Of a stretch of DNA of 64,000 nt, positions 1 to 64,000 are shown piece after piece; the first letter of the stretch is position 1; the number at the start of each line of letters is the position of its first letter. Location of the stretch: contig OZ199838.1 of the NCBI GenBank assembly GCA_964304625.1, positions 274,148-338,147 on the forward strand, given 5' to 3'. The translations under genes were made by a program, and so were the position numbers. The notes beneath the pieces are model-generated. The model saw only the letters and a list, made by a program, of their open reading frames with translations, did no database searches and was not told where the DNA came from. The stretch comes from Kudoa neothunni. Taxonomy: Eukaryota; Animalia; Cnidaria.

Positions 1-197
1 AGCTTTATAAATAATTGTTGAATACTTATTCCTAAAAATATTTTAAGCATTTCTGACAATTCCTTATTGAGTTTGGCAACTCTAAATAATATAAATCCTT
101 AGGCATCCTTAAGTTGGCCACAAACCACATTGGGCAAAAATTTCCCTATCCAATTTTGACGTCACTTAATTTTCCCCTAAGGGATAAATTTTCTACC

Positions 198-212
198 GTT
201 TGAGAATCCCTG
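198..212. mobile_element. Right terminus of a hAT (Charlie/Buster-type) element; its left end probably lies before the window start
   Basis: GTTTGAGAATCCCTG is the reverse complement of CAGGGATTCTCAAAC, the TIR type shared by other hATs in this window. Confidence 0.55.
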
Positions 213-817
213 CTCTAAGTTATGATTCTTTTATACGCATATGTAGTGACCGAAGAAAAGAGATGTATATCATAAAGTTTAGAACTCGTAAGTACCTTTA
301 ACAAATTTTTTAACATAATAATACCACGTGTACACTTTTATGGAAATTTAATAGTTAATAATCGCAATATTAATTTCCATAGACGGCTCATAAGCAGGAA
401 CCGAAATGGACCCAACAAAACTTAATAGGTTAATTCTATTTATTCGTTGTCAAATCATACCAAAGATATATATGAACATTCATGAAAAATTATTTAGCAA
501 TAATACATGGATCGGCAACTATTATGAGTGGCGAGCCAAACATACACCCTAACTCTAATACGACCCGTATTAAATATGTCATCTACTAAAATGATAAATT
601 ATTTTTAATTCAAATTTTGTATTTCAATATATACAAAATAAGAATTTATACAAGTTATTTAAACTACAAAAGTACGTCAAATCCAAATTAATATATTCTA
701 ATAACTTGTATGTGCAGTGTAATCAACTTGTGAATGAACGGTTTTTTATACGATGTCAAATAAAATTTGATGCACTTATATTCCTTCTTAAAAATATTTC
801 ACATTATTATGGAAATA

Positions 818-2627
818 CAGTAATGTCTCGATATGGTGTAACAATTTTAGCGTTTCTTACAAAAGAACTCATCAATTTTACGGGTTTGGGTTCTATTACT
901 AATATTTTCATGTGTAACATTCATAACTGGACGCAGAGAAAACGAGGGTTTATGATTATCGATGATAAACGCTTTTCTTAATGTATTAATTGCACTTTTT
1001 AATTGAGATGTTGTGACGAATTCATCTTTTTGTTCAAAATCTGGATCTTCATTACGCACAGTGACTTTACACTGCTCACCCTCATCTAGATGTAAGATTT
1101 CATTATCTTCCGACAGAATGATATCATCAACATTGTTATCTATAAATATAATGTTTTAAATTCTTCTATGTTACCTTCTAATGTTATTCCATCCTCGCAT
1201 TCCATTAAAATTTGCTTATCTTAATTTTTCAATAGAAATAATCGATCATATACTTTTGAAAATAGGCGACATATTTAAACAATTACTAATAGTTGATACC
1301 GTAACCATTTCCCAAGCCAATTTAGAGTATTTAAACAATCGAGAACAGTTTATTTTAATCTATCTGGGTCATCCTCTTCAAATATAATATTTTTACATAA
1401 TAGTTTTCTATTATTTGATTTTAAACTATGAATTATTCCCAGATCCATTGGTTTCACCACATTGGTAATGTTTTTCGGTAGAAATAGAAGCTCGATGTTT
1501 TCCAAATTATCGATCGATTTTGGATAAGATGGGCACCGATCCAATAAAACTAAAATCTTTCTGTTTTCTTTAATGAAATTATGGTTCATCTCTTTGAGGA
1601 TCTGAAAATATATGCCTGATGACATCCAGCCATTCGCTTGAGAATGATATTCAACTGGAAACCCTTTAATTCCCTTAAAGCAGCGAGGTTCTTAATTTTT
1701 CCTATTACATATAATGGAAATTTTTCTCCTGTCATTGAGGCAGCGACCAAAACCGTAACACGTTTTTTGGATTGTTTTACACCTTTTACATTTTGTTCAT
1801 TTTTAGTAATGTATGTACGTTGTATCAACTGTTCATAATAAAGACCAGTCTCATCCAATTTAATATTTTTTCGGGGCTGTATCTTGACAAAATCTCGGAT
1901 GACTTGCCCATCCATTCATAAATACATTTAAAGTCGGCACTTTCAGCTTCTCCGTGTAATTTATAAATTTTCAGACCATAACACACCCTGAAATTATTTA
2001 ACCATCCCCTGCTTCCATTAAAATTGTTGATTCCTATATCTTTGGCAACAATAGAAGCTGTTTCGATAATTATTAACCCAGATAATAATTTATTTTTATC
2101 TCGCATTGAAACTATCCGGTTGTAAAGATTATTTTCAAGATCCTCATATTTTCCTGGTTTAAATCTTTTTTTAGATATTGCAATAATTAAATTTGTAATT
2201 TCATCTTGTTTTGACAAGATTCTATCAAGAGTAGGATAGCCTATTTTAAATTAGCGAAAAATCATTAAGTTAGAATCTCTTGGTAAACAGAAATGTTTTA
2301 CAATCATAGCTTTAGCACCAGCTATAGACTTAAAATACTTATAGTAATCAATTATTTTAATTTTATCTTCTAAAGTTCTTCGACAGTTTACCATGTTTAC
2401 GATACTGCAACCAATGGATTAAAGAGATTAAAATGTGGAAAAGGGGTTACGCAATAGCAAGACACAAGGTTTTTCCTATTTTGTTGTATATCCGCTTGTT
2501 CAAAATAATAATTTCTTTTCATAATAATCCAATTAATCATATCGAATATGATTTAATTGTTTAATTTTGTTAATTCAAATGTTTAATGCTAATTTTTCTT
2601 AAATAACGCAGTATCGAGGCACGACTG
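818..2627 (-). mobile_element. pogo/Tigger (Tc1/mariner superfamily) DNA transposon with frameshifted transposase
   Basis: TA at 816-817 and 2628-2629. Imperfect TIRs CAGTAATGTCTCGATA / CAGTCGTGCCTCGATA. CENP-B HTH (SRGWLNNFR, LHGEAESAD); DDE motifs (LDETGLYY, KKRVTVLV, LLDRCPSY, PMDLGII); C-terminal QTRKIDEFF PIP-box-like motif; stop at 847. Confidence 0.9.
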
Positions 2628-2629
2628 TA

Positions 2630-5600
2630 TATACTTACATGTATCGTAAAAATTTTGAATAGTTTTTATAATGGTTCTTCCGCTCTGTGTCGCGCACGCG
2701 AATATAACAACTGACGACGAATCGAATCAGGATTCAACACCCATAACAACCAATACAACGAACCCGGTACCCACGTCAACTGACACGACCACTACCGCCC
2801 TGTACGGCGCCATTGGGGAATTCGACTCTATGAGTAATGACTGGTCCAATTACTTGGACAGATTTCGCAGTTACACGTTGATCAGCAACATTCCCGGAAA
2901 CGTCAAATTTACCCTCCTCTTGACGGTCTTCGGGAAGGACGACTACTGGACAATCACGGACTTGGCCAAACCACAAAAACCAACTGACATCTCATTCGAC
3001 AAGCCGATTGAAATGGTTAACAGCCATTGGAGACCCCAAACCTTGTTTATCCTGAAGCGTTTCAAGTTCTGCAGTATCAACCAAGGAGACCACGAGTCGA
3101 TTGCGGACTTCGCAAATCGGCTGAGAGCTGTCTCACACAGCTTTGACTTTGGAAACTTCCTCGGTCAAGCCCTCCGTGACAAGTTTGTCACTGGAAAACT
3201 CCCGGGTCTCAATGACATACAAGATACCCTTCTCACGGCTGATTACCACCTTGAGGAAGCGCTATCGTTAGTCAAAATCTGAGATGTCACCCTACGAAAA
3301 AGAGGCTATTAAACGAGGCGAATATAACCAACACAGTCTATAGACTAGCGACACCAGCCAGGGCTTTCTAACCGCTGCTTTCTATGTGATTCAAAAGACC
3401 CCCCCCCCTCCCTCGATAGGGAGTGCATCCACATAAACACTATCTGTTCCTATTGTGGGATCAAAGGTCACCAGGTCAGAGCACGCATGAGACGGAAAAA
3501 GGGACGGGCCCCACCATTGGGATAAATCCAACGTTCTCGACAGAGCGTTAACCCATAGCGGGTTTTCGTTGCTTTTTCGGCTCTGGTATATAACCGCCAT
3601 AAAAACTTTCATTATTTTTAAAATTTTATCATTTTTTTCCCATCAATTAATGAATGCATTTTTTATTTATTACTAAAGTATAATTATAGTTAATAATGTA
3701 TTTGTAAAGATATGATAATAAATAACTCATACCTTGTGCTTAGGTTATAATGCAACAAAAAATTTATGATATTAGTCTCTTTGAAGAGTATTTTTGTAAA
3801 TTTAGAAAAATTATATTTAGTTGTATGATATGAATTCAATTTAAGAACTAAAGACTTATCTAAGATAAGTTATAACGGATGTAATGTGAGGCCGAAAAAG
3901 CAACGAAGAACGACCGGCATGCTAAATCCTAATAATCCCACATTTGTTACTTGAGAGATGAGGTATAGGAATTTGATCGACGCAGTTGATGAAATTGATA
4001 ATAATGATGATGAAATTAATTGCATCGATATTGTAACATTACCTCCTGAAACAGTTGATATTTTAACGGACGAAGAAGAAAGTTTTGTCAGCCTAGATTC
4101 AGACAATGTTGACATCAGGAATGTCCCCGAAGTTTGCGGGGAAGTTGAGATATTTTCAACATTAGATGATGGTCAGACTGCTGAGAACTTCATGGCTAAG
4201 TGGGAAAAAATTCTTCATTCATCAAATTTATCAACCGATGCGGAAACTAATGTTTTTTCACAAAACAAAAATGAATTGCCAACAAACGTTTCGCTCGAAA
4301 AATACGATTCACTTGAAGCATTTTATGAATTTTTTGATGAAAGTTTATTGATGTACATTGTTAAACAAAGTAATCTGTACGCTCGCCAGAAGAATGACCA
4401 TTCTTTCCACTTATCGTTAAAGGAACTAAAATCATTCATTGGTATTTTGCTACTGCCTGGATATAACAAATTATCCCAACAACATATGTATTGGGAATCT
4501 GCAATGGACTCTGGAGTTGATATAGTCAGAAAGTACATGTCCTATAAACGCTTCAAGACTATAAAATCATATATTCATTTTAATAATAACGCCAATTTAG
4601 ATCCTGAAGATAAGCTCTTCAAACTTACACCAATAATAAAAAAACTGAATGAAAATTTTAAGAAATTTGGTATTTTCCATAATAACGTTTGTGTTGATGA
4701 ACAGATGGTTCCGTATACCGGTCACCACTCATGCAAAATGTTTATGAGAGGAAAACCAATTTGGTTTGGTTTAAAGCGGTGGATGTTGGCCTCTGCGGAT
4801 GGTTTTGTGTATAGCTTTGACGTTTATACAGGCAAGTCAGCGAAATATGATAAATATTTTGGCCTCGGTGGCAGTGTTGTGCTGAATTTTGCGGACGATC
4901 TTAAGGATAAATCAAACGCTCATATTTATATGGACAATTTTTTTACATCCTATAAATTGTTCGTTGAACTGAAGAAAAGATCCCTCAAAGCAACCGGCAC
5001 CGTGAGAACCAATCGTACTTCCAAATGCCCGCTTACAACAAATAAAGTGATGGAAAAATAAAATTGTTAAACCATATCCGGAATATCGTAACATGTTTAA
5101 TTAGCATTAGTGACCATGAAAAACTTACCAGAACATCGTCCTTATCCAAACTCCAAGCGTCATCATTGTGCAAAAAACCTTTGCTTATACCCATCCTGCA
5201 AAAAAGAAACGTAGATGTATAGTTTGTAAAAAAACTGCAATACATTTATGTACGAATTGCCAATGTTATATGCACATAAAATGTTCAATAAAATTTCATT
5301 AGGCATAATTATTTACAATTGTTTCACTTTAAACCAGCTGTTATTTGTTTACCGCAAACACAAACCTGCTACTGGAAAATCGCACGTCGGTAGCTTTTCG
5401 TTGCTTTTTCGGCCAATACTAATTCAATTGTAATTCATTAAATATTTAATATTTCAAAAATCTATTACACCAGTGTTAATTATTAATGATTTAATACATA
5501 TATATAAGTTATAAATAAAATCTAAACATTGGACCCGTTATGGGTTAAGTTAAAATAATCGACGTCATTATCACTGTCGAGAACTTAGATAATAATTTTG

Positions 5601-6724
5601 ACGAATCGGATCACTATTCGAGACGTTCTTTTGCGCGTGTTTCATTAATAGCGCTAAACTGGAGGGTGAAGTGGACGCAGGAGCGGCTGTACCACTCATC
5701 TCGTTTTCAGATTATCGAAATGTTGGAGGGACACTGTATAAGTCCAATCTCGTCCTATCTACATACACAGGACAACAAATCAATATAAAAGACCGCCTGG
5801 AGATGATTTTGAAAACAAAGGAAGGAAAGCAATGCCGAGCACAAATGTACGTGACGAATGGAGATCAACCAACGATCCTTAGGAGAGACTGGCCTCCTAA
5901 AATCAAGCTCAAGCAAGTAACCACCAACCCGACTCTGGAGTCCGTGAGGACGAAGTACGAAGAGTACTTCAACGATGGAATGGGCACGGTCCGGAATTTT
6001 AATGTGCGTTTATTCCTGAATGACGGAGCACAGCCAAAATTCTTCTAGCCGAGACCGGTGTCCTTCTAAAAGAAGACAAAGAATGTAGAAGAGATCAGCC
6101 GCCTATTAGAAAGGGGAATATTAGAACCGGTCTCCTGCAGCGAATGAGAAGGTACGCGTTTACTCCGACTTCACTTTAACAATAAACCCCCTCCTTAAAG
6201 CTGAAACATTCCCTATTCCCAGAATCCGTAACTTATTCAGCAAACTTGCGGACGGCAGGAGTTCACAGTCCTAGACATCAAGGAAGCCTACGTGCACTTG
6301 CTAATGGATGAGAAAGATAGGGATTACTTAACAATCAACACCCATATGGTGCTCTTTCGTTATTCAAGGCTCCCATATGGCCTAAAGTCCTCACCAGCTA
6401 TTTGGTAACGTTTTATGGGCATTTTACTGCAAGATTGCACGATAACTGCATGCTACCTAGGCGTCATCATAATCACGGGTAAAACTAAACAAGAGAATGT
6501 ACTGAACCTATTGCAAGCAATGTCAAAACTGTATGAGCTAGGAATTCGCCTAAACAATGGATAATGTCAATTATTTCAAAGGGAAGTAAAGTATTGTGGT
6601 CATGCCATCAGCTTGGATGGACTCCATATAACGCCAGGCATGGTTACGGTGGTCTTGGAGGCACCAACACGTATGAACATAATCGAAGAGCGAACTTTTT
6701 ATGATCTTGCGGGTTATTATAGAG
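2630..6724 (+). mobile_element. Degenerate Ty3/Gypsy LTR retrotransposon (gag-protease-RT), interrupted by a piggyBac and truncated by a hAT MITE
   Basis: LTR-end/PBS-like TAACA-AC-TGACGACGA at 2705-2720. Gag ORF 2671-3282 (W..YLDRF, Q...ESIADF..RLR, LRDKFV.G). Protease VDAGAAV at 5671. RT remnants 6050-6720 (LDIKEAY, LTINTHM.LFRYSRLPYG, YCGH, GYYR) with stops and frameshifts. Confidence 0.85.
3552..5544 (+). mobile_element. piggyBac element (PGBD2/3-like) with an internal deletion in the transposase
   Basis: TTAA at 3548-3551 and 5545-5548. TIRs CCCATAGCGGGT / CCCATAACGGGT. ORF 3958-5061 has VDEQMVP and YMDNFF. The third-Asp region is absent, but the Cys-rich tail (RRCIVCKK..HLCTNC...HIKC) remains at ~5200-5300. 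Confidence 0.93.
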
Positions 6725-9700
6725 CAGAGGTCGGCAACCCATTCGGGTTGCCGGGCCGGGTAATCAAGCTGAACTAGAAGGCGGGCCAGAATATATATAA
6801 ATCATTTAGCTGTAATGAATTTTTCACAATGCAACTGGATGCTGGCTAAAGACATTCGAACTGCGATATTTAAAATTATATCGTTTAAGTGCGACGCGAA
6901 AAAAACAAAATAATTTTCTAAATTTATTCGTAAAATTGATGTATAATAATTAATGAGGAATTTTATAATTTGTTTTCTTCGCTACTTCAAGGATAGAAAT
7001 ATCCAGCTTCGTTGTGGAGAGCAACAAGATGTCATCGAGATGGTCATCATGTAACCTACTCCGAAACGTACCTTTGGTATATTTTAATTTCGAGAATAGC
7101 TGTTCGCGCGCATAAGTTCTCCCAAATGGCGATATTATTATTTTCGAGTTTTATAATAAATTTTTATATTTTCCAGTCGGCAATAGATAGTTTTTGTAAA
7201 GGCAGTGACTATTGGCCTGTCAGATCAGTTTTACGATTTTGTAATATTAAAAATAAGTAAAATTAGGTTTTTCATTTCCCAATTGTTAAATTACAAAGTT
7301 TATTTACAAACATATTTTTGATATTCGAGTCGTTCCATTTAGGAATTGTTACCGGCACGGCGTAATTATCGTTTTCAGCTATTATATATTTTTTCGCCTA
7401 AATTTGAGAATAAATTGATCTGGTGATCGCATCTAAATTAAACAGTGACGTTGAATTTTGTGAACCTTGTGTTTCGTGTAGCGAGGTTATTTGTACGCAA
7501 TGAACAGCAAAGAAAGTGGTGGAAGCAACCATGATGTTAACACTAACGAGAATAATTTTTTTAAAGTTGGTGATACGTTTAATAGCTTTGAAGAGTTAAA
7601 GTTGAAAATTGAACAGTTGGAATTACTCGATAAATATACGATGTCCGTATTAGATTGCAAAACCATTGAGAGTGGTCAAAAACGATGTGATCGAGTGTTA
7701 AATTCACTATTAAAATATTATCAATTAAAACATTGTTGTATCCATGGCGGAAAATAGGTAAATCGTTTTATTTTGTTAAATATTTTTTATTAAGGTTAAT
7801 TATTGTTTTGTCTTTAGAAATATTTTTATTTATTTGTTAAGTTATTTATTGGTTTCATTACTTTAGAGAAAGCGATCAACTGGTCAACGAAATACGAACT
7901 CTTATTATAAGGGATGCCCAGTGTTTTTAAGATTTCTAATAGACACCGATGGGAAAAAACTTGTGTTAAAATCTCCTAATTTATCACATAACCACGATTC
8001 TCTTGGTTTAACCTCAAAATTTTCGTCAAAGGCAAAAAAACTTAATGATGAGGAGATTACATATATCACCCAACATGTTGAATTTGACGGTAATTCAAAG
8101 GCTATCCAAGAAAAAATTTTAAGGGAGAAGGGAAAGTACATTTCACTGAAAAAGCTAAGAAACATTGAATATTAAATTAAGTTCCATTCAACCACAGTTG
8201 ATTGTATGTTAACTCTAAAAAATAATTCTAATGTATTTATTGAAGTGTTAAAAGGTGAAAATAATTTTAAGAGCCTTTTTTTATCAAAATTTGGACCTGA
8301 AAAAATGCTTAACAGCTTACCCCGAAATAATATTTGTTGTCGCCACATATAAATTATTAGATTGTAGGGCTCCAGTTTATTTTCTTGTGGTAATGGATGG
8401 AAGAGGAATGAGCGAGATTGTGGTAACAGGAATCCTCACTGAAGAAACTGAGGAAATATTATCGTGGTTTATTAAAACAATTAAAAAGCATAACCCAGTG
8501 ATAGAAAATGAGACTAAAATTTTTATGACAGACAAAGACATGGTAGAACGAAAAGTTTTAAAAAATATTTTTCCAAATGTTAACATTCAATTATGTCTTT
8601 ATCATGTCTTAAAAGCATTTAATCGTGAAATCAAGGTCGAGAAAATGAACATCAATTCTAAGGAAAAAGAAATTTCACTCTTTTACCAACAAAAAGTCTC
8701 ATACGCCAAAAACAATGATGAGTATAATTCTATAAAAAAACAATTTAAGGATAATGTAGGAGAAAACGTTTATCGTTATTTTAAAAATAATTGGCATACC
8801 ATCAAAGATGAATGGGTTATTGGTTTACGGAGATACGATGGAATGTTCTTAAATTTTACCAATAATAGAATTGAAAGTGTCAATTCCAAAGTAAAGCAAG
8901 TGATTCCATTGTTTTCCTCTTTTGAAGAATTTTTCAAGAAGTTTCTGGTTTACATAAATACTTTAAGAATGGAGAATGATAATAAGGCTGTACAAGAAAT
9001 TTTAAAGACTCCTCAAAAATTCATTGATCCTGATATAATCGAGTATTATAATTATTTAACCAAATACCCATTTCAAATGAACATTCTAAAGTTCTTCTAT
9101 CGCCAGAAAACATCGGTGACGAAATTCTTCAAGATAGTTTTAATATGTCTTTTAATGATAAATGTGGTTGTCCCTTTAGAATCAGCGTGAACTTACCATG
9201 CTGTCACGTATTTACATATCGGAAAAAATGTAATCTTCCACTTTTTGATAAATCTTTGTGCTCCAAGAGATGGACGAAAAAATACTTTATTAAAAATTCC
9301 AGGCTGCAAGAAAATGTTTGCGAAAAGAATGATGTCGACTTTGGAAGCGATTCTATTACTTTCAGTTCTTTATCCAAGAATGTTCAATATTCAGAACTGG
9401 AAAAATTTAATGAAGCTTCTTGGTTAATGAAAACTGTCGCTGCTAGAATCTCAGAAAAAACAGGTCCTGAATATAATTATTGGATAGATATGCCGAAACA
9501 GTTTGTGGAATGCGTTGAAAATAATGAAAAAATTGCGATAACAAGATTTAACGATAATGACTCTACACGTGAGGTCTCAACAGCCTCAAGCAAAAACATC
9601 ACTGTGTCTAAAAGTATTTATCTATATAATATAATGTAATATTAATTTTTATTCTTATAGAATCAGAATTACATCATTGTCCTATAAACGAAAGTCAACA

Positions 9701-11603
9701 AAATTAAAACGGAATCCCTATTTAAATATTCATTCTAATTATAGAGAGAAATCCAATAATGGTGAAAAATCATCTGAGATATCTGATGAAGATAATAAAA
9801 TTTCAAGTAATATAACAATTAATTATATTTTTGATTCAACATGTAGAATTAATTTTGCCTTCAAAAATTAAATTCAAGGGCCGCGCTAAAGGTTCGTCGA
9901 CGACTGTAATTGGTATAAAAAGATCTAAAGTTCACATGAGTTCGTTCATGAATTTAACTGAAAAGCAACAAATTTTGAGTATATTATTATAAATTTTTTA
10001 AATAATAAATAGCTATGCTGAGTTGGTTCGTTGATAAAAAAATTGCGAGAAGAGCTATGGTTAATAAAGAAAAAATTGATGAAAAGGATGCCGAGGTTTT
10101 TTCCGATGACGTAAGTGACGCGATTCTTGACCAAAGGGTTAAAATTGATAAAATATATCCTTATTTCACTGACGACGCCATTTATAATATTAAAACGATT
10201 ATAAAAAACAGAAAAACTTTTGGTTATATGTGTAATATCTGTAAAAACACGATTGGGAACATGGAATCATCTATAGGTTGTGATATATGCTTAGAATGGA
10301 GTCATTTCAAATGTCAAAATATCAGTGTTAGCCCGTATTCTAAATATTAGCGTTGCAATGAATGTAAAAAGTTATTCAAGAACAAAGGCTGTAAACTTGA
10401 AAAAAAATATTTCTCCAACAAAAGAGTAGTTTTATTCGAATTATCTTCAAAATTATTTACGATTTTTCCAGATACAAATTTTTTTATTGCAAATACGAAT
10501 AGTGCCAAATTATATTATATTTTTAATTACATTAATAATCGACAAGTATTATTTCTTTTGTAAGCAACATTGGCTACTATAAGGTCGATTTGTTTAAAGC
10601 TTCGATTTTGAAATTGAATTCTGTAATCTTAATCAGTTTCTATAATGATGTTATATATTTAAAATCATGATGGTGCTGATTGTGATGTCATATATAATCA
10701 ACATTAAATAAATTTCATGTTTAAGAATATACCAATATAATTAATATTGTTTCGAATCCGGATGGAGATATTTACTTACTCATTCGAAATAGCGTCGAGA
10801 GTTTAATTTATTTACAAAGCAAGCATAATTTGAATAATATTTCGAGATGAGTTTTGTCAAATTGCTTTACCGCTTGAGTAAATGAAATTTTCTTTGTTAT
10901 GTACTATGTAAATTAACTTATTAGTACGAATCAATCTCTCGAAATTGAATATCAATCAATTATCAAACTGATATAAATAATTATTAATTGTTGCCCTAAA
11001 TAGAATCAAATATATCTCAACCTTATTATTTTTAGATGCATTTTAAGGATAAATATAACGCATAATTAAGTCATTGGAATATGTAAATATGATGTAAACA
11101 TTTCTATAGAAAACTTAAGTCTTATTAATCCAATAATTCATAAATATGCTAGTTTATGTAAGATTAGCATTTTTCACAAGTCAAAAAATGAAGATCTCGA
11201 TTCTATCCGTGTCTAAATAGATGTCTGAGTATTCTCGTTAATTAAACTTAATTGATAGATATACTTGTCGTTGAAATGTTGTTTAAAATATTAAATGTAA
11301 TTTTATATCAACTCAAAGTAAATTTAAATAGCATGGGATGCTGATCTGCCGGATCAATAGTTACTTCCTTTAAGAAAACCACCATAACAGACACCCTGTC
11401 CACGTCCCGGCATCGGATGGCTAATGAAATCGAATTTAGTCGGTTAAAATATTTATATCGACAATACATTAATATTTAAAAAAATGATCTAGATAAAAAA
11501 TGATTATTATTTAGGTACTTTAGATTTTAGGAAGAATTTGTTCTAGTCAATGCATGGCTGGCAGGATAGAAACAACCAACGGGCCGTAGATTGCCGACCC
11601 CTG
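6725..11603. mobile_element. Non-autonomous hAT element (~0.7 kb of its own sequence) split by a MULE insertion
   Basis: TIRs CAGAGGTCGGCAAC (6725) and reverse-complement CAGGGGTCGGCAAT (ends 11603), with GGGCC subterminal motifs. The flanking 8-mers do not match. Confidence 0.65.
7201..11368 (+). mobile_element. Mutator-like element (MULE); intron-containing transposase pseudogene with SWIM and C-terminal PHD fingers
   Basis: TIRs GGCAGTGACTATTGGCCTGTCAGATCAG / GGAAGTAACTATTGATCCGGCAGATCAG; degenerate 9-bp TSD TTTTGTAAA/TTTAAGAAA. MULE DDE motifs (FMTDKD, LCLYHV, TNNRIESVN); SWIM CGCPFRISVNLPCCH; PHD CNIC..IGCDICLEWSHFKC..RCNEC; GT-AG intron ~7758-7866. Confidence 0.88.
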
Positions 11604-12054
11604 ATGTAATATAATGTACGAGACATCACATTTAATTTCTCCATTCAGAAATGTTGTTTTTCCTTCTTTTCAAGTAGTAAGCCTTTGACTTGGGTGTATT
11701 TAATGTTTGACCAAAATTTCTGATCTAATAAGGCATGACTTCAATTATACTTGTATTTTGTTTCGTTTAAATATGAGAGATTGAATTGAACTACTTTTTC
11801 CATCATGGTACCACGTTTACTCGAAAATAAGCCCGTCTCTTATATTGATTTTACAAAAGAAATAGCTAGTAGGACTTATTTTCGATAAGACCTCGAAAAT
11901 TATATTTATGGACTTACTGAAAGACTTTAAAATTATATTTTTATTTAAATAGAAACTGCTTCGATTGTATGTTAATATTGTGATAGCTAAAAAATAGAAA
12001 TTGTAGAAACTGAAATTCCTCAAACAATACCGATATGCAATCTAATAAAAAAGT

Positions 12055-13284
12055 CTATTTATTGAGCGTGAAAAACAAATAGAGCCCACTTCCTAGTAGA
12101 TTCATAAAGAACGTGATCCATAAGATTGCAAAAGAAAAACCATTTTTTAGTATGTAATCCTCACTCTTATACAACAACGCTACTTTAAGATGTTCCACCT
12201 TTATTGAAACAACTATTACGTATATCGCATATAAAACATCTAAAAATAAAGTTTATTTCTGTACTTCTGGGAAATATTACTGAGTATCACAAAACTGATT
12301 GTCATGTACCTCTTCTTAATGCCTTTGTAGTTCAGATGTATCCCCATAACCATACAGGAAACCGCTGTAACTACAACAAATACTCCTAAAACGTTTAGCA
12401 GGTTATATTCCACGAGCTCTGAAGCAACTAAATAGATGTTTAATATAAATGAACAAATAAATATAGTGGGTTACACAATTTCCCCGAAAGTTTAACCCAA
12501 TAGAGGCGAGTACATGTTATTTCTAGATTTTTATAAACATTATTTTAAATCATACACAAATTAATCATGGATAGTAAAAAAATAAGCATGGCCATTAATA
12601 TCTAAATATTTAGTTGAAACTTCGGTTGAATTTAGATAATAATCATAAAAGTAAATTATTTTTAAATTTTTCCAAAAAATATAATAATATTGGCTAGTTG
12701 TAGTATTATGCTAAAAACGTAATCATGGAGTTTACCTTTAACGAGGTTTTCTAAACTTTTCGTGAATCCTTTTATATTAGAAGAATGATAAACGAATTAA
12801 TAACATATATAGCTAAGTAAATACTAGTCGAAATTGCATCTAAAACTGTTGGTAAGTCGGCACATCCACAACGGTTATTTTCCTTAAAATGGAAACACAT
12901 TGCCATAACACCTAATCCAAAATCATCTTCATCTTGACCGTCGGTGCCCACAATTAGAGTTTGTGAAAATCCAGCTAGGATGAAACCAATCACTGCCAAT
13001 ATCATAAGTATCCATCCAATTATTCCAAGTATATGCTTGGCCTAATTTTACTCTGGTAAATGAAAAAATATAACGTCGAGTATACATACGTATGCGAGTC
13101 TCATTATTCGCCGAAAAAATCAAATACGTTGCAATATGCGAGTATCGAAGCTGTGAAAAAATTCAACGATACGATAATTCGTTATTAGCTTGGCTAACTG
13201 TAATCGTTGGAATTAAAAGAGAATTAACACAATTTAGCTAATGGGACAAAATATAGATCTATTTTTCGCTCACATATCTCCCAT
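12055..13284 (-). CDS. Multi-exon tetraspan membrane protein, claudin/PMP22/LHFPL-like (exon model approximate)
   Basis: TM1 ILGIIGWILMILAVIGFILAGFS; extracellular FGLGVMAMCF...C.C; further hydrophobic exons; last exon YILKNGFSFAILWITFFMNLLGSGLYLFFTLNK* resembles claudin-family TM4; TAG at 12055-12057. Confidence 0.5.
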
Positions 13285-14185
13285 GGATATATAAAGCGGG
13301 AATTGAAATAATGATTGCGTAGGCTTGTTTTGTGATACAAGAATCAAAAAAAATTGTTTAAAAATAAAAACGAATTATTTATTTTTAGAAATTAATCTTC
13401 AACATTCAATTGTTAGTTATATCATAAGACTAATTATAATATAAATAATTTAACGAGTTTTATCTTTTTTATAATTTATAGCAGCTTTTATAGATTTTTC
13501 TATTCTTTCGTGGTGAATATAATACCCATTGATTAATATTTTTCATTTCATTTAATCAATACGTAAATAACCTGCATATGTAAACCAGTAGTAGAGATAA
13601 CACCTGGATTGTTGACAACCAGTTTTTAGTTAATTACTCATGAACTACGCTACGTGAGTGTTTAAAAAATTAGTTCTATGTTTCAAATGTCTTACATAGA
13701 TTCGCTGGCTCTCATACGTGAATTCCATCGATGTGGCATATGAGATAAATTATTTATTTATTTCTCCTAGCTGGCATAAAGAAATTAATAAATTATTATT
13801 ATTGAAAAACCACAAAATTTTCCAAAAGTTTTAATTTTATAACGTAATTATCAATATTTCTTTACTTTCCACGTTGATTCGATTTGCATTAATAAAATAA
13901 CGTAACTAAATTAACGTACAAAATTGTTATTCCAAATCCGATTAACTCTCCCTTGAAATGTTGATTTATTATCGATTAAAAATAATCTATATGAATTTAT
14001 TTGAAATCATCCATTGAATTCAAAATTCGAAAATTGTAATTAAAGTAAAAGACAAAATTGTCGTGATTTATTATTGATGTTTAAAAATTAAATGAATAAG
14101 AAATTTCAACAAATTCTGAATTATTAGGGAACGGTTAAAATCAAAACGTAAAAATATGTTATGGTAATGCTCCCTAATTTGGTAT

Positions 14186-14510
14186 TGTCGGAGATACGAG
14201 ACTCATACACTGTGCAAAGAACAATATTTTAGGTTCGAGCGTTCCTCTTACGTAATACATCAATTCTAATAAGACTTATGGCACATATTCTATTGGTGTT
14301 GATACAGAACTCAATAACTGGGGGTGCTGGATTCGACCCTCGTCGTTGATCACTCTACTGTTTTTGTACGAGTGTATCTCTATTCCCTAATGGGAGTTGT
14401 TGTTAGAATGCGATTACACTATAAATGTAATTCCATTTGCAATTATAATTCGATCTAGCAGAGAAAGTTGAATCAGACGCTTGAAGCGTTTGGGATGCGC
14501 TGTACTACAT
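14186..14510 (+). mobile_element. Possible LTR plus PBS fragment of an LTR retrotransposon
   Basis: Starts TGTCGG; AATAAC followed by TGGGGG (tRNA-Pro PBS-like) at 14319; GC above flanks; no clean ORF. Confidence 0.25.
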
Positions 14511-14511
14511 G

Positions 14512-17500
14512 TACGAAATCTTCGCAGAACCAAAGTCCTTATGGGTGGAAACGGTTTGAGGTTGTGATTTCTATAGCAACGATGAAGTTAGACTCCTATT
14601 CTCGAGTCATTATGCGACTAAAGTCATCAACACAATATTTCATCAAGAATAACACATAAAACAATTTATTTGATTTTTTTAATAAAGACAAAACTACTCC
14701 ATAGATCTTGTTAGTTTTTCCTTATCCATTGAAATTCGCCGGGGAATTCATTGATGCCATCCATACTTATAGAATCATCTTCGTTAACTGAAGACGTTCT
14801 CTTTCTTTGTGATATTTTGTATTTGATGACTCCCAAGTCGTTTCTATGGTATTCGTATGAGCTCCTGTGTTGCCATCCACATATTCGATGTTGTGGTTGA
14901 CAGTGAGATGAGTGTAGAAGTTGTTAAGAGTGTCATAACTTTTGAAACTATCAGTTATTATTGCGTATCAAAGTTTAACATAAGTTTTAATTTTTTGGAC
15001 CAAAGTCTCAGCCGACCAGTCTGGAACTTCCACTAACAACATTTTTCTTTCAGGAGTTTTTTCCACGCCACTAGGAACCTACACTCCGTTAAAGCCATGA
15101 TCTCGGATATGCTTGTCCTTGCCAAACTTGGACCCGTCAATCTCTACTATTATATTTTCTCCACCAATGATGATATCATCAAATTTCAAACTATAAGCTA
15201 CCAATTTCCGAAGGTAATGGCAGTAATTGATGAAAGTTTATAAAGCATGGCCAGTGATTGTTGTCAAGTGAACGCTTTTTATTCCAACCAGCCAATAATA
15301 AGCCAAATCCAATAAATCATGAACCTTAATTTTCATTTTCTTATTTTTGGAAAAAAATTTCCTCAAAAATAGAAATTTCTCTTTTGTAAGCTTTTGAGGA
15401 ACATCGCCAATTTTTTCTATGGATGGAAAATCTTGTGCCCTCACACATATACAGTTAGAGGGTGGTTTTATCACACTGTTCTTGATAAGGTAACTGATAG
15501 AGACGTGTTCGTTGCAAATAATTTTCTCAAATAACTTCCTTGGTGCAATCATCTAGACCAGCGATTCCCAACCTTTTTGACTCGACAGCCCCCTATTAGC
15601 TAAGCTAAACGAATATGGACTCCCAAGTATTTCATTTCATGTAAATTTTTGTTAGTAATATTTTTGTTGAAAAATTATGATTTTATGTGCGACATTTTCA
15701 TATACATTCAAAAGTTTTAGCTGTATTTAAACAATAATTTTCATTAAAAGCGAGTTGTAATGAAAATGTTCCTGAGGTAATTATCTTAAAACAAAATTTT
15801 TATTTCGATAAACATTAAGAATGTAATAGCGATTTTAGAAATAAGAAACCTACAAGTATGTCTTAATTAATACTGAAGCGATTTTTTATGACTTTGTTGA
15901 AATCCAATTACAGTAATAAAAAAGAAACTATCGAAAAGATAATATTTTTCTCGAAATGTCGTGTTGCCACTGAAAAAAACAAATCAATATTGTAAAGATT
16001 ACAATATACAAAAGTGGTATTCATTTTTAAAGAACTCCGCGATATCACCCTTATGACTAAAACGGATGGATGATTTACTAATATTATAAAATAAAACTTA
16101 CAATTAGTGAGACTTTTGATTTTATTTAATTTCGACGAATAATTCTAAAGGAGGAACTGTTTTTGCAACAGAAACTCACAAATCATATTCTGGATTTAGT
16201 CTATTCCGGAAAGAGTGTTTGATATGGACCAATGTGACAAATCCAGCTTCGCACAAGTATGTTGTTGTGAATGGTATTATCTTTTTAAGACCGTTTCTGT
16301 GAGATTCGGGGAGGGTTTTCTAATAGAGCACCAAAATTGTCCAACATTTTTTAGTTTATATTCATGATGCAGGACTTGCATTGATCGCAGATCAATCAGT
16401 TCTTCTGACAAAGGATCGTTGTCGGCGAAGGTGTTGATGTCATATAATTGGATTTCGAATCCATGAATCGAGGTGAAGATTTCTGATGGTTGGAAAATAA
16501 TTTTCAACTGAGGATTTTAATATTGTGAGACGGTTTGAAATTTCTTCTGACATTATTGTTGGCAATTTATTGGCATCAAGTTGTAGCAAATCTTCTAATT
16601 GTGGAAAGTTCACATAATTTTCGGATAAATCCTATCCTTCCAGAGCGTTAGTTTTGTTGTTAAAGAGCGCATTTTTCAGAAGAACCATTTAAAATAACCG
16701 TTTTTCCCTGGAGAAACAAATTCAAGTTATTGATGTGCTCAGATATCAGATAGGTATGCCATTCCATAAAGCAATATTTTGTCGTCAAAATATTTATAAA
16801 GATCATTATTTCTTTCTCAAAAAAACAGGCCAACCTCATCTTTGATAATAAATAATCGTTTGAGGCATTGACCTATAGATAATCAACGAGCTTCGGTATG
16901 GTAGAATAGCACAGCATAATCTTTGTTCATTTCTCGCATAGAATTTTAAAAGTCAATGGTTATATACCTTGGATTTAATTTCATTCACCACCTTCACTGC
17001 AATATCAAGAAAATCCTTTAGTGTTGATGGGAGAATTTTTGAAGCTAGCGCATATCTATGAAGGAAACAATGTGTTGCCAAAACGTCTAATACTTTTTGT
17101 TTAACAAGTGCACCAAAACCAGACTTTTTCCCAAGTAACAAAGATGCTCCATCGGTGCATATGTTACATAAATTCTTAGTCAATTCAAAATTTTGTTTCA
17201 TGAAAAATCACTCAACAAATAAAAAATATCTGAGGCATTCACTCCTTTTAGCAATGGTTGACAAAATAAAAGCTCATCTTTGAGTTTATCCTCGTGAACA
17301 TAACGGACAAAAACTATAAGTTGGCCGCACTTAGATACATCGGTGGATTCATCAAGTTGTAAACTATATGTAAACGAAGTGTTCTGTAATTCCGTGATCA
17401 CTTGGTTCAAAATGTTTTGAGACGTATCAACTATTCTATTTTTAATTGTGTTATTTGATAGAGCGATGGCTTCAATTAGTTTCCTTTGCTCTTTCCCACA

Positions 17501-18811
17501 GACTAACTCCACCATTTCTAGCGCACACGGATCTATCAATGATTCAGCAATTGTGTGCTCTTTTTTTGTGTTGCTATGTTGTAAGCAATTTTATATGATG
17601 CTTCTAGACATTTCTTTGTTGATTTTATAGATCCAGGTATGTCTAAAGGTTTTGACTTCTCAAGTATTCTTTTTTTTTGTGAAGGTCATCGATTGAGCAA
17701 TTAATGAGAGCTGAATGGAATGAATTGGAATGTTCCTTTAGTTTTGACAGTTTTAGACTTGTATTTGATACAATTTTTCCGCATACGAAACATTGTGGTT
17801 TATGTGTGCCATCCATTTTGGAAATATTTGTAAAACCATTTTAAATATATTCTTCATTATATTGTTTCTTCTTTGGATAATTCATTGCTGTCATCTATAA
17901 TAATAATAATAATAATTATTATTATTATAATGTTAAATAAGTTAACTTCTTTTAAAAAGGTATATAAGATGTTAAACTGACACGTCGTTTGTAATAGATT
18001 TTCGAGATTTATTTGTCAACATTTTAACGTAAACACCTTTTTGATGCATTCTTTCTCCTTAAAGTAAAAAGGTATTCTATGAAAACTTTAGTTAATTTCC
18101 AAGACTTAATAGAGCGAAACGAAATTATTAAAAAATTTATGACAAGTATATAAATTAAAAAATATTATGGATATTAAAACGAATCATCGAAAATTGTTAA
18201 TAACAAGAAGTTTTCTTTTACCTTCAAACAAAATCCGTAGACAAATCGGGCACGCAACAAACAACACGCTGTTTGTAACTAACAGCATTAAAACGATTAA
18301 ATTGTTTTGTTTTATAAAATAGCGCAGATAGAAATTAAACAATATATCATAAAAAATAAACATAACATGTACTAAACTTAAATAATTTTGAAAATTGTAT
18401 GTGTATAATTGTATATCGAAAGGAATTTTGTTGAGGTCGACTTTTCTTATAATTAGGAATTTACGATAGAACCACTTCTGGATGTGAAACTTCTTAAAGG
18501 CACAAGCCCTTCCCACGGACCTCAGGTTGGGAACCACTGATTTAGACGGAGTACGCAACCATCAGCGGCTTACCTATATCTATACTGTATTGAGTTACGT
18601 TAATAATTACAATGCGATAATATTATAGAGGACGGTAAGTGTACATTCGTTTGTTTCTTAATTCCTGAAATGCCAAAACATTAGCCGTGGGGTTTAAATT
18701 AAATGTGATCCTTAGTTTTCGACTATATAGAATCAGATAACAAACACAATACGTTTATTTGACAAATAAATAAATGCGAATTGCCCAACGTTGATTGGGG
18801 AAGATTTCGCC
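14512..18811 (-). mobile_element. Merlin (IS1016/IS1595-like, ISXO2 domain) transposon remnant, interrupted by a hAT
   Basis: Minus-strand fragments 14666-15552: IIGGENIIVEIDGSKFG, HLTVNH, GAHTNTIE. Weak terminal match CGAAATCTTC at ~14514 and ~18800; ends uncertain. Confidence 0.75.
15559..18539 (-). mobile_element. hAT transposon (Buster/SCAND3/ZBED8-like); transposase pseudogene ~16104-17894
   Basis: TIRs CAGCGATTCCCAACC / CAGTGGTTCCCAACC; 8-bp TSD ATCTAGAC/ATTTAGAC. BED finger KPQCFVCG; LQLDESTDV; ICTDGA; HCFLHR; HTEAR*LS; TTYLCEAGF; ends near VSH*. Confidence 0.93.
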
Positions 18812-19963
18812 TAAAAAAGTTTTTTAATAGAATTAAAAAAATATATGAAGACTCGAATTAACCCATAGATACAAAATAATTAAAAAATTTTAGACATCAT
18901 AATTCAACTATTTGGATTATGAAATTTAAATTATGATCATTTCTTTGAAGGACTGTTCCAATCCCGGCGTTGATTTAAAAATTTCGTGGCTCGACACCAA
19001 CGCTAAATAATTTAAGGACAGAGTCGTATTTTTACATTCCGGAATTATTTAAATCTCGTTAGAACATTATCTAAAACGTTAATTTTGACCCGGGGGATTT
19101 TTAAAAGTCAAATTCTAGACCGGCTCGACAACTGTGTGCATCACTAACTTTCAAGAGACAAAAAAATAGAAAAAGAGATAGAGATAGAAGAAAATAAACA
19201 AAAATACATTTTTATTACTCAAATTAATATCCCTTGGCCCGGCAAGAGTTTAACGCACTTTTCCCCATAAACGGCAACAAACCGTGTCAACTTCAACAGA
19301 AATAATTTAAATAATTGAGTGAAATAAAAGTAAAGACACTTGCGATGAATTTAATCACGGGAAGTTAGATTTAGGGGACGATTTCAATGAAATCTATTGA
19401 CACAATATTTCCATTATAATGCTTTAATCTATCCTATTATAGTGTGCTCTACCAATCCACTATTAATGATGCAAATATAGACTTTTCAATATCTACAACG
19501 ATTGATAGAACCTTCGAAGTGTGCTTATCGAGTCAAATACGTTAAAACTCCCGGCAACAAAAGTGTATACGAGCAAACCCCAAATATACGATACGCGCCA
19601 TCATTATATAAAAAGTCAGATGTTATGGCTTAACTTAAATTTGATAAAGCATATAAGGAGGAAAGTTAACTACAACCAACCATCAGCAGGCCATAAGGGT
19701 ATGTTAATCCTATTATTGAACTCAAGTAATCCGATAAATAAACTTTGCATCGACAAAATCACCATTTTCTAAACACTTTTGAGAACATTTGATACTGTAA
19801 AACGATTTAAAGATTTTTTAAAATGTGTTGATTTTTAAAAAATTCCTTAAACGTCTCTCTATAAGCAAACAAATTTTGACGCACACGCGTGTGCTTGCTG
19901 ACACTTCAACTTTGTATATATAGTAGATTGTGGATTTATGTATCTGTTTGTTTCCATAATTAA

Positions 19964-22386
19964 CCCATATGGATTTAGAATGTCGTAAACGACTCGCTAC
20001 CATTTCAATCCTGTAGCGTTCAAATTTAATTATAAAATAATTTTTCATTGGTACCGTTCACTAATTATTTCTATTTTCAAAAAAGAAAAATTTTACTTAT
20101 AGTTAAATTTTTGGAATAAGATGGTGTTAAGGAAATACATTCTACCAGTCAGTTATACCAGCAATAAGTATACATAAATTCAGTCAAATAAATTTAATTC
20201 AATTTTAAAATTACCATTGATAATAAGAGTATGTAAAATTATTTATAAGTAGCATGTGGTAAACGACGCTCAAAACCCACGAAGACCCTAATTCCCTATC
20301 ATGAGCATCGAGGGGTTTGTCAGACTGAGCGATGCTATCGATCAAATTGATGAATTTTGTCTTGCTGAATGTACCGATAATGTCATTTTACCGCTAGAAA
20401 AAGTTGACGAAGTCATTGATGTAGAAGATAACATACATGACTTCAATTATGACATCTGTGAAGTTTTAAATGAGGTTGACAGTGCAGACCAAGTCGAGGT
20501 CCTTAGACCAGATTCGTTACGAAATATAAAGGAATCAACATCAACAAGAATTACTTGGAAGAAAAATATCTCAAAAGAATCGTTTGTTAGTCATAACAAT
20601 TTCAAGGTTATCATAACGAATGATCTCTATTAAGGTTTCACCATAAACTATACCATCACTTAATTTTTATTTGGTTTAGGTAAATACGAGAGTTTTGGTT
20701 TCTTCCTGGTTAATAATATAATAACACATGTGCGCCAAACAGATCTCTACGCGAGACAGAACAACAACCATAATTCCCATACAAAGGCTGTGGAAATGAA
20801 AACATTTATTGGCATACTTATCCTATCTGTAGTATAGTACAAGTTACCAAGGCAAAAAATGTATTGGGAAACTTTGATTTATTCTGGAGTTGGAATTGTG
20901 AAAAGAGTAATGCTTATAAAACGTTTCAAAGAGATAAAAAAATATATATCCATTTTTCTAATAACGATGCTTTAGATAAAAACGGTAAAATGGCTAAATT
21001 AAGGCCTCTCATCGACAAATTAATGTGAATTTTAAAAAATTTGAAATTTTTGATGAAGTTGTTTCTATTGACGAGCAAATGGTTTCATATTTTGATTTAC
21101 ATTCTTCAAAAATGTTTATAAAAAATAAGCTAATTCGATTTGGCTTTAAAGTATGGGTAATGACCAGTTCAAGTGGATATATTCACAGCTTCAAGGTACA
21201 CACTGGAAAAGGTGAAGTCGTGGATAAATCGCTTGGGCTTGGCGCGAATGTAGTTATGAACTTCGTTGATGAAATTAGTGATTCTTCAGGAATTAAGTTG
21301 TACTTTGACAATTTTTTTCCTCTTTAAAATTAAAAAAAGCACTGAAAGACAAAAACATAAAGGCCACAGTTACAATTCGTCCTAATAGAACTGAAAAGCG
21401 TCCATTTACATCTTCAAACATTTTGGTTAAAAGTAAAAGAGGCCACTATGATGAATTTTCTGATGGAAACGGAATTGTTGCTGTTCAGTGGAATGACACA
21501 AAACCAGTCACCGTTATTAGCAACTATCTTTTGTGACAACCATTAATGACAATTAAGAGGTTTTCGAAAGTAGGAAAAAAACAAACTTCTATATTCCAGC
21601 CGTATATGATTAACACCTATAACAAATACATGGGTGGCGTAGATCAGGCAGACAATAACATTGCTAACTATCGTATTTCTATTAGGGGTAAAGATTGGTA
21701 CTGGGCATTATTTACTAATTTAATACCTATGTGTTGTTAAGTCGTGGAGAATTATTATTACTTATGACGTACACTCCATGGATTTATTACAATACATACG
21801 AGAAATAACCCCATGTCTAATTCTAATTACGTTACGCGAGTCTATTTCAGGTGTTAGACGATCATCATTTGCAAATAAAATAATAAAAAATTCTATTATT
21901 ACAGATGATCTAACTAGTACAAGATTGAGGTGTTCAGTGTGTCATAACTCGACTATATACTACTATTGTAGTGGGTGTTCTACTCGATTATATCCAAAAT
22001 GGTTTTAAATCTTCCATAAATACAATAAATAATAATGTATTTCAACATTAAAAATAATATATAAGGTGTCATAATTAAAATACATCCCAACAGGACTCGT
22101 ACGTAATGAGTTGGAGAACGACGTCTCATTACGTAAAATCGCTGCATTACATATAAGCCAACTTTTTGATTTATTTATTTTTGTATATAATGAACGAAAT
22201 TTTTTTTTATTTACATATTTTTCCAAAAATTCTCAAAACTTACAGATCTATTATTTTAAAATGCAATTAAGCATGCTTATAGCATAAAATAGGAACACAT
22301 AAGAAAGTTCAATAAAATGTATGTAAAGAGAAATTGAAAATTTTGCCTCTCGTGGACCAGTGTGGCCCACTCCAGGTATTCAAGGG
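19964..22386 (+). mobile_element. piggyBac element with degenerate transposase (20301-~22008); left end uncertain
   Basis: SIDEQMV, YFDNFF, YNKYMGGVDQAD, Cys-rich tail RCSVC...CSGC. Right end AAGGG-TTAA (TTAA 22387-22390). Candidate left TTAA-CCC at 19960-19966, alternative at 18858. Confidence 0.85.
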
Positions 22387-22499
22387 TTAATGTAGAAATA
22401 GTTTTTTATTTATCCACTTAATTCTATCGAGTGATAATGCGCTAAAACTTCCTTTATTAATCGTCGTTTTTGCACAACTAAACATAAGTGTCCTCCCAA

Positions 22500-23494
22500 T
22501 GGTGTACAGTTATTGATGAAGACGGTAATTTTAGTGATTACTGGACTCAAAAATTTTTCTTCACACATTAAATGATAAAAGTGGTATGTTTGTGTTTTCT
22601 TGAATCAGTTGTTGTATTAGAGGAATATAACTCGAAGCGGTATCAACAAACGAAACATGAGGAATTCTGTGAGAAAATCAAATATAACAATGAAGAATAA
22701 ACGGTCTTAAAATACCTTGAAAGTTATAAAAACCAACTCCAGTCAATTAGTAGTTGAAACCTTAAGATAAATAATTTTTTATCCATTTATATAATTAATT
22801 GGAATTAAAAGAAATAATACCATGTAACAAATAATAATTTTTGATAATTTATTGGGGGTAAGGGAGTTTTTACTTTAAATAATCGTTTTACAAAACTTTA
22901 AAAAAATGAATATTACGTTGATACCTATCTAAAAATTACGATTTTATATTTTTAATCATAATTTGGAATTGGAATATTTCGTTATAAATTTTGAGAAAAT
23001 TATCCCTACTCGTGGGTTATATTCAAGTCAAAAAATTTGGTGTAGTCTGAGATATCATTAATGCGAATAATTTTGATTAACATAATTATATTTATAACTT
23101 AGGTCTCATTTTAAAATACATGTCAACTTGAATGTCATGTTGAAAATAACCATGAAATAATTCTATCAGTGTTATTGTTTAAATATTCCATGATAAATAC
23201 TGAGTAATATTAGCTTTTCATAATTTCAGTTAAAATTCACTAAGTATAAAATGCTTATTATTTCAATTGTAACCTACAATAATATGGCGATCACAAAATT
23301 TCTCCATTCCAAAAAATCTATTTAATTTCTTATTAAATTAATATATATACTAACTTACTTATTGTACCAAAAATGTTAGAGAAGCCTCCAACAGGTATTT
23401 AAGTTCTCAAAAAATGCGTAATCAACAATGCGACCCTGCAAACTTCTGTAACGAGTAAATGTGGCACGAACTCCCCCAGAGTTGTGCCCATCAC
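22500..23494 (+). mobile_element. hAT remnant (GTF2IRD2/Charlie-like N-terminus)
   Basis: WTQKFFF..VVCLCFLESVVVLEEYNSKR.QQTKH BED-like segment at ~22530-22660; hAT-like right-end motif AATGTGGCAC..GTTGTGCCCATC at ~23460-23494. Confidence 0.5.
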
Positions 23495-24130
23495 CGGTTT
23501 AGCATAATTATTCCTTTGGAATAAATTTTCAACAGTTTTAACAAATTACGCAGTATAAAAATACTGCCTATTTTAAGATGTATGTTATCACCGTAGAAAG
23601 ATCTCTTGGCGATTTCTAAACGTAATAGGCGAACGGAAAAATGTTTACGCGTGCGCGCGGTGGCAGGTAAAAGGCGTAAAATGAACCCAACTATCCTACA
23701 ACTTTTTATAGATTTTGCATACGTATTCATTTTATTTTCAAAATTAAGTAAAATATGAGATCTAACTAAAATCCTGGTACTAACATGAAATTCACCCTGA
23801 GGTGGTTTAGAATTATCGCTCAGCATCCACGTGCAAACAGAAGATATGACTACGATTACTCACGGCAGTGAACGGTGAGGTAATGATGATTGATATGTTG
23901 GCTGATTTTTATGAAGACCTTCTATCGCCCCTATCTGAAGCCTCTTTGGATTTAATAATATTACACCTAATCGATCTTTAAGAGATTATTCTAGTTTTTA
24001 AAAGTTTGAATCCATTTTTAGTTTTTCTTCACAATAATTGTTTTACTGATTTCGCGCATTCTGGAATTAACACGACGTTGATGAATTGAGGTTGAGATCT
24101 TTCCAACTCATGATCTATTGATTGGCAGTG
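23491..24130 (-). pseudogene. Possible BEL/Pao pol fragment
   Basis: RIVGFILRL...LLKLLKIYSKGII loosely resembles the Pao RNaseH-integrase linker; highly degenerate. Confidence 0.25.
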
Positions 24131-24195
24131 CTTAAATTGTTATAACACAAGAGAGAAACGCGTTTGTAGTGGTTGACTGTGTAATGGGTGTGGCC

Positions 24196-24382
24196 CAGCG
24201 CTTCCCAACTAAAACTGGACTAGCACCCCCATTTTTTTACAAAACGAAATTCGCATCCCTTTTGCTTTTGCATACGATAAGGTGTGACTGACTTAAAATT
24301 TATCAAAAATTATTTTCAATTTTGATCGATCTCGCACCACCTGAAACCAAAGTTCGCACCCCGTAAGGTGCGGGAACCCCTG
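24196..24382. mobile_element. hAT MITE (~187 bp) inserted in the Gypsy LTR; same family as 62087-62263
   Basis: TIRs CAGCGCTTCCC / CAGGGGTTCCC; TSD GTGTGGCC/GTGTAACC; internal sequence closely matches the 62 kb copy. Confidence 0.88.
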
Positions 24383-25447
24383 GTGTAACCAAAGATAACA
24401 CATGCGAGACCAGCAGCGGAGCGGTACGGCGCCACCGCCTGTTAAGCTGTGGCTCGCGAGTTCAAACTCCGCCCGCCATCGCACACAGAAACGTTATTTA
24501 AAATGATTAAAAAATCTTATTGAGGATTGCTGTTAATATCGCCACAATACATCCTTCTTAAGTTTCGGTGCGTACAAAAACAGTCGGACCATGTTTTCTG
24601 GCTTTAATCAATCAGCTGATACTTTGACATCTTTATTGTTCATTTCTAAGTTAATTCTTTTGTCGATTCGATTGAGAACTCTGAATGGTCCTTCATACGG
24701 ATGTTTAAGGGTTTTTTGTAGGAGTCTTTTTTAACAAGAACAAACATGCATTGTTATAGATGATGTATTGGTAAGTAGCAATAAGGTTTATTGTGATTAG
24801 TGATGTTTTTTTGTGTGTCTCTTTACGACAAGTTGCGATTCACTTGCAAGATTGGAGGCGTCTGACGTATAAGGCGATCTAAAAATTTCTCCTGGTAATT
24901 TTACGAATTCACGCCATATCATTTCTGCGGGAAATTAACCAATATCTTCTTTTATTTTGTTTCTTATACCAAGTTGGACTCAGTCCAAGTGTTTTTTCCA
25001 CTTAAAGTCTTCAATATGAACCATAATTTAACTTTTAAGCTTACGATGTAACCTTTCGATTAACCCCTTGGCTTGAGATTTTTAAAATTCAACAAGTTTG
25101 AGACGTTAGATGTAAGTTGAGAAGTGAACTGTGACTCTCTGTTTGATGTGATACAACCAGGTAGTACAAATCGTTCCATCCACGAGTCAGTCATAATTTG
25201 GACACAGTTACTTGAACAAGTGTCTTAAATGGGTATAGCTTTTTGTCATCTAATAAAGCGGTCTATTATTGTGAATATTTGCCTGAAGCTATCGGATTAT
25301 CGGAGTAGCCTCGTTATATCAGCATGAATATTGCTAAAACGATTCTTAACCAATGTAAACACTTGAATTGGGGGGCTCGTATTTTTTTGGATTTTCGGTA
25401 TTTGATATCGATGCGATTTAGGTTCATTCTCATATTTCTTTGTTCAT

Positions 25448-25567
25448 TTTTTGTCCATATGTAACATTAGATAAAGACTTATTTTGTTGTTCTTTTTTGT
25501 CCACATGTAACATTAGAAATACATAAACTTATTTCTTTCTTCCTTTGGTCGTATATAACATTGGACA
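25448..25567. repeat. About 2.5 tandem copies of a ~48-bp unit (core TTTTTGTCCAYATGTAACATTAGA)
   Basis: Direct repeats visible at ~25448, ~25493 and ~25543. Confidence 0.7.
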
Positions 25568-26173
25568 TAGGGCGAAAGATTTCGAAGACCTGTTAAATGC
25601 ACAAGCATAACTAATTTTTATAAAAATACGTACGTAAGTAACATATATAACTACCTAACTCAACTTAGGGTATTAAATTTTTAATTTTTAAACTCATGGT
25701 AATTTCCAATTATATATTCTGTCCGATTCTTCCAAATACAATATGTTGTAATTGAGAATCATTATCATCAAATATTTTTTTGTAAAACTCAGAGATTTGA
25801 TTTCAAATTTGGAATAAAATGTCCTGTTCTACTATACCTTGATGTTTTTTAAGTTTTTGGTCAAAAACAAATATTCCAAAATGGGATTGTTCAAACGGGG
25901 AGTAAAAATGACGGTTAAATAATATTATCGAATTTGAGATGAGTTTGACACAGTAGATGACGGGTCGTTCGTATCTTTTGGTGGAGGAGCGCGCTTTGTT
26001 GTTTCAAATCACACAAAATAGAAGGAGTTGATGAAAGTGTCCATTTGCACCAAGGTTGCCAGAACTGGTAATTTTTCACCTTCAAGGCAAAAATTTTAAT
26101 TCCGTAGGCGATATTCAATTTCCGGTTTGGTATTAGTAATAAATTGAAAGTATTGTTAGATACTCTTGTAATG

Positions 26174-26638
26174 AGGACAGATAGCACATCGGTGTGACGC
26201 TCAGGCTCAGAATCGTGTAGTAATGGGTGCGAACCTGCCGGTGGTCAAACTACTGCTTCCGTATCGGTGGGTCTCTATCCCGTATTTGGGAGCTGTAATT
26301 ATAATGTACGCTCGCTGTGAGGTGGGATGAACCAGCAGCCAAATTCGCATGAATAGGAGTTGGAATCTCCGGAACCCATCGAAAGGCAAGTAATTTGCAG
26401 GCCTCACAGAACCAACGTCCTTAAAGAGATAGGGTGTGGGGGTGGTGGTTATCTCCCTGAGATGAGGATGTTTAATGGGTTAAAGTCCCACACTAACGCA
26501 TAAGAATAAAGGGTAAGGTTTCATGTTATGTCTTGCTGCAGTTCCTACAGCGTTAATGGAGGAGATCTGACCAACCAGAATTCCACAACCTAATAAGTTG
26601 CGCTAGGGGTTTTACCCTGTAAAAAAACAAAAAAGAAA
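26174..26638 (+). mobile_element. GC-rich retroposed insert (SINE-like / RTE-clade 5'UTR-like) with A-rich tail
   Basis: Exact 9-bp direct repeat CTTGTAATG at 26165-26173 and 26639-26647; tail AAAAAAACAAAAAAGAAA; GC far above flanks; no meaningful ORF. Confidence 0.65.
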
Positions 26639-27312
26639 CTTGTAATGTTCGTTATTAAATCTCCATTCCATTATATAAAGATAGTTCCTATTATTTAACT
26701 CTTTATTTTAATAAACACAAAAATTAATAGATACTGATTTTATATAGAAAAAATATTTCGATCATTATAATAGAAAGTTTCACTTAGCAATTTTTATACT
26801 GAGTTTACTTTTTAAAATTTAAACATACATGAATCTATCAAACGCTATTAACTTTTTTATTTTAAAATATTATGCGTCATCATCTATATTTGGTTAGAGT
26901 TTATAATAACTGCGAACAAAATTATTGGGAAGGATTCAAAATTTGTTAGTTTTTTGCTTTAATATACAAAATAATTCATTCAATAGCGACTAAAAATTTT
27001 TAGTTTCTATTAAAAACAAAAACATCACATAACCAGTTTATGTACAAATATGTTAACACAAATGAGGATATCAGACAAATAAATTATGCTCAAATATTTA
27101 TATGTGATTGAAATATTCACTAAAACAAGATGGGATTCGTGATATATCCATCGAACACATTAGGGGTCCGCAAATAAAAAAGGTTAAAAACCACTGTATT
27201 AGATGTTTAATGACACAAGTTAATAAAATTCCCCATTCTACGCTCAAAATAAGACGATTATTACTCCTAATGTATCAAATCTTTTTCAATATTCCAATGT
27301 ACGTTTAATTAA

Positions 27313-28615
27313 CCCTCTCGTGACCTCATTTTAGGTAAATCTTATTTTTAAAAATGAAAACCTCCAAGATTTCCGTAAAAAATTCATTTTGTCTTAGAAA
27401 ATATATTTGTATACTAAAAAATTCAAGCTTTTGAAAAATATAAAGATTTATCTTAGATAAAATGCTTGTATAATTGAGCACATGTTCTCCATATGTCCCC
27501 ATACTTCAAGTTTTAACTTCGTATTAAAATTATTAAAAGATAAAAATAAATAACGACATATTAACAGAATTAATATATATTAGAACTTAAAGAAATGACC
27601 TAATTGTATGTTTTCCTTTTTCCTATCGAGGGATAGCGATGACTTCATAAGATTAAATTAAGATTTATTGGCTACATGTGTTTTAAGCGTTAGGAATTAA
27701 CAAAGTGTATTATTTACTTTTTCATTATCAATTTAAGAAGAAATTTATAATTAGGAATGCCCTTTGATAACAATATCAATAATTTGAGGCTAAACTACAA
27801 TATAAATGTACCATCATCAAAGGAAAGGGGGCATCATCATTCACATTTATAATATATTTTCGATCTATTTAAAAAATGTATTGATAATGGCGAAACGCCT
27901 AATTCACGGAAAGCATTGGTTCATGGAAAAGATCACGGTGTGTGTGTATTTTGTCCACGAAATATTGATCGAAAAACTAATATACGGTGCTATAACTACG
28001 AGAGATGTATTCGCTTGTCTTACACATTCAAAAAAAGGTTTTATAATGTCAGCCACGTAGTTTAGAATCCGATTGATGTTATCTTTGAAAACATTGTTTT
28101 ATCTTTAGATAACCTCGGAATTAATGCAGTTTATTGTTAAATTTTTCGTATTTAATTTTTTTATTTGAATGTATAAACATACTCAAATACTTGCAACCGT
28201 GACCAGACATAATCTTACTTTCACTTTTGGGATTAATGACTTTTTCCGGAAATGATGCCTGATGTCTTGTATGGTCGCTTGTGTGCATTTCTTATCTATA
28301 TTTGATTGAACCCCCGTTATTATACTTGTATGAACTTTCAAAAATGTAAATATAATAAAGCATATTTTAAACATACAATAACATGCGTTCTGTTGCAGAT
28401 GTTTACAATATTTAATCGAAGAATTAATTATATTTTTCCCAATTTTATTATCTCTAAAGCAAATTTCTAAACTGTTAATGCTGCTGCGTTACGAGTAATA
28501 ATTGCAATAATAACTTATTGATTCTATTGCGCAATAAAATAAGAAAATAACGATGGAGTTAAAAACGACCCCCATAGGTACATACTGGAATTTTCGACAC
28601 ATGATCCTTCGACGG
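27313..28615. mobile_element. Possible non-autonomous piggyBac-like element
   Basis: TTAA-CCCT at 27309, CGG-TTAA (TTAA 28616-28619) and a subterminal palindrome-like GGAGTTAAAAACGACCCC; TIR match is poor. Confidence 0.3.
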
Positions 28616-28802
28616 TTAAATAATAAAATGTATGTCGACGAAAAATTCAAAGAATATTTCGCTTTCGCTTAAATGGAAGTATGATTTACTATACGATTGG
28701 ATTAAGCAGTTAACTAAAACTACTCCTGCCACATAATGCATAATAATGACAAAATTATCAGCATAACCAACGATAATGTAGGGAGAAGAGATATAATAGC
28801 TG

Positions 28803-31488
28803 TCAAGGATTATTCCACAGGTGTGTTACAAGCGGTTTGAGTTGAGATTCGAGTTGTAGTCGTAAGGTTGAATTGAATGGCGTTATGGAATCCTCACACC
28901 AATATTTAATTTTTGGAGCACGTTGCTGAGTGAAATTGACAATACTCATACTTGTTCCAACAATTAGAATAAGACAACCATAGACGATAACACAGTAACA
29001 AGCGAGTTTTGTAAAATTGTCTATTTTGAAGCCTTGATCCATAATAAATAGCATGGAAAGTCCTGGAAGGATATAAACTAAAATGTGTTAAAATTCACTG
29101 AAGATATTTTGCAATAAATTACCGACCGGAGCAGCTATCAATGATCCCTTAAATCTGAAATTAATGTTAACATCCAGAAATTCCAATTTACCGACAAACT
29201 CATCACCAATTCTATGTCTGCAATGAAAACCGCACACAAGTAACATATGATGATAAGGATAGCTGTGAGAAGTAGATGCACAAACCAGTTGAATTTATAT
29301 TTTTTATGAATAATGGTGCTAATTGCCTCTCTAGAGGAATAGATTTGTAGTGGAGATGTTAGAAGGACGGTTGCGGTGAACGCAATTCTGGCGAATAGGA
29401 TTGAAAAATTGGAAGTGCAGTAGTCGATCAACAAATTTCCTACATAATTTTACTATTTTTCTTTGAATCCGAATATGTTGGCTACCGCTAGCATTCCCTG
29501 TGAAGGTGATGTATCCTGCAATGGAGATTGCGATATACAAGATGGTGGTAGTAAATAAGGCGCCATGTGTTGCGTAGCTGAATTTTTTGATACTGATTTC
29601 AGTCATTGATCGAAAGATTGGCAGAACGTTGTGATGGCATGACAGGGCTATCAACCAAAAAATCGTATAATCATTTATCCATCAATGGATGCTTATCGAA
29701 TAATGACTTACCAAAAGCGAACACATTGATAGTGTTAATAAACCCACCTCTTGCATTCGAAACAAATCCCTCCATATAATACCTGTGCCGTTAACTCATA
29801 AGAATCAAGCAAATTAAAACTCGATACATTTGTTTTGGAACCACAAACATATTGTAAATCACCACCACAATATAAATAAACACAAGCCCTACTGAGAATA
29901 ATGAAGCCTTCAAATATTATTAATGTTGAAGACCAACCAAAATCACACTCCAACTAGTACCTTATCCAGCATGGATATATTTCTCAACGATGATAGCGGG
30001 AAAATTACTACAACTGTGGCGATAAGCAGCAAAAATCGCTCATCCAGATACCACGAAATTTTCGTTGGAATCCCATCTAAATCGGAATTTTAAATAAATC
30101 ATTTTCGTTCTTTAGTTTGAATATTATTTTTGTTTTACCAACCGATAAATATTGCTCTAATATGTATCATGTAATATTACTCATTTTATTTCGGTTTATA
30201 TGAAAACCCGCTATTATATGAGATATTGAAAACGCTTAAATTGTATAGTTTTTCAATTTTTATATTTTTTAATCTTTTCAAATGAATTTCTAACAATTGT
30301 TAGCGCTATTTGTTTTATGCAGTCTATTTCGATAAGCTAAAATTAGTCATGATTTATTTTATGATAGTAATTTATGAACTATATTATATTGACTATATAT
30401 TATTTTAATTACCTCAATTTTAAATATTATTAAATGGAATCCAAAAATAATTAAGAAAAATTTGTAAAAGTACGTAGCATCATGCATTCGCATATTTTTA
30501 TGTTATTTGTATCTATAAATATAGGAGAAAAATTAATTTAACACTCTTTAGTCACCATTTTTTAAAATTGAATACAATTTGTTTTACATATTCTACCTCA
30601 AACAAAGAATTGATGAATTTTAATGAACGAGTTTTCCACCCTTACGCCATAAATTTATTGAATAGCGCGTATCTTTTTAATAATTGGCACAAAATTAAAT
30701 TCATCCCAGTAAATTATAAGCTGATGTAAATATATTGTTTTCCTATTTTTATGGGAAATTAATAAATTTTAGAAATATTTACAGAAATAATCTTTGATGT
30801 CCCTGATGTTGTCACGAATAGCTATGGAATAGGATATTACAGCTAGATAAATTAGTAATTGTTGATGTTTTGTTGTTATTACATAAAATTTAAAACTACC
30901 AAATAATGGATATACCACTTGACATATACTTATCACAACCAAACCAAATCTTCCAAGTGCTTTGTGTATCACCTCCTAAACAATCGAGTCGAATCGAATT
31001 GAGTTGAGTTTATTGCCATATCAAATGCTTTCACCTGATAAGTGAACTTATCTACCATAGCACCCGACTTTGAGATAGCTAGTATAGCGAAATCTACCAC
31101 AAAATTTAAACGATAAGTGTTAATATAATAAATTTTTACCAGCAAATATAGCACTTACAAGTAACAAACAAACCCCAAGCAAAATTCCACTCTGTGAGAG
31201 TGCATTCGCTAACGCTATTCGCAAGTAGAAATGAGAACTAGAGTATTTTTCGTACCGATAACACCAGAACCAATAATCATGTTGCATAAATTGATAGTGG
31301 TTAAAAATACATTACTTCGTTTGGCGTTACGCTAGTTGATTATCATTTTCAATAATAAATCTCATACAACAACATATATGAAATGCTACCTCCATCCCTG
31401 GAAGTATGTGATCATCTCCAACGTACATGTTTACCAGTGGATTTAATATTTTGAAATTCGATATATCTTTGCTATATTCATATTGCAT
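28803..31488 (-). CDS. SLC38-family (SLC38A11-like) sodium-coupled neutral amino-acid transporter, multi-exon
   Basis: TTINLCNMIIGSGVI (TM1), ALSQSGILLG, ALSCHHNVLPIFRSM, GYITF, LLTSPLQIYSSRE, ILPGL; many short GT-AG introns; TGA at 28803. Confidence 0.88.
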
Positions 31489-32139
31489 TGTTAGTGATAA
31501 AATATTAAATCTCCAGGTTGATTGATAATCTTGGAATTTATGCGGAACTAATGACCGTTAATATTAGTCCACTTGAAGAAAACCAGCTGGATACACTATT
31601 TAATGCTAAAAATTTGGTTATTTTTTTAAGGATGGATAAGATTTTTAATTGGTGTTACTTTACGAGCAAAATGTTGATATTAAATTTTGTTTAACTTGAC
31701 CACCTTAACAGCTTGAATTTCATGTGAGTTAGTGTGAGAAAAATAAGTCTTTATATCATAATTTTTAACTAAATAATGATTTCTCCTCTATTACTTACTG
31801 TAGATCATTTATTTGTTTATTTATTTGGAATATTAACGAACGTCCTTTATCTAACGATCTGTCATTTTAAATTTATTTTGTAATCATATTCATTTCTAAA
31901 ATATGTAAACATATTAGTTGAAATATTTTCGGAATAATTCTAAGCTTGATAAAAATCTTAACTACTCTATACCAAAGAATGTTTTATCGAGACTTTACTG
32001 TATACAGTAAATTAATCGTTGAGTCCTCATTTTTTTTCGCAAGAAAATTTTATTATAGAACAATATTTTTTTAACTTTAAATTAAATTTTGTTAAATAAA
32101 CACAGAAAAACTAAAGATAACTTTCCAATAATAGCCGAT

Positions 32140-33126
32140 GGCGTAAGTTTTGAGGATGAGCGATTTTGACCATGATTTATTGCCAAATGATGATATTGAG
32201 GTCGGTAAAATTTATGAAGAAATTCAATAATTTAATATTACATCTGAATCAGATTTTTATGACGACAAAATTGTCGAAAATTGCTATGTTGATAAAAATG
32301 GAGATAAATGGTCGATTGAAATGCCTAGAATAGCAGAAACTAAAAGTTATATTATATTATAATTAATACAAGGGTGATGTACACACAGTCGATAGGATTA
32401 TATCCACATAAAGTGTCAAAAGATACACAAATCGATGACCAACAGTTGTTTTCTGCAATTTGATTGATATTAGCTTAATTAACACATTTCACATTTACAA
32501 GGATATTTTCTCAGATTCAAATTTTTATAACAGTTAGCTGATAGTTTAGCTAAAAATTATATTCGCATCAACATAAAATAAGTTGAACAAAACGTTTCGA
32601 CTAGCGAGCCTCGTTCTAGTAGAAAATTTCTACTAGAAAACGTGCTATCCGTTTGACAATGTTTGAGGCAAACAAATAAAAACATTTAGTTCCGATGGAC
32701 AATTATATTGTAAAAATCACTCAAAAGTTACCTACTCAAAATTCTTCAAATAAATCAATTATTAGGTTTCAAAAAAATATATTAAAGTTTTCATTTTTCT
32801 TTATAAACGATTGATTTTTTAATTCTCAAAAATGTACCTTACACTAATTTTATGAAATATTTGAAAATTCATCAAAAGGAATGGTCATGCGACTTAAATT
32901 AGTCAAATGATGAAATAAATACACAATTTATTGGCTTCGGTATTGTTCGTACGATCTCGTAGGAGCTATTTTTAGCCATTACTCCAAAGTTAATGATTAG
33001 ATTTAAGTTTTGTCCCCATAAAATGTCACAGAATATTTTATTACATAATTATAGGGGGAAACATATATGGGGTTATGTTGACTCGAAAAGAAAGAATGTA
33101 TCGTCGATTTTGGGGCGCCAGGAAGG
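32140..33126 (+). mobile_element. Internally deleted piggyBac remnant; left end not identified
   Basis: Acidic N-terminal fragment; R*PTVVFCNLIDISLINTF C-terminal motif at ~32433; right end GGAAGG-TTAA (TTAA 33127-33130). Confidence 0.55.
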
Positions 33127-34320
33127 TTAAAAGTGGAAATAATCGACGAAGGCTGTTAAATAAACAAAAATGAATATTCTTGTTTATTTTGGAATTTGTT
33201 TAAAAATTTTATATGTTAACTTCAATAAAATCGTCCTATTTAAAAATTAAAAGTAGGTCTGATAAGCATCCAGCAACGTGCATCGACACACAAAGCATTG
33301 TTTTCGCTCTGTAGAAGAGAGGAGAGGAGAAGAGATAACATTACCTCTCGTTCGGTGATAGAATTCTTGTTCTATTCAAAAAACGAATACACTTTTTTAT
33401 ATATTTTTACAAAAATTATGAATAAACAACCTTAATTCTAGTTTCGTCTGTAGATTGCGGATAATTTAATGGAAGGAGTTCTGAACCGGATGTAAATTTT
33501 AAATGATGGGATGAATTAAGTAACATCAAAATTGAATAAGGGAAATTTTTGCATAATAAGGTTTGTGACTTGCTTCAGGATTTTTACGGAATTATATTAA
33601 TTAGGGCATTTAATCTCAATGAATATATTTGGAAAAAATGCTAAAAATATTTTCAAGAATAATTATCTAACTATAATTTATAATACTATTATCAGTCCCT
33701 TTCTTTTACGCCTCGTTTATCTTCTAATGATGTTGCCTCATATTACATAATTTGGCTCTCTGCATGATAAATAATATTCAAATGTCACTAGTATTGATTA
33801 TTTTTAAATTTGCTTGCCCCCCCCCAAAGAGCGAAGGAATTGGTAAGAAATAATTTAATTTAGCATAATCTGAAAAATTCAATCCTTAGACAGCATGTGG
33901 CATGTGAGTGAGAGTTGATGGGATTAAAAATTGTCATTGCACAAGCGTACACGGCATTTAGGATTAGAATTTACCCTGCAAGTAGCTTCTACCATGACAA
34001 AACCGATACAAAATCTCAAGTTCAATATGAATGTGAACTGCAAATTAAGTAGGTGAATTTTGATTTATTACTAGGCCGATGGGTAAATTCGAAGAAACGG
34101 TTGAGAACCCCTGTTTGGGAGAATATTAATATTATTTATATGTAAAAAAGGCGCAAAGTTTGCTATAAAATTAATTTCAGAGCGATTCCTATAGCATAAT
34201 AAAATAATAGAGATTGGCATAAGTCGCTCGACAGAAAACACACCGTACAAAAAACATAAATAAAGCACGTAAAAATAGTTACGGACAATCGACATCAAAA
34301 GTGATTGCCGAAAGCTATTA

Positions 34321-37300
34321 CTATTGAATTTTATTTGAATTAGAGGGGGTTTGGTCGAATGCATTAGTGACAGTAGTGTGCGGTTGCTGATGATATTCAG
34401 CGGGGTTTTGAGTGTTACCAACTTCTTCATCAACTTGGGCGTTATTACCATGGTCGGGTTCAACTGATGCATTCAGAGTGTCCTCAGCAGAAATCACTTC
34501 AATAAGGCCATTAATAGGCCGCAGATGAGTTTTACTGGAGGGGATCCTATTGTTGGTGTCACCTATAGGTAAGCTGCTTTTTATAGTAGCTTCAGTGAGA
34601 ATAGGATATGGTGGTGGTAATGTTGAAGTTTCTGTAACATTGGTACCAGCAGCAAAAACTGTTTGAGGGATGACACCATCGATCAGGACGGCATCGTTAT
34701 GTACATCAGCAACGGCAGTACTGGCAACATCATCCTCATGCGAAATAGGAAGAAAAACACTGTTGAATTTGTTGGACTGCGAATTAGCAGTAACTGTATT
34801 CGGGTAGTCATTCATCCCAGCCATATTATTAACATGATTCCCATCATAAATACTATGATCTGTCGCTCCAATAGTACTGGCAGCGGCTGCGGCGGCCGCT
34901 GCAACTTCAGGAACGACTTTACGAAAACGTGACAATTTCTCGGTGGGTGCTTGGGCGAATTTTTGACTGGGTTCTTCGGTCACTATCATAAATCGGTTTT
35001 TCTTAGAAACGCCACTGGCTTTGCTATTATCACTATGGAAATTGTTCTGTGCATATGGTTCGGATGATTCGGAGGTGTCTCGCGGTTGAAGATGAATATC
35101 ATCAGGATGTTCGTAGACAACAGTTTGATGGTTGTGTGGTTGCTGTTGTTGTTGTTGTTGCTGTTGCTGTTGCTGGTTTATGGGGAAGTTGGGGTTGTTG
35201 CTGAGTGTCGATACATCATTTTGATTGAGTTGTGGATTGATCAAAGCAGTTGGATGAACAATTTGAATCTTTTGGGCATGTGGACCGATGTCCCCACCAA
35301 CATATTGATGATTTTGTTGATTTCCAGCAAGCATGGCGTGTTTACGACTGTCCCATGAGAAATAGAGGGTTCGAGCTCCATTCTTTGACCCGAACCTAGT
35401 GTAAACGGGGTAGGTTTGATAGGGCTGAGCTTGAGGAGGTGGTGGTGATGGCGCAGTTGGATGAACAACGGGAGGTGCAATGATTTTCTCATGATAAGAG
35501 CTATTCATACACGTGGCTGTGTCTACTTTTTGATGACACCATCCATGTGTCATATCATGTCTACTATTCCACATGTTTCTGTTACGTAAATCAACTTGTG
35601 AAAAGTTATTCCCAGTTGGAATAGAACGATCGCAGGCAACTGGTGCACCAGCTGTCGAGACTGGAGGAACATTAACACCAGCACCAGCGGCGGCAGCGGC
35701 AGCAGCAGCAGCACTGGGATAAGTGCATGTATTAAAACTGGAATTTTTATTCAAATGTGAGCCAGCAGTAACAAAACTTTTGTCCACATTGATTGGTGGT
35801 TGAGGGAGTTCTTCATAGACGTTGGAAAAACTGTTCAAACGAGCACAATGATCGTCGAATGGGTGGTAACCACAATTCATTCGATTAGTGCTGTTGTTAC
35901 AACAGAGATATTTTAAAAATGAATTTTCCTTTTTTAACAACTTGTATTTTTCTTGATAATAAGTGACTTCATTTTCTAACGCGGATAGTTTGGTATCATA
36001 TTGAGTTATAGATTGTTTGTAGCGGTTTTCCAACTTGGCGATGTTGATTTTGCTTTTAAGCTTGAGATTTTCAAGTTTTTTCGATAGCAACGCGTTGATT
36101 TCAATTAAATATTTTTGACCGCGATAATCTGGCACAAACTTAGGATAGTCATATAAAGTGGGATAGTCATTGCTCCCATAGAGACCAACTGAAGAATCTG
36201 ATGAATCGCTTAGATCGTGTTCGCATTTGAACTCGTAATTTCCATGACGAGCATTATTTTTAAATTTTGAATTAGGAACAATAGGTGGATTGACAACCGA
36301 AGTGCAATCAGCACTATAGGGATGATTGAGGTTGCAATGATGACAAAAAGGTTTTCTTGAAGCATTCAAATGGGCGCTACTCTTCGCATTTGATTTGTAA
36401 TCACGATCGTGATATTGATCGGAAGCTCGTATAATAGGAACAGCTAAAATAATTATAACATTAGCAATAGAAGCGCACAAAATCCACCCAATACAATAGA
36501 TTACTATTATGGGGGTTGTGATTGTAGGCGGATCGTACAAACGGAGGTGAAACTCTCCTCTTAGCAGTATCACCAAACACACGATGAAATCCAATCTCAT
36601 CTAATGTAACATAGCTGGAGTTGTTTTCATCGACATCATCAACATTAGGGGATCTGTAGGAATCAGTTATATCACGAAAACCACCATTTTTAGTGAGTGT
36701 TCGGTTAGGTGAAGGTTCCAACTGATGAGCCTGTCGAGTTTGTTTGGTTGCAGCAGGCAGTGGCACTTTCGGAGAGTCTTGATTATGCTTGTAGGTACGG
36801 TATTTTTTTCTTTTTGTTGTAAATCTCGACCCTTTATCAGAACTACCCAACGCAGTGGAGGGGGTGGTATTGTCCAACAACATAACACCAGTAGTAGACA
36901 AACCAGAAGAGGTATAATCCATTTTTTTACGTGGATTAGAATTATGTAATCCAGTAATTTTCTTATGTGGTGTTTGGTGAGGTGGATCTCTTGTTGAAGT
37001 GCCACACTCAACTATGAGTCAAAATAAGATATGCGACAAATAGGCACATAGTTAAATCACTATTTTTTAAACGTGCCTCTCCTTTACGAGGGCCGCTTGA
37101 AGATGGATGGTGGTCGGATGTGGTTTTATTTGTGTTCTTACGCGTAGGATAAGCTTGATTTTGCATATGCGTAGAAGAAAACCAATGGATTCTATTGCAA
37201 CTATCTGCTAACGAATTGCTATCAGCGGTTGGATCCAAATATTCACCTATCCCACAAAACACACATACAACTTTCTATTCATAACCACCGATCTAATTAC

Positions 37301-37522
37301 TGGTGTTTATATGATTCACGAATGATTTGAAATTCTCTAATGGATTATTATCCACAGAAATACTGTCCAAAACCTTCAAACTTGACGAACTAGCAATGTG
37401 CCGGTGCTCACCGAAAGGTTGGGACGAGGTTGCACGGTTTTGAATTACTAAAAAAATCGCTATTACCAATCAGATACACACTCCAATGAAGTCATTAACG
37501 CACGAGTTGATCGATCACCCAT
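34321..37522 (-). CDS. Large low-complexity protein with a coiled coil and polyQ/polyA tracts; function unknown; multi-exon
   Basis: Terminal open frame of >2.1 kb in AT-rich DNA, upstream exons at ~36.5-36.9, 37.0-37.25 and 37.3-37.45 kb, candidate ATG at 37520-37522; heptad region LENLKLK...LKKENSFLK. Confidence 0.75.
35141..35175 (-). repeat. CAA/CAG trinucleotide repeat encoding polyQ
   Basis: TGCTGTTGTTGTTG... inside the CDS. Confidence 0.9.
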
Positions 37523-38399
37523 TGATAAATCGAGTTGTAATTATTGTAACCTAAAAAGTGGTCAACATTGCGCAATATTTAACAGGTTCTTTCTGCGTGC
37601 GCGCTGTTTGTATTTTTCGATTTTAGATAGATCTAGTTTTGTGCTACATTTAGCTTAAATAGGAAAAATTTATTTTAGTATTTTTAGGAATTAATCTTTT
37701 TGTTCAATCACGTATTTTGTGATTGCAACAAAAGACTTTTATTACCTTTGTAAAATCACTCGAGTTTTGTGTAGTTTCGAAAACAAATGATCACACCAAT
37801 ATCATCATTGTAGAACTTTATTTTTAAACGTTTATTATCAAAATTATCAAATATTAGTATTTATTGTAATGAAGTTTAAAGTGTGAAAATTAATCTATCA
37901 CGTATTCGATAGTATTTATGATTAGTGCACAATTTATCCTTTGAAAATTTTACTATTTCAATATCAATGTTATTCCAAAATATCAATGATTCAATATGTT
38001 ATTGTTATCTTCGTATGAAATTATTACGATAAAATCTTAATAATTATTAACTAGTTGAATGTGATCACGTCGAATAATTGAAAAAATATTGAAAATTAGT
38101 AAATTGGATAATTTTTCGAAATTTTTGTTTGATCGAATGAAGTTAAAATAGCATTGATAATCATAACAATGATAAAGTTTATCATTATTCCCTAGTGAAT
38201 TTTTGTTACTATTTAAAAACGCTAATAATCTTCTCGTATTGATAGATAAATATTTTAAAAAATAATCTGTTTGTTCAAATCTAAACAATTTGATACGTTT
38301 TATATGAGAAGATGCGTTATTTAAATATCTAGGCCGAATATAATCCATTAATCAGCAATTTTTGCAATTAAGATTTAGCAGTATTTATATCCCATAAGG

Positions 38400-38870
38400 C
38401 AAGGGTCGGGAGCCTATGGCACGCGAACAAATTCTCAATTTAAAAAATGCTTATTTAAACTTTTTTGCGAATGTGCGAAACAATCACTACGGAAAATCGG
38501 TTACCTACTGTAATCACACACTGCAGCATGCGAGTATTGTTGCAATGGACAATGTTGGACTCTGCGTTTGCATGTGAGCAGTCTTACTGCATCTGCATCT
38601 AAAGGCATGAAGGACAATCTATGGTCACGTATCCACTACATTACCAAGTCATATCCAGACCAAACAGAACCTCAAATCGCATTGATGATGAGAAATATTC
38701 TTCATTGGTTAGCGGTTAGCGGTTAGCAATCGAGTAATAATGCTAGTAAAAAGAATTTAATGACTTCTATTTTTAGTTTAAAACATGTTGTATGACTTTC
38801 GTGTAGTTAATTTTTAAAAAAAATATGAGGCCTTCGTGGCTCTCTCACCAACAAAAGTTCCCAATCCATG
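38400..38870. mobile_element. hAT MITE / deletion derivative
   Basis: TIRs CAAGGGTCGGGAGC / CATGGATTGGGAAC; 8-bp direct repeat CATAAGGC at 38393-38400 and 38871-38878; ACEQ-like dimerisation-domain remnant inside. Confidence 0.8.
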
Positions 38871-40285
38871 CATAAGGCGTCTTTAAACTAAATTTCCCTT
38901 AATATTTCATCTTACTATACACCATGTTTCCCTAAATATAAGACAGGTTGTATTTTCGGAGGTTTAATAAGGGACAAAATAATATTTTCATTGAAAGAAA
39001 TAAGTTGAGTAACATAATTTGATGAGTATGTTTATCCTTTTTTTTAATAAAGATAAATGACAATCAAATACCAAAATTTATGTGTTTAATGAGCATTTTA
39101 CCTTTAAAACGTTTATTATTAGTAACTATCAATTAAAATTACATTTTTACAGATATTTTGGTGTATAATTCAATATATCCAGATTTTGAATATTTTACTG
39201 GGCTTTATAAAAAAACTAACTTAAGAATGTCATTAGGTCTTATAATCTGTAAACGCGGTCAAATTAAATTTGGCAACTAGTCATTTAAGCCGCGAAATCT
39301 TCTGGACATTGGTGCAGAAGGTGTCAAAAGGCCTATAGAAGAGATTTTGTATTAAATTCAATAATGATTTAAAAAGTAATACCGAAAAGAATGAAATGAT
39401 TTTAAGCGCGTTTTTAAATCATTCAGTGAATATGAATAGAGTTTTTGAGTGGTAAGAACGCTTGAATGAAAGAAGAAACCTGACTCATAGTTAGAATCGT
39501 TCAGTTTGACTTTAATTATCGAAATTCCTGATAAAATAAAATATCTAAATGTCATTGGATCATGTCAAGCTATATTGAAGAGTGATTTTTATATGAGAAA
39601 AGTTTACTTCTGCGCTCATCAAGAGACGATAATTTCATAAAATTTAATGTAAACGATGATGAATCTTGAGTTTACGATTATAATCTCGAAACTAAAGTTC
39701 TATCTTCATTTAAAAAAGAATAATTTACTACGTATACGCGCACCTCAACCTTGTACGGATAAAAGTGAATTTTATGGAATTTATGAGATGCTATTTACCG
39801 TCAATGACATCACATGCATTCCACTGGATATTTATTGAAACCTGCTTCAAAATAATGCGCCTTCATGTAAATCTTTAAAGATTTTAGCTTTTTAATTATT
39901 TCAACCTCATATTTTTATAAAGTCATTTTTGAAGTGAAAACCCATATAATGTGTTTTAAATCGTTTAGAGTAGGTCTAAAATAGAAATAATGTTTTCTTA
40001 ATTAATTTTCTAAACAAAATTGTAACACTTCTCGGGAGCCTTAAAAAATCTCAATATCAAAATATAATATTGAAATTTTGAGATTCATGTAATTCATGAA
40101 TGACTCCAAAATATTCTGATCCGAATGTTAACTTTATTAATTTGTTAATCATAATGTACAAAATAGTTTACTATAACGTTATCTAAAAATTCTAATTTTC
40201 CGTGGTTAAAACTTTGAAAAATTTAACTTTACGAAAACAACTTGATTTCTGACTGTTAACTTTCCATTTCAAATTTGGTTTTCAA

Positions 40286-40942
40286 TCAATGATCCATCGA
40301 ATTATAATTTTTTATGTTAGAAAATAATTTTAAAATACTGGTTGGAAGGAAATTTTCCATTAGTGTGCTCCAATGTTGCTGATTGGTTGATTCGAATGGA
40401 GAATTGCAGTTGTTATTGTTAGCTGTGGCTGCTTGTGTGGAATGATTAGTAGGAAGGGATTGGTTTTCGGTATGTTCTTGTCCAACACAACCGCCGTTGT
40501 ATTGATTGTAACAAGGATTAATGCGTTGAATGCCGTTGGCGGTATGATGAGTAGATTCATAATGTGTGGGGGTGATCTGAGTTAGGGTACCATCATGGTT
40601 GTTGAATGTGAAACAAAAGGGATTGCGAGATCGATTGTTTTGCATGTTTTCAGCGTCGCTATCATCAATGTTTTCCACGTTGATGACGAAGAATTTGGAT
40701 TTTTCGTACTCTACCAACGAACCATTATCAGAAGTTTGAACCTGGTGGGTTGTTATGTTGATAACTTTGCTATTTGATCGTTTATGCCGTCTTTTCTTGG
40801 TTCCATTTACGGCGTAGATGTGAGTGTTGCTTGACAATGAGTTTTGTGCAGATCGAAGTTGAACGGAGTTTTCACTTTGAATATCGTTACCGATTTCGCC
40901 ATTATGATTGAGATTGTTTTGCAAAGGATTGGGTGATACCAT
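40286..40942 (-). CDS. Orphan Asn/Ser/His-rich protein (218 aa) with basic KKRRHKR (NLS-like)
   Basis: Uninterrupted 657-bp ORF with coding-like GC in very AT-rich context; no family recognised. Confidence 0.55.
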   Translation of the reverse strand: MVSPNPLQNNLNHNGEIGNDIQSENSVQLRSAQNSLSSNTHIYAVNGTKKRRHKRSNSKVINITTHQVQTSDNGSLVEYEKSKFFVINVENIDDSDAENMQNNRSRNPFCFTFNNHDGTLTQITPTHYESTHHTANGIQRINPCYNQYNGGCVGQEHTENQSLPTNHSTQAATANNNNCNSPFESTNQQHWSTLMENFLPTSILKLFSNIKNYNSMDH

Positions 40943-41591
40943 TATCGCCTTAGCAATTATTGTTGGAATTAAGACTTGAGCGTTCCGTTGAAAAAACTCG
41001 ACCCGAGCTTCGTCCTCAATTACTCAATATTCTCTCACCAATAATCTTCGTCTAATAACTCCCTATTCAGATTAACATATTGTTAAGTTTGACTCAATCT
41101 GCTAACAGAAAAAATAAAGATACGCAAATACGTTGAGTTCGACCTGATTCCTGTACTAAATACACAGTTTATGTGAATCACATGGGGCCGGTTCATCATA
41201 ATTCTAAAACTCATCCTCTTATTTTTTAAGGATTGATTGATCTGTTTAGCGAGGTGGCTATTTTCCTTGAATAATAAATGGATTCTTATTAAAATCAGAT
41301 GATACAAAATCAACACAATTCAAGTCTAGCGTTTTTATTGGTCCGCTCATTAAAATCAACCAATCTATCCCCAATGCATAGATAGGGACAGATTTTACTC
41401 CAACGTCTCTCGAATGAACAATAATATGGAGCGAAGATTATTGCAGAATAACTCAAAAAATGACGAAAATTTTCTAAGGCTAAACAATATCGATGGGATT
41501 CGAATCATTTTCACCTTAATATTCTTAACTTTGAGATTTATTTCAAGTGTGCTATTTTAAGGTTGTTCGTGACTTTTCTATTTTGATTAAC

Positions 41592-44394
41592 CCTTAATGA
41601 TTATCCAAACGATCCATATATTATTTGTGATGCCAAAACAAATTCGCTCATTTAACTAATTGCATTTGATAGGTCACAACAACATTTTTAACTATAAACG
41701 TAATATAGTTATATTTCTGGAATTTTTCGATGACAATAACTCTAAATTTAAACAATATAAAGTTAAAAATTAATTCTAATAGGATTTTTTGCCCATACAA
41801 AAGTCCTTATTCTAATAGGACAGCTAATTTCAACCAATATCATCTGGAATTATCCAGATAAATCATTCCTTCTAATTCCTATCAATGTTACCAAACAGCA
41901 TATAATTATAGAAAAATATTTTGCAATGCTGTTGAGATAACAAAAACTGACTTATATACACCTGACAATTATTACACAACAAATTTTATCTAATAATTTT
42001 CCAAACAGACAATGTAAGTTCCCTAAGTTCTGATTTATTTAGTGCTCGAGCTCATGTCACTCTCACACTTTGAGATTAGGGTTTAAAAAATGAAACTTTT
42101 AAGTATCATATGGAGGATTATATATGTTAAGTAATTGGATCGAAGTACGTCGAGATTCGATATTGCGTAATTATTGGGACTGAGGAAAAATTACGCAATA
42201 TATACTCGTGTGCGATCGCGTACAAGGAACATACATTTTTAAACTTGTTTTGTACGATTATCTTATTTTCAATCTATGTTAATTCATTATCCATAATATA
42301 AGAAAATTATTTTGGGTCAAAAACAACAAAAGAACTAATTTTTTTAATTAATTCGACTATTTTAGATTTATGCCACTTTTGAGATGATAATTTTAATTTT
42401 CGATCTTTTCTTAATATTATTGCTGCATGTTTCATATCTTTTATCGAAAATTTTGTTTGTTCATTAACAGGTTCGATTTCATTCTGAATTGGATTTTATT
42501 ATTTCCTTCCGTCTTTCATGTCATATCACAATAGATTTAATTTTAGATGCTTTAATTAATTTTTATTTTCGGAAAAAACACAGGATTTTTTAAAAAATTT
42601 TACAAGAATTTCTGGTGGGATGCTATTTGAGATTCAAAATTGCATAAAGGAAAGTATATTTAGTATATGACCACACATTATTTCTTATATATATTTAAAG
42701 TGATAAAATAATTCTTAATAATAAAATAAAAGAATAGTCATAACGAGTATTAAGCTAATTATGGGAACTTCTAGTTTTGTTGCAAAATCCCCAATGCAAC
42801 ACAGTCTGCACACGTGAAATCTTCGTTAAATTTCCAAAAATCAATGAAAACCCATATCATTGTCTTTACATTAACATCAAAGTTAATTATTTACCTTAAA
42901 ACCATTTTTATAGTGTTTCGTTTTCAAAATTATTTGACTCAACTATTTTTATTAGTTTTACAAATCTCGTTACAAATTTTCTTCTCTATTATTTTTCAAA
43001 AGCGACTATAAACATTTCGAATATGTCCAAAAAAATAGCTATCAATTTATCTTTTAAATTTAATTCTTTTAAAAAACTAATTTTACAATATAAAAAAGTG
43101 CACAGAAAATAGAATTTTTGTAATCTAATGTTGTAAAAGTATTAACGTTATACATTATTTTTTTGAATACATATGTAATGTAAAAATTATGTTTAATCTT
43201 TTTAATATCTACAAATAATTATTACATTTAAGGTTACCATTTAACTATGTAATTTATATATATTTCCATAGATTAATTGAATGAATTAGTGTATTTTTAG
43301 AATTGTTTTAATATATTTTCAATGCAAAATATTCCAGATCCTTGGAGTAACTGATTAGTTTGTACATAAAGTAAATGTACATTATTGTAGGTTTTCTCAA
43401 TAAAACCTAAGATTGTCCCTTCAATCTCGAAATTTCGAGTAATTTCGGAAATTTTTGATAATAAAGTATTGAAAATACTTGCATCATTAAGCTCCCATTT
43501 GATATGTTCTCCTAATTTATAGAAGATATAAAAATAGGTTTCAATAAGGGTGTTCTTTACCGCAAAGGAAGTACAGCCCTTTACCGAAGGAATGAGACAA
43601 CTTTCAGTCTGTATTTACCAGAGATGGAGACGAAATCTCCTTAATTGACTTTATTCTTTGTGTAAAATGCAACAGTTCTTTTAGATATAAATTTACATCT
43701 GGCAATATACAACAGATAAACAATAATTAGTTACGATGAATGATAAAATTTGCATCAACATTAAAATTAACTCTCGTTTAGTTTCTTTTATCACGCCTTT
43801 GAATAAAATTAACACAAAACGTTTTTTGAAGTATACATTTAAGATAATTAATAATTTATTCAACTGTAACATTAATCGTACAGTAAAAAGCATTAGACGT
43901 TTCAATCTGCTGATATCACGCATTACATTTTTTGATTACTTTCACAATTTGTAAAAACTGTGATATTAAAATAAGCATGTGTAAGAACCAAATAAAACAA
44001 CTCGAATATGATAGATAGTTTGAAATGAGAAAAATTATTAATTATAGAGCTTCGTAATGTAAATAACAAAATATATTTAAAGTTTTCCTAAGAATCGATT
44101 TATTAATGGTATAAATCTTCCGGGGTCATATTTTTAACATATCTCAAAAACTGAAGCTTATTATAAGAAACCCATGAATATGGTTTCGTTCGTTTTTTAT
44201 GCCTGAAATTTTGTTAATGTTCCGGGCAGAAATTGGGTCATTACTTTTTATTCGTGTAAGCAACAGCAGGAACGAAAACAGAAAGTGCATTGTCTGTCTT
44301 TACGTTACAAAAATGCACTTTAGCCGCTATTTATCGTATAACTGAAAAATTCATAATTTTAATTTCTGGGTAAACCTTCAAAATATTTTAAGGT
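41592..44394 (-). mobile_element. Highly degraded piggyBac-like remnant
   Basis: TTAA-CCCTTAA at ~41587 and TAAGG-TTAA at ~44389; weak transposase-like traces at ~43.5-43.9 kb; the two ends may not belong together. Confidence 0.3.
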
Positions 44395-46091
44395 TAAAGA
44401 TAGAAACCAATTAAAGCCGGTAATAATATCTAACACCATCCCCCAATAACCCAACTTCTATCTCTTATTCCATGTGAATACATATTTACATATATTTAAT
44501 TGTGAAATGTTCCAAAGCAACGATTTTGAACAAAATGCTTCCCTTATATATATATATATAAATATGTATAAACAGCGGGTGGTCACTCGTTCGTAAATCC
44601 TCAAGCGTATTGAAAAATATACGAAAAACTCGTACAAAATAATCAAAATTAATTAAAATTAAAAAAAATTTTCATTATTCGATGCATTCTGTTATAAAAT
44701 AATATTATGTATCTTCATAAAAAAATTAATGAAATATAAATCTTCTTTGTTTAAAAGTAAGGACAAGTCGACAGTACGAAAAGCTGGCTCCCACTGTATA
44801 TACTACATAGGCAGTAGCTCTTTGCATGGATGGGAATATCTCCCAGAATAAATGAGATATTAGAAATCCGATTTCACAAATAAAATAGGCTATGTTTTTC
44901 CTATAAAAGCTAAACAAATTTTTTTAGTAATTTTGAATGAAAAATTTGTCTATTAAAACTATACTTTAACCATCTCTCATGTATCAAAGTCGTACTTTTG
45001 TTGATTTAATAAAATTTTTAAATGCTTATACATCATATGTTAGTTAATTAAGTTCTACTGTCAACCATAAAATTGATTATTATCATGTTAGACGTTGCGC
45101 ACACAAACCATTGGCCTCATGCCTCGCGTGATCTCACAATTTTAATAATTGTAATACATTGAGCGTTAATTCTCGTTTGATCTAAATTGTATTATAAAAT
45201 TCATAGATTTTATTGTTCTGCGTCGTAACTTTATACGCTAAACCATTTGGTTACATTGGACCTATCCGGTGAATTTAAAATATAAATCTCAGCGAATATC
45301 CTTTTTGACGGTTATACTATTAAACTCATGTTTCAATAAAATAAAAATATGCTTTATGTATTTATTTTTAGATTTTGCACCATTTTTATATTGTTGAGAT
45401 AAGTGATAAAAAATGCTTTTGACTTATTCACATTCATAATCGAGTTATTTTCAAATGCGTAAAAATCAAATATTTTGATTTGTGATGATTACTCTACTTT
45501 AAAGTTGATTATAATTAAAAAAAATTATTTAGTATTTTTGTTTTTAGTTACTCAATGCATATAAATAAAAGGGCAACTTAATAAAATAAATTAAAAATTG
45601 TCATATTTTAATTTTTGAACAAATTTTGTTATAGCATTTTTTAAATCATGAATAAACTATGCGAAAAAATGTATAAACTAAAAACCACGTTAATTTATGC
45701 CATAGTTAAATTGAAACATCTTCATTGGAATTTTGAATAGAATAAATCAGAAAGTTCTGTTTTTCAAATACAAAGTCATAAGATTGAGCATTTACAAACT
45801 TATTCCTAGTACATATAAATAAAAAAAATCGGGTGAACAATTAACGACTTTGAATTTGTTAAAATTATAGAGAAATAATAATTTTTGTGATGTATTTATC
45901 AACAACATAGGGATTCCACGTGAATCCGAATGTACTCGACTTAAACTTTATTTCCAGTTTATAGGTTAATTCTTGTTGAGCTAAATTCAACCACGTAATG
46001 TAATTTTTTGTGATAAGATCAAGAATGAAAAAACTTTTGAAAAAGGAATGAATTAACAGGATAAATTGTTGGAAACGACGTTATTTCCGAT

Positions 46092-47787
46092 TTTGTATGC
46101 GATACATCCCCAAGTTCGTACACAGATACAGTAGTACTGTAGTTTAGCTGATGTTTTAAAAGAAATAAAATATTTTATTCCAAAAAATAATGCATTGCTG
46201 AATTTTGATAGGAATATTTCTCCTAATATTGATTACAAAAATTCATTGTGAACGAATCACACAATCATGTTAATACATTGACTTAATATCTTCGAACTAG
46301 AGGATCCCCGACCCTCGATTTTTTGAAGCCCTATTTTCGACACACCACCACCCCTCGCAAAAGCTTTGTTTTTAAATGGTGTCATACAACCTCTAAAATG
46401 TTTGTATGATCCTTGTCAGCTGTAACGTATTTTTTTAAGTGGTTTATAGTTATATGGTTATACCCATAAATTCTTAATCGTTTGTACACTCTCCATTCGT
46501 CTGTGTATATTGTGGAGCCATGTGATACCTCTTGAATAATTAGGGTTATAAGGATATATTTATCCCATCGATGCACAATGAAAAATCTTGACTCCAGCAA
46601 TTTACGTTTACCTTTATCATCAACATAACATTCAAATATCCCAACTACCCACGGACCTTCTATTCTGTTCCCATATATTTAGACATTAGCACCACCAGAA
46701 TCGTCATCCACGTCATCATCAGGTGATGATGGAGAATACGTTTCATTAGGAGTACTTCTCCAGACATCTGCTCCCAAGTACCTACCACGATTATTTTTCT
46801 GTTTTACCCCCAAAAGGCATTATTCTATTTCAATAATTCTTTATCCGTCGAACTTTTCACGCCGCTGAAAACTTCCCCGACAAATTTTTCTTAAAGACGA
46901 GTACGAATATATACTGGTTTTGCCTGTTATTCCAGTTAAAATAATCGCCTGACATTTAAGCTTTTCTATGGCCCAAAAATAAACCAGCTCAAAAATATCA
47001 GAGACCGATAGCTTGGAAGAATTATCTTGAAATTTATTCATTATTTTAAAGTAAGTTGAGGCTCTTGAAGAGAAGCATGTCTTACAATCACTTCTACAAG
47101 TATGTTCATAATAATTTCAGAAACATTAAATCACTTTTAAAAAATATAAGTGAGTTTTTCTGATTCACGGGTAAAATGTAGGTTTGTGGAATTGTTTTTT
47201 AACCTTTGTTCACTCCTTAATTTATGGGTGTTTACCTACGTTAGTTTTTGCACCTGTTCGGCATTTCCTGTAATAGACCTTTCTCGGTTAAGAAGTTTAG
47301 CAAAGTTTCTTGATCTAGAAATAACTTGTAAAACTGGCGCTTTGACTTAGATTCTATCATTACTAAGCTTCAGTCAGTAGTGTGTTTCAAAGAATTTTTA
47401 AATATAACTCACCAATTCATCTCTGATCAAAATTGTTCAAACTAATAATTAAAATCACAAAAACTATATCTAACACCAAGAATGTATAACCAAAGTAAAG
47501 ATCTATTGATAATTCCTATAATATCATAAAATTTAACCAAACTGAACATAATAATAGCCTCAAAGTTGTATATATGCGGAAACTTAGGGAAATACAGCAT
47601 AAAAAACGCGCCAAGTTGTGCGCACGCTACCATAATTGCTGAACCAACATTTTTGATTTTTTAAAGCTGATATTTTGAAAGATATTAATGATCACTCCAT
47701 ATTTACAAAATAGAAACAGATGATTTATTAAAAAATTGGTTGACGTGGGCATGCGCACATGACGAATTTGGGAAGGTGGATACTCCC
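46092..47787 (-). mobile_element. Second Merlin (IS1595/ISXO2-like) transposon remnant
   Basis: GPWVVGIFE, RFFIV..WD...L...I..V..GSTIYTDEWRVY..L...GYNH.TINH....HTN.LE; LVYFW; weak terminal match CCCAARTTCGT. Confidence 0.8.
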
Positions 47788-47861
47788 CAATTACCCTCTA
47801 ATTTTAAATATCTCTCCTATTCTAGGAGATATTACCATCCATGAAAATAGCCACGTCCCTG

Positions 47862-47879
47862 TATGTATATTTATATATA

Positions 47880-47913
<34 letters not shown>
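47862..47913. repeat. (TA)n microsatellite
   Basis: Run of TA dinucleotides. Confidence 0.95.
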
Positions 47914-47916
<3 letters not shown>

Positions 47917-48798
47917 TGAGGGGTAATGCATCTCAGTACTTTTCAACACAAATAAATATTACATTAGGAATACATAGTTGTCAAGTTATCATTAAACAAT
48001 GATATTATTCAAAAAAATTTACAGTCCAATTGATTAATCCCCAACAATGAATTATCAATATCCTAGAAGTAGTTCGCCCAGTTTCGTAATCCAATAAAAT
48101 TATTGCTCCCATACTTACGATTGAATAGATTATTGTTATAAACTACATATTTATGAAACCTGTTTATAATTCCAATTTTATTTCACAGGTAATAATAAAA
48201 GTATTAATATTATATTGACTCATTAATTCACAAATTATTCAGGAAAAATTCATTTAGCCGATATTAAGGTTGCGAAACTTTATTATTCCGTTAGGTTATA
48301 TTTCTCCAAATTATATTTGTAATTTATGGTTCAAATTTGAAAATGAAATATTTCAACTTTATTGATAAAAATTCATTTTATTTTATCAATTTAAAATGCG
48401 TTGTCACCGCCCAATTTTTACGTCCACTGACGATTCTAAACGATCAAAGCACGAAAGGATTATATGAAGATTAACTGGACAAATACATTTCGGTTTCCTC
48501 TAAATTTTCGAGTTTGTAATTTAAATATTGTCATCAATCAAGTTCTATATCTTTTTTAAATCAATTTCTATAATTAGGTGGTCTCATTTTGGATAAAGAT
48601 TATTAACCAAAAGTTAGATCATTAATAACTCTTCTGTAAAACGGCTACGATTTTTAAGCTTATTTTGTCATTGAAATCACGAGTGACAACATTAATACTT
48701 TGATTGCGATCCATCAAATTGTATCAATTATATGACAGTAATAATGTAAAGTGTGTTATTTCTGTATCTGGGATTTTTAAAGACGTGGTCACGTAGAT

Positions 48799-49743
48799 AT
48801 GCTCAAAAAAATGAGATTTGTTTCAATATGCGTAATTGCTTGCTTGATAGCATTGATAGCAGTGTAGTTCGATTGATACGAAAAATTGATTTTAATTTTT
48901 TATTTTTAAAGTAAATATCGACCTACTGTTAAAGAATTTAAAAACCTTTGTTACACTACCAAAAAACTTCAACAGTCATACCCGTATCACATTCTACTAG
49001 CATTTTTCTTTATATATGTTGGGTATGTGATTTTCGTTGTGAGCAAGATTGCTAAGTTGATTACCCCATTAGAATGCAATCTTTATGTATCCCTGGATCA
49101 TTGTTATTAAGTGTTCTCTCTGGATTTCTTTTTCCCACACCGATTGCTCTTCTTTTAGTCTGTGCAGTAAATGGATACTAATGTAGTTATAACTGATCGA
49201 TGAAATATATTTTAGTGCTGCTCTATTGGTTCAATGTTGTGTTATTATGTCAGTGGTGCTATTTGTAACTCTCTCGTAGAACGGTATTTCACTGAGAGTA
49301 TTATGAAAATGAGAAATCTGGTACGGTTGGCTAACCCGATTTTTGATGATAAATTGATGAACTTATTTCGATTTTAGGTGCATGTCTACAGCGATAATAT
49401 GATTGCTTTGATTGTACTTTTGAGGATTGCTCCGTTTATACCCAATTCCGTCATAAACTTAATCACTCCATTGGTAGCTGTTCCAAAAAAAGCATTTTTT
49501 ATTGGCACTTTTCTTGGTGTGGCGCCTGCGTCTCTTGGCCACATTTTAGCTGGAAAACAACTTCATTCATTAGCCTCAACCTCTCATCCTCTAAATTATT
49601 ATTCTGTTGGTGGCCTAGTAATAGCTGTCGTGCTTATTGTAGGACCAATGGTTTTTAAAGATAAACTTTTGAAGTCGAAACTTTATACAAAAATTACAAT
49701 CGACCCTAATTCCTTGGCGGGGCATTCGTCGTGTTTGAAATAA
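48799..49743 (+). CDS. TMEM41B: TMEM41 (VTT/DedA-domain lipid scramblase, TMEM41B-like), 5 exons, 246 aa
   Basis: Exons 48799-48863, 48912-49022, 49073-49166, 49216-49320 and 49378-49743 join in frame through GT-AG introns. Motifs MQSLCIPGS..LSVLSGFLF, IGSMLCY, LRIAPFIPN..IN, FFIGTFLGVAP. Confidence 0.88.
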
Positions 49744-50099
49744 CTATTTTTTGTATATTCGATAATTTTAATTTTTTTTGTAAGAATGTTAATTAATGAT
49801 TTGTTTGTTCTTTCGATTTGTCTCAAAATAAAAATATGATTTTTTGCTTATATAAATGTAATTATATTTATTAAAATAATTTGTAGGTTTTTATTTTATT
49901 TTTTACAATTTTTAATTAAATAAAAAGAATTGTAAGAATTACGTTGCTTATTTCTAAAGGATATATTGTAATTAAGTTGTAAATTAATAAATAAATAGGT
50001 TATTCCATGTTTTTATATTTACGAAAAAAATTTGTTTGTGGTATCTTATTACAGTAAGTAATCAATTTCATTCACTTTTCAAACCCTTATTTGGTGAGA

Positions 50100-50570
50100 A
50101 TATGGATTGGTTATTGTATATATAATGTGTTTCTTATAATATTTCAATCAAAATTTTTAGACATTATTCTAAAAAGTAGAAAAATAATGTAATGAAGAGT
50201 CACGTTTTAAAATATCTATTATCTCGACTCTTAAATTAAGAGTCTTAGTGGCGTTCTAGAAATGAAAAATAAAATCATCAAAACCTATAAATGTTTTTAG
50301 AATCTAAAAATAGAGATTATTCGCATGCAGGACAATTTAATTCTGTTGATGAAGATGTGCAGTTAGTGGAGGGTTTCGTTGTTTTAAAAAAGGTCCAACA
50401 TTTAAAAATCAAATTTTATTAATTAACCAACTGATGCTACACTTAAAATTACTTCAGAGTGGATCAATCAATTCAGAACATTTTTTAAAAGATACTCTGA
50501 AATTTTTGTTTACGATGTAGACAAAATTGCCTTATTTTACCGATGGCAACAAAGAGAGTATTTCATTATC
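50100..50570 (+). pseudogene. pogo/Tigger transposase fragment
   Basis: VYDVDKIALFYR resembles IFNADETGLFYR; heavily decayed. Confidence 0.4.
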
Positions 50571-50628
50571 TTTCAAAAATTAATATATAGTTAACTAGTC
50601 TTTTTAAACGCAACTAAATCATGATTAA

Positions 50629-52690
50629 CCCTTAAAGGAAAACCCTGGGCTCTTCGAGACTAACCACGTGATACATTGTCAATTACTTAGGTTGGACTAA
50701 TTTTGTTCGGTTCAAATTTTACGTAAATTCATCAAAATTAATTATCTATCAATCGGTTTTATTTATAAATAAATTTTTCCATGGTTTTAGGACCATTTTT
50801 CATCTTTTTGGATATATCATCTGACACTGAAAGTATATTTTCAAACGAACTAAAAAATTTCTTGGAAGATAATAACGAATTCAACGAAAAATTAATAAAA
50901 GAATTTGACGGTTAGTTTATCGAAAAAGTATAAAATCTTCATTTCAATATTCATAGATTCATCTAAGGGGCAACTTAATGTACTAAATCAACATTCTTCT
51001 CCACAAATTGTCTCACATGAATGTAACACTCGAGATCCCATTAAAGATTATTTGTAGAAAGATACATCTATTATTTGAACATTCCAGCCCACTTCTGGAC
51101 GAACTTCCTGTCATAATACAATAGACCGCAGTATTGTACAAGGGAAGCCAATTGATTCCTTCGTTTTAACGACGCCCGTTGATTGTTTCAATCATTTCAT
51201 AACTAAACAAATGATGGAAGAAATCATGTTGTACACCAGTCACAAAGGCAACGATGAGATGGGAGATAAATGGAAGCATCTCGACCTGATTGAATTAAAA
51301 GCTCTTTTGGGATTGTTGTTGTTGTTAACTGATGTCTACAAATCCAATTTTGAAAATACGCAAATTTTGTGGGATGAAATTCATGGGAGGTCCTTATTTC
51401 GCGAAACGATGAGTCGGGATAGATTCAAAATAATTCTACGTATATTGCGTTTTGATGAGGATAGGACCAGAAACAACAATCCTAGCTCGCAAAATAAATT
51501 TTCACCGATAAAAAAATATTTGATGAATTTACTAACACTGTATAACTAGCTGTATCCCAGGTCTTAATTTAACTGTTGATGAACAGTTGTATCCTTGTCG
51601 GGGGCGAGTTTCATTTTTGGTTTACATGCCCAGAAAACCGTCGAAATACGGTTTAAAATTCTGGATTGTTTGCGACAGCGACACATTTTATTTTTCAAAC
51701 ATAATTCCATATTTTGGTAAAATTTACAGTTACCATGAATCCAACCTACCTTTTAATGTTGTGGTAAATCTAACACATCATCTTTTGGATGCAGGTCATA
51801 GTATCACCCTCGACAATTATTTTACTTCATGCGAACTGGCTGAATATTCGTATGAAAGGAAAATATCAATTCTTGGAACTGTGCGTAAATGCAAAACTGT
51901 AGACACATAGATCAAGAAAAATGTTTTCGTTGCTATTTGGTTTTTACAAAGTATTCACTCTTATTTCGTATATTCCGCGTAAAAACGGGGCAGTGGTTGT
52001 TCTTTCATCAGAACACCGTACTCAAAATGTATGTAAAGAATACCATGCTAGGACCAGTCAATTTTAGACTACAATCAAAAAAAAATGCGGCGTTAACATA
52101 TTCTTGCAAGAGAAAATGTCGACATTGACCATTCGCGATGTTTTGCCAATTATTAGATGTGGCTGCATTCAACACATGCAATTTTCATAAATAGAAACAC
52201 TACCTATATGAGAACTGATAAAACTGGTAGAAGACAAAGATTCCTATTGGATATGTCCTATTCGTTAATAAAAGACTAACAAGAAAGAAGATTCGAAAAT
52301 CCATTAATTTTTTATACCCAACCCGCTTTGAAACGCTCGATGGGAATTATTGGATATCAATTTTCCAATAATGAATCAAACCTAATCCAAATCTGCGAAG
52401 ATAAAAGACGAAAAAGATGTCACTTTTGTTCAAGTCTCATAATTCGTAGGAATAAACAAGTGTGTTCTCTTCGCAAAAAAGTGTATGTAGCGAGCATTCC
52501 ACGAGAAATATTACTTGTTTTGATTGTATTTCAAAAAATTAGTAGATAATTTATTCTTATTTTTTTCTTATCAATGCGTTATTATACAACATAGCTAATT
52601 TTAAGAGAGACCACGAATTAACACATTAATATTATAATTAATCCGGTTAATGTATCTGCGCTCGTGGAATCCAGGGTTGTCCTTTAAGGG
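50629..52690 (+). mobile_element. piggyBac element (PGBD4-like) with degenerate transposase
   Basis: TTAA at 50625-50628 and 52691-52694; 20-bp TIRs CCCTTAAAGGAAAACCCTGG / CCCTTAAAGGACAACCCTGG (19/20). MSRDRF..ILR.LRFD, TVDEQL, KPSKYGLKFW, TLDNYFTS, RKRCHFC. Confidence 0.93.
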
Positions 52691-53039
52691 TTAAATATCA
52701 TTTTCTCTGAAATAATTGCGCGCACAAATGCATGAAATTGGTTTCTTACTGTAGTTGTAATTGATCAAACAAATTTATTCATGACGGATTAGTATATTAT
52801 TATTAGCGCGTGCGAATTATACTTTCTTCGTTAACATCACACAAGCATTATAATTATAAAGAGAAAAATTCAAATAGAGATACAGCGACTTATAGATTTT
52901 TTGCAATGTGGATATTGCGTAATGATTTTGATCTCTTTATCGATTACACATTTCCACGATATGACGTATTCAACGTTAATATTAGGTGAAACGCTTTATA
53001 ATAATATTTTTGAATTAAACTAGTAAATTACCAAAGAAG

Positions 53040-53216
53040 TGGCTATTGACACGCTCATAATATCCAGGTATGTATAGTTTGGATTGCATTTAATTATTTT
53101 TGGCCCTTCGCTACCACTCATAGGGGCCAAAAATAATTCAATCAGCAAATTCTAAAAAAGTAAACTTTATAGATCAACTATAAATAAGAGTTAACGGGAT
53201 TAAAAATTATCACCGT
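53040..53216 (+). repeat. ~180-bp dispersed repeat, copy 1; contains a 17-bp hairpin and SL-RNA-like features
   Basis: Aligns by eye with 58561-58733 (TGGCTATTGACA identical; 25/33 in the TAGTT..TGG block; similar 3' part); inverted repeat 53092-53108 / 53122-53138. Confidence 0.65.
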
Positions 53217-54702
53217 GCATGCGTAATTGCCCTGTTGGATTAAAAACTTCCGTGCCACTTATTAATCTGTTATATCACGCGAATTAAATCGTTTTTATTG
53301 GAAACGGGCGAAAAATTTTGTTTAAAGACAATGGTAGTTGCCAATTAGAGAATGTTACGGATGCACATAAATAAAGATTTTAGGGTCAAAACAAAATAAT
53401 TTTTTCATATTGCATCGAAAAGTAAATAAGAAATAAAATGGTATTTATAATTTTTTGAAATGACCATTCACTAAAATTTATCCCAGTGTAAAATGATATT
53501 TATTTATAAATATCATTAAAACAAAAATTACAAATTATTTGTCAATCAATAATTTTAGTAATGGTTTTTTATTCTATTTAAATAAAAGGTGTAATACCCA
53601 TGCTGAAAAATGGAGAAAACACAAGAACAATTTCATGCGCACGCATACTCGATGCATATCGGTTACCTACTGCACATATTTTAAACTCTTGTGAACAATA
53701 TTATCTTGCTTTTTTTTAAGCGTAATAAATAACATTTCTATCAAAACTACGTATGTGGCAATTCTGGATTTTGTGCGATGACATTGATTTTTTTGATTAC
53801 GCATAACACATAAGTCATTCTAGGTGTCTGAGATTTATTATGTATGTGTGTCACGTGATCACACATTTTAGTACTATTTTATTTAAAAATTCTAAGACAT
53901 TTTAACCGTCTAATATTTCGACGTGACACATTTATATAAAGAACTCCAAATTTTGTAGTATTTAGAATGTCTGAACTAAATTTTGATCTAAACGATTCCA
54001 TCAGAAAAATATATTTTAATTTAGACAAGCCGTGTGATTTAAATTTTAAAAATTAACTTATCTGCTTTATTTCATTTAAATCATTATGATTTGGAATATT
54101 AATAATTTTAGAGTATGAGGAAATATTTGGAAATCATAATGCCGGCAACCTTAAGCAGGATAATTAAAATTTCAGTGTGTAATTATGAATTTATTTCTTC
54201 GCGTTTTCAGCCAACGAATCATAACAATATGTTCCAACTAAAGCCTAAAAATTACAATAATTGTATTTCAAAAATTATTTCCCCAACTGCTCAATAATCT
54301 GTTTTAAAAATCACTTAACTTCCTTACGATTTACAAATAGGCTCCCGAAAATTGTTTATCATTTCTCAATAACTTTATTATCTACTATACAGTGAATCCG
54401 CCAATATTTGGATTATTAGAATAATTTTATTATAGTGAGAGTTGGTTTGTTGACGCAACAATCACTTCTTACATTTACTCTCGAATCTATACCCTAATAT
54501 CCATACTATATACGAATGATGATTTTGCATTTATTAGATCTATTTTTCAACCAATGGCTGAGCAATAGTTATCATTTTCGCGAATGGGAGAATAACAACA
54601 ATAACACTAGGTGAGATATTATAACAATAGATAACAATAAGTTACAGGAGATTATCGTATTAACTGAGTATTTTATTGGTCATGTTGAACAAATCTAACA
54701 AA

Positions 54703-55647
54703 ATGAAACCTTACCATACTCGTATGGCTATTTTGTATTCATGGGGTTCCAGATTAAGCAGTAGTGATTCGGATTTTATGAATTCGTATCATCGAAATCC
54801 TACCAACATTCGAGAAGAAAAACTGTAAATAATAATTCTAACTAAATATATTGTTATTGAGTTGCAGTAATGCAAAACTGTATTGATTATTATAGTTTCT
54901 AGGAATCTTTAATTATTTCTTTTGTGATATAATCTATTATTCGACGTAGGGAAACAAGTCTTAAAAATGACAGAACTTTAGGGCAAAAAATTAAATCCTT
55001 ACTGAATCTTACCATAAAATCTTCGACATCAACTAATTCGAATGAGGGCAATAGGTAAATAAATTTTCCTATTTTGATTTATGTGTTGAATGAAACTATA
55101 TGAATGTGTTTACAGCAAGGACGATAGCTGTAAAATTCGCCCAAGGAAGGATCTTTCAGTCATCGAAGTTCATTACCTTATTAGTTCGTGGGGGATTCTG
55201 ATTTACCGATGCAATCTCAACAATAAAAACCTTTTCTTGGATATTATCAAGGGGTTAGTTTATAAAGTAGTTGAAATTTATATTTTATTCGTAGGAAAGT
55301 TAAAAAAGACAACGACGTGGAATTAGCTCTTGAGGATTCGTTTTCTCTACCAGAATATTGTCAATCCCTCTCAACTTCACTTGGCAACATCATATTCAAC
55401 ATTGATCGCGACGTCCTTATACATCGGCATTTGGTTGAGTTTTACTCTCTTTTTCAAAGTTACTTCTCATCCATACTAACTCTGGAGGTATTTCATTCTA
55501 GTTGGTTAGTTTTACGCTTATGATTTTCTTACAATCAAGGAACTGGAAACGGAACTTGTTATCCAACTGAAGCTAGAATTAAATGATATTTTTGGGAAAA
55601 AACATGAAAGTAGCTGGAAACATTTTTTTGCAAAGATCAGAAGATGA
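54703..55647 (+). CDS. Globin-fold protein lacking heme-ligand His, paralog 1 (5 exons, 221 aa)
   Basis: Exons 54703-54824, 54950-55054, 55116-55253, 55295-55487 and 55540-55647 join in frame (666 nt, all GT-AG). Helix A LSVIEVHYLISSW; helices G-H ELVIQLKLELNDIFGKKHESSWKHFF. Confidence 0.8.
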
Positions 55648-57476
55648 GCTGTCTACTTCTTCCAAGACTTAATATACCACTAAAATAATCTATATGCTAT
55701 TCTTAATTTACATTATATTCAATTATCAATGAATTATATTGCGTGTGAGATGTTTTATCCAAATTTTTTATTTATATTAGCTGTTATCAATAAAAATGAA
55801 CGTTCTTATCGGATTTCAAAGTACTAATTTAATTTGCTGTCTTTTCAGCGAATTGTAAAATTTCGAATTAATTTTTAAATGTTTTAAGTCAATTTTTCAA
55901 GTTTTTGTTTATTTAATTTAGACTTAAATCATCTAAAAATTTCATACTATGCAAGGTTACATTAACCACATTATTTCTCATTCACTTTTTCATTAACATT
56001 TTTTCAATCATTATTATTTTGAAATAATTATTTTTTAAAGGCCAATCGTATTCATCTAATTTATTATTTATTAATAATTTAATAAAAATTGGGATGAAAT
56101 TTATAAATATTTGATTTTTAGTTTTAATAATTGGGTTGTGATAATATTTCGATAAAAATCGTGAAGCTGTTGCTAACATTTAAGATATCTGTTCGTAATG
56201 TGCGAAAAAAATATTCAATAAATTAAAAATATGAATAATTATAGATAATGACATTTTTTCGTTACTCTCCCTGAAATTTATTACTTTCAAAATATTATCG
56301 ATAAAAGTAATAACTGATATAATCAACAAATTTCCCTCCATTCTTTTGAAAGTACTTCTTAGTAAGGATCGCTTACTTAAAATTAATATAGAATTAGATA
56401 TAAATCCAAATATTATTCATGGTCACAATGTAATGAAGAGTTATTTTATTCTGTGTAAAATATTACATTTTAAGGTAAAAATAATTACACTATTTACAAT
56501 CCTACAATCTAGCTGATATGAAAATCTCATGCCGCCATCTCAATCATATCAATAAGAACTGGATTTTATTTTCACTTTATTACTATTTGTTAAACATATA
56601 AATTCAACAAAAATTATTTCTGAAACCTACCCAAAACCCCCTTAAGCTTTTATTATTTCGGATAAGTTGATTGGAACCCATAAAATCATTTGCGTGACCT
56701 TACTGGTGATAAAGATTAAACATTAACACTATTAAGTACAGTTAACTTACTGTGAGATTATTTTCAAAATTTATAATACTTTCGGTAGTATCTTTTTATT
56801 TTAATAACTTTTGACGATCACCGACAAAGTTTCATAATTCCCTTTAATAGCAGTGGTTTTGTGACACTTGCCTGCGGAGCCTTGAATCGAAACTTATTGT
56901 ATTGAGACTAACGCGGATAACTCAATAATGTTGGACTTTGGTGAAAATAATTACTTAAAAACATTAGGTATAAAAATGAAATTTGGATCGTGTCATTAAA
57001 TTTTAAGTTTCATCTTATTCCACTAAATTACGTAAAAATGTAAAGCAAACCTTAAAAGTTTGATGCGCTCATTTCACATTACTTAACACATATTTATACT
57101 GAGAATAATTTATTTTGAAATTAATAACTGAAGAAAATATTAATAACAATTGTTTAATCACCTATGGACTGTATCGTCTGTTAGACATGAATCGTCATTC
57201 AACCAACAGCTAGTCTGATAAAGTAGTTTTAAATAAGATTGGTAATGCATGAATTAAATTCGTTATTTAAATATCACACTTACACGAGAAATCATTAAAT
57301 TAATTACTCATAAGATCTATTAGATCTTGTGATAAAATACGACCGTTATTAGCCCCCTAATTTTCCAATTATTAGCTTTAATTCGTAAATTATTTTTAAA
57401 ATAAAATAATTTTGTGAAAGATTATTGAAATAGAACTTAGATTTCATTATTTACACCTGTTGAAGATAGTAAAAGA

Positions 57477-58420
57477 ATGAGGTCTTACCATACTCGTACG
57501 GCCCTTTTGTATTCATGGGGTCCTACAGAAACCAGCAGTATTTCTGATTATATCAACTCTTATCATCCAAACGTTGAACACAATCAGACCCAACCGTAAT
57601 TCAGATGCATTAAAATAATATTGGTGTTCGACAGCTGGGATAAAACTATTTTTTTTATCGAGGAGATTTCATATGATCTAACCTTTGCAATCTAGTTAAT
57701 TTTATTATTCATTTAGGAGCTCAAATGTTAGGAAACAAGGAACATCAAACCGCAAACACCAAACGCTTCTTAATTCAACACCAAAATCTCCCACGGAAAC
57801 CACTACCAGTGAAAGTTATAGGTATATATTTGTACTGAAATCATTTAATTATATAAATTCAGAATATTTGTTATATTTTTTTAGCAAAGAAGATAATGTT
57901 AAAAACCATAATAGAAAATCTCTTTCGCCTATGGAAGTAAATTACCTCATAAGTTCGTGGGGAATATTTACATACAGGTGTAGTCAGTTAAATAAAAACG
58001 CCTTTCTGAGTATAATTAGAAAGTATTCCATTAAATACAGCTGATGTTTCAATTTTGATCATAGGAAAGTAACGAAAATTGATGAAGTTGAGATAGGTCC
58101 CGAAGGTTTGATCACTCTACCAGAATATTGCGAAACATTTGAAAGTGCCCTAGGAAACATGGTCTTTAGTATCGACAAAGAAATCGTTTTGCACCGTTAT
58201 TTGGTTGATTATTACATATTATTTCAAACCTATTTTTCAACATACCTAACAATGGATGTAATTCACATCGTTTGATTCGTTGTATTTTATTTTTGCAATC
58301 TAGGAATTGGAAAATGAATTAATGATACTACTGAAATTAGTATTGAAAGATATATTCTGTAAGAAACATGAAAATGCTTGGGAAAAATTTTTTGTCAGAA
58401 TTGCAAAGCATTCTAAGTGA
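57477..58420 (+). CDS. Globin-fold protein lacking heme-ligand His, paralog 2 (5 exons, 218 aa)
   Basis: Exons 57477-57595, 57732-57821, 57885-58022, 58065-58257 and 58304-58420 join in frame (657 nt). Same intron phases and identical exon 3/4 lengths (138/193) as paralog 1. LSPMEVNYLISSW ... LKDIFCKKHENAWEKFF. Confidence 0.82.
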
Positions 58421-58560
58421 CTGCCGAAAAAATGCAAATCCACAAAATTACTCTAATTAACTAAGTTTTTCATTTAAATCTAATTGTTGAAAACTTTATT
58501 TTCTAAAATTTATCTATTTATCGGTAATCATAAGGACTCATCTAAAATTAATTTTAAAAA

Positions 58561-58733
58561 TGGCTATTGACATTGCAGATAACATTGTGGTGTCACTAGT
58601 TCGGACTATATTTTATTATTTCTGGTCATAAGAACAAAGAGGTTAGTCAGCATTAATTAAGTATAATGGATTTAAAAAATTAAATCTGTATATAGCTTAT
58701 GAGTAAGAATCATGGGAATTAAAAATTTACCGT
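58561..58733 (+). repeat. ~180-bp dispersed repeat, copy 2 (homolog of 53040-53216)
   Basis: By-eye alignment with copy 1. Confidence 0.6.
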
Positions 58734-59339
58734 ATCAATAGCATCTACCTTAAATAAAAAGGTTTATTTGAAGTATAATTTTTAAAATGACTTTCTATAA
58801 TACATTTATATCGCCTATGTCGATCTTGAAGAAGTACATGTACGATAATAAATAAAAATATTTGAACTAAATATTATACATTAATCCTCACAAACATTCC
58901 AATTATTTTTCAATCGTGCGTAAATATTACGTTAGAATAAAATAATTTATAATAGTAGGATTCAAAATACATTGAGATTTTTATCCGATTATATTTATGA
59001 AAAAGGTGAACAAATCATTAACACCTAATGTCAAAGGCTTTTAATATTTTTGTTCAATAAATACAGTTACGTTACCTCAAAAGTCATCATTTTATTTATT
59101 TTTAGTATAATCATTAATAAAAAACATTAGTTATAATTTTCGTTGACATTTAAATGTTAAAATGCTTGATTAGTTTAGTTTTGTACCTAATTACTCTCAC
59201 TGTGTAAACTTTTACTTTTAATCCGTTAGAAACTTATGTATATTAAATCTATAGATATGGAGTCGAATAAAGCGGTAACAAATTTAATTTAACGCATGTA
59301 TAAGTTATTTGAAGTGAATTAAAAATTCATTTTTTTGAC

Positions 59340-59346
59340 GTATAAG
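59340..59346 (+). promoter_or_regulatory. TATA-like box about 30 nt upstream of tRNA-Sec
   Basis: GTATAAG; metazoan tRNA-Sec genes use upstream TATA/PSE Pol III promoters. Confidence 0.55.
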
Positions 59347-59369
59347 GAAGTGTAAAAACCCGCCCCATC

Positions 59370-59457
59370 GCTTGGACGAATTTCGCTGGTTGCGGGATGC
59401 GGGCTTCAAACCCGTAGCTGATTGGTTTCAGAGAGGTTCGATTCCTCCTTCCGAGCG
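59370..59457 (+). tRNA. tRNA-Sec (anticodon UCA), eukaryotic 9/4 fold
   Basis: 9-bp acceptor GCTTGGACG/CTTCCGAGC (one mismatch); 6-bp D stem TTTCGC/GCGGGA; 6-bp anticodon stem TGCGGG/CCCGTA with loop CT-TCA-AA (59406-59408); long variable arm CTGA/TCAG; 4-bp T stem GAGG/CCTC with TTCGATT; G discriminator. Confidence 0.95.
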
Positions 59458-61060
59458 TTCCTTATCTCGTTCTGTCTTTAACGACTTATATGTTGTACCT
59501 GGATTACAATAAGCGACATTTTTGCGTAAATAAATAAGTTTCAGCTGGTTTGGCCCGCAGAATCATTTATATGCAGGTAGTTTTTCTGTGAATCCATGAT
59601 TTTCAATCATTATTTCTAACATAGTTATAAGACGTCAAATTGTTTCAATTTGTTAAAAATAAATTATTTCGTCTTAGTATCAATGATTAAGCATGAATTG
59701 AACCATTGATTGCCCATTAAGCTATACGCTTCATGACATTGCCAACCAAAAGGTGCATAATCCCACTTAGGTAATGGTCATTCCAAAGATTAACTTGAGA
59801 AATTATTTATTTCGATCCCAGCTGTATTCTACTTCGGGAATAAGTCAGAATTACAGCGATCGATGGAATTTTCTTTGGAAACTGTTTTAAATATTTTAAA
59901 GGTAAATAACAATTCAAACGTAATTCAATTTTTTGTATAACTATCTAGAAACACGTTAGATTTGGTTTATTATTAGAGATTTTAAATCTTGATTTAATTT
60001 GTGGGTAACTGCAAACTTAGATCTTGAAATTAGTTTCCCAGTGGGAAATTTACTGTTATTCTCCAGAATTCTCCAAAATTTATATACTTAAGGTTAGAAT
60101 ACACTTTCGGCTTTAAGAAGTTCTTCGAAGAAAAACTCCACTCTAAGGCTTCAAAGTTTACATGTTATTAGATCAACGATTGTTTATTTCATTGTTTTGG
60201 CTAAAATATTGATATCACAAGTCTTGAAATGGGGTCAAAAATGTAAATATGATTTTTCAATTGATATTGCGAAATTATAATAAAATATGAATGGGTTAAA
60301 CAAATAAAGAGTTTATTTTTGGGGGTATATTTCCTATAACGACAAGAAAAACAATATTTCTCATGTATTTCCAGGGTATAATCTCATTACACTAAAAATT
60401 TTGCGCAAAGTTCTTGTTTCTCTTAGTGATTCCTTATTTGCATAAACATATCTAAATATTGTGTGAAATCAATATTGTCAATGCAAATAACTTACCTTTG
60501 AATTCGTGCTTTCCAAAAAATTGTATTCATATATAACATGTTATAAATAATATATATTGCAACTTTTCTTTAAGAATAATATATCATGGTAGAATAAATA
60601 GATTTTATCATATATTAAGAATATATCGTTTTCAAAAGTGACTTTTATGAGCTCAAATTGTACTTTTCATAATATCCTCATAATTCAACAAAATGATTCT
60701 TTTCATTCGAAATATCGCATCGATTAGAGATTTGAACTATAACTTCATTTAAAGGCAGTTGAGTTAACAATGAATACCAACGCGCCTGTCCGAAATCAGC
60801 AAGGAACTCACAAGTGCGATCGATGCGTCAATAAAGTTATTTACTGTTTCTACAGAAGAAGTTGTAAATAATTTATATTTCGTTATTATATTGAGAAAAT
60901 AAGTATTTTCTCCTAAACAGACAAATAATTTATAGAAAAACTTGAAAGATAAAACATGATTTTGGTAGCAATTATCATATCGAAAAATTTCCCACTAAAA
61001 TTATAAATGGTTATTATTTCTAATAATTGCGTCAAGGTATGATGAAAAAAGCTAAATTAA

Positions 61061-62448
61061 CCTTCTAAGGTCAGAAAAAACGACCACCCTCCAAGGACTT
61101 TTGGGGTCCAAAAGACCCCAATTTTTTATTCGATGAATTAACGTAATAAATATAGATATATTATTTTCTTCAGTTTAAAAGTTTTCCGTCGACTAAATTT
61201 GAAGAAAAAAGCCTAACATTTGTGTAATTAATCCGTTATAACCTCATCGGTAATGTGTCGGGTTGTATCGCAATTGATCGGTATATACAACCGTTGCTGA
61301 ATAATCTTAAATTTTTGAGGAATAAAGAATTTAATTGAATTTACTTAATGATTAATATTTGTTGGTGAAAATATTCAATTTAATATTCTAAATTAATGTT
61401 CAGGAGCATCTTGTTACTCTACTCAAATAATCTCACCCGGCCCCGCTTTTCCTGTACAAAATCATAGTGAAACTGATGAGTGTATTGATTAATTTCAATA
61501 TTTGGAAGTAAACTTTGAAGAAAACTATACGAAATTATCTGAAATGTCGATTGAATTCGCGGAATGTGGTAATACTGAAGATCCAATAATCAGTTAAAGT
61601 GGTATTATGTGGAGTTTTACTAAACCGATAACATCAAGAATTGGTGCTGAAAATCTCATTAAAAACCACTTTGTCATATTTTTTATTGAACTCTAAATGT
61701 TAAAAGCATGTTAGATCGCTTGTCATCTTTTTCACAAACATAATTTGTGAATAAATAATCAAATATATCAATTATTTGGAAGATTTCATTTCAAAGATCT
61801 AAATTTAATTATTAACTATATTAAAATAGATTATATCTACTTTTTATAATTCTATAAATTTATTTTGTGTGGAAAATGAAAGTTTACCGTGTCTGTTTTA
61901 ATTAACGGTCACGTGTTATTAATTAAATCCTTAAGAAAAATAAACATTAATTAAGTTCATATCATATTTCCAAATTTATATGTGACTAAAATGAATAATA
62001 CATGCATAGCTATATTTTTTTTTATTTTTAAAGCATACTGACCAAAAAACGTTATGGGGTTCAAAAGACCCCAAGAGTCCTTAGGGCAGCGGTTCCCAAC
62101 TAAAGCTGGGCTCGCACCCCCATTTTTTGACAAAATGAAATTCGCACCCTTTTTCATACGATAAGGTGTAACTGACTTAAAATTCATCAAAAATTATTTT
62201 CAATTTTGATAGGATCTCGCATCACCTGAAACCAAAGTTCGCACCCCAAATTGAGAACCCCTGCCTTAGAGGATAATTTTTTGTCTACACCTAATTTTTG
62301 TTCGCTCGACGTAAGATTGTCAGAAAATGGTCATTATTGAAAGTTAGGAGATTGGATAGAGTTATGCGAATTTCTGATTATTACTTACATAATACTGGGA
62401 AAATTAATTTTAATTTGGGATCCAAAAGATCCCAAAATCATTAAAGGG
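61061..62448 (+). mobile_element. Non-autonomous piggyBac derivative containing a hAT MITE
   Basis: TTAA at 61057-61060 and 62449-62452; ends CCTTCTAA / CCCTTTAA; three copies of the palindrome GGGRTYCAAAAGAYCCC at ~61103, ~62056 and ~62417. Confidence 0.75.
62087..62263. mobile_element. hAT MITE (~177 bp), same family as 24196-24382
   Basis: TIRs CAGCGGTTCCCAA / CAGGGGTTCTCAA; TSD CCTTAGGG/CCTTAGAG. Confidence 0.9.
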
Positions 62449-63632
62449 TTAAAAAAATTTAACCCAATAAATATTCGAATTTGTTATTTTGACGAATATA
62501 TAAAATTGAAGATCTGAGAAACAATATATTCAAAAGTAAAATATAATAATTCATAATCATGCCGTCGGGTCGACTATTGTTCATTTTATTACAAAAAAGA
62601 TAAAAAATTGTACGTAAAAATATTTTACAATAGTATCTGATATTATAGTTAAAAATTTAATTAAAAAATTATAGTACAATGTATTATATTAATTCTAAAT
62701 ATAATTCAACGAAACATAAAAACGGATGACAACTATGAAAACAATCCTTTCATCACTAATTGTTTGCATTACACAAAATAAGACATTGAGTAGAATTCAT
62801 AATATTTTCTCCAACTTTGGTCTTTTCCCTTAGTTTTGCATAACTCCGTAAATTATTGCTTTTATCGATGAATTAATCGTCAGAATTAATTATCTCTTTA
62901 TCATTTATATAGCATAATAGCTCATTTATTTCAAAAATACATAATCTGAGACGTATCCTTCGTTAATATCAATGCTTTTGTCACTTTATTGCATAAAAAT
63001 CCCCAATCGCTTTGACAATTAAAAATTATGGCGTGTGCACGCGTCACCAAAAAATTTTCGAATTTTGGCATAATAATTATCTGTTTAGTTTTAAATTGAA
63101 AAAATATTTTATCAATTTTTTTAAAATATTAAAAAAACTGTGGTCCAAACCAACCCCTGGATAACGTTGAAGGTGTTTTTATTATAAAAATTACTTCGAT
63201 AATCAGAAAATAACTTTATTTTATCGTAGATAAACATATTTTACATAAATGTAAATAATTTAGATCCTGTAAATTATTATGCACTTAAGAAAATTATTGA
63301 AGAATTTAATTAATCTGATCAATTTCCTTAAAACGTTGTTATAGCTTTTTTATTGTCCAAATTAATTTAATTCCCTATCATATGAAAATTAAACATTTCA
63401 CGATTATCACTAACGAAACAAAAGAGTTAAATTTTAATTGTTAATTAGTTTTTGTGTCTGAAATTTTTGTATATTTCTTTTGTGCAATATATTCCTTAGT
63501 TGTTAATTAATACCGCGTGATCCGGTTAAAAAATTTGGCTAATTTAGCTAGTAATTTTTCTTTTTCTATAACAAACTGAAAAACTCTCTATATATTTGAA
63601 CTAAAATTTTATCCGTTAAAGATCTTATAAAC

Positions 63633-64000
63633 CAGGGGTCGGCAACCTAAGACCCGCTATACATTGAATGACATAAAAATTTTTCTTAATATCTAAAATA
63701 AACAAATTATTTTTAAGTTTTTTCTAGATTGTTATTCTAAATGTTAATATATTGTCGATATAAACATTTTAACCGACTAAAATTAGTTTTCATTAAATAG
63801 GAAAACCTGAATAAATATGATAGTTAAAATAACATTATAATTATTTCCATAAAAGTACAAAATATTTTTAAAAGGCATATAGGTACATCTCATATTATTT
63901 GACGTTGTCCAATAAATCGTTCATTCACAAGTTTAGCACTAGTTGATTACATTGGAAGTGAAAATTAATAGAATATAATACTATTAATTTGACTTATTTT
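63633..64000. mobile_element. Left end of a hAT element, probably running off the window
   Basis: CAGGGGTCGGCAAC TIR at 63633, same type as the 6725/11603 ends. Confidence 0.6.

Follow-up and report, generated by a model that had tools for sequence, protein, structure and literature searches.

Within a 64,000-nucleotide window of the Kudoa neothunni genome, the whole stretch of DNA that was analysed, we identified a tandem pair of genes, g1 and g2, whose derivation from globins is well supported by sequence comparison. We favour, with modest confidence, the explanation that the two genes are an old tandem globin offshoot that lost its heme-pocket residues and was kept as a heme-free helical module. 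The more specific proposal, that they constitute a heme-free animal globin family which selection has preserved across an ancient duplication and to which a new disordered N-terminal extension was joined, is advanced tentatively, at slightly less than even confidence.

Each gene has five exons on the plus strand, and the predicted products are 222 aa (g1) and 224 aa (g2) in length. The sequence-only reading had described a five-exon pair with shared intron phases, and both models were recovered at the same positions, with GT...AG borders in all eight introns and phases of 2,2,2,0 in either gene. In g1, exon 1 (54703-54824) contains the start codon and an N-terminal motif, M-x-x-YHTR...LYSWG, also present in g2; exon 2 (54950-55054) encodes a basic Ser/Thr/Asn-rich linker that is probably disordered, judging from its composition and pI; and exon 3 (55116-55253) corresponds to globin helices A-B, with a phase-2 intron at B12.2, 21 residues past the A12 Trp. 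Exon 4 (55295-55487) spans a C/CD remnant and helices E, F and G1-G6, and exon 5 (55540-55647), which follows the phase-0 G7.0 intron, covers helices G7-H and the stop codon, with a Trp at residue 26. The g2 model has the same layout: exon 1 with the N-terminal motif (57477-57595), exon 2 (57717-57821), exon 3 with helices A-B and the phase-2 intron at Trp+21 (57885-58022), the central exon 4 with the E7/F8-equivalent region (58065-58257), and exon 5 with G7-H, the Trp of an NAW motif at residue 26 and the stop codon (58304-58420). Protein identity between g1 and g2 is 50% overall and 54% over exons 3-5 alone, and the two first exons share 72-77% of their nucleotides; in a search of the own genome, the N-terminal motif was confined to this pair. 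The surroundings of the genes are transposon-rich, with piggyBac, MULE and ISXO2-like remnants.

The pair are old paralogues under constraint. Synonymous sites are saturated (pS 0.71 against pN 0.29 overall; pS 0.82 and pN 0.26 in the globin-derived domain), and omega is about 0.16 (bootstrap 0.09-0.31), with exons 1-2 less constrained (omega 0.49). This pattern of purifying selection bears out the earlier suggestion that both copies are maintained. With ten open exons, phases that agree between the copies and pS well above pN, all in a genome of 30% GC, the pair cannot be a product of random open reading frames. A further alternative is that g1 and g2 are decaying or silent globin relics, either young pseudogenes or unexpressed copies, without function. 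The transposon-rich setting would suit such relics, as would the want of relatives in any collection searched and of RNA support: none of the RNA reads from three runs labelled as the same species matched g1 or g2, in runs where the presence of the organism was not shown, and a companion DNA run likewise gave no matching reads. Yet despite saturated synonymous sites, g1 and g2 both retain an intact five-exon frame, their splice sites (16 in all) and the Tyr and Phe substitutions discussed below, pN has stayed low, and DNA similarity between the copies is left in the coding parts only. We therefore regard the relic explanation as very improbable.

Comparison with the animal's own globins provides the evidence for origin. 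Four canonical globins with His at E7 and F8 were located in the Kudoa genome: globins A, B and C in tandem (C1:1.99 Mb), and globin D (G000:C1:1471655-1472478; exons 1007-1191, 1437-1641 and 1699-1830 in L008 numbering). The central exon of each matches Pfam Globin at 19.8-26.1 bits, their nearest solved relative is a cytoglobin, and their His residues align with E7 and F8 of the solved structure. In globins A, B and D, the A-helix Trp is followed by 21 residues and then a phase-2 intron; globin C has the same intron with Phe in place of Trp. All four have a 68-aa central exon, 11 residues between His F8 and the phase-0 intron, and an invariant Phe at CD1, and the last exon of A, B and D has Trp at residue 26.

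The landmarks of intron position, spacing and Trp placement all recur in g1 and g2, with a central exon of 64 codons instead of 68. The last two introns lie at B12.2 (phase 2) and G7.0 (phase 0), exactly the canonical-globin positions, so that the G7.0 placement originally proposed for the last intron is matched in position and phase, and the preceding intron is now placed as well. The spacing is likewise common to both sets: A12 Trp plus 21, F8 column plus 11, and H-helix Trp at residue 26. In BLASTP comparisons with globin D, g1 exon 3 matched the first exon with Trp over Trp (E=3e-4), g1 exon 4 matched the central exon at offset +4 (E=0.009), and g2 exon 5 matched the last exon without gaps from residue 1 of each (E=4e-5). 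Alignment of exons 3, 4 and 5 with exon profiles of globins A, B and C by hhalign gave P = 0.0021, 0.043 and 0.007, all in register, with the same +4 offset for exon 4 and Trp over Trp for exon 5. Intron-anchored, ungapped BLOSUM62 scoring yielded z = 6.1 against A-C, with no permutation among 200,000 scoring as high; for globin D, z was 7.9 (exon 5 alone, z=5.4); offset 0 scored highest among offsets -8 to +8 in all three segments. For the joined domain, hhalign returned a score of 36.5 (E = 2.4e-5), compared with maxima of 18.9 among 100 column shuffles and 33.1 among 100 block shuffles. On a myoglobin-fold template (PMC4527676), whose mapped set covers positions outside C and CD, hydrophobic residues occupy 24 of 31 positions in g1 and 26 of 32 in g2, compared with 13.5 and 15.3 under the null (p<5e-5), and the canonical globins score 23-28 of 32. 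The globin derivation first proposed from a comparison with human neuroglobin was thus shown by comparison with the animal's own four canonical globins.

Database searches yielded no relatives of the pair. Searched singly in Pfam at E<=10, the ten exon peptides matched no globin and no RsbR_N, photoglobin or phycobiliprotein family, and returned only a chance Mgm101p match of 13 bits. The three exon profiles found only chance matches and no solved globin among PDB sequences, and an exon-4 profile run against 1.84 billion representative proteins retrieved four repeat-rich junk proteins and no homologue. Exon 4 gave no usable match in the ESM Atlas, the JGI metagenomes held no relative of g1 or g2, and a canonical Kudoa globin exon, used as query in a word-index search, produced no candidate. 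Searches of the 40.3 Mb genome with exons 1, 3 and 4 and the exon-4 profile recovered only g1 and g2, and no intermediates between the pair and globins A-D were found in it. This silence in Pfam, PDB, the Atlas and the representative proteins is what one would expect if the globin likeness were a chance resemblance among helical proteins and the pair an unrelated orphan family. Against that explanation, three independent exon pairs are collinear, their register being set by the positions and phases of two introns that both sets of genes share; the permutation and shuffle controls never equalled the observed scores; and the myoglobin-fold template is satisfied as well as by canonical globins. 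We consider a chance resemblance very improbable. The case illustrates that conserved intron positions can save a homology call where profile searches fail.

The heme pocket is where g1 and g2 depart from canonical globins. With the register set by the E-helix match, E7 is Tyr in both genes (g1, 55356-55358; g2, 58126-58128; LPEYC), and neither product carries the His or Gln used as a criterion at that position. A counterpart of Phe CD1 was sought in the shortened, charged C/CD stretch, and none is conserved in g1 and g2. Both features had been claimed at the outset, and both the Tyr at E7 and the loss of Phe CD1 are robust. The residue counts and identities reported with them also hold in both genes: 32 residues separate the Tyr from a Phe (YSLF/YILF; g1, 55452-55454; g2, 58222-58224), 11 residues lie between this Phe and the phase-0 intron, a His is conserved 10 residues upstream of the Phe (LIHR/VLHR; g1, 55422-55424; g2, 58192-58194), and bulky residues occupy E11 (Leu/Phe), F4 (Phe/Tyr) and F5 (Tyr).

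The assignment of Phe to F8 is less direct. An indel-free, intron-anchored alignment and an end-anchored Needleman-Wunsch alignment with 11/1 gap costs both place Phe at F8, and in the gap-free register E7 lies 44 residues from the intron in each of the six genes (g1, g2 and A-D). The F/FG half of the central exon, however, is at background level when aligned from the anchor (-17 vs about -20), MAFFT sets the conserved His under F8, and hhalign of the joined domain gives a third alignment of F8, unlike either. The original claim of Phe at F8 accordingly stands on the two anchored alignments and finds neither an F-helix signal nor agreement from MAFFT and hhalign. The rival alignment named beforehand, with the conserved His at F8, is indeed what MAFFT produces, but at the cost of two compensating 10-residue indels. 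For this and the further reasons given below, His at F8 was set aside as the primary reading, though it keeps some probability. What favours Phe at F8 is parsimony together with the intron anchor rather than residue similarity, and replacement of the proximal His F8 by Phe is most probably the correct reading of the alignment.

Structure prediction was applied to exon fragments. AlphaFold2 modelled a central exon of the g1/g2 type alone as two helices (pLDDT 66), and a canonical central exon alone as an unnatural continuous E-F helix; because the canonical control behaves in this way, such fragment folds are unable to place F8. Exons 3, 4 and 5 predicted as a three-chain complex scored 0.01, a value that weighs neither for nor against a globin fold, and Foldseek found no match with the central-exon model, the query being an isolated fragment.

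The ambiguity at F8 bears on the possibility that g1 and g2 are still heme proteins with non-canonical ligation. In the first version of this explanation, the conserved His (LIHR/VLHR) would be proximal after a rebuilt EF/F region, with Tyr distal; in another, Tyr phenolate or an adjacent Cys would ligate ferric heme. Trematode hemoglobins carry Tyr at E7, and in human Hb M E7 Tyr variants the Tyr phenolate ligates ferric heme. The MAFFT alignment agrees with a proximal His, and +10, the offset that places the conserved His under F8, is the top-scoring register for the F/FG half of exon 4. Tyr, Cys and His are all shared by paralogues whose synonymous sites are saturated, and most heme-facing core positions are still hydrophobic (B10, E11, E15, F4, G5 and G8). 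The +10 signal, however, amounts to z of about 2.4 among 19 offsets and is not significant, and the His register demands a 10-residue deletion and an exact 10-residue insertion where the 44-residue E7-intron spacing is otherwise constant. It would also put His 22 residues from E7 rather than 32, although the E helix aligns over its full length, and would make template positions F4 and FG4 acidic. The deleted, charged C/CD region, with no counterpart of Phe CD1, speaks against a working heme pocket in the same way. Continued heme binding is therefore an unlikely alternative, but one with appreciable weight.

Under the heme-free explanation, which we favour, the ancestor of g1 and g2 would have been a lineage-specific offshoot of the animal's own globin family that retained the B12.2 and G7.0 introns and the 3-on-3 hydrophobic core pattern. 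Before the duplication, the distal His E7 would have changed to Tyr, a 4-residue deletion would have accompanied the loss of Phe CD1 and of the Pro motif in helix C, and, most probably, the proximal His F8 would have changed to Phe beside newly aromatic F4 and F5. The gain of two upstream exons would have added 88 residues of basic, Ser/Thr-rich sequence, a probably disordered extension that bears the conserved N-terminal motif. Judged from sequence, g1 and g2 probably no longer act as ordinary oxygen-binding globins. From these features we infer the absence of heme and any function of the pair: canonical heme binding may have been abandoned, selection may keep the domain as a binding or regulatory scaffold or to house a small hydrophobic ligand in its pocket, and targeting or regulation may come from the N-terminal extension.

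His F8 serves as an inclusion criterion in globin surveys (PMC4527676). Since it is treated both as a defining residue and as a survey filter, His-less globin descendants go uncounted; if the heme-free explanation is true, such families are systematically missed by His-F8-based surveys. The heme residues were lost before the duplication, which is itself old enough for synonymous sites to have become saturated, and g1 and g2 are each still constrained; this argues that the globin fold can be re-used in animals beyond heme chemistry. On the heme-free explanation the pair would parallel, in a eukaryote, the non-heme globin sensors of bacteria, and would be the first such example from an animal that could be put to the test. 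Were heme loss confirmed, g1 and g2 would offer a natural system for a ligand-binding or regulatory role, for pocket closure, and for the frequency of hidden families below profile-search thresholds.

The closest comparator is globin D, which shares with g1 and g2 the B12.2 and G7.0 introns with their phases. Like theirs, its A helix carries SSW, its E helix has L-x-N-I-I-[YF]-N-[LI] in matching register, and its last exon opens with E-[FL]-E-N and includes AW-x-KFF, the Trp being residue 26. Globin D differs in having His at E7 and F8, an aromatic CD region, a 68-aa central exon, three exons and a length of 173 aa, whereas the pair shows Tyr and Phe at these two positions, lacks four residues in CD, has a shorter H helix and carries two additional exons at the 5' end. 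Neuroglobin and cytoglobin have in common with the pair the 3-on-3 architecture and introns at the ancestral positions B12.2 and G7.0. In neuroglobin a further intron lies at E11.0; g1 and g2, by contrast, have no intron inside the E helix and no direct match to any solved globin.

Animal globins without His F8 are already on record, in Daphnia and an ostracod. In Daphnia pulex, the monodomain HbL carries either Tyr or Val at position F8; Puriana HbL2 has Met at CD1 and Val at both E7 and F8 (PMC7457136). Like g1 and g2, the arthropod HbL-type globins are animal paralogues in which otherwise invariant heme residues are substituted, a likeness drawn from their description. They are sporadic members of recognisable globin clades, whereas g1 and g2 form an old, selected pair below Pfam detection, with aromatic substitutions and an added N-terminal extension. 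Heme-less globin-fold systems include the RsbR N-domain, the sensor domains of Bacillus anthracis sporulation inhibitors, photoglobin and the phycobiliproteins (PMC7475203, PMC8717448). These bacterial sensors and phycobiliproteins have kept a globin fold that holds no heme, its pocket being either closed or given over to another ligand, and may offer a functional analogy for g1 and g2; they are, however, prokaryotic or of plastid lineage, and the Pfam search of the exons detected no sequence similarity between them and the pair. The origin of g1 and g2 is independent of the bacterial non-heme families and lies in an animal globin, and any likeness between them would be one of function, not of descent.

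The gene pair under study, g1 and g2, lies head to tail on the + strand (window 54400-58700 read, models built by script). g1 comprises exons at 54703-54824, 54950-55054, 55116-55253, 55295-55487 and 55540-55647, encoding 222 aa, and g2 comprises exons at 57477-57595, 57717-57821, 57885-58022, 58065-58257 and 58304-58420, encoding 224 aa. All introns are GT...AG, 41-125 nt long, with phases 2,2,2,0 in both genes, confirming two five-exon open-frame genes of matching intron phase, as the sequence-only reading had described. An AATAAA stands 142 nt 3' of the g1 stop and 333 nt 3' of the g2 stop. The two proteins are 50% identical, and DNA-level direct repeats between the genes survive only within portions of exons 1 and 5. 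The first two exons encode 88 residues with a pI of about 9.6 and 38-47% Ser/Thr/Asn/Pro, including in exon 1 a conserved N-terminal motif with no other occurrence in the genome; residue 89 to the C-terminus forms an acidic domain (pI 5.9). Own-genome searches with exons 1, 3 and 4 and with an exon-4 profile recovered only g1 and g2.

The window (GC 27-36%) spans 274-338 kb on a contig of 17 Mb; the genome totals 40.3 Mb in four contigs. The window also carries a piggyBac-type transposase domain (DDE_Tnp_1_7, 214 bits) in a 367-aa open frame at 3958-5061 (+), which may be an intact element, and, about 2.8 kb upstream of g1, a piggyBac-type transposase broken into two frames (49 and 75 bits; 51211-51910, +). 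An ORF with a MULE transposase / ZSWIM RNaseH-like domain lies at 8255-9190 (+), and an ISXO2-like (IS1595-family) DDE transposase domain fragment (43 bits) at 46382-46600 (-). The longest open frame of the window (759 aa; 34321-36600, -) has no Pfam match at E<=0.001, and an exon-like ORF at 49378-49743 (+) scores 33 bits, slightly below the Pfam cut-off, for a VTT (TVP38/TMEM64-type) membrane domain.

Library searches with g1/g2 were performed one exon at a time. None of the ten exon peptides matched Pfam at E<=10, PDB sequences gave only chance matches, the ESM Atlas returned no usable match to an exon query, JGI metagenomes yielded no match, and the exon-4 profile retrieved only four repeat-rich junk proteins from 1.84 billion representative proteins. 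The pair would be an orphan under ordinary annotation.

A whole-genome PF00042 search identified four canonical three-exon globins in the same genome: the tandem A, B and C at 1.99 Mb of contig C1 (G000:C1:1992775-1996732, minus strand; locus L009 1775-5732) and D at 1.47 Mb (G000:C1:1471655-1472478, + strand; locus L008 1007-1830; 173 aa, with a basic N-terminal tail of 29 residues). Their central exons, of 68 codons, score 19.8-26.1 bits against Pfam Globin, and their two invariant His align to E7 and F8 of a solved cytoglobin; globins A, B and C combine these histidines with Phe CD1, and their introns lie at B12.2 and G7.0. When one exon of A/B/C was used in a word-index search of 5.8 billion proteins, no relative emerged, indicating that even the canonical globins of this lineage have diverged very far.

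The g1/g2 genes share the landmarks of A-D. In both sets a phase-2 intron (B12.2) follows 21 residues after the A-helix Trp, which lies in an SSW motif in g1/g2 and is replaced by Phe in globin C. The 32-residue Tyr-to-Phe span and the phase-0 intron 11 residues further on, which the sequence-only reading had equated with G7.0, match the E7-to-F8 span and the G7.0 intron of A-D, and residue 26 of the last exon is Trp, as in A, B and D. The g1/g2 central exon has 64 codons against 68, and relative to A, B and D the H helix lacks about 6-9 residues. Globin D is the closest canonical relative: BLASTP matched its A-helix exon (E = 3e-4, Trp on Trp), its central exon (E = 0.009, offset +4, with Tyr opposite His E7 and Phe opposite His F8) and its last exon (E = 4e-5, ungapped, starting at residue 1 in both). 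Exon profiles of g1/g2 aligned to A/B/C by hhalign in one common register (P = 0.0021, 0.043 and 0.007).

An intron-anchored test, in which introns fix the register of an ungapped BLOSUM62 score with zero alignment freedom and segment lengths were set by eye in advance and left untuned, gave z = 6.1 against A-C (0 of 200,000 permutations as high) and z = 7.9 against D; canonical globins scored 7.5-8.8 against one another, and register 0 was the top of 17 offsets in all three segments. The joined g1/g2 domain aligned to the joined canonical set over 127 columns spanning helices A to H (hhalign score 36.5, E = 2.4e-5, probability 76%), compared with 9.0 for the reversed query and maxima of 18.9 in 100 column shuffles and 33.1 in 100 block shuffles. 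On an Mb-fold template of buried positions (PMC4527676), mapped via the intron anchors, hydrophobic residues fill 24/31 positions of g1 and 26/32 of g2 (about 14 expected, p<5e-5), compared with 23-28/32 in canonical globins. Descent of g1/g2 from globins, as originally proposed, is strongly supported by these comparisons, and the proteins very probably retain a globin fold.

The E helix aligns in a single register (+17 at offset 0, -4 or less at others), so the assignment of Tyr to E7 is robust. Across A-D, Phe CD1 and the Pro motif of the C helix are invariant or at least conserved, globin D having an unusual C/CD region without Pro-x-x-x-x-Phe; the C/CD stretch of g1/g2 is charged, four residues shorter, and holds no counterpart of either. 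The predicted proteins thus bear out the earlier claim of Tyr at E7 and no Phe CD1, and loss of His E7 and Phe CD1 is shown.

Position F8 is less straightforward. The intron anchor and an 11/1 end-anchored global alignment both give Phe F8, Phe/Tyr F4 and Tyr F5, as the sequence-only reading had it, but the F/FG half of the central exon scores at background in this register. Its top offset, +10, would instead place the sole conserved His under F8, the alternative that the same reading had envisaged and the one that MAFFT produces; hhalign of the joined domain gives a third placement. The +10 signal is not significant (z about 2.4 over 19 offsets), and MAFFT reaches it through a gap and an insert of 10 residues each, which must cancel exactly, whereas E7 and the intron are 44 residues apart in every one of the six genes and only the anchored register makes template positions F1 and F4 hydrophobic. 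For these reasons we favor Phe over the conserved His, and His F8 was probably lost.

Nei-Gojobori comparison of g1 and g2 gave pS 0.71 and pN 0.29 (pS 0.82 and pN 0.26 for exons 3-5), with omega about 0.16 (bootstrap 0.09-0.31; 0.49 for exons 1-2) and saturated dS. It follows that the duplication is old and that both copies evolve under constraint, in agreement with the earlier suggestion that both are maintained. The copies do not differ at the Tyr, the Phe, the adjacent aromatics, two Cys or the His, indicating that the residue changes arose before the duplication and have themselves been maintained. We lean slightly towards a heme-free function for g1/g2.

Non-heme globin folds are known from bacteria and phycobiliproteins (PMC7475203, PMC8717448), and His F8 is a common entry requirement in globin surveys (PMC4527676). 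An arthropod survey reported HbL variants of Daphnia in which F8 is Tyr or Val, together with an ostracod globin altered at all three key residues, each of unknown function (PMC7457136). Compared with these variants, g1/g2 are older, more diverged and clearly constrained; their replacement residues are aromatic, and they carry an additional N-terminal extension. Animal globins with replaced heme residues are therefore a known but uncharacterized phenomenon, to which g1/g2 add a new variant.
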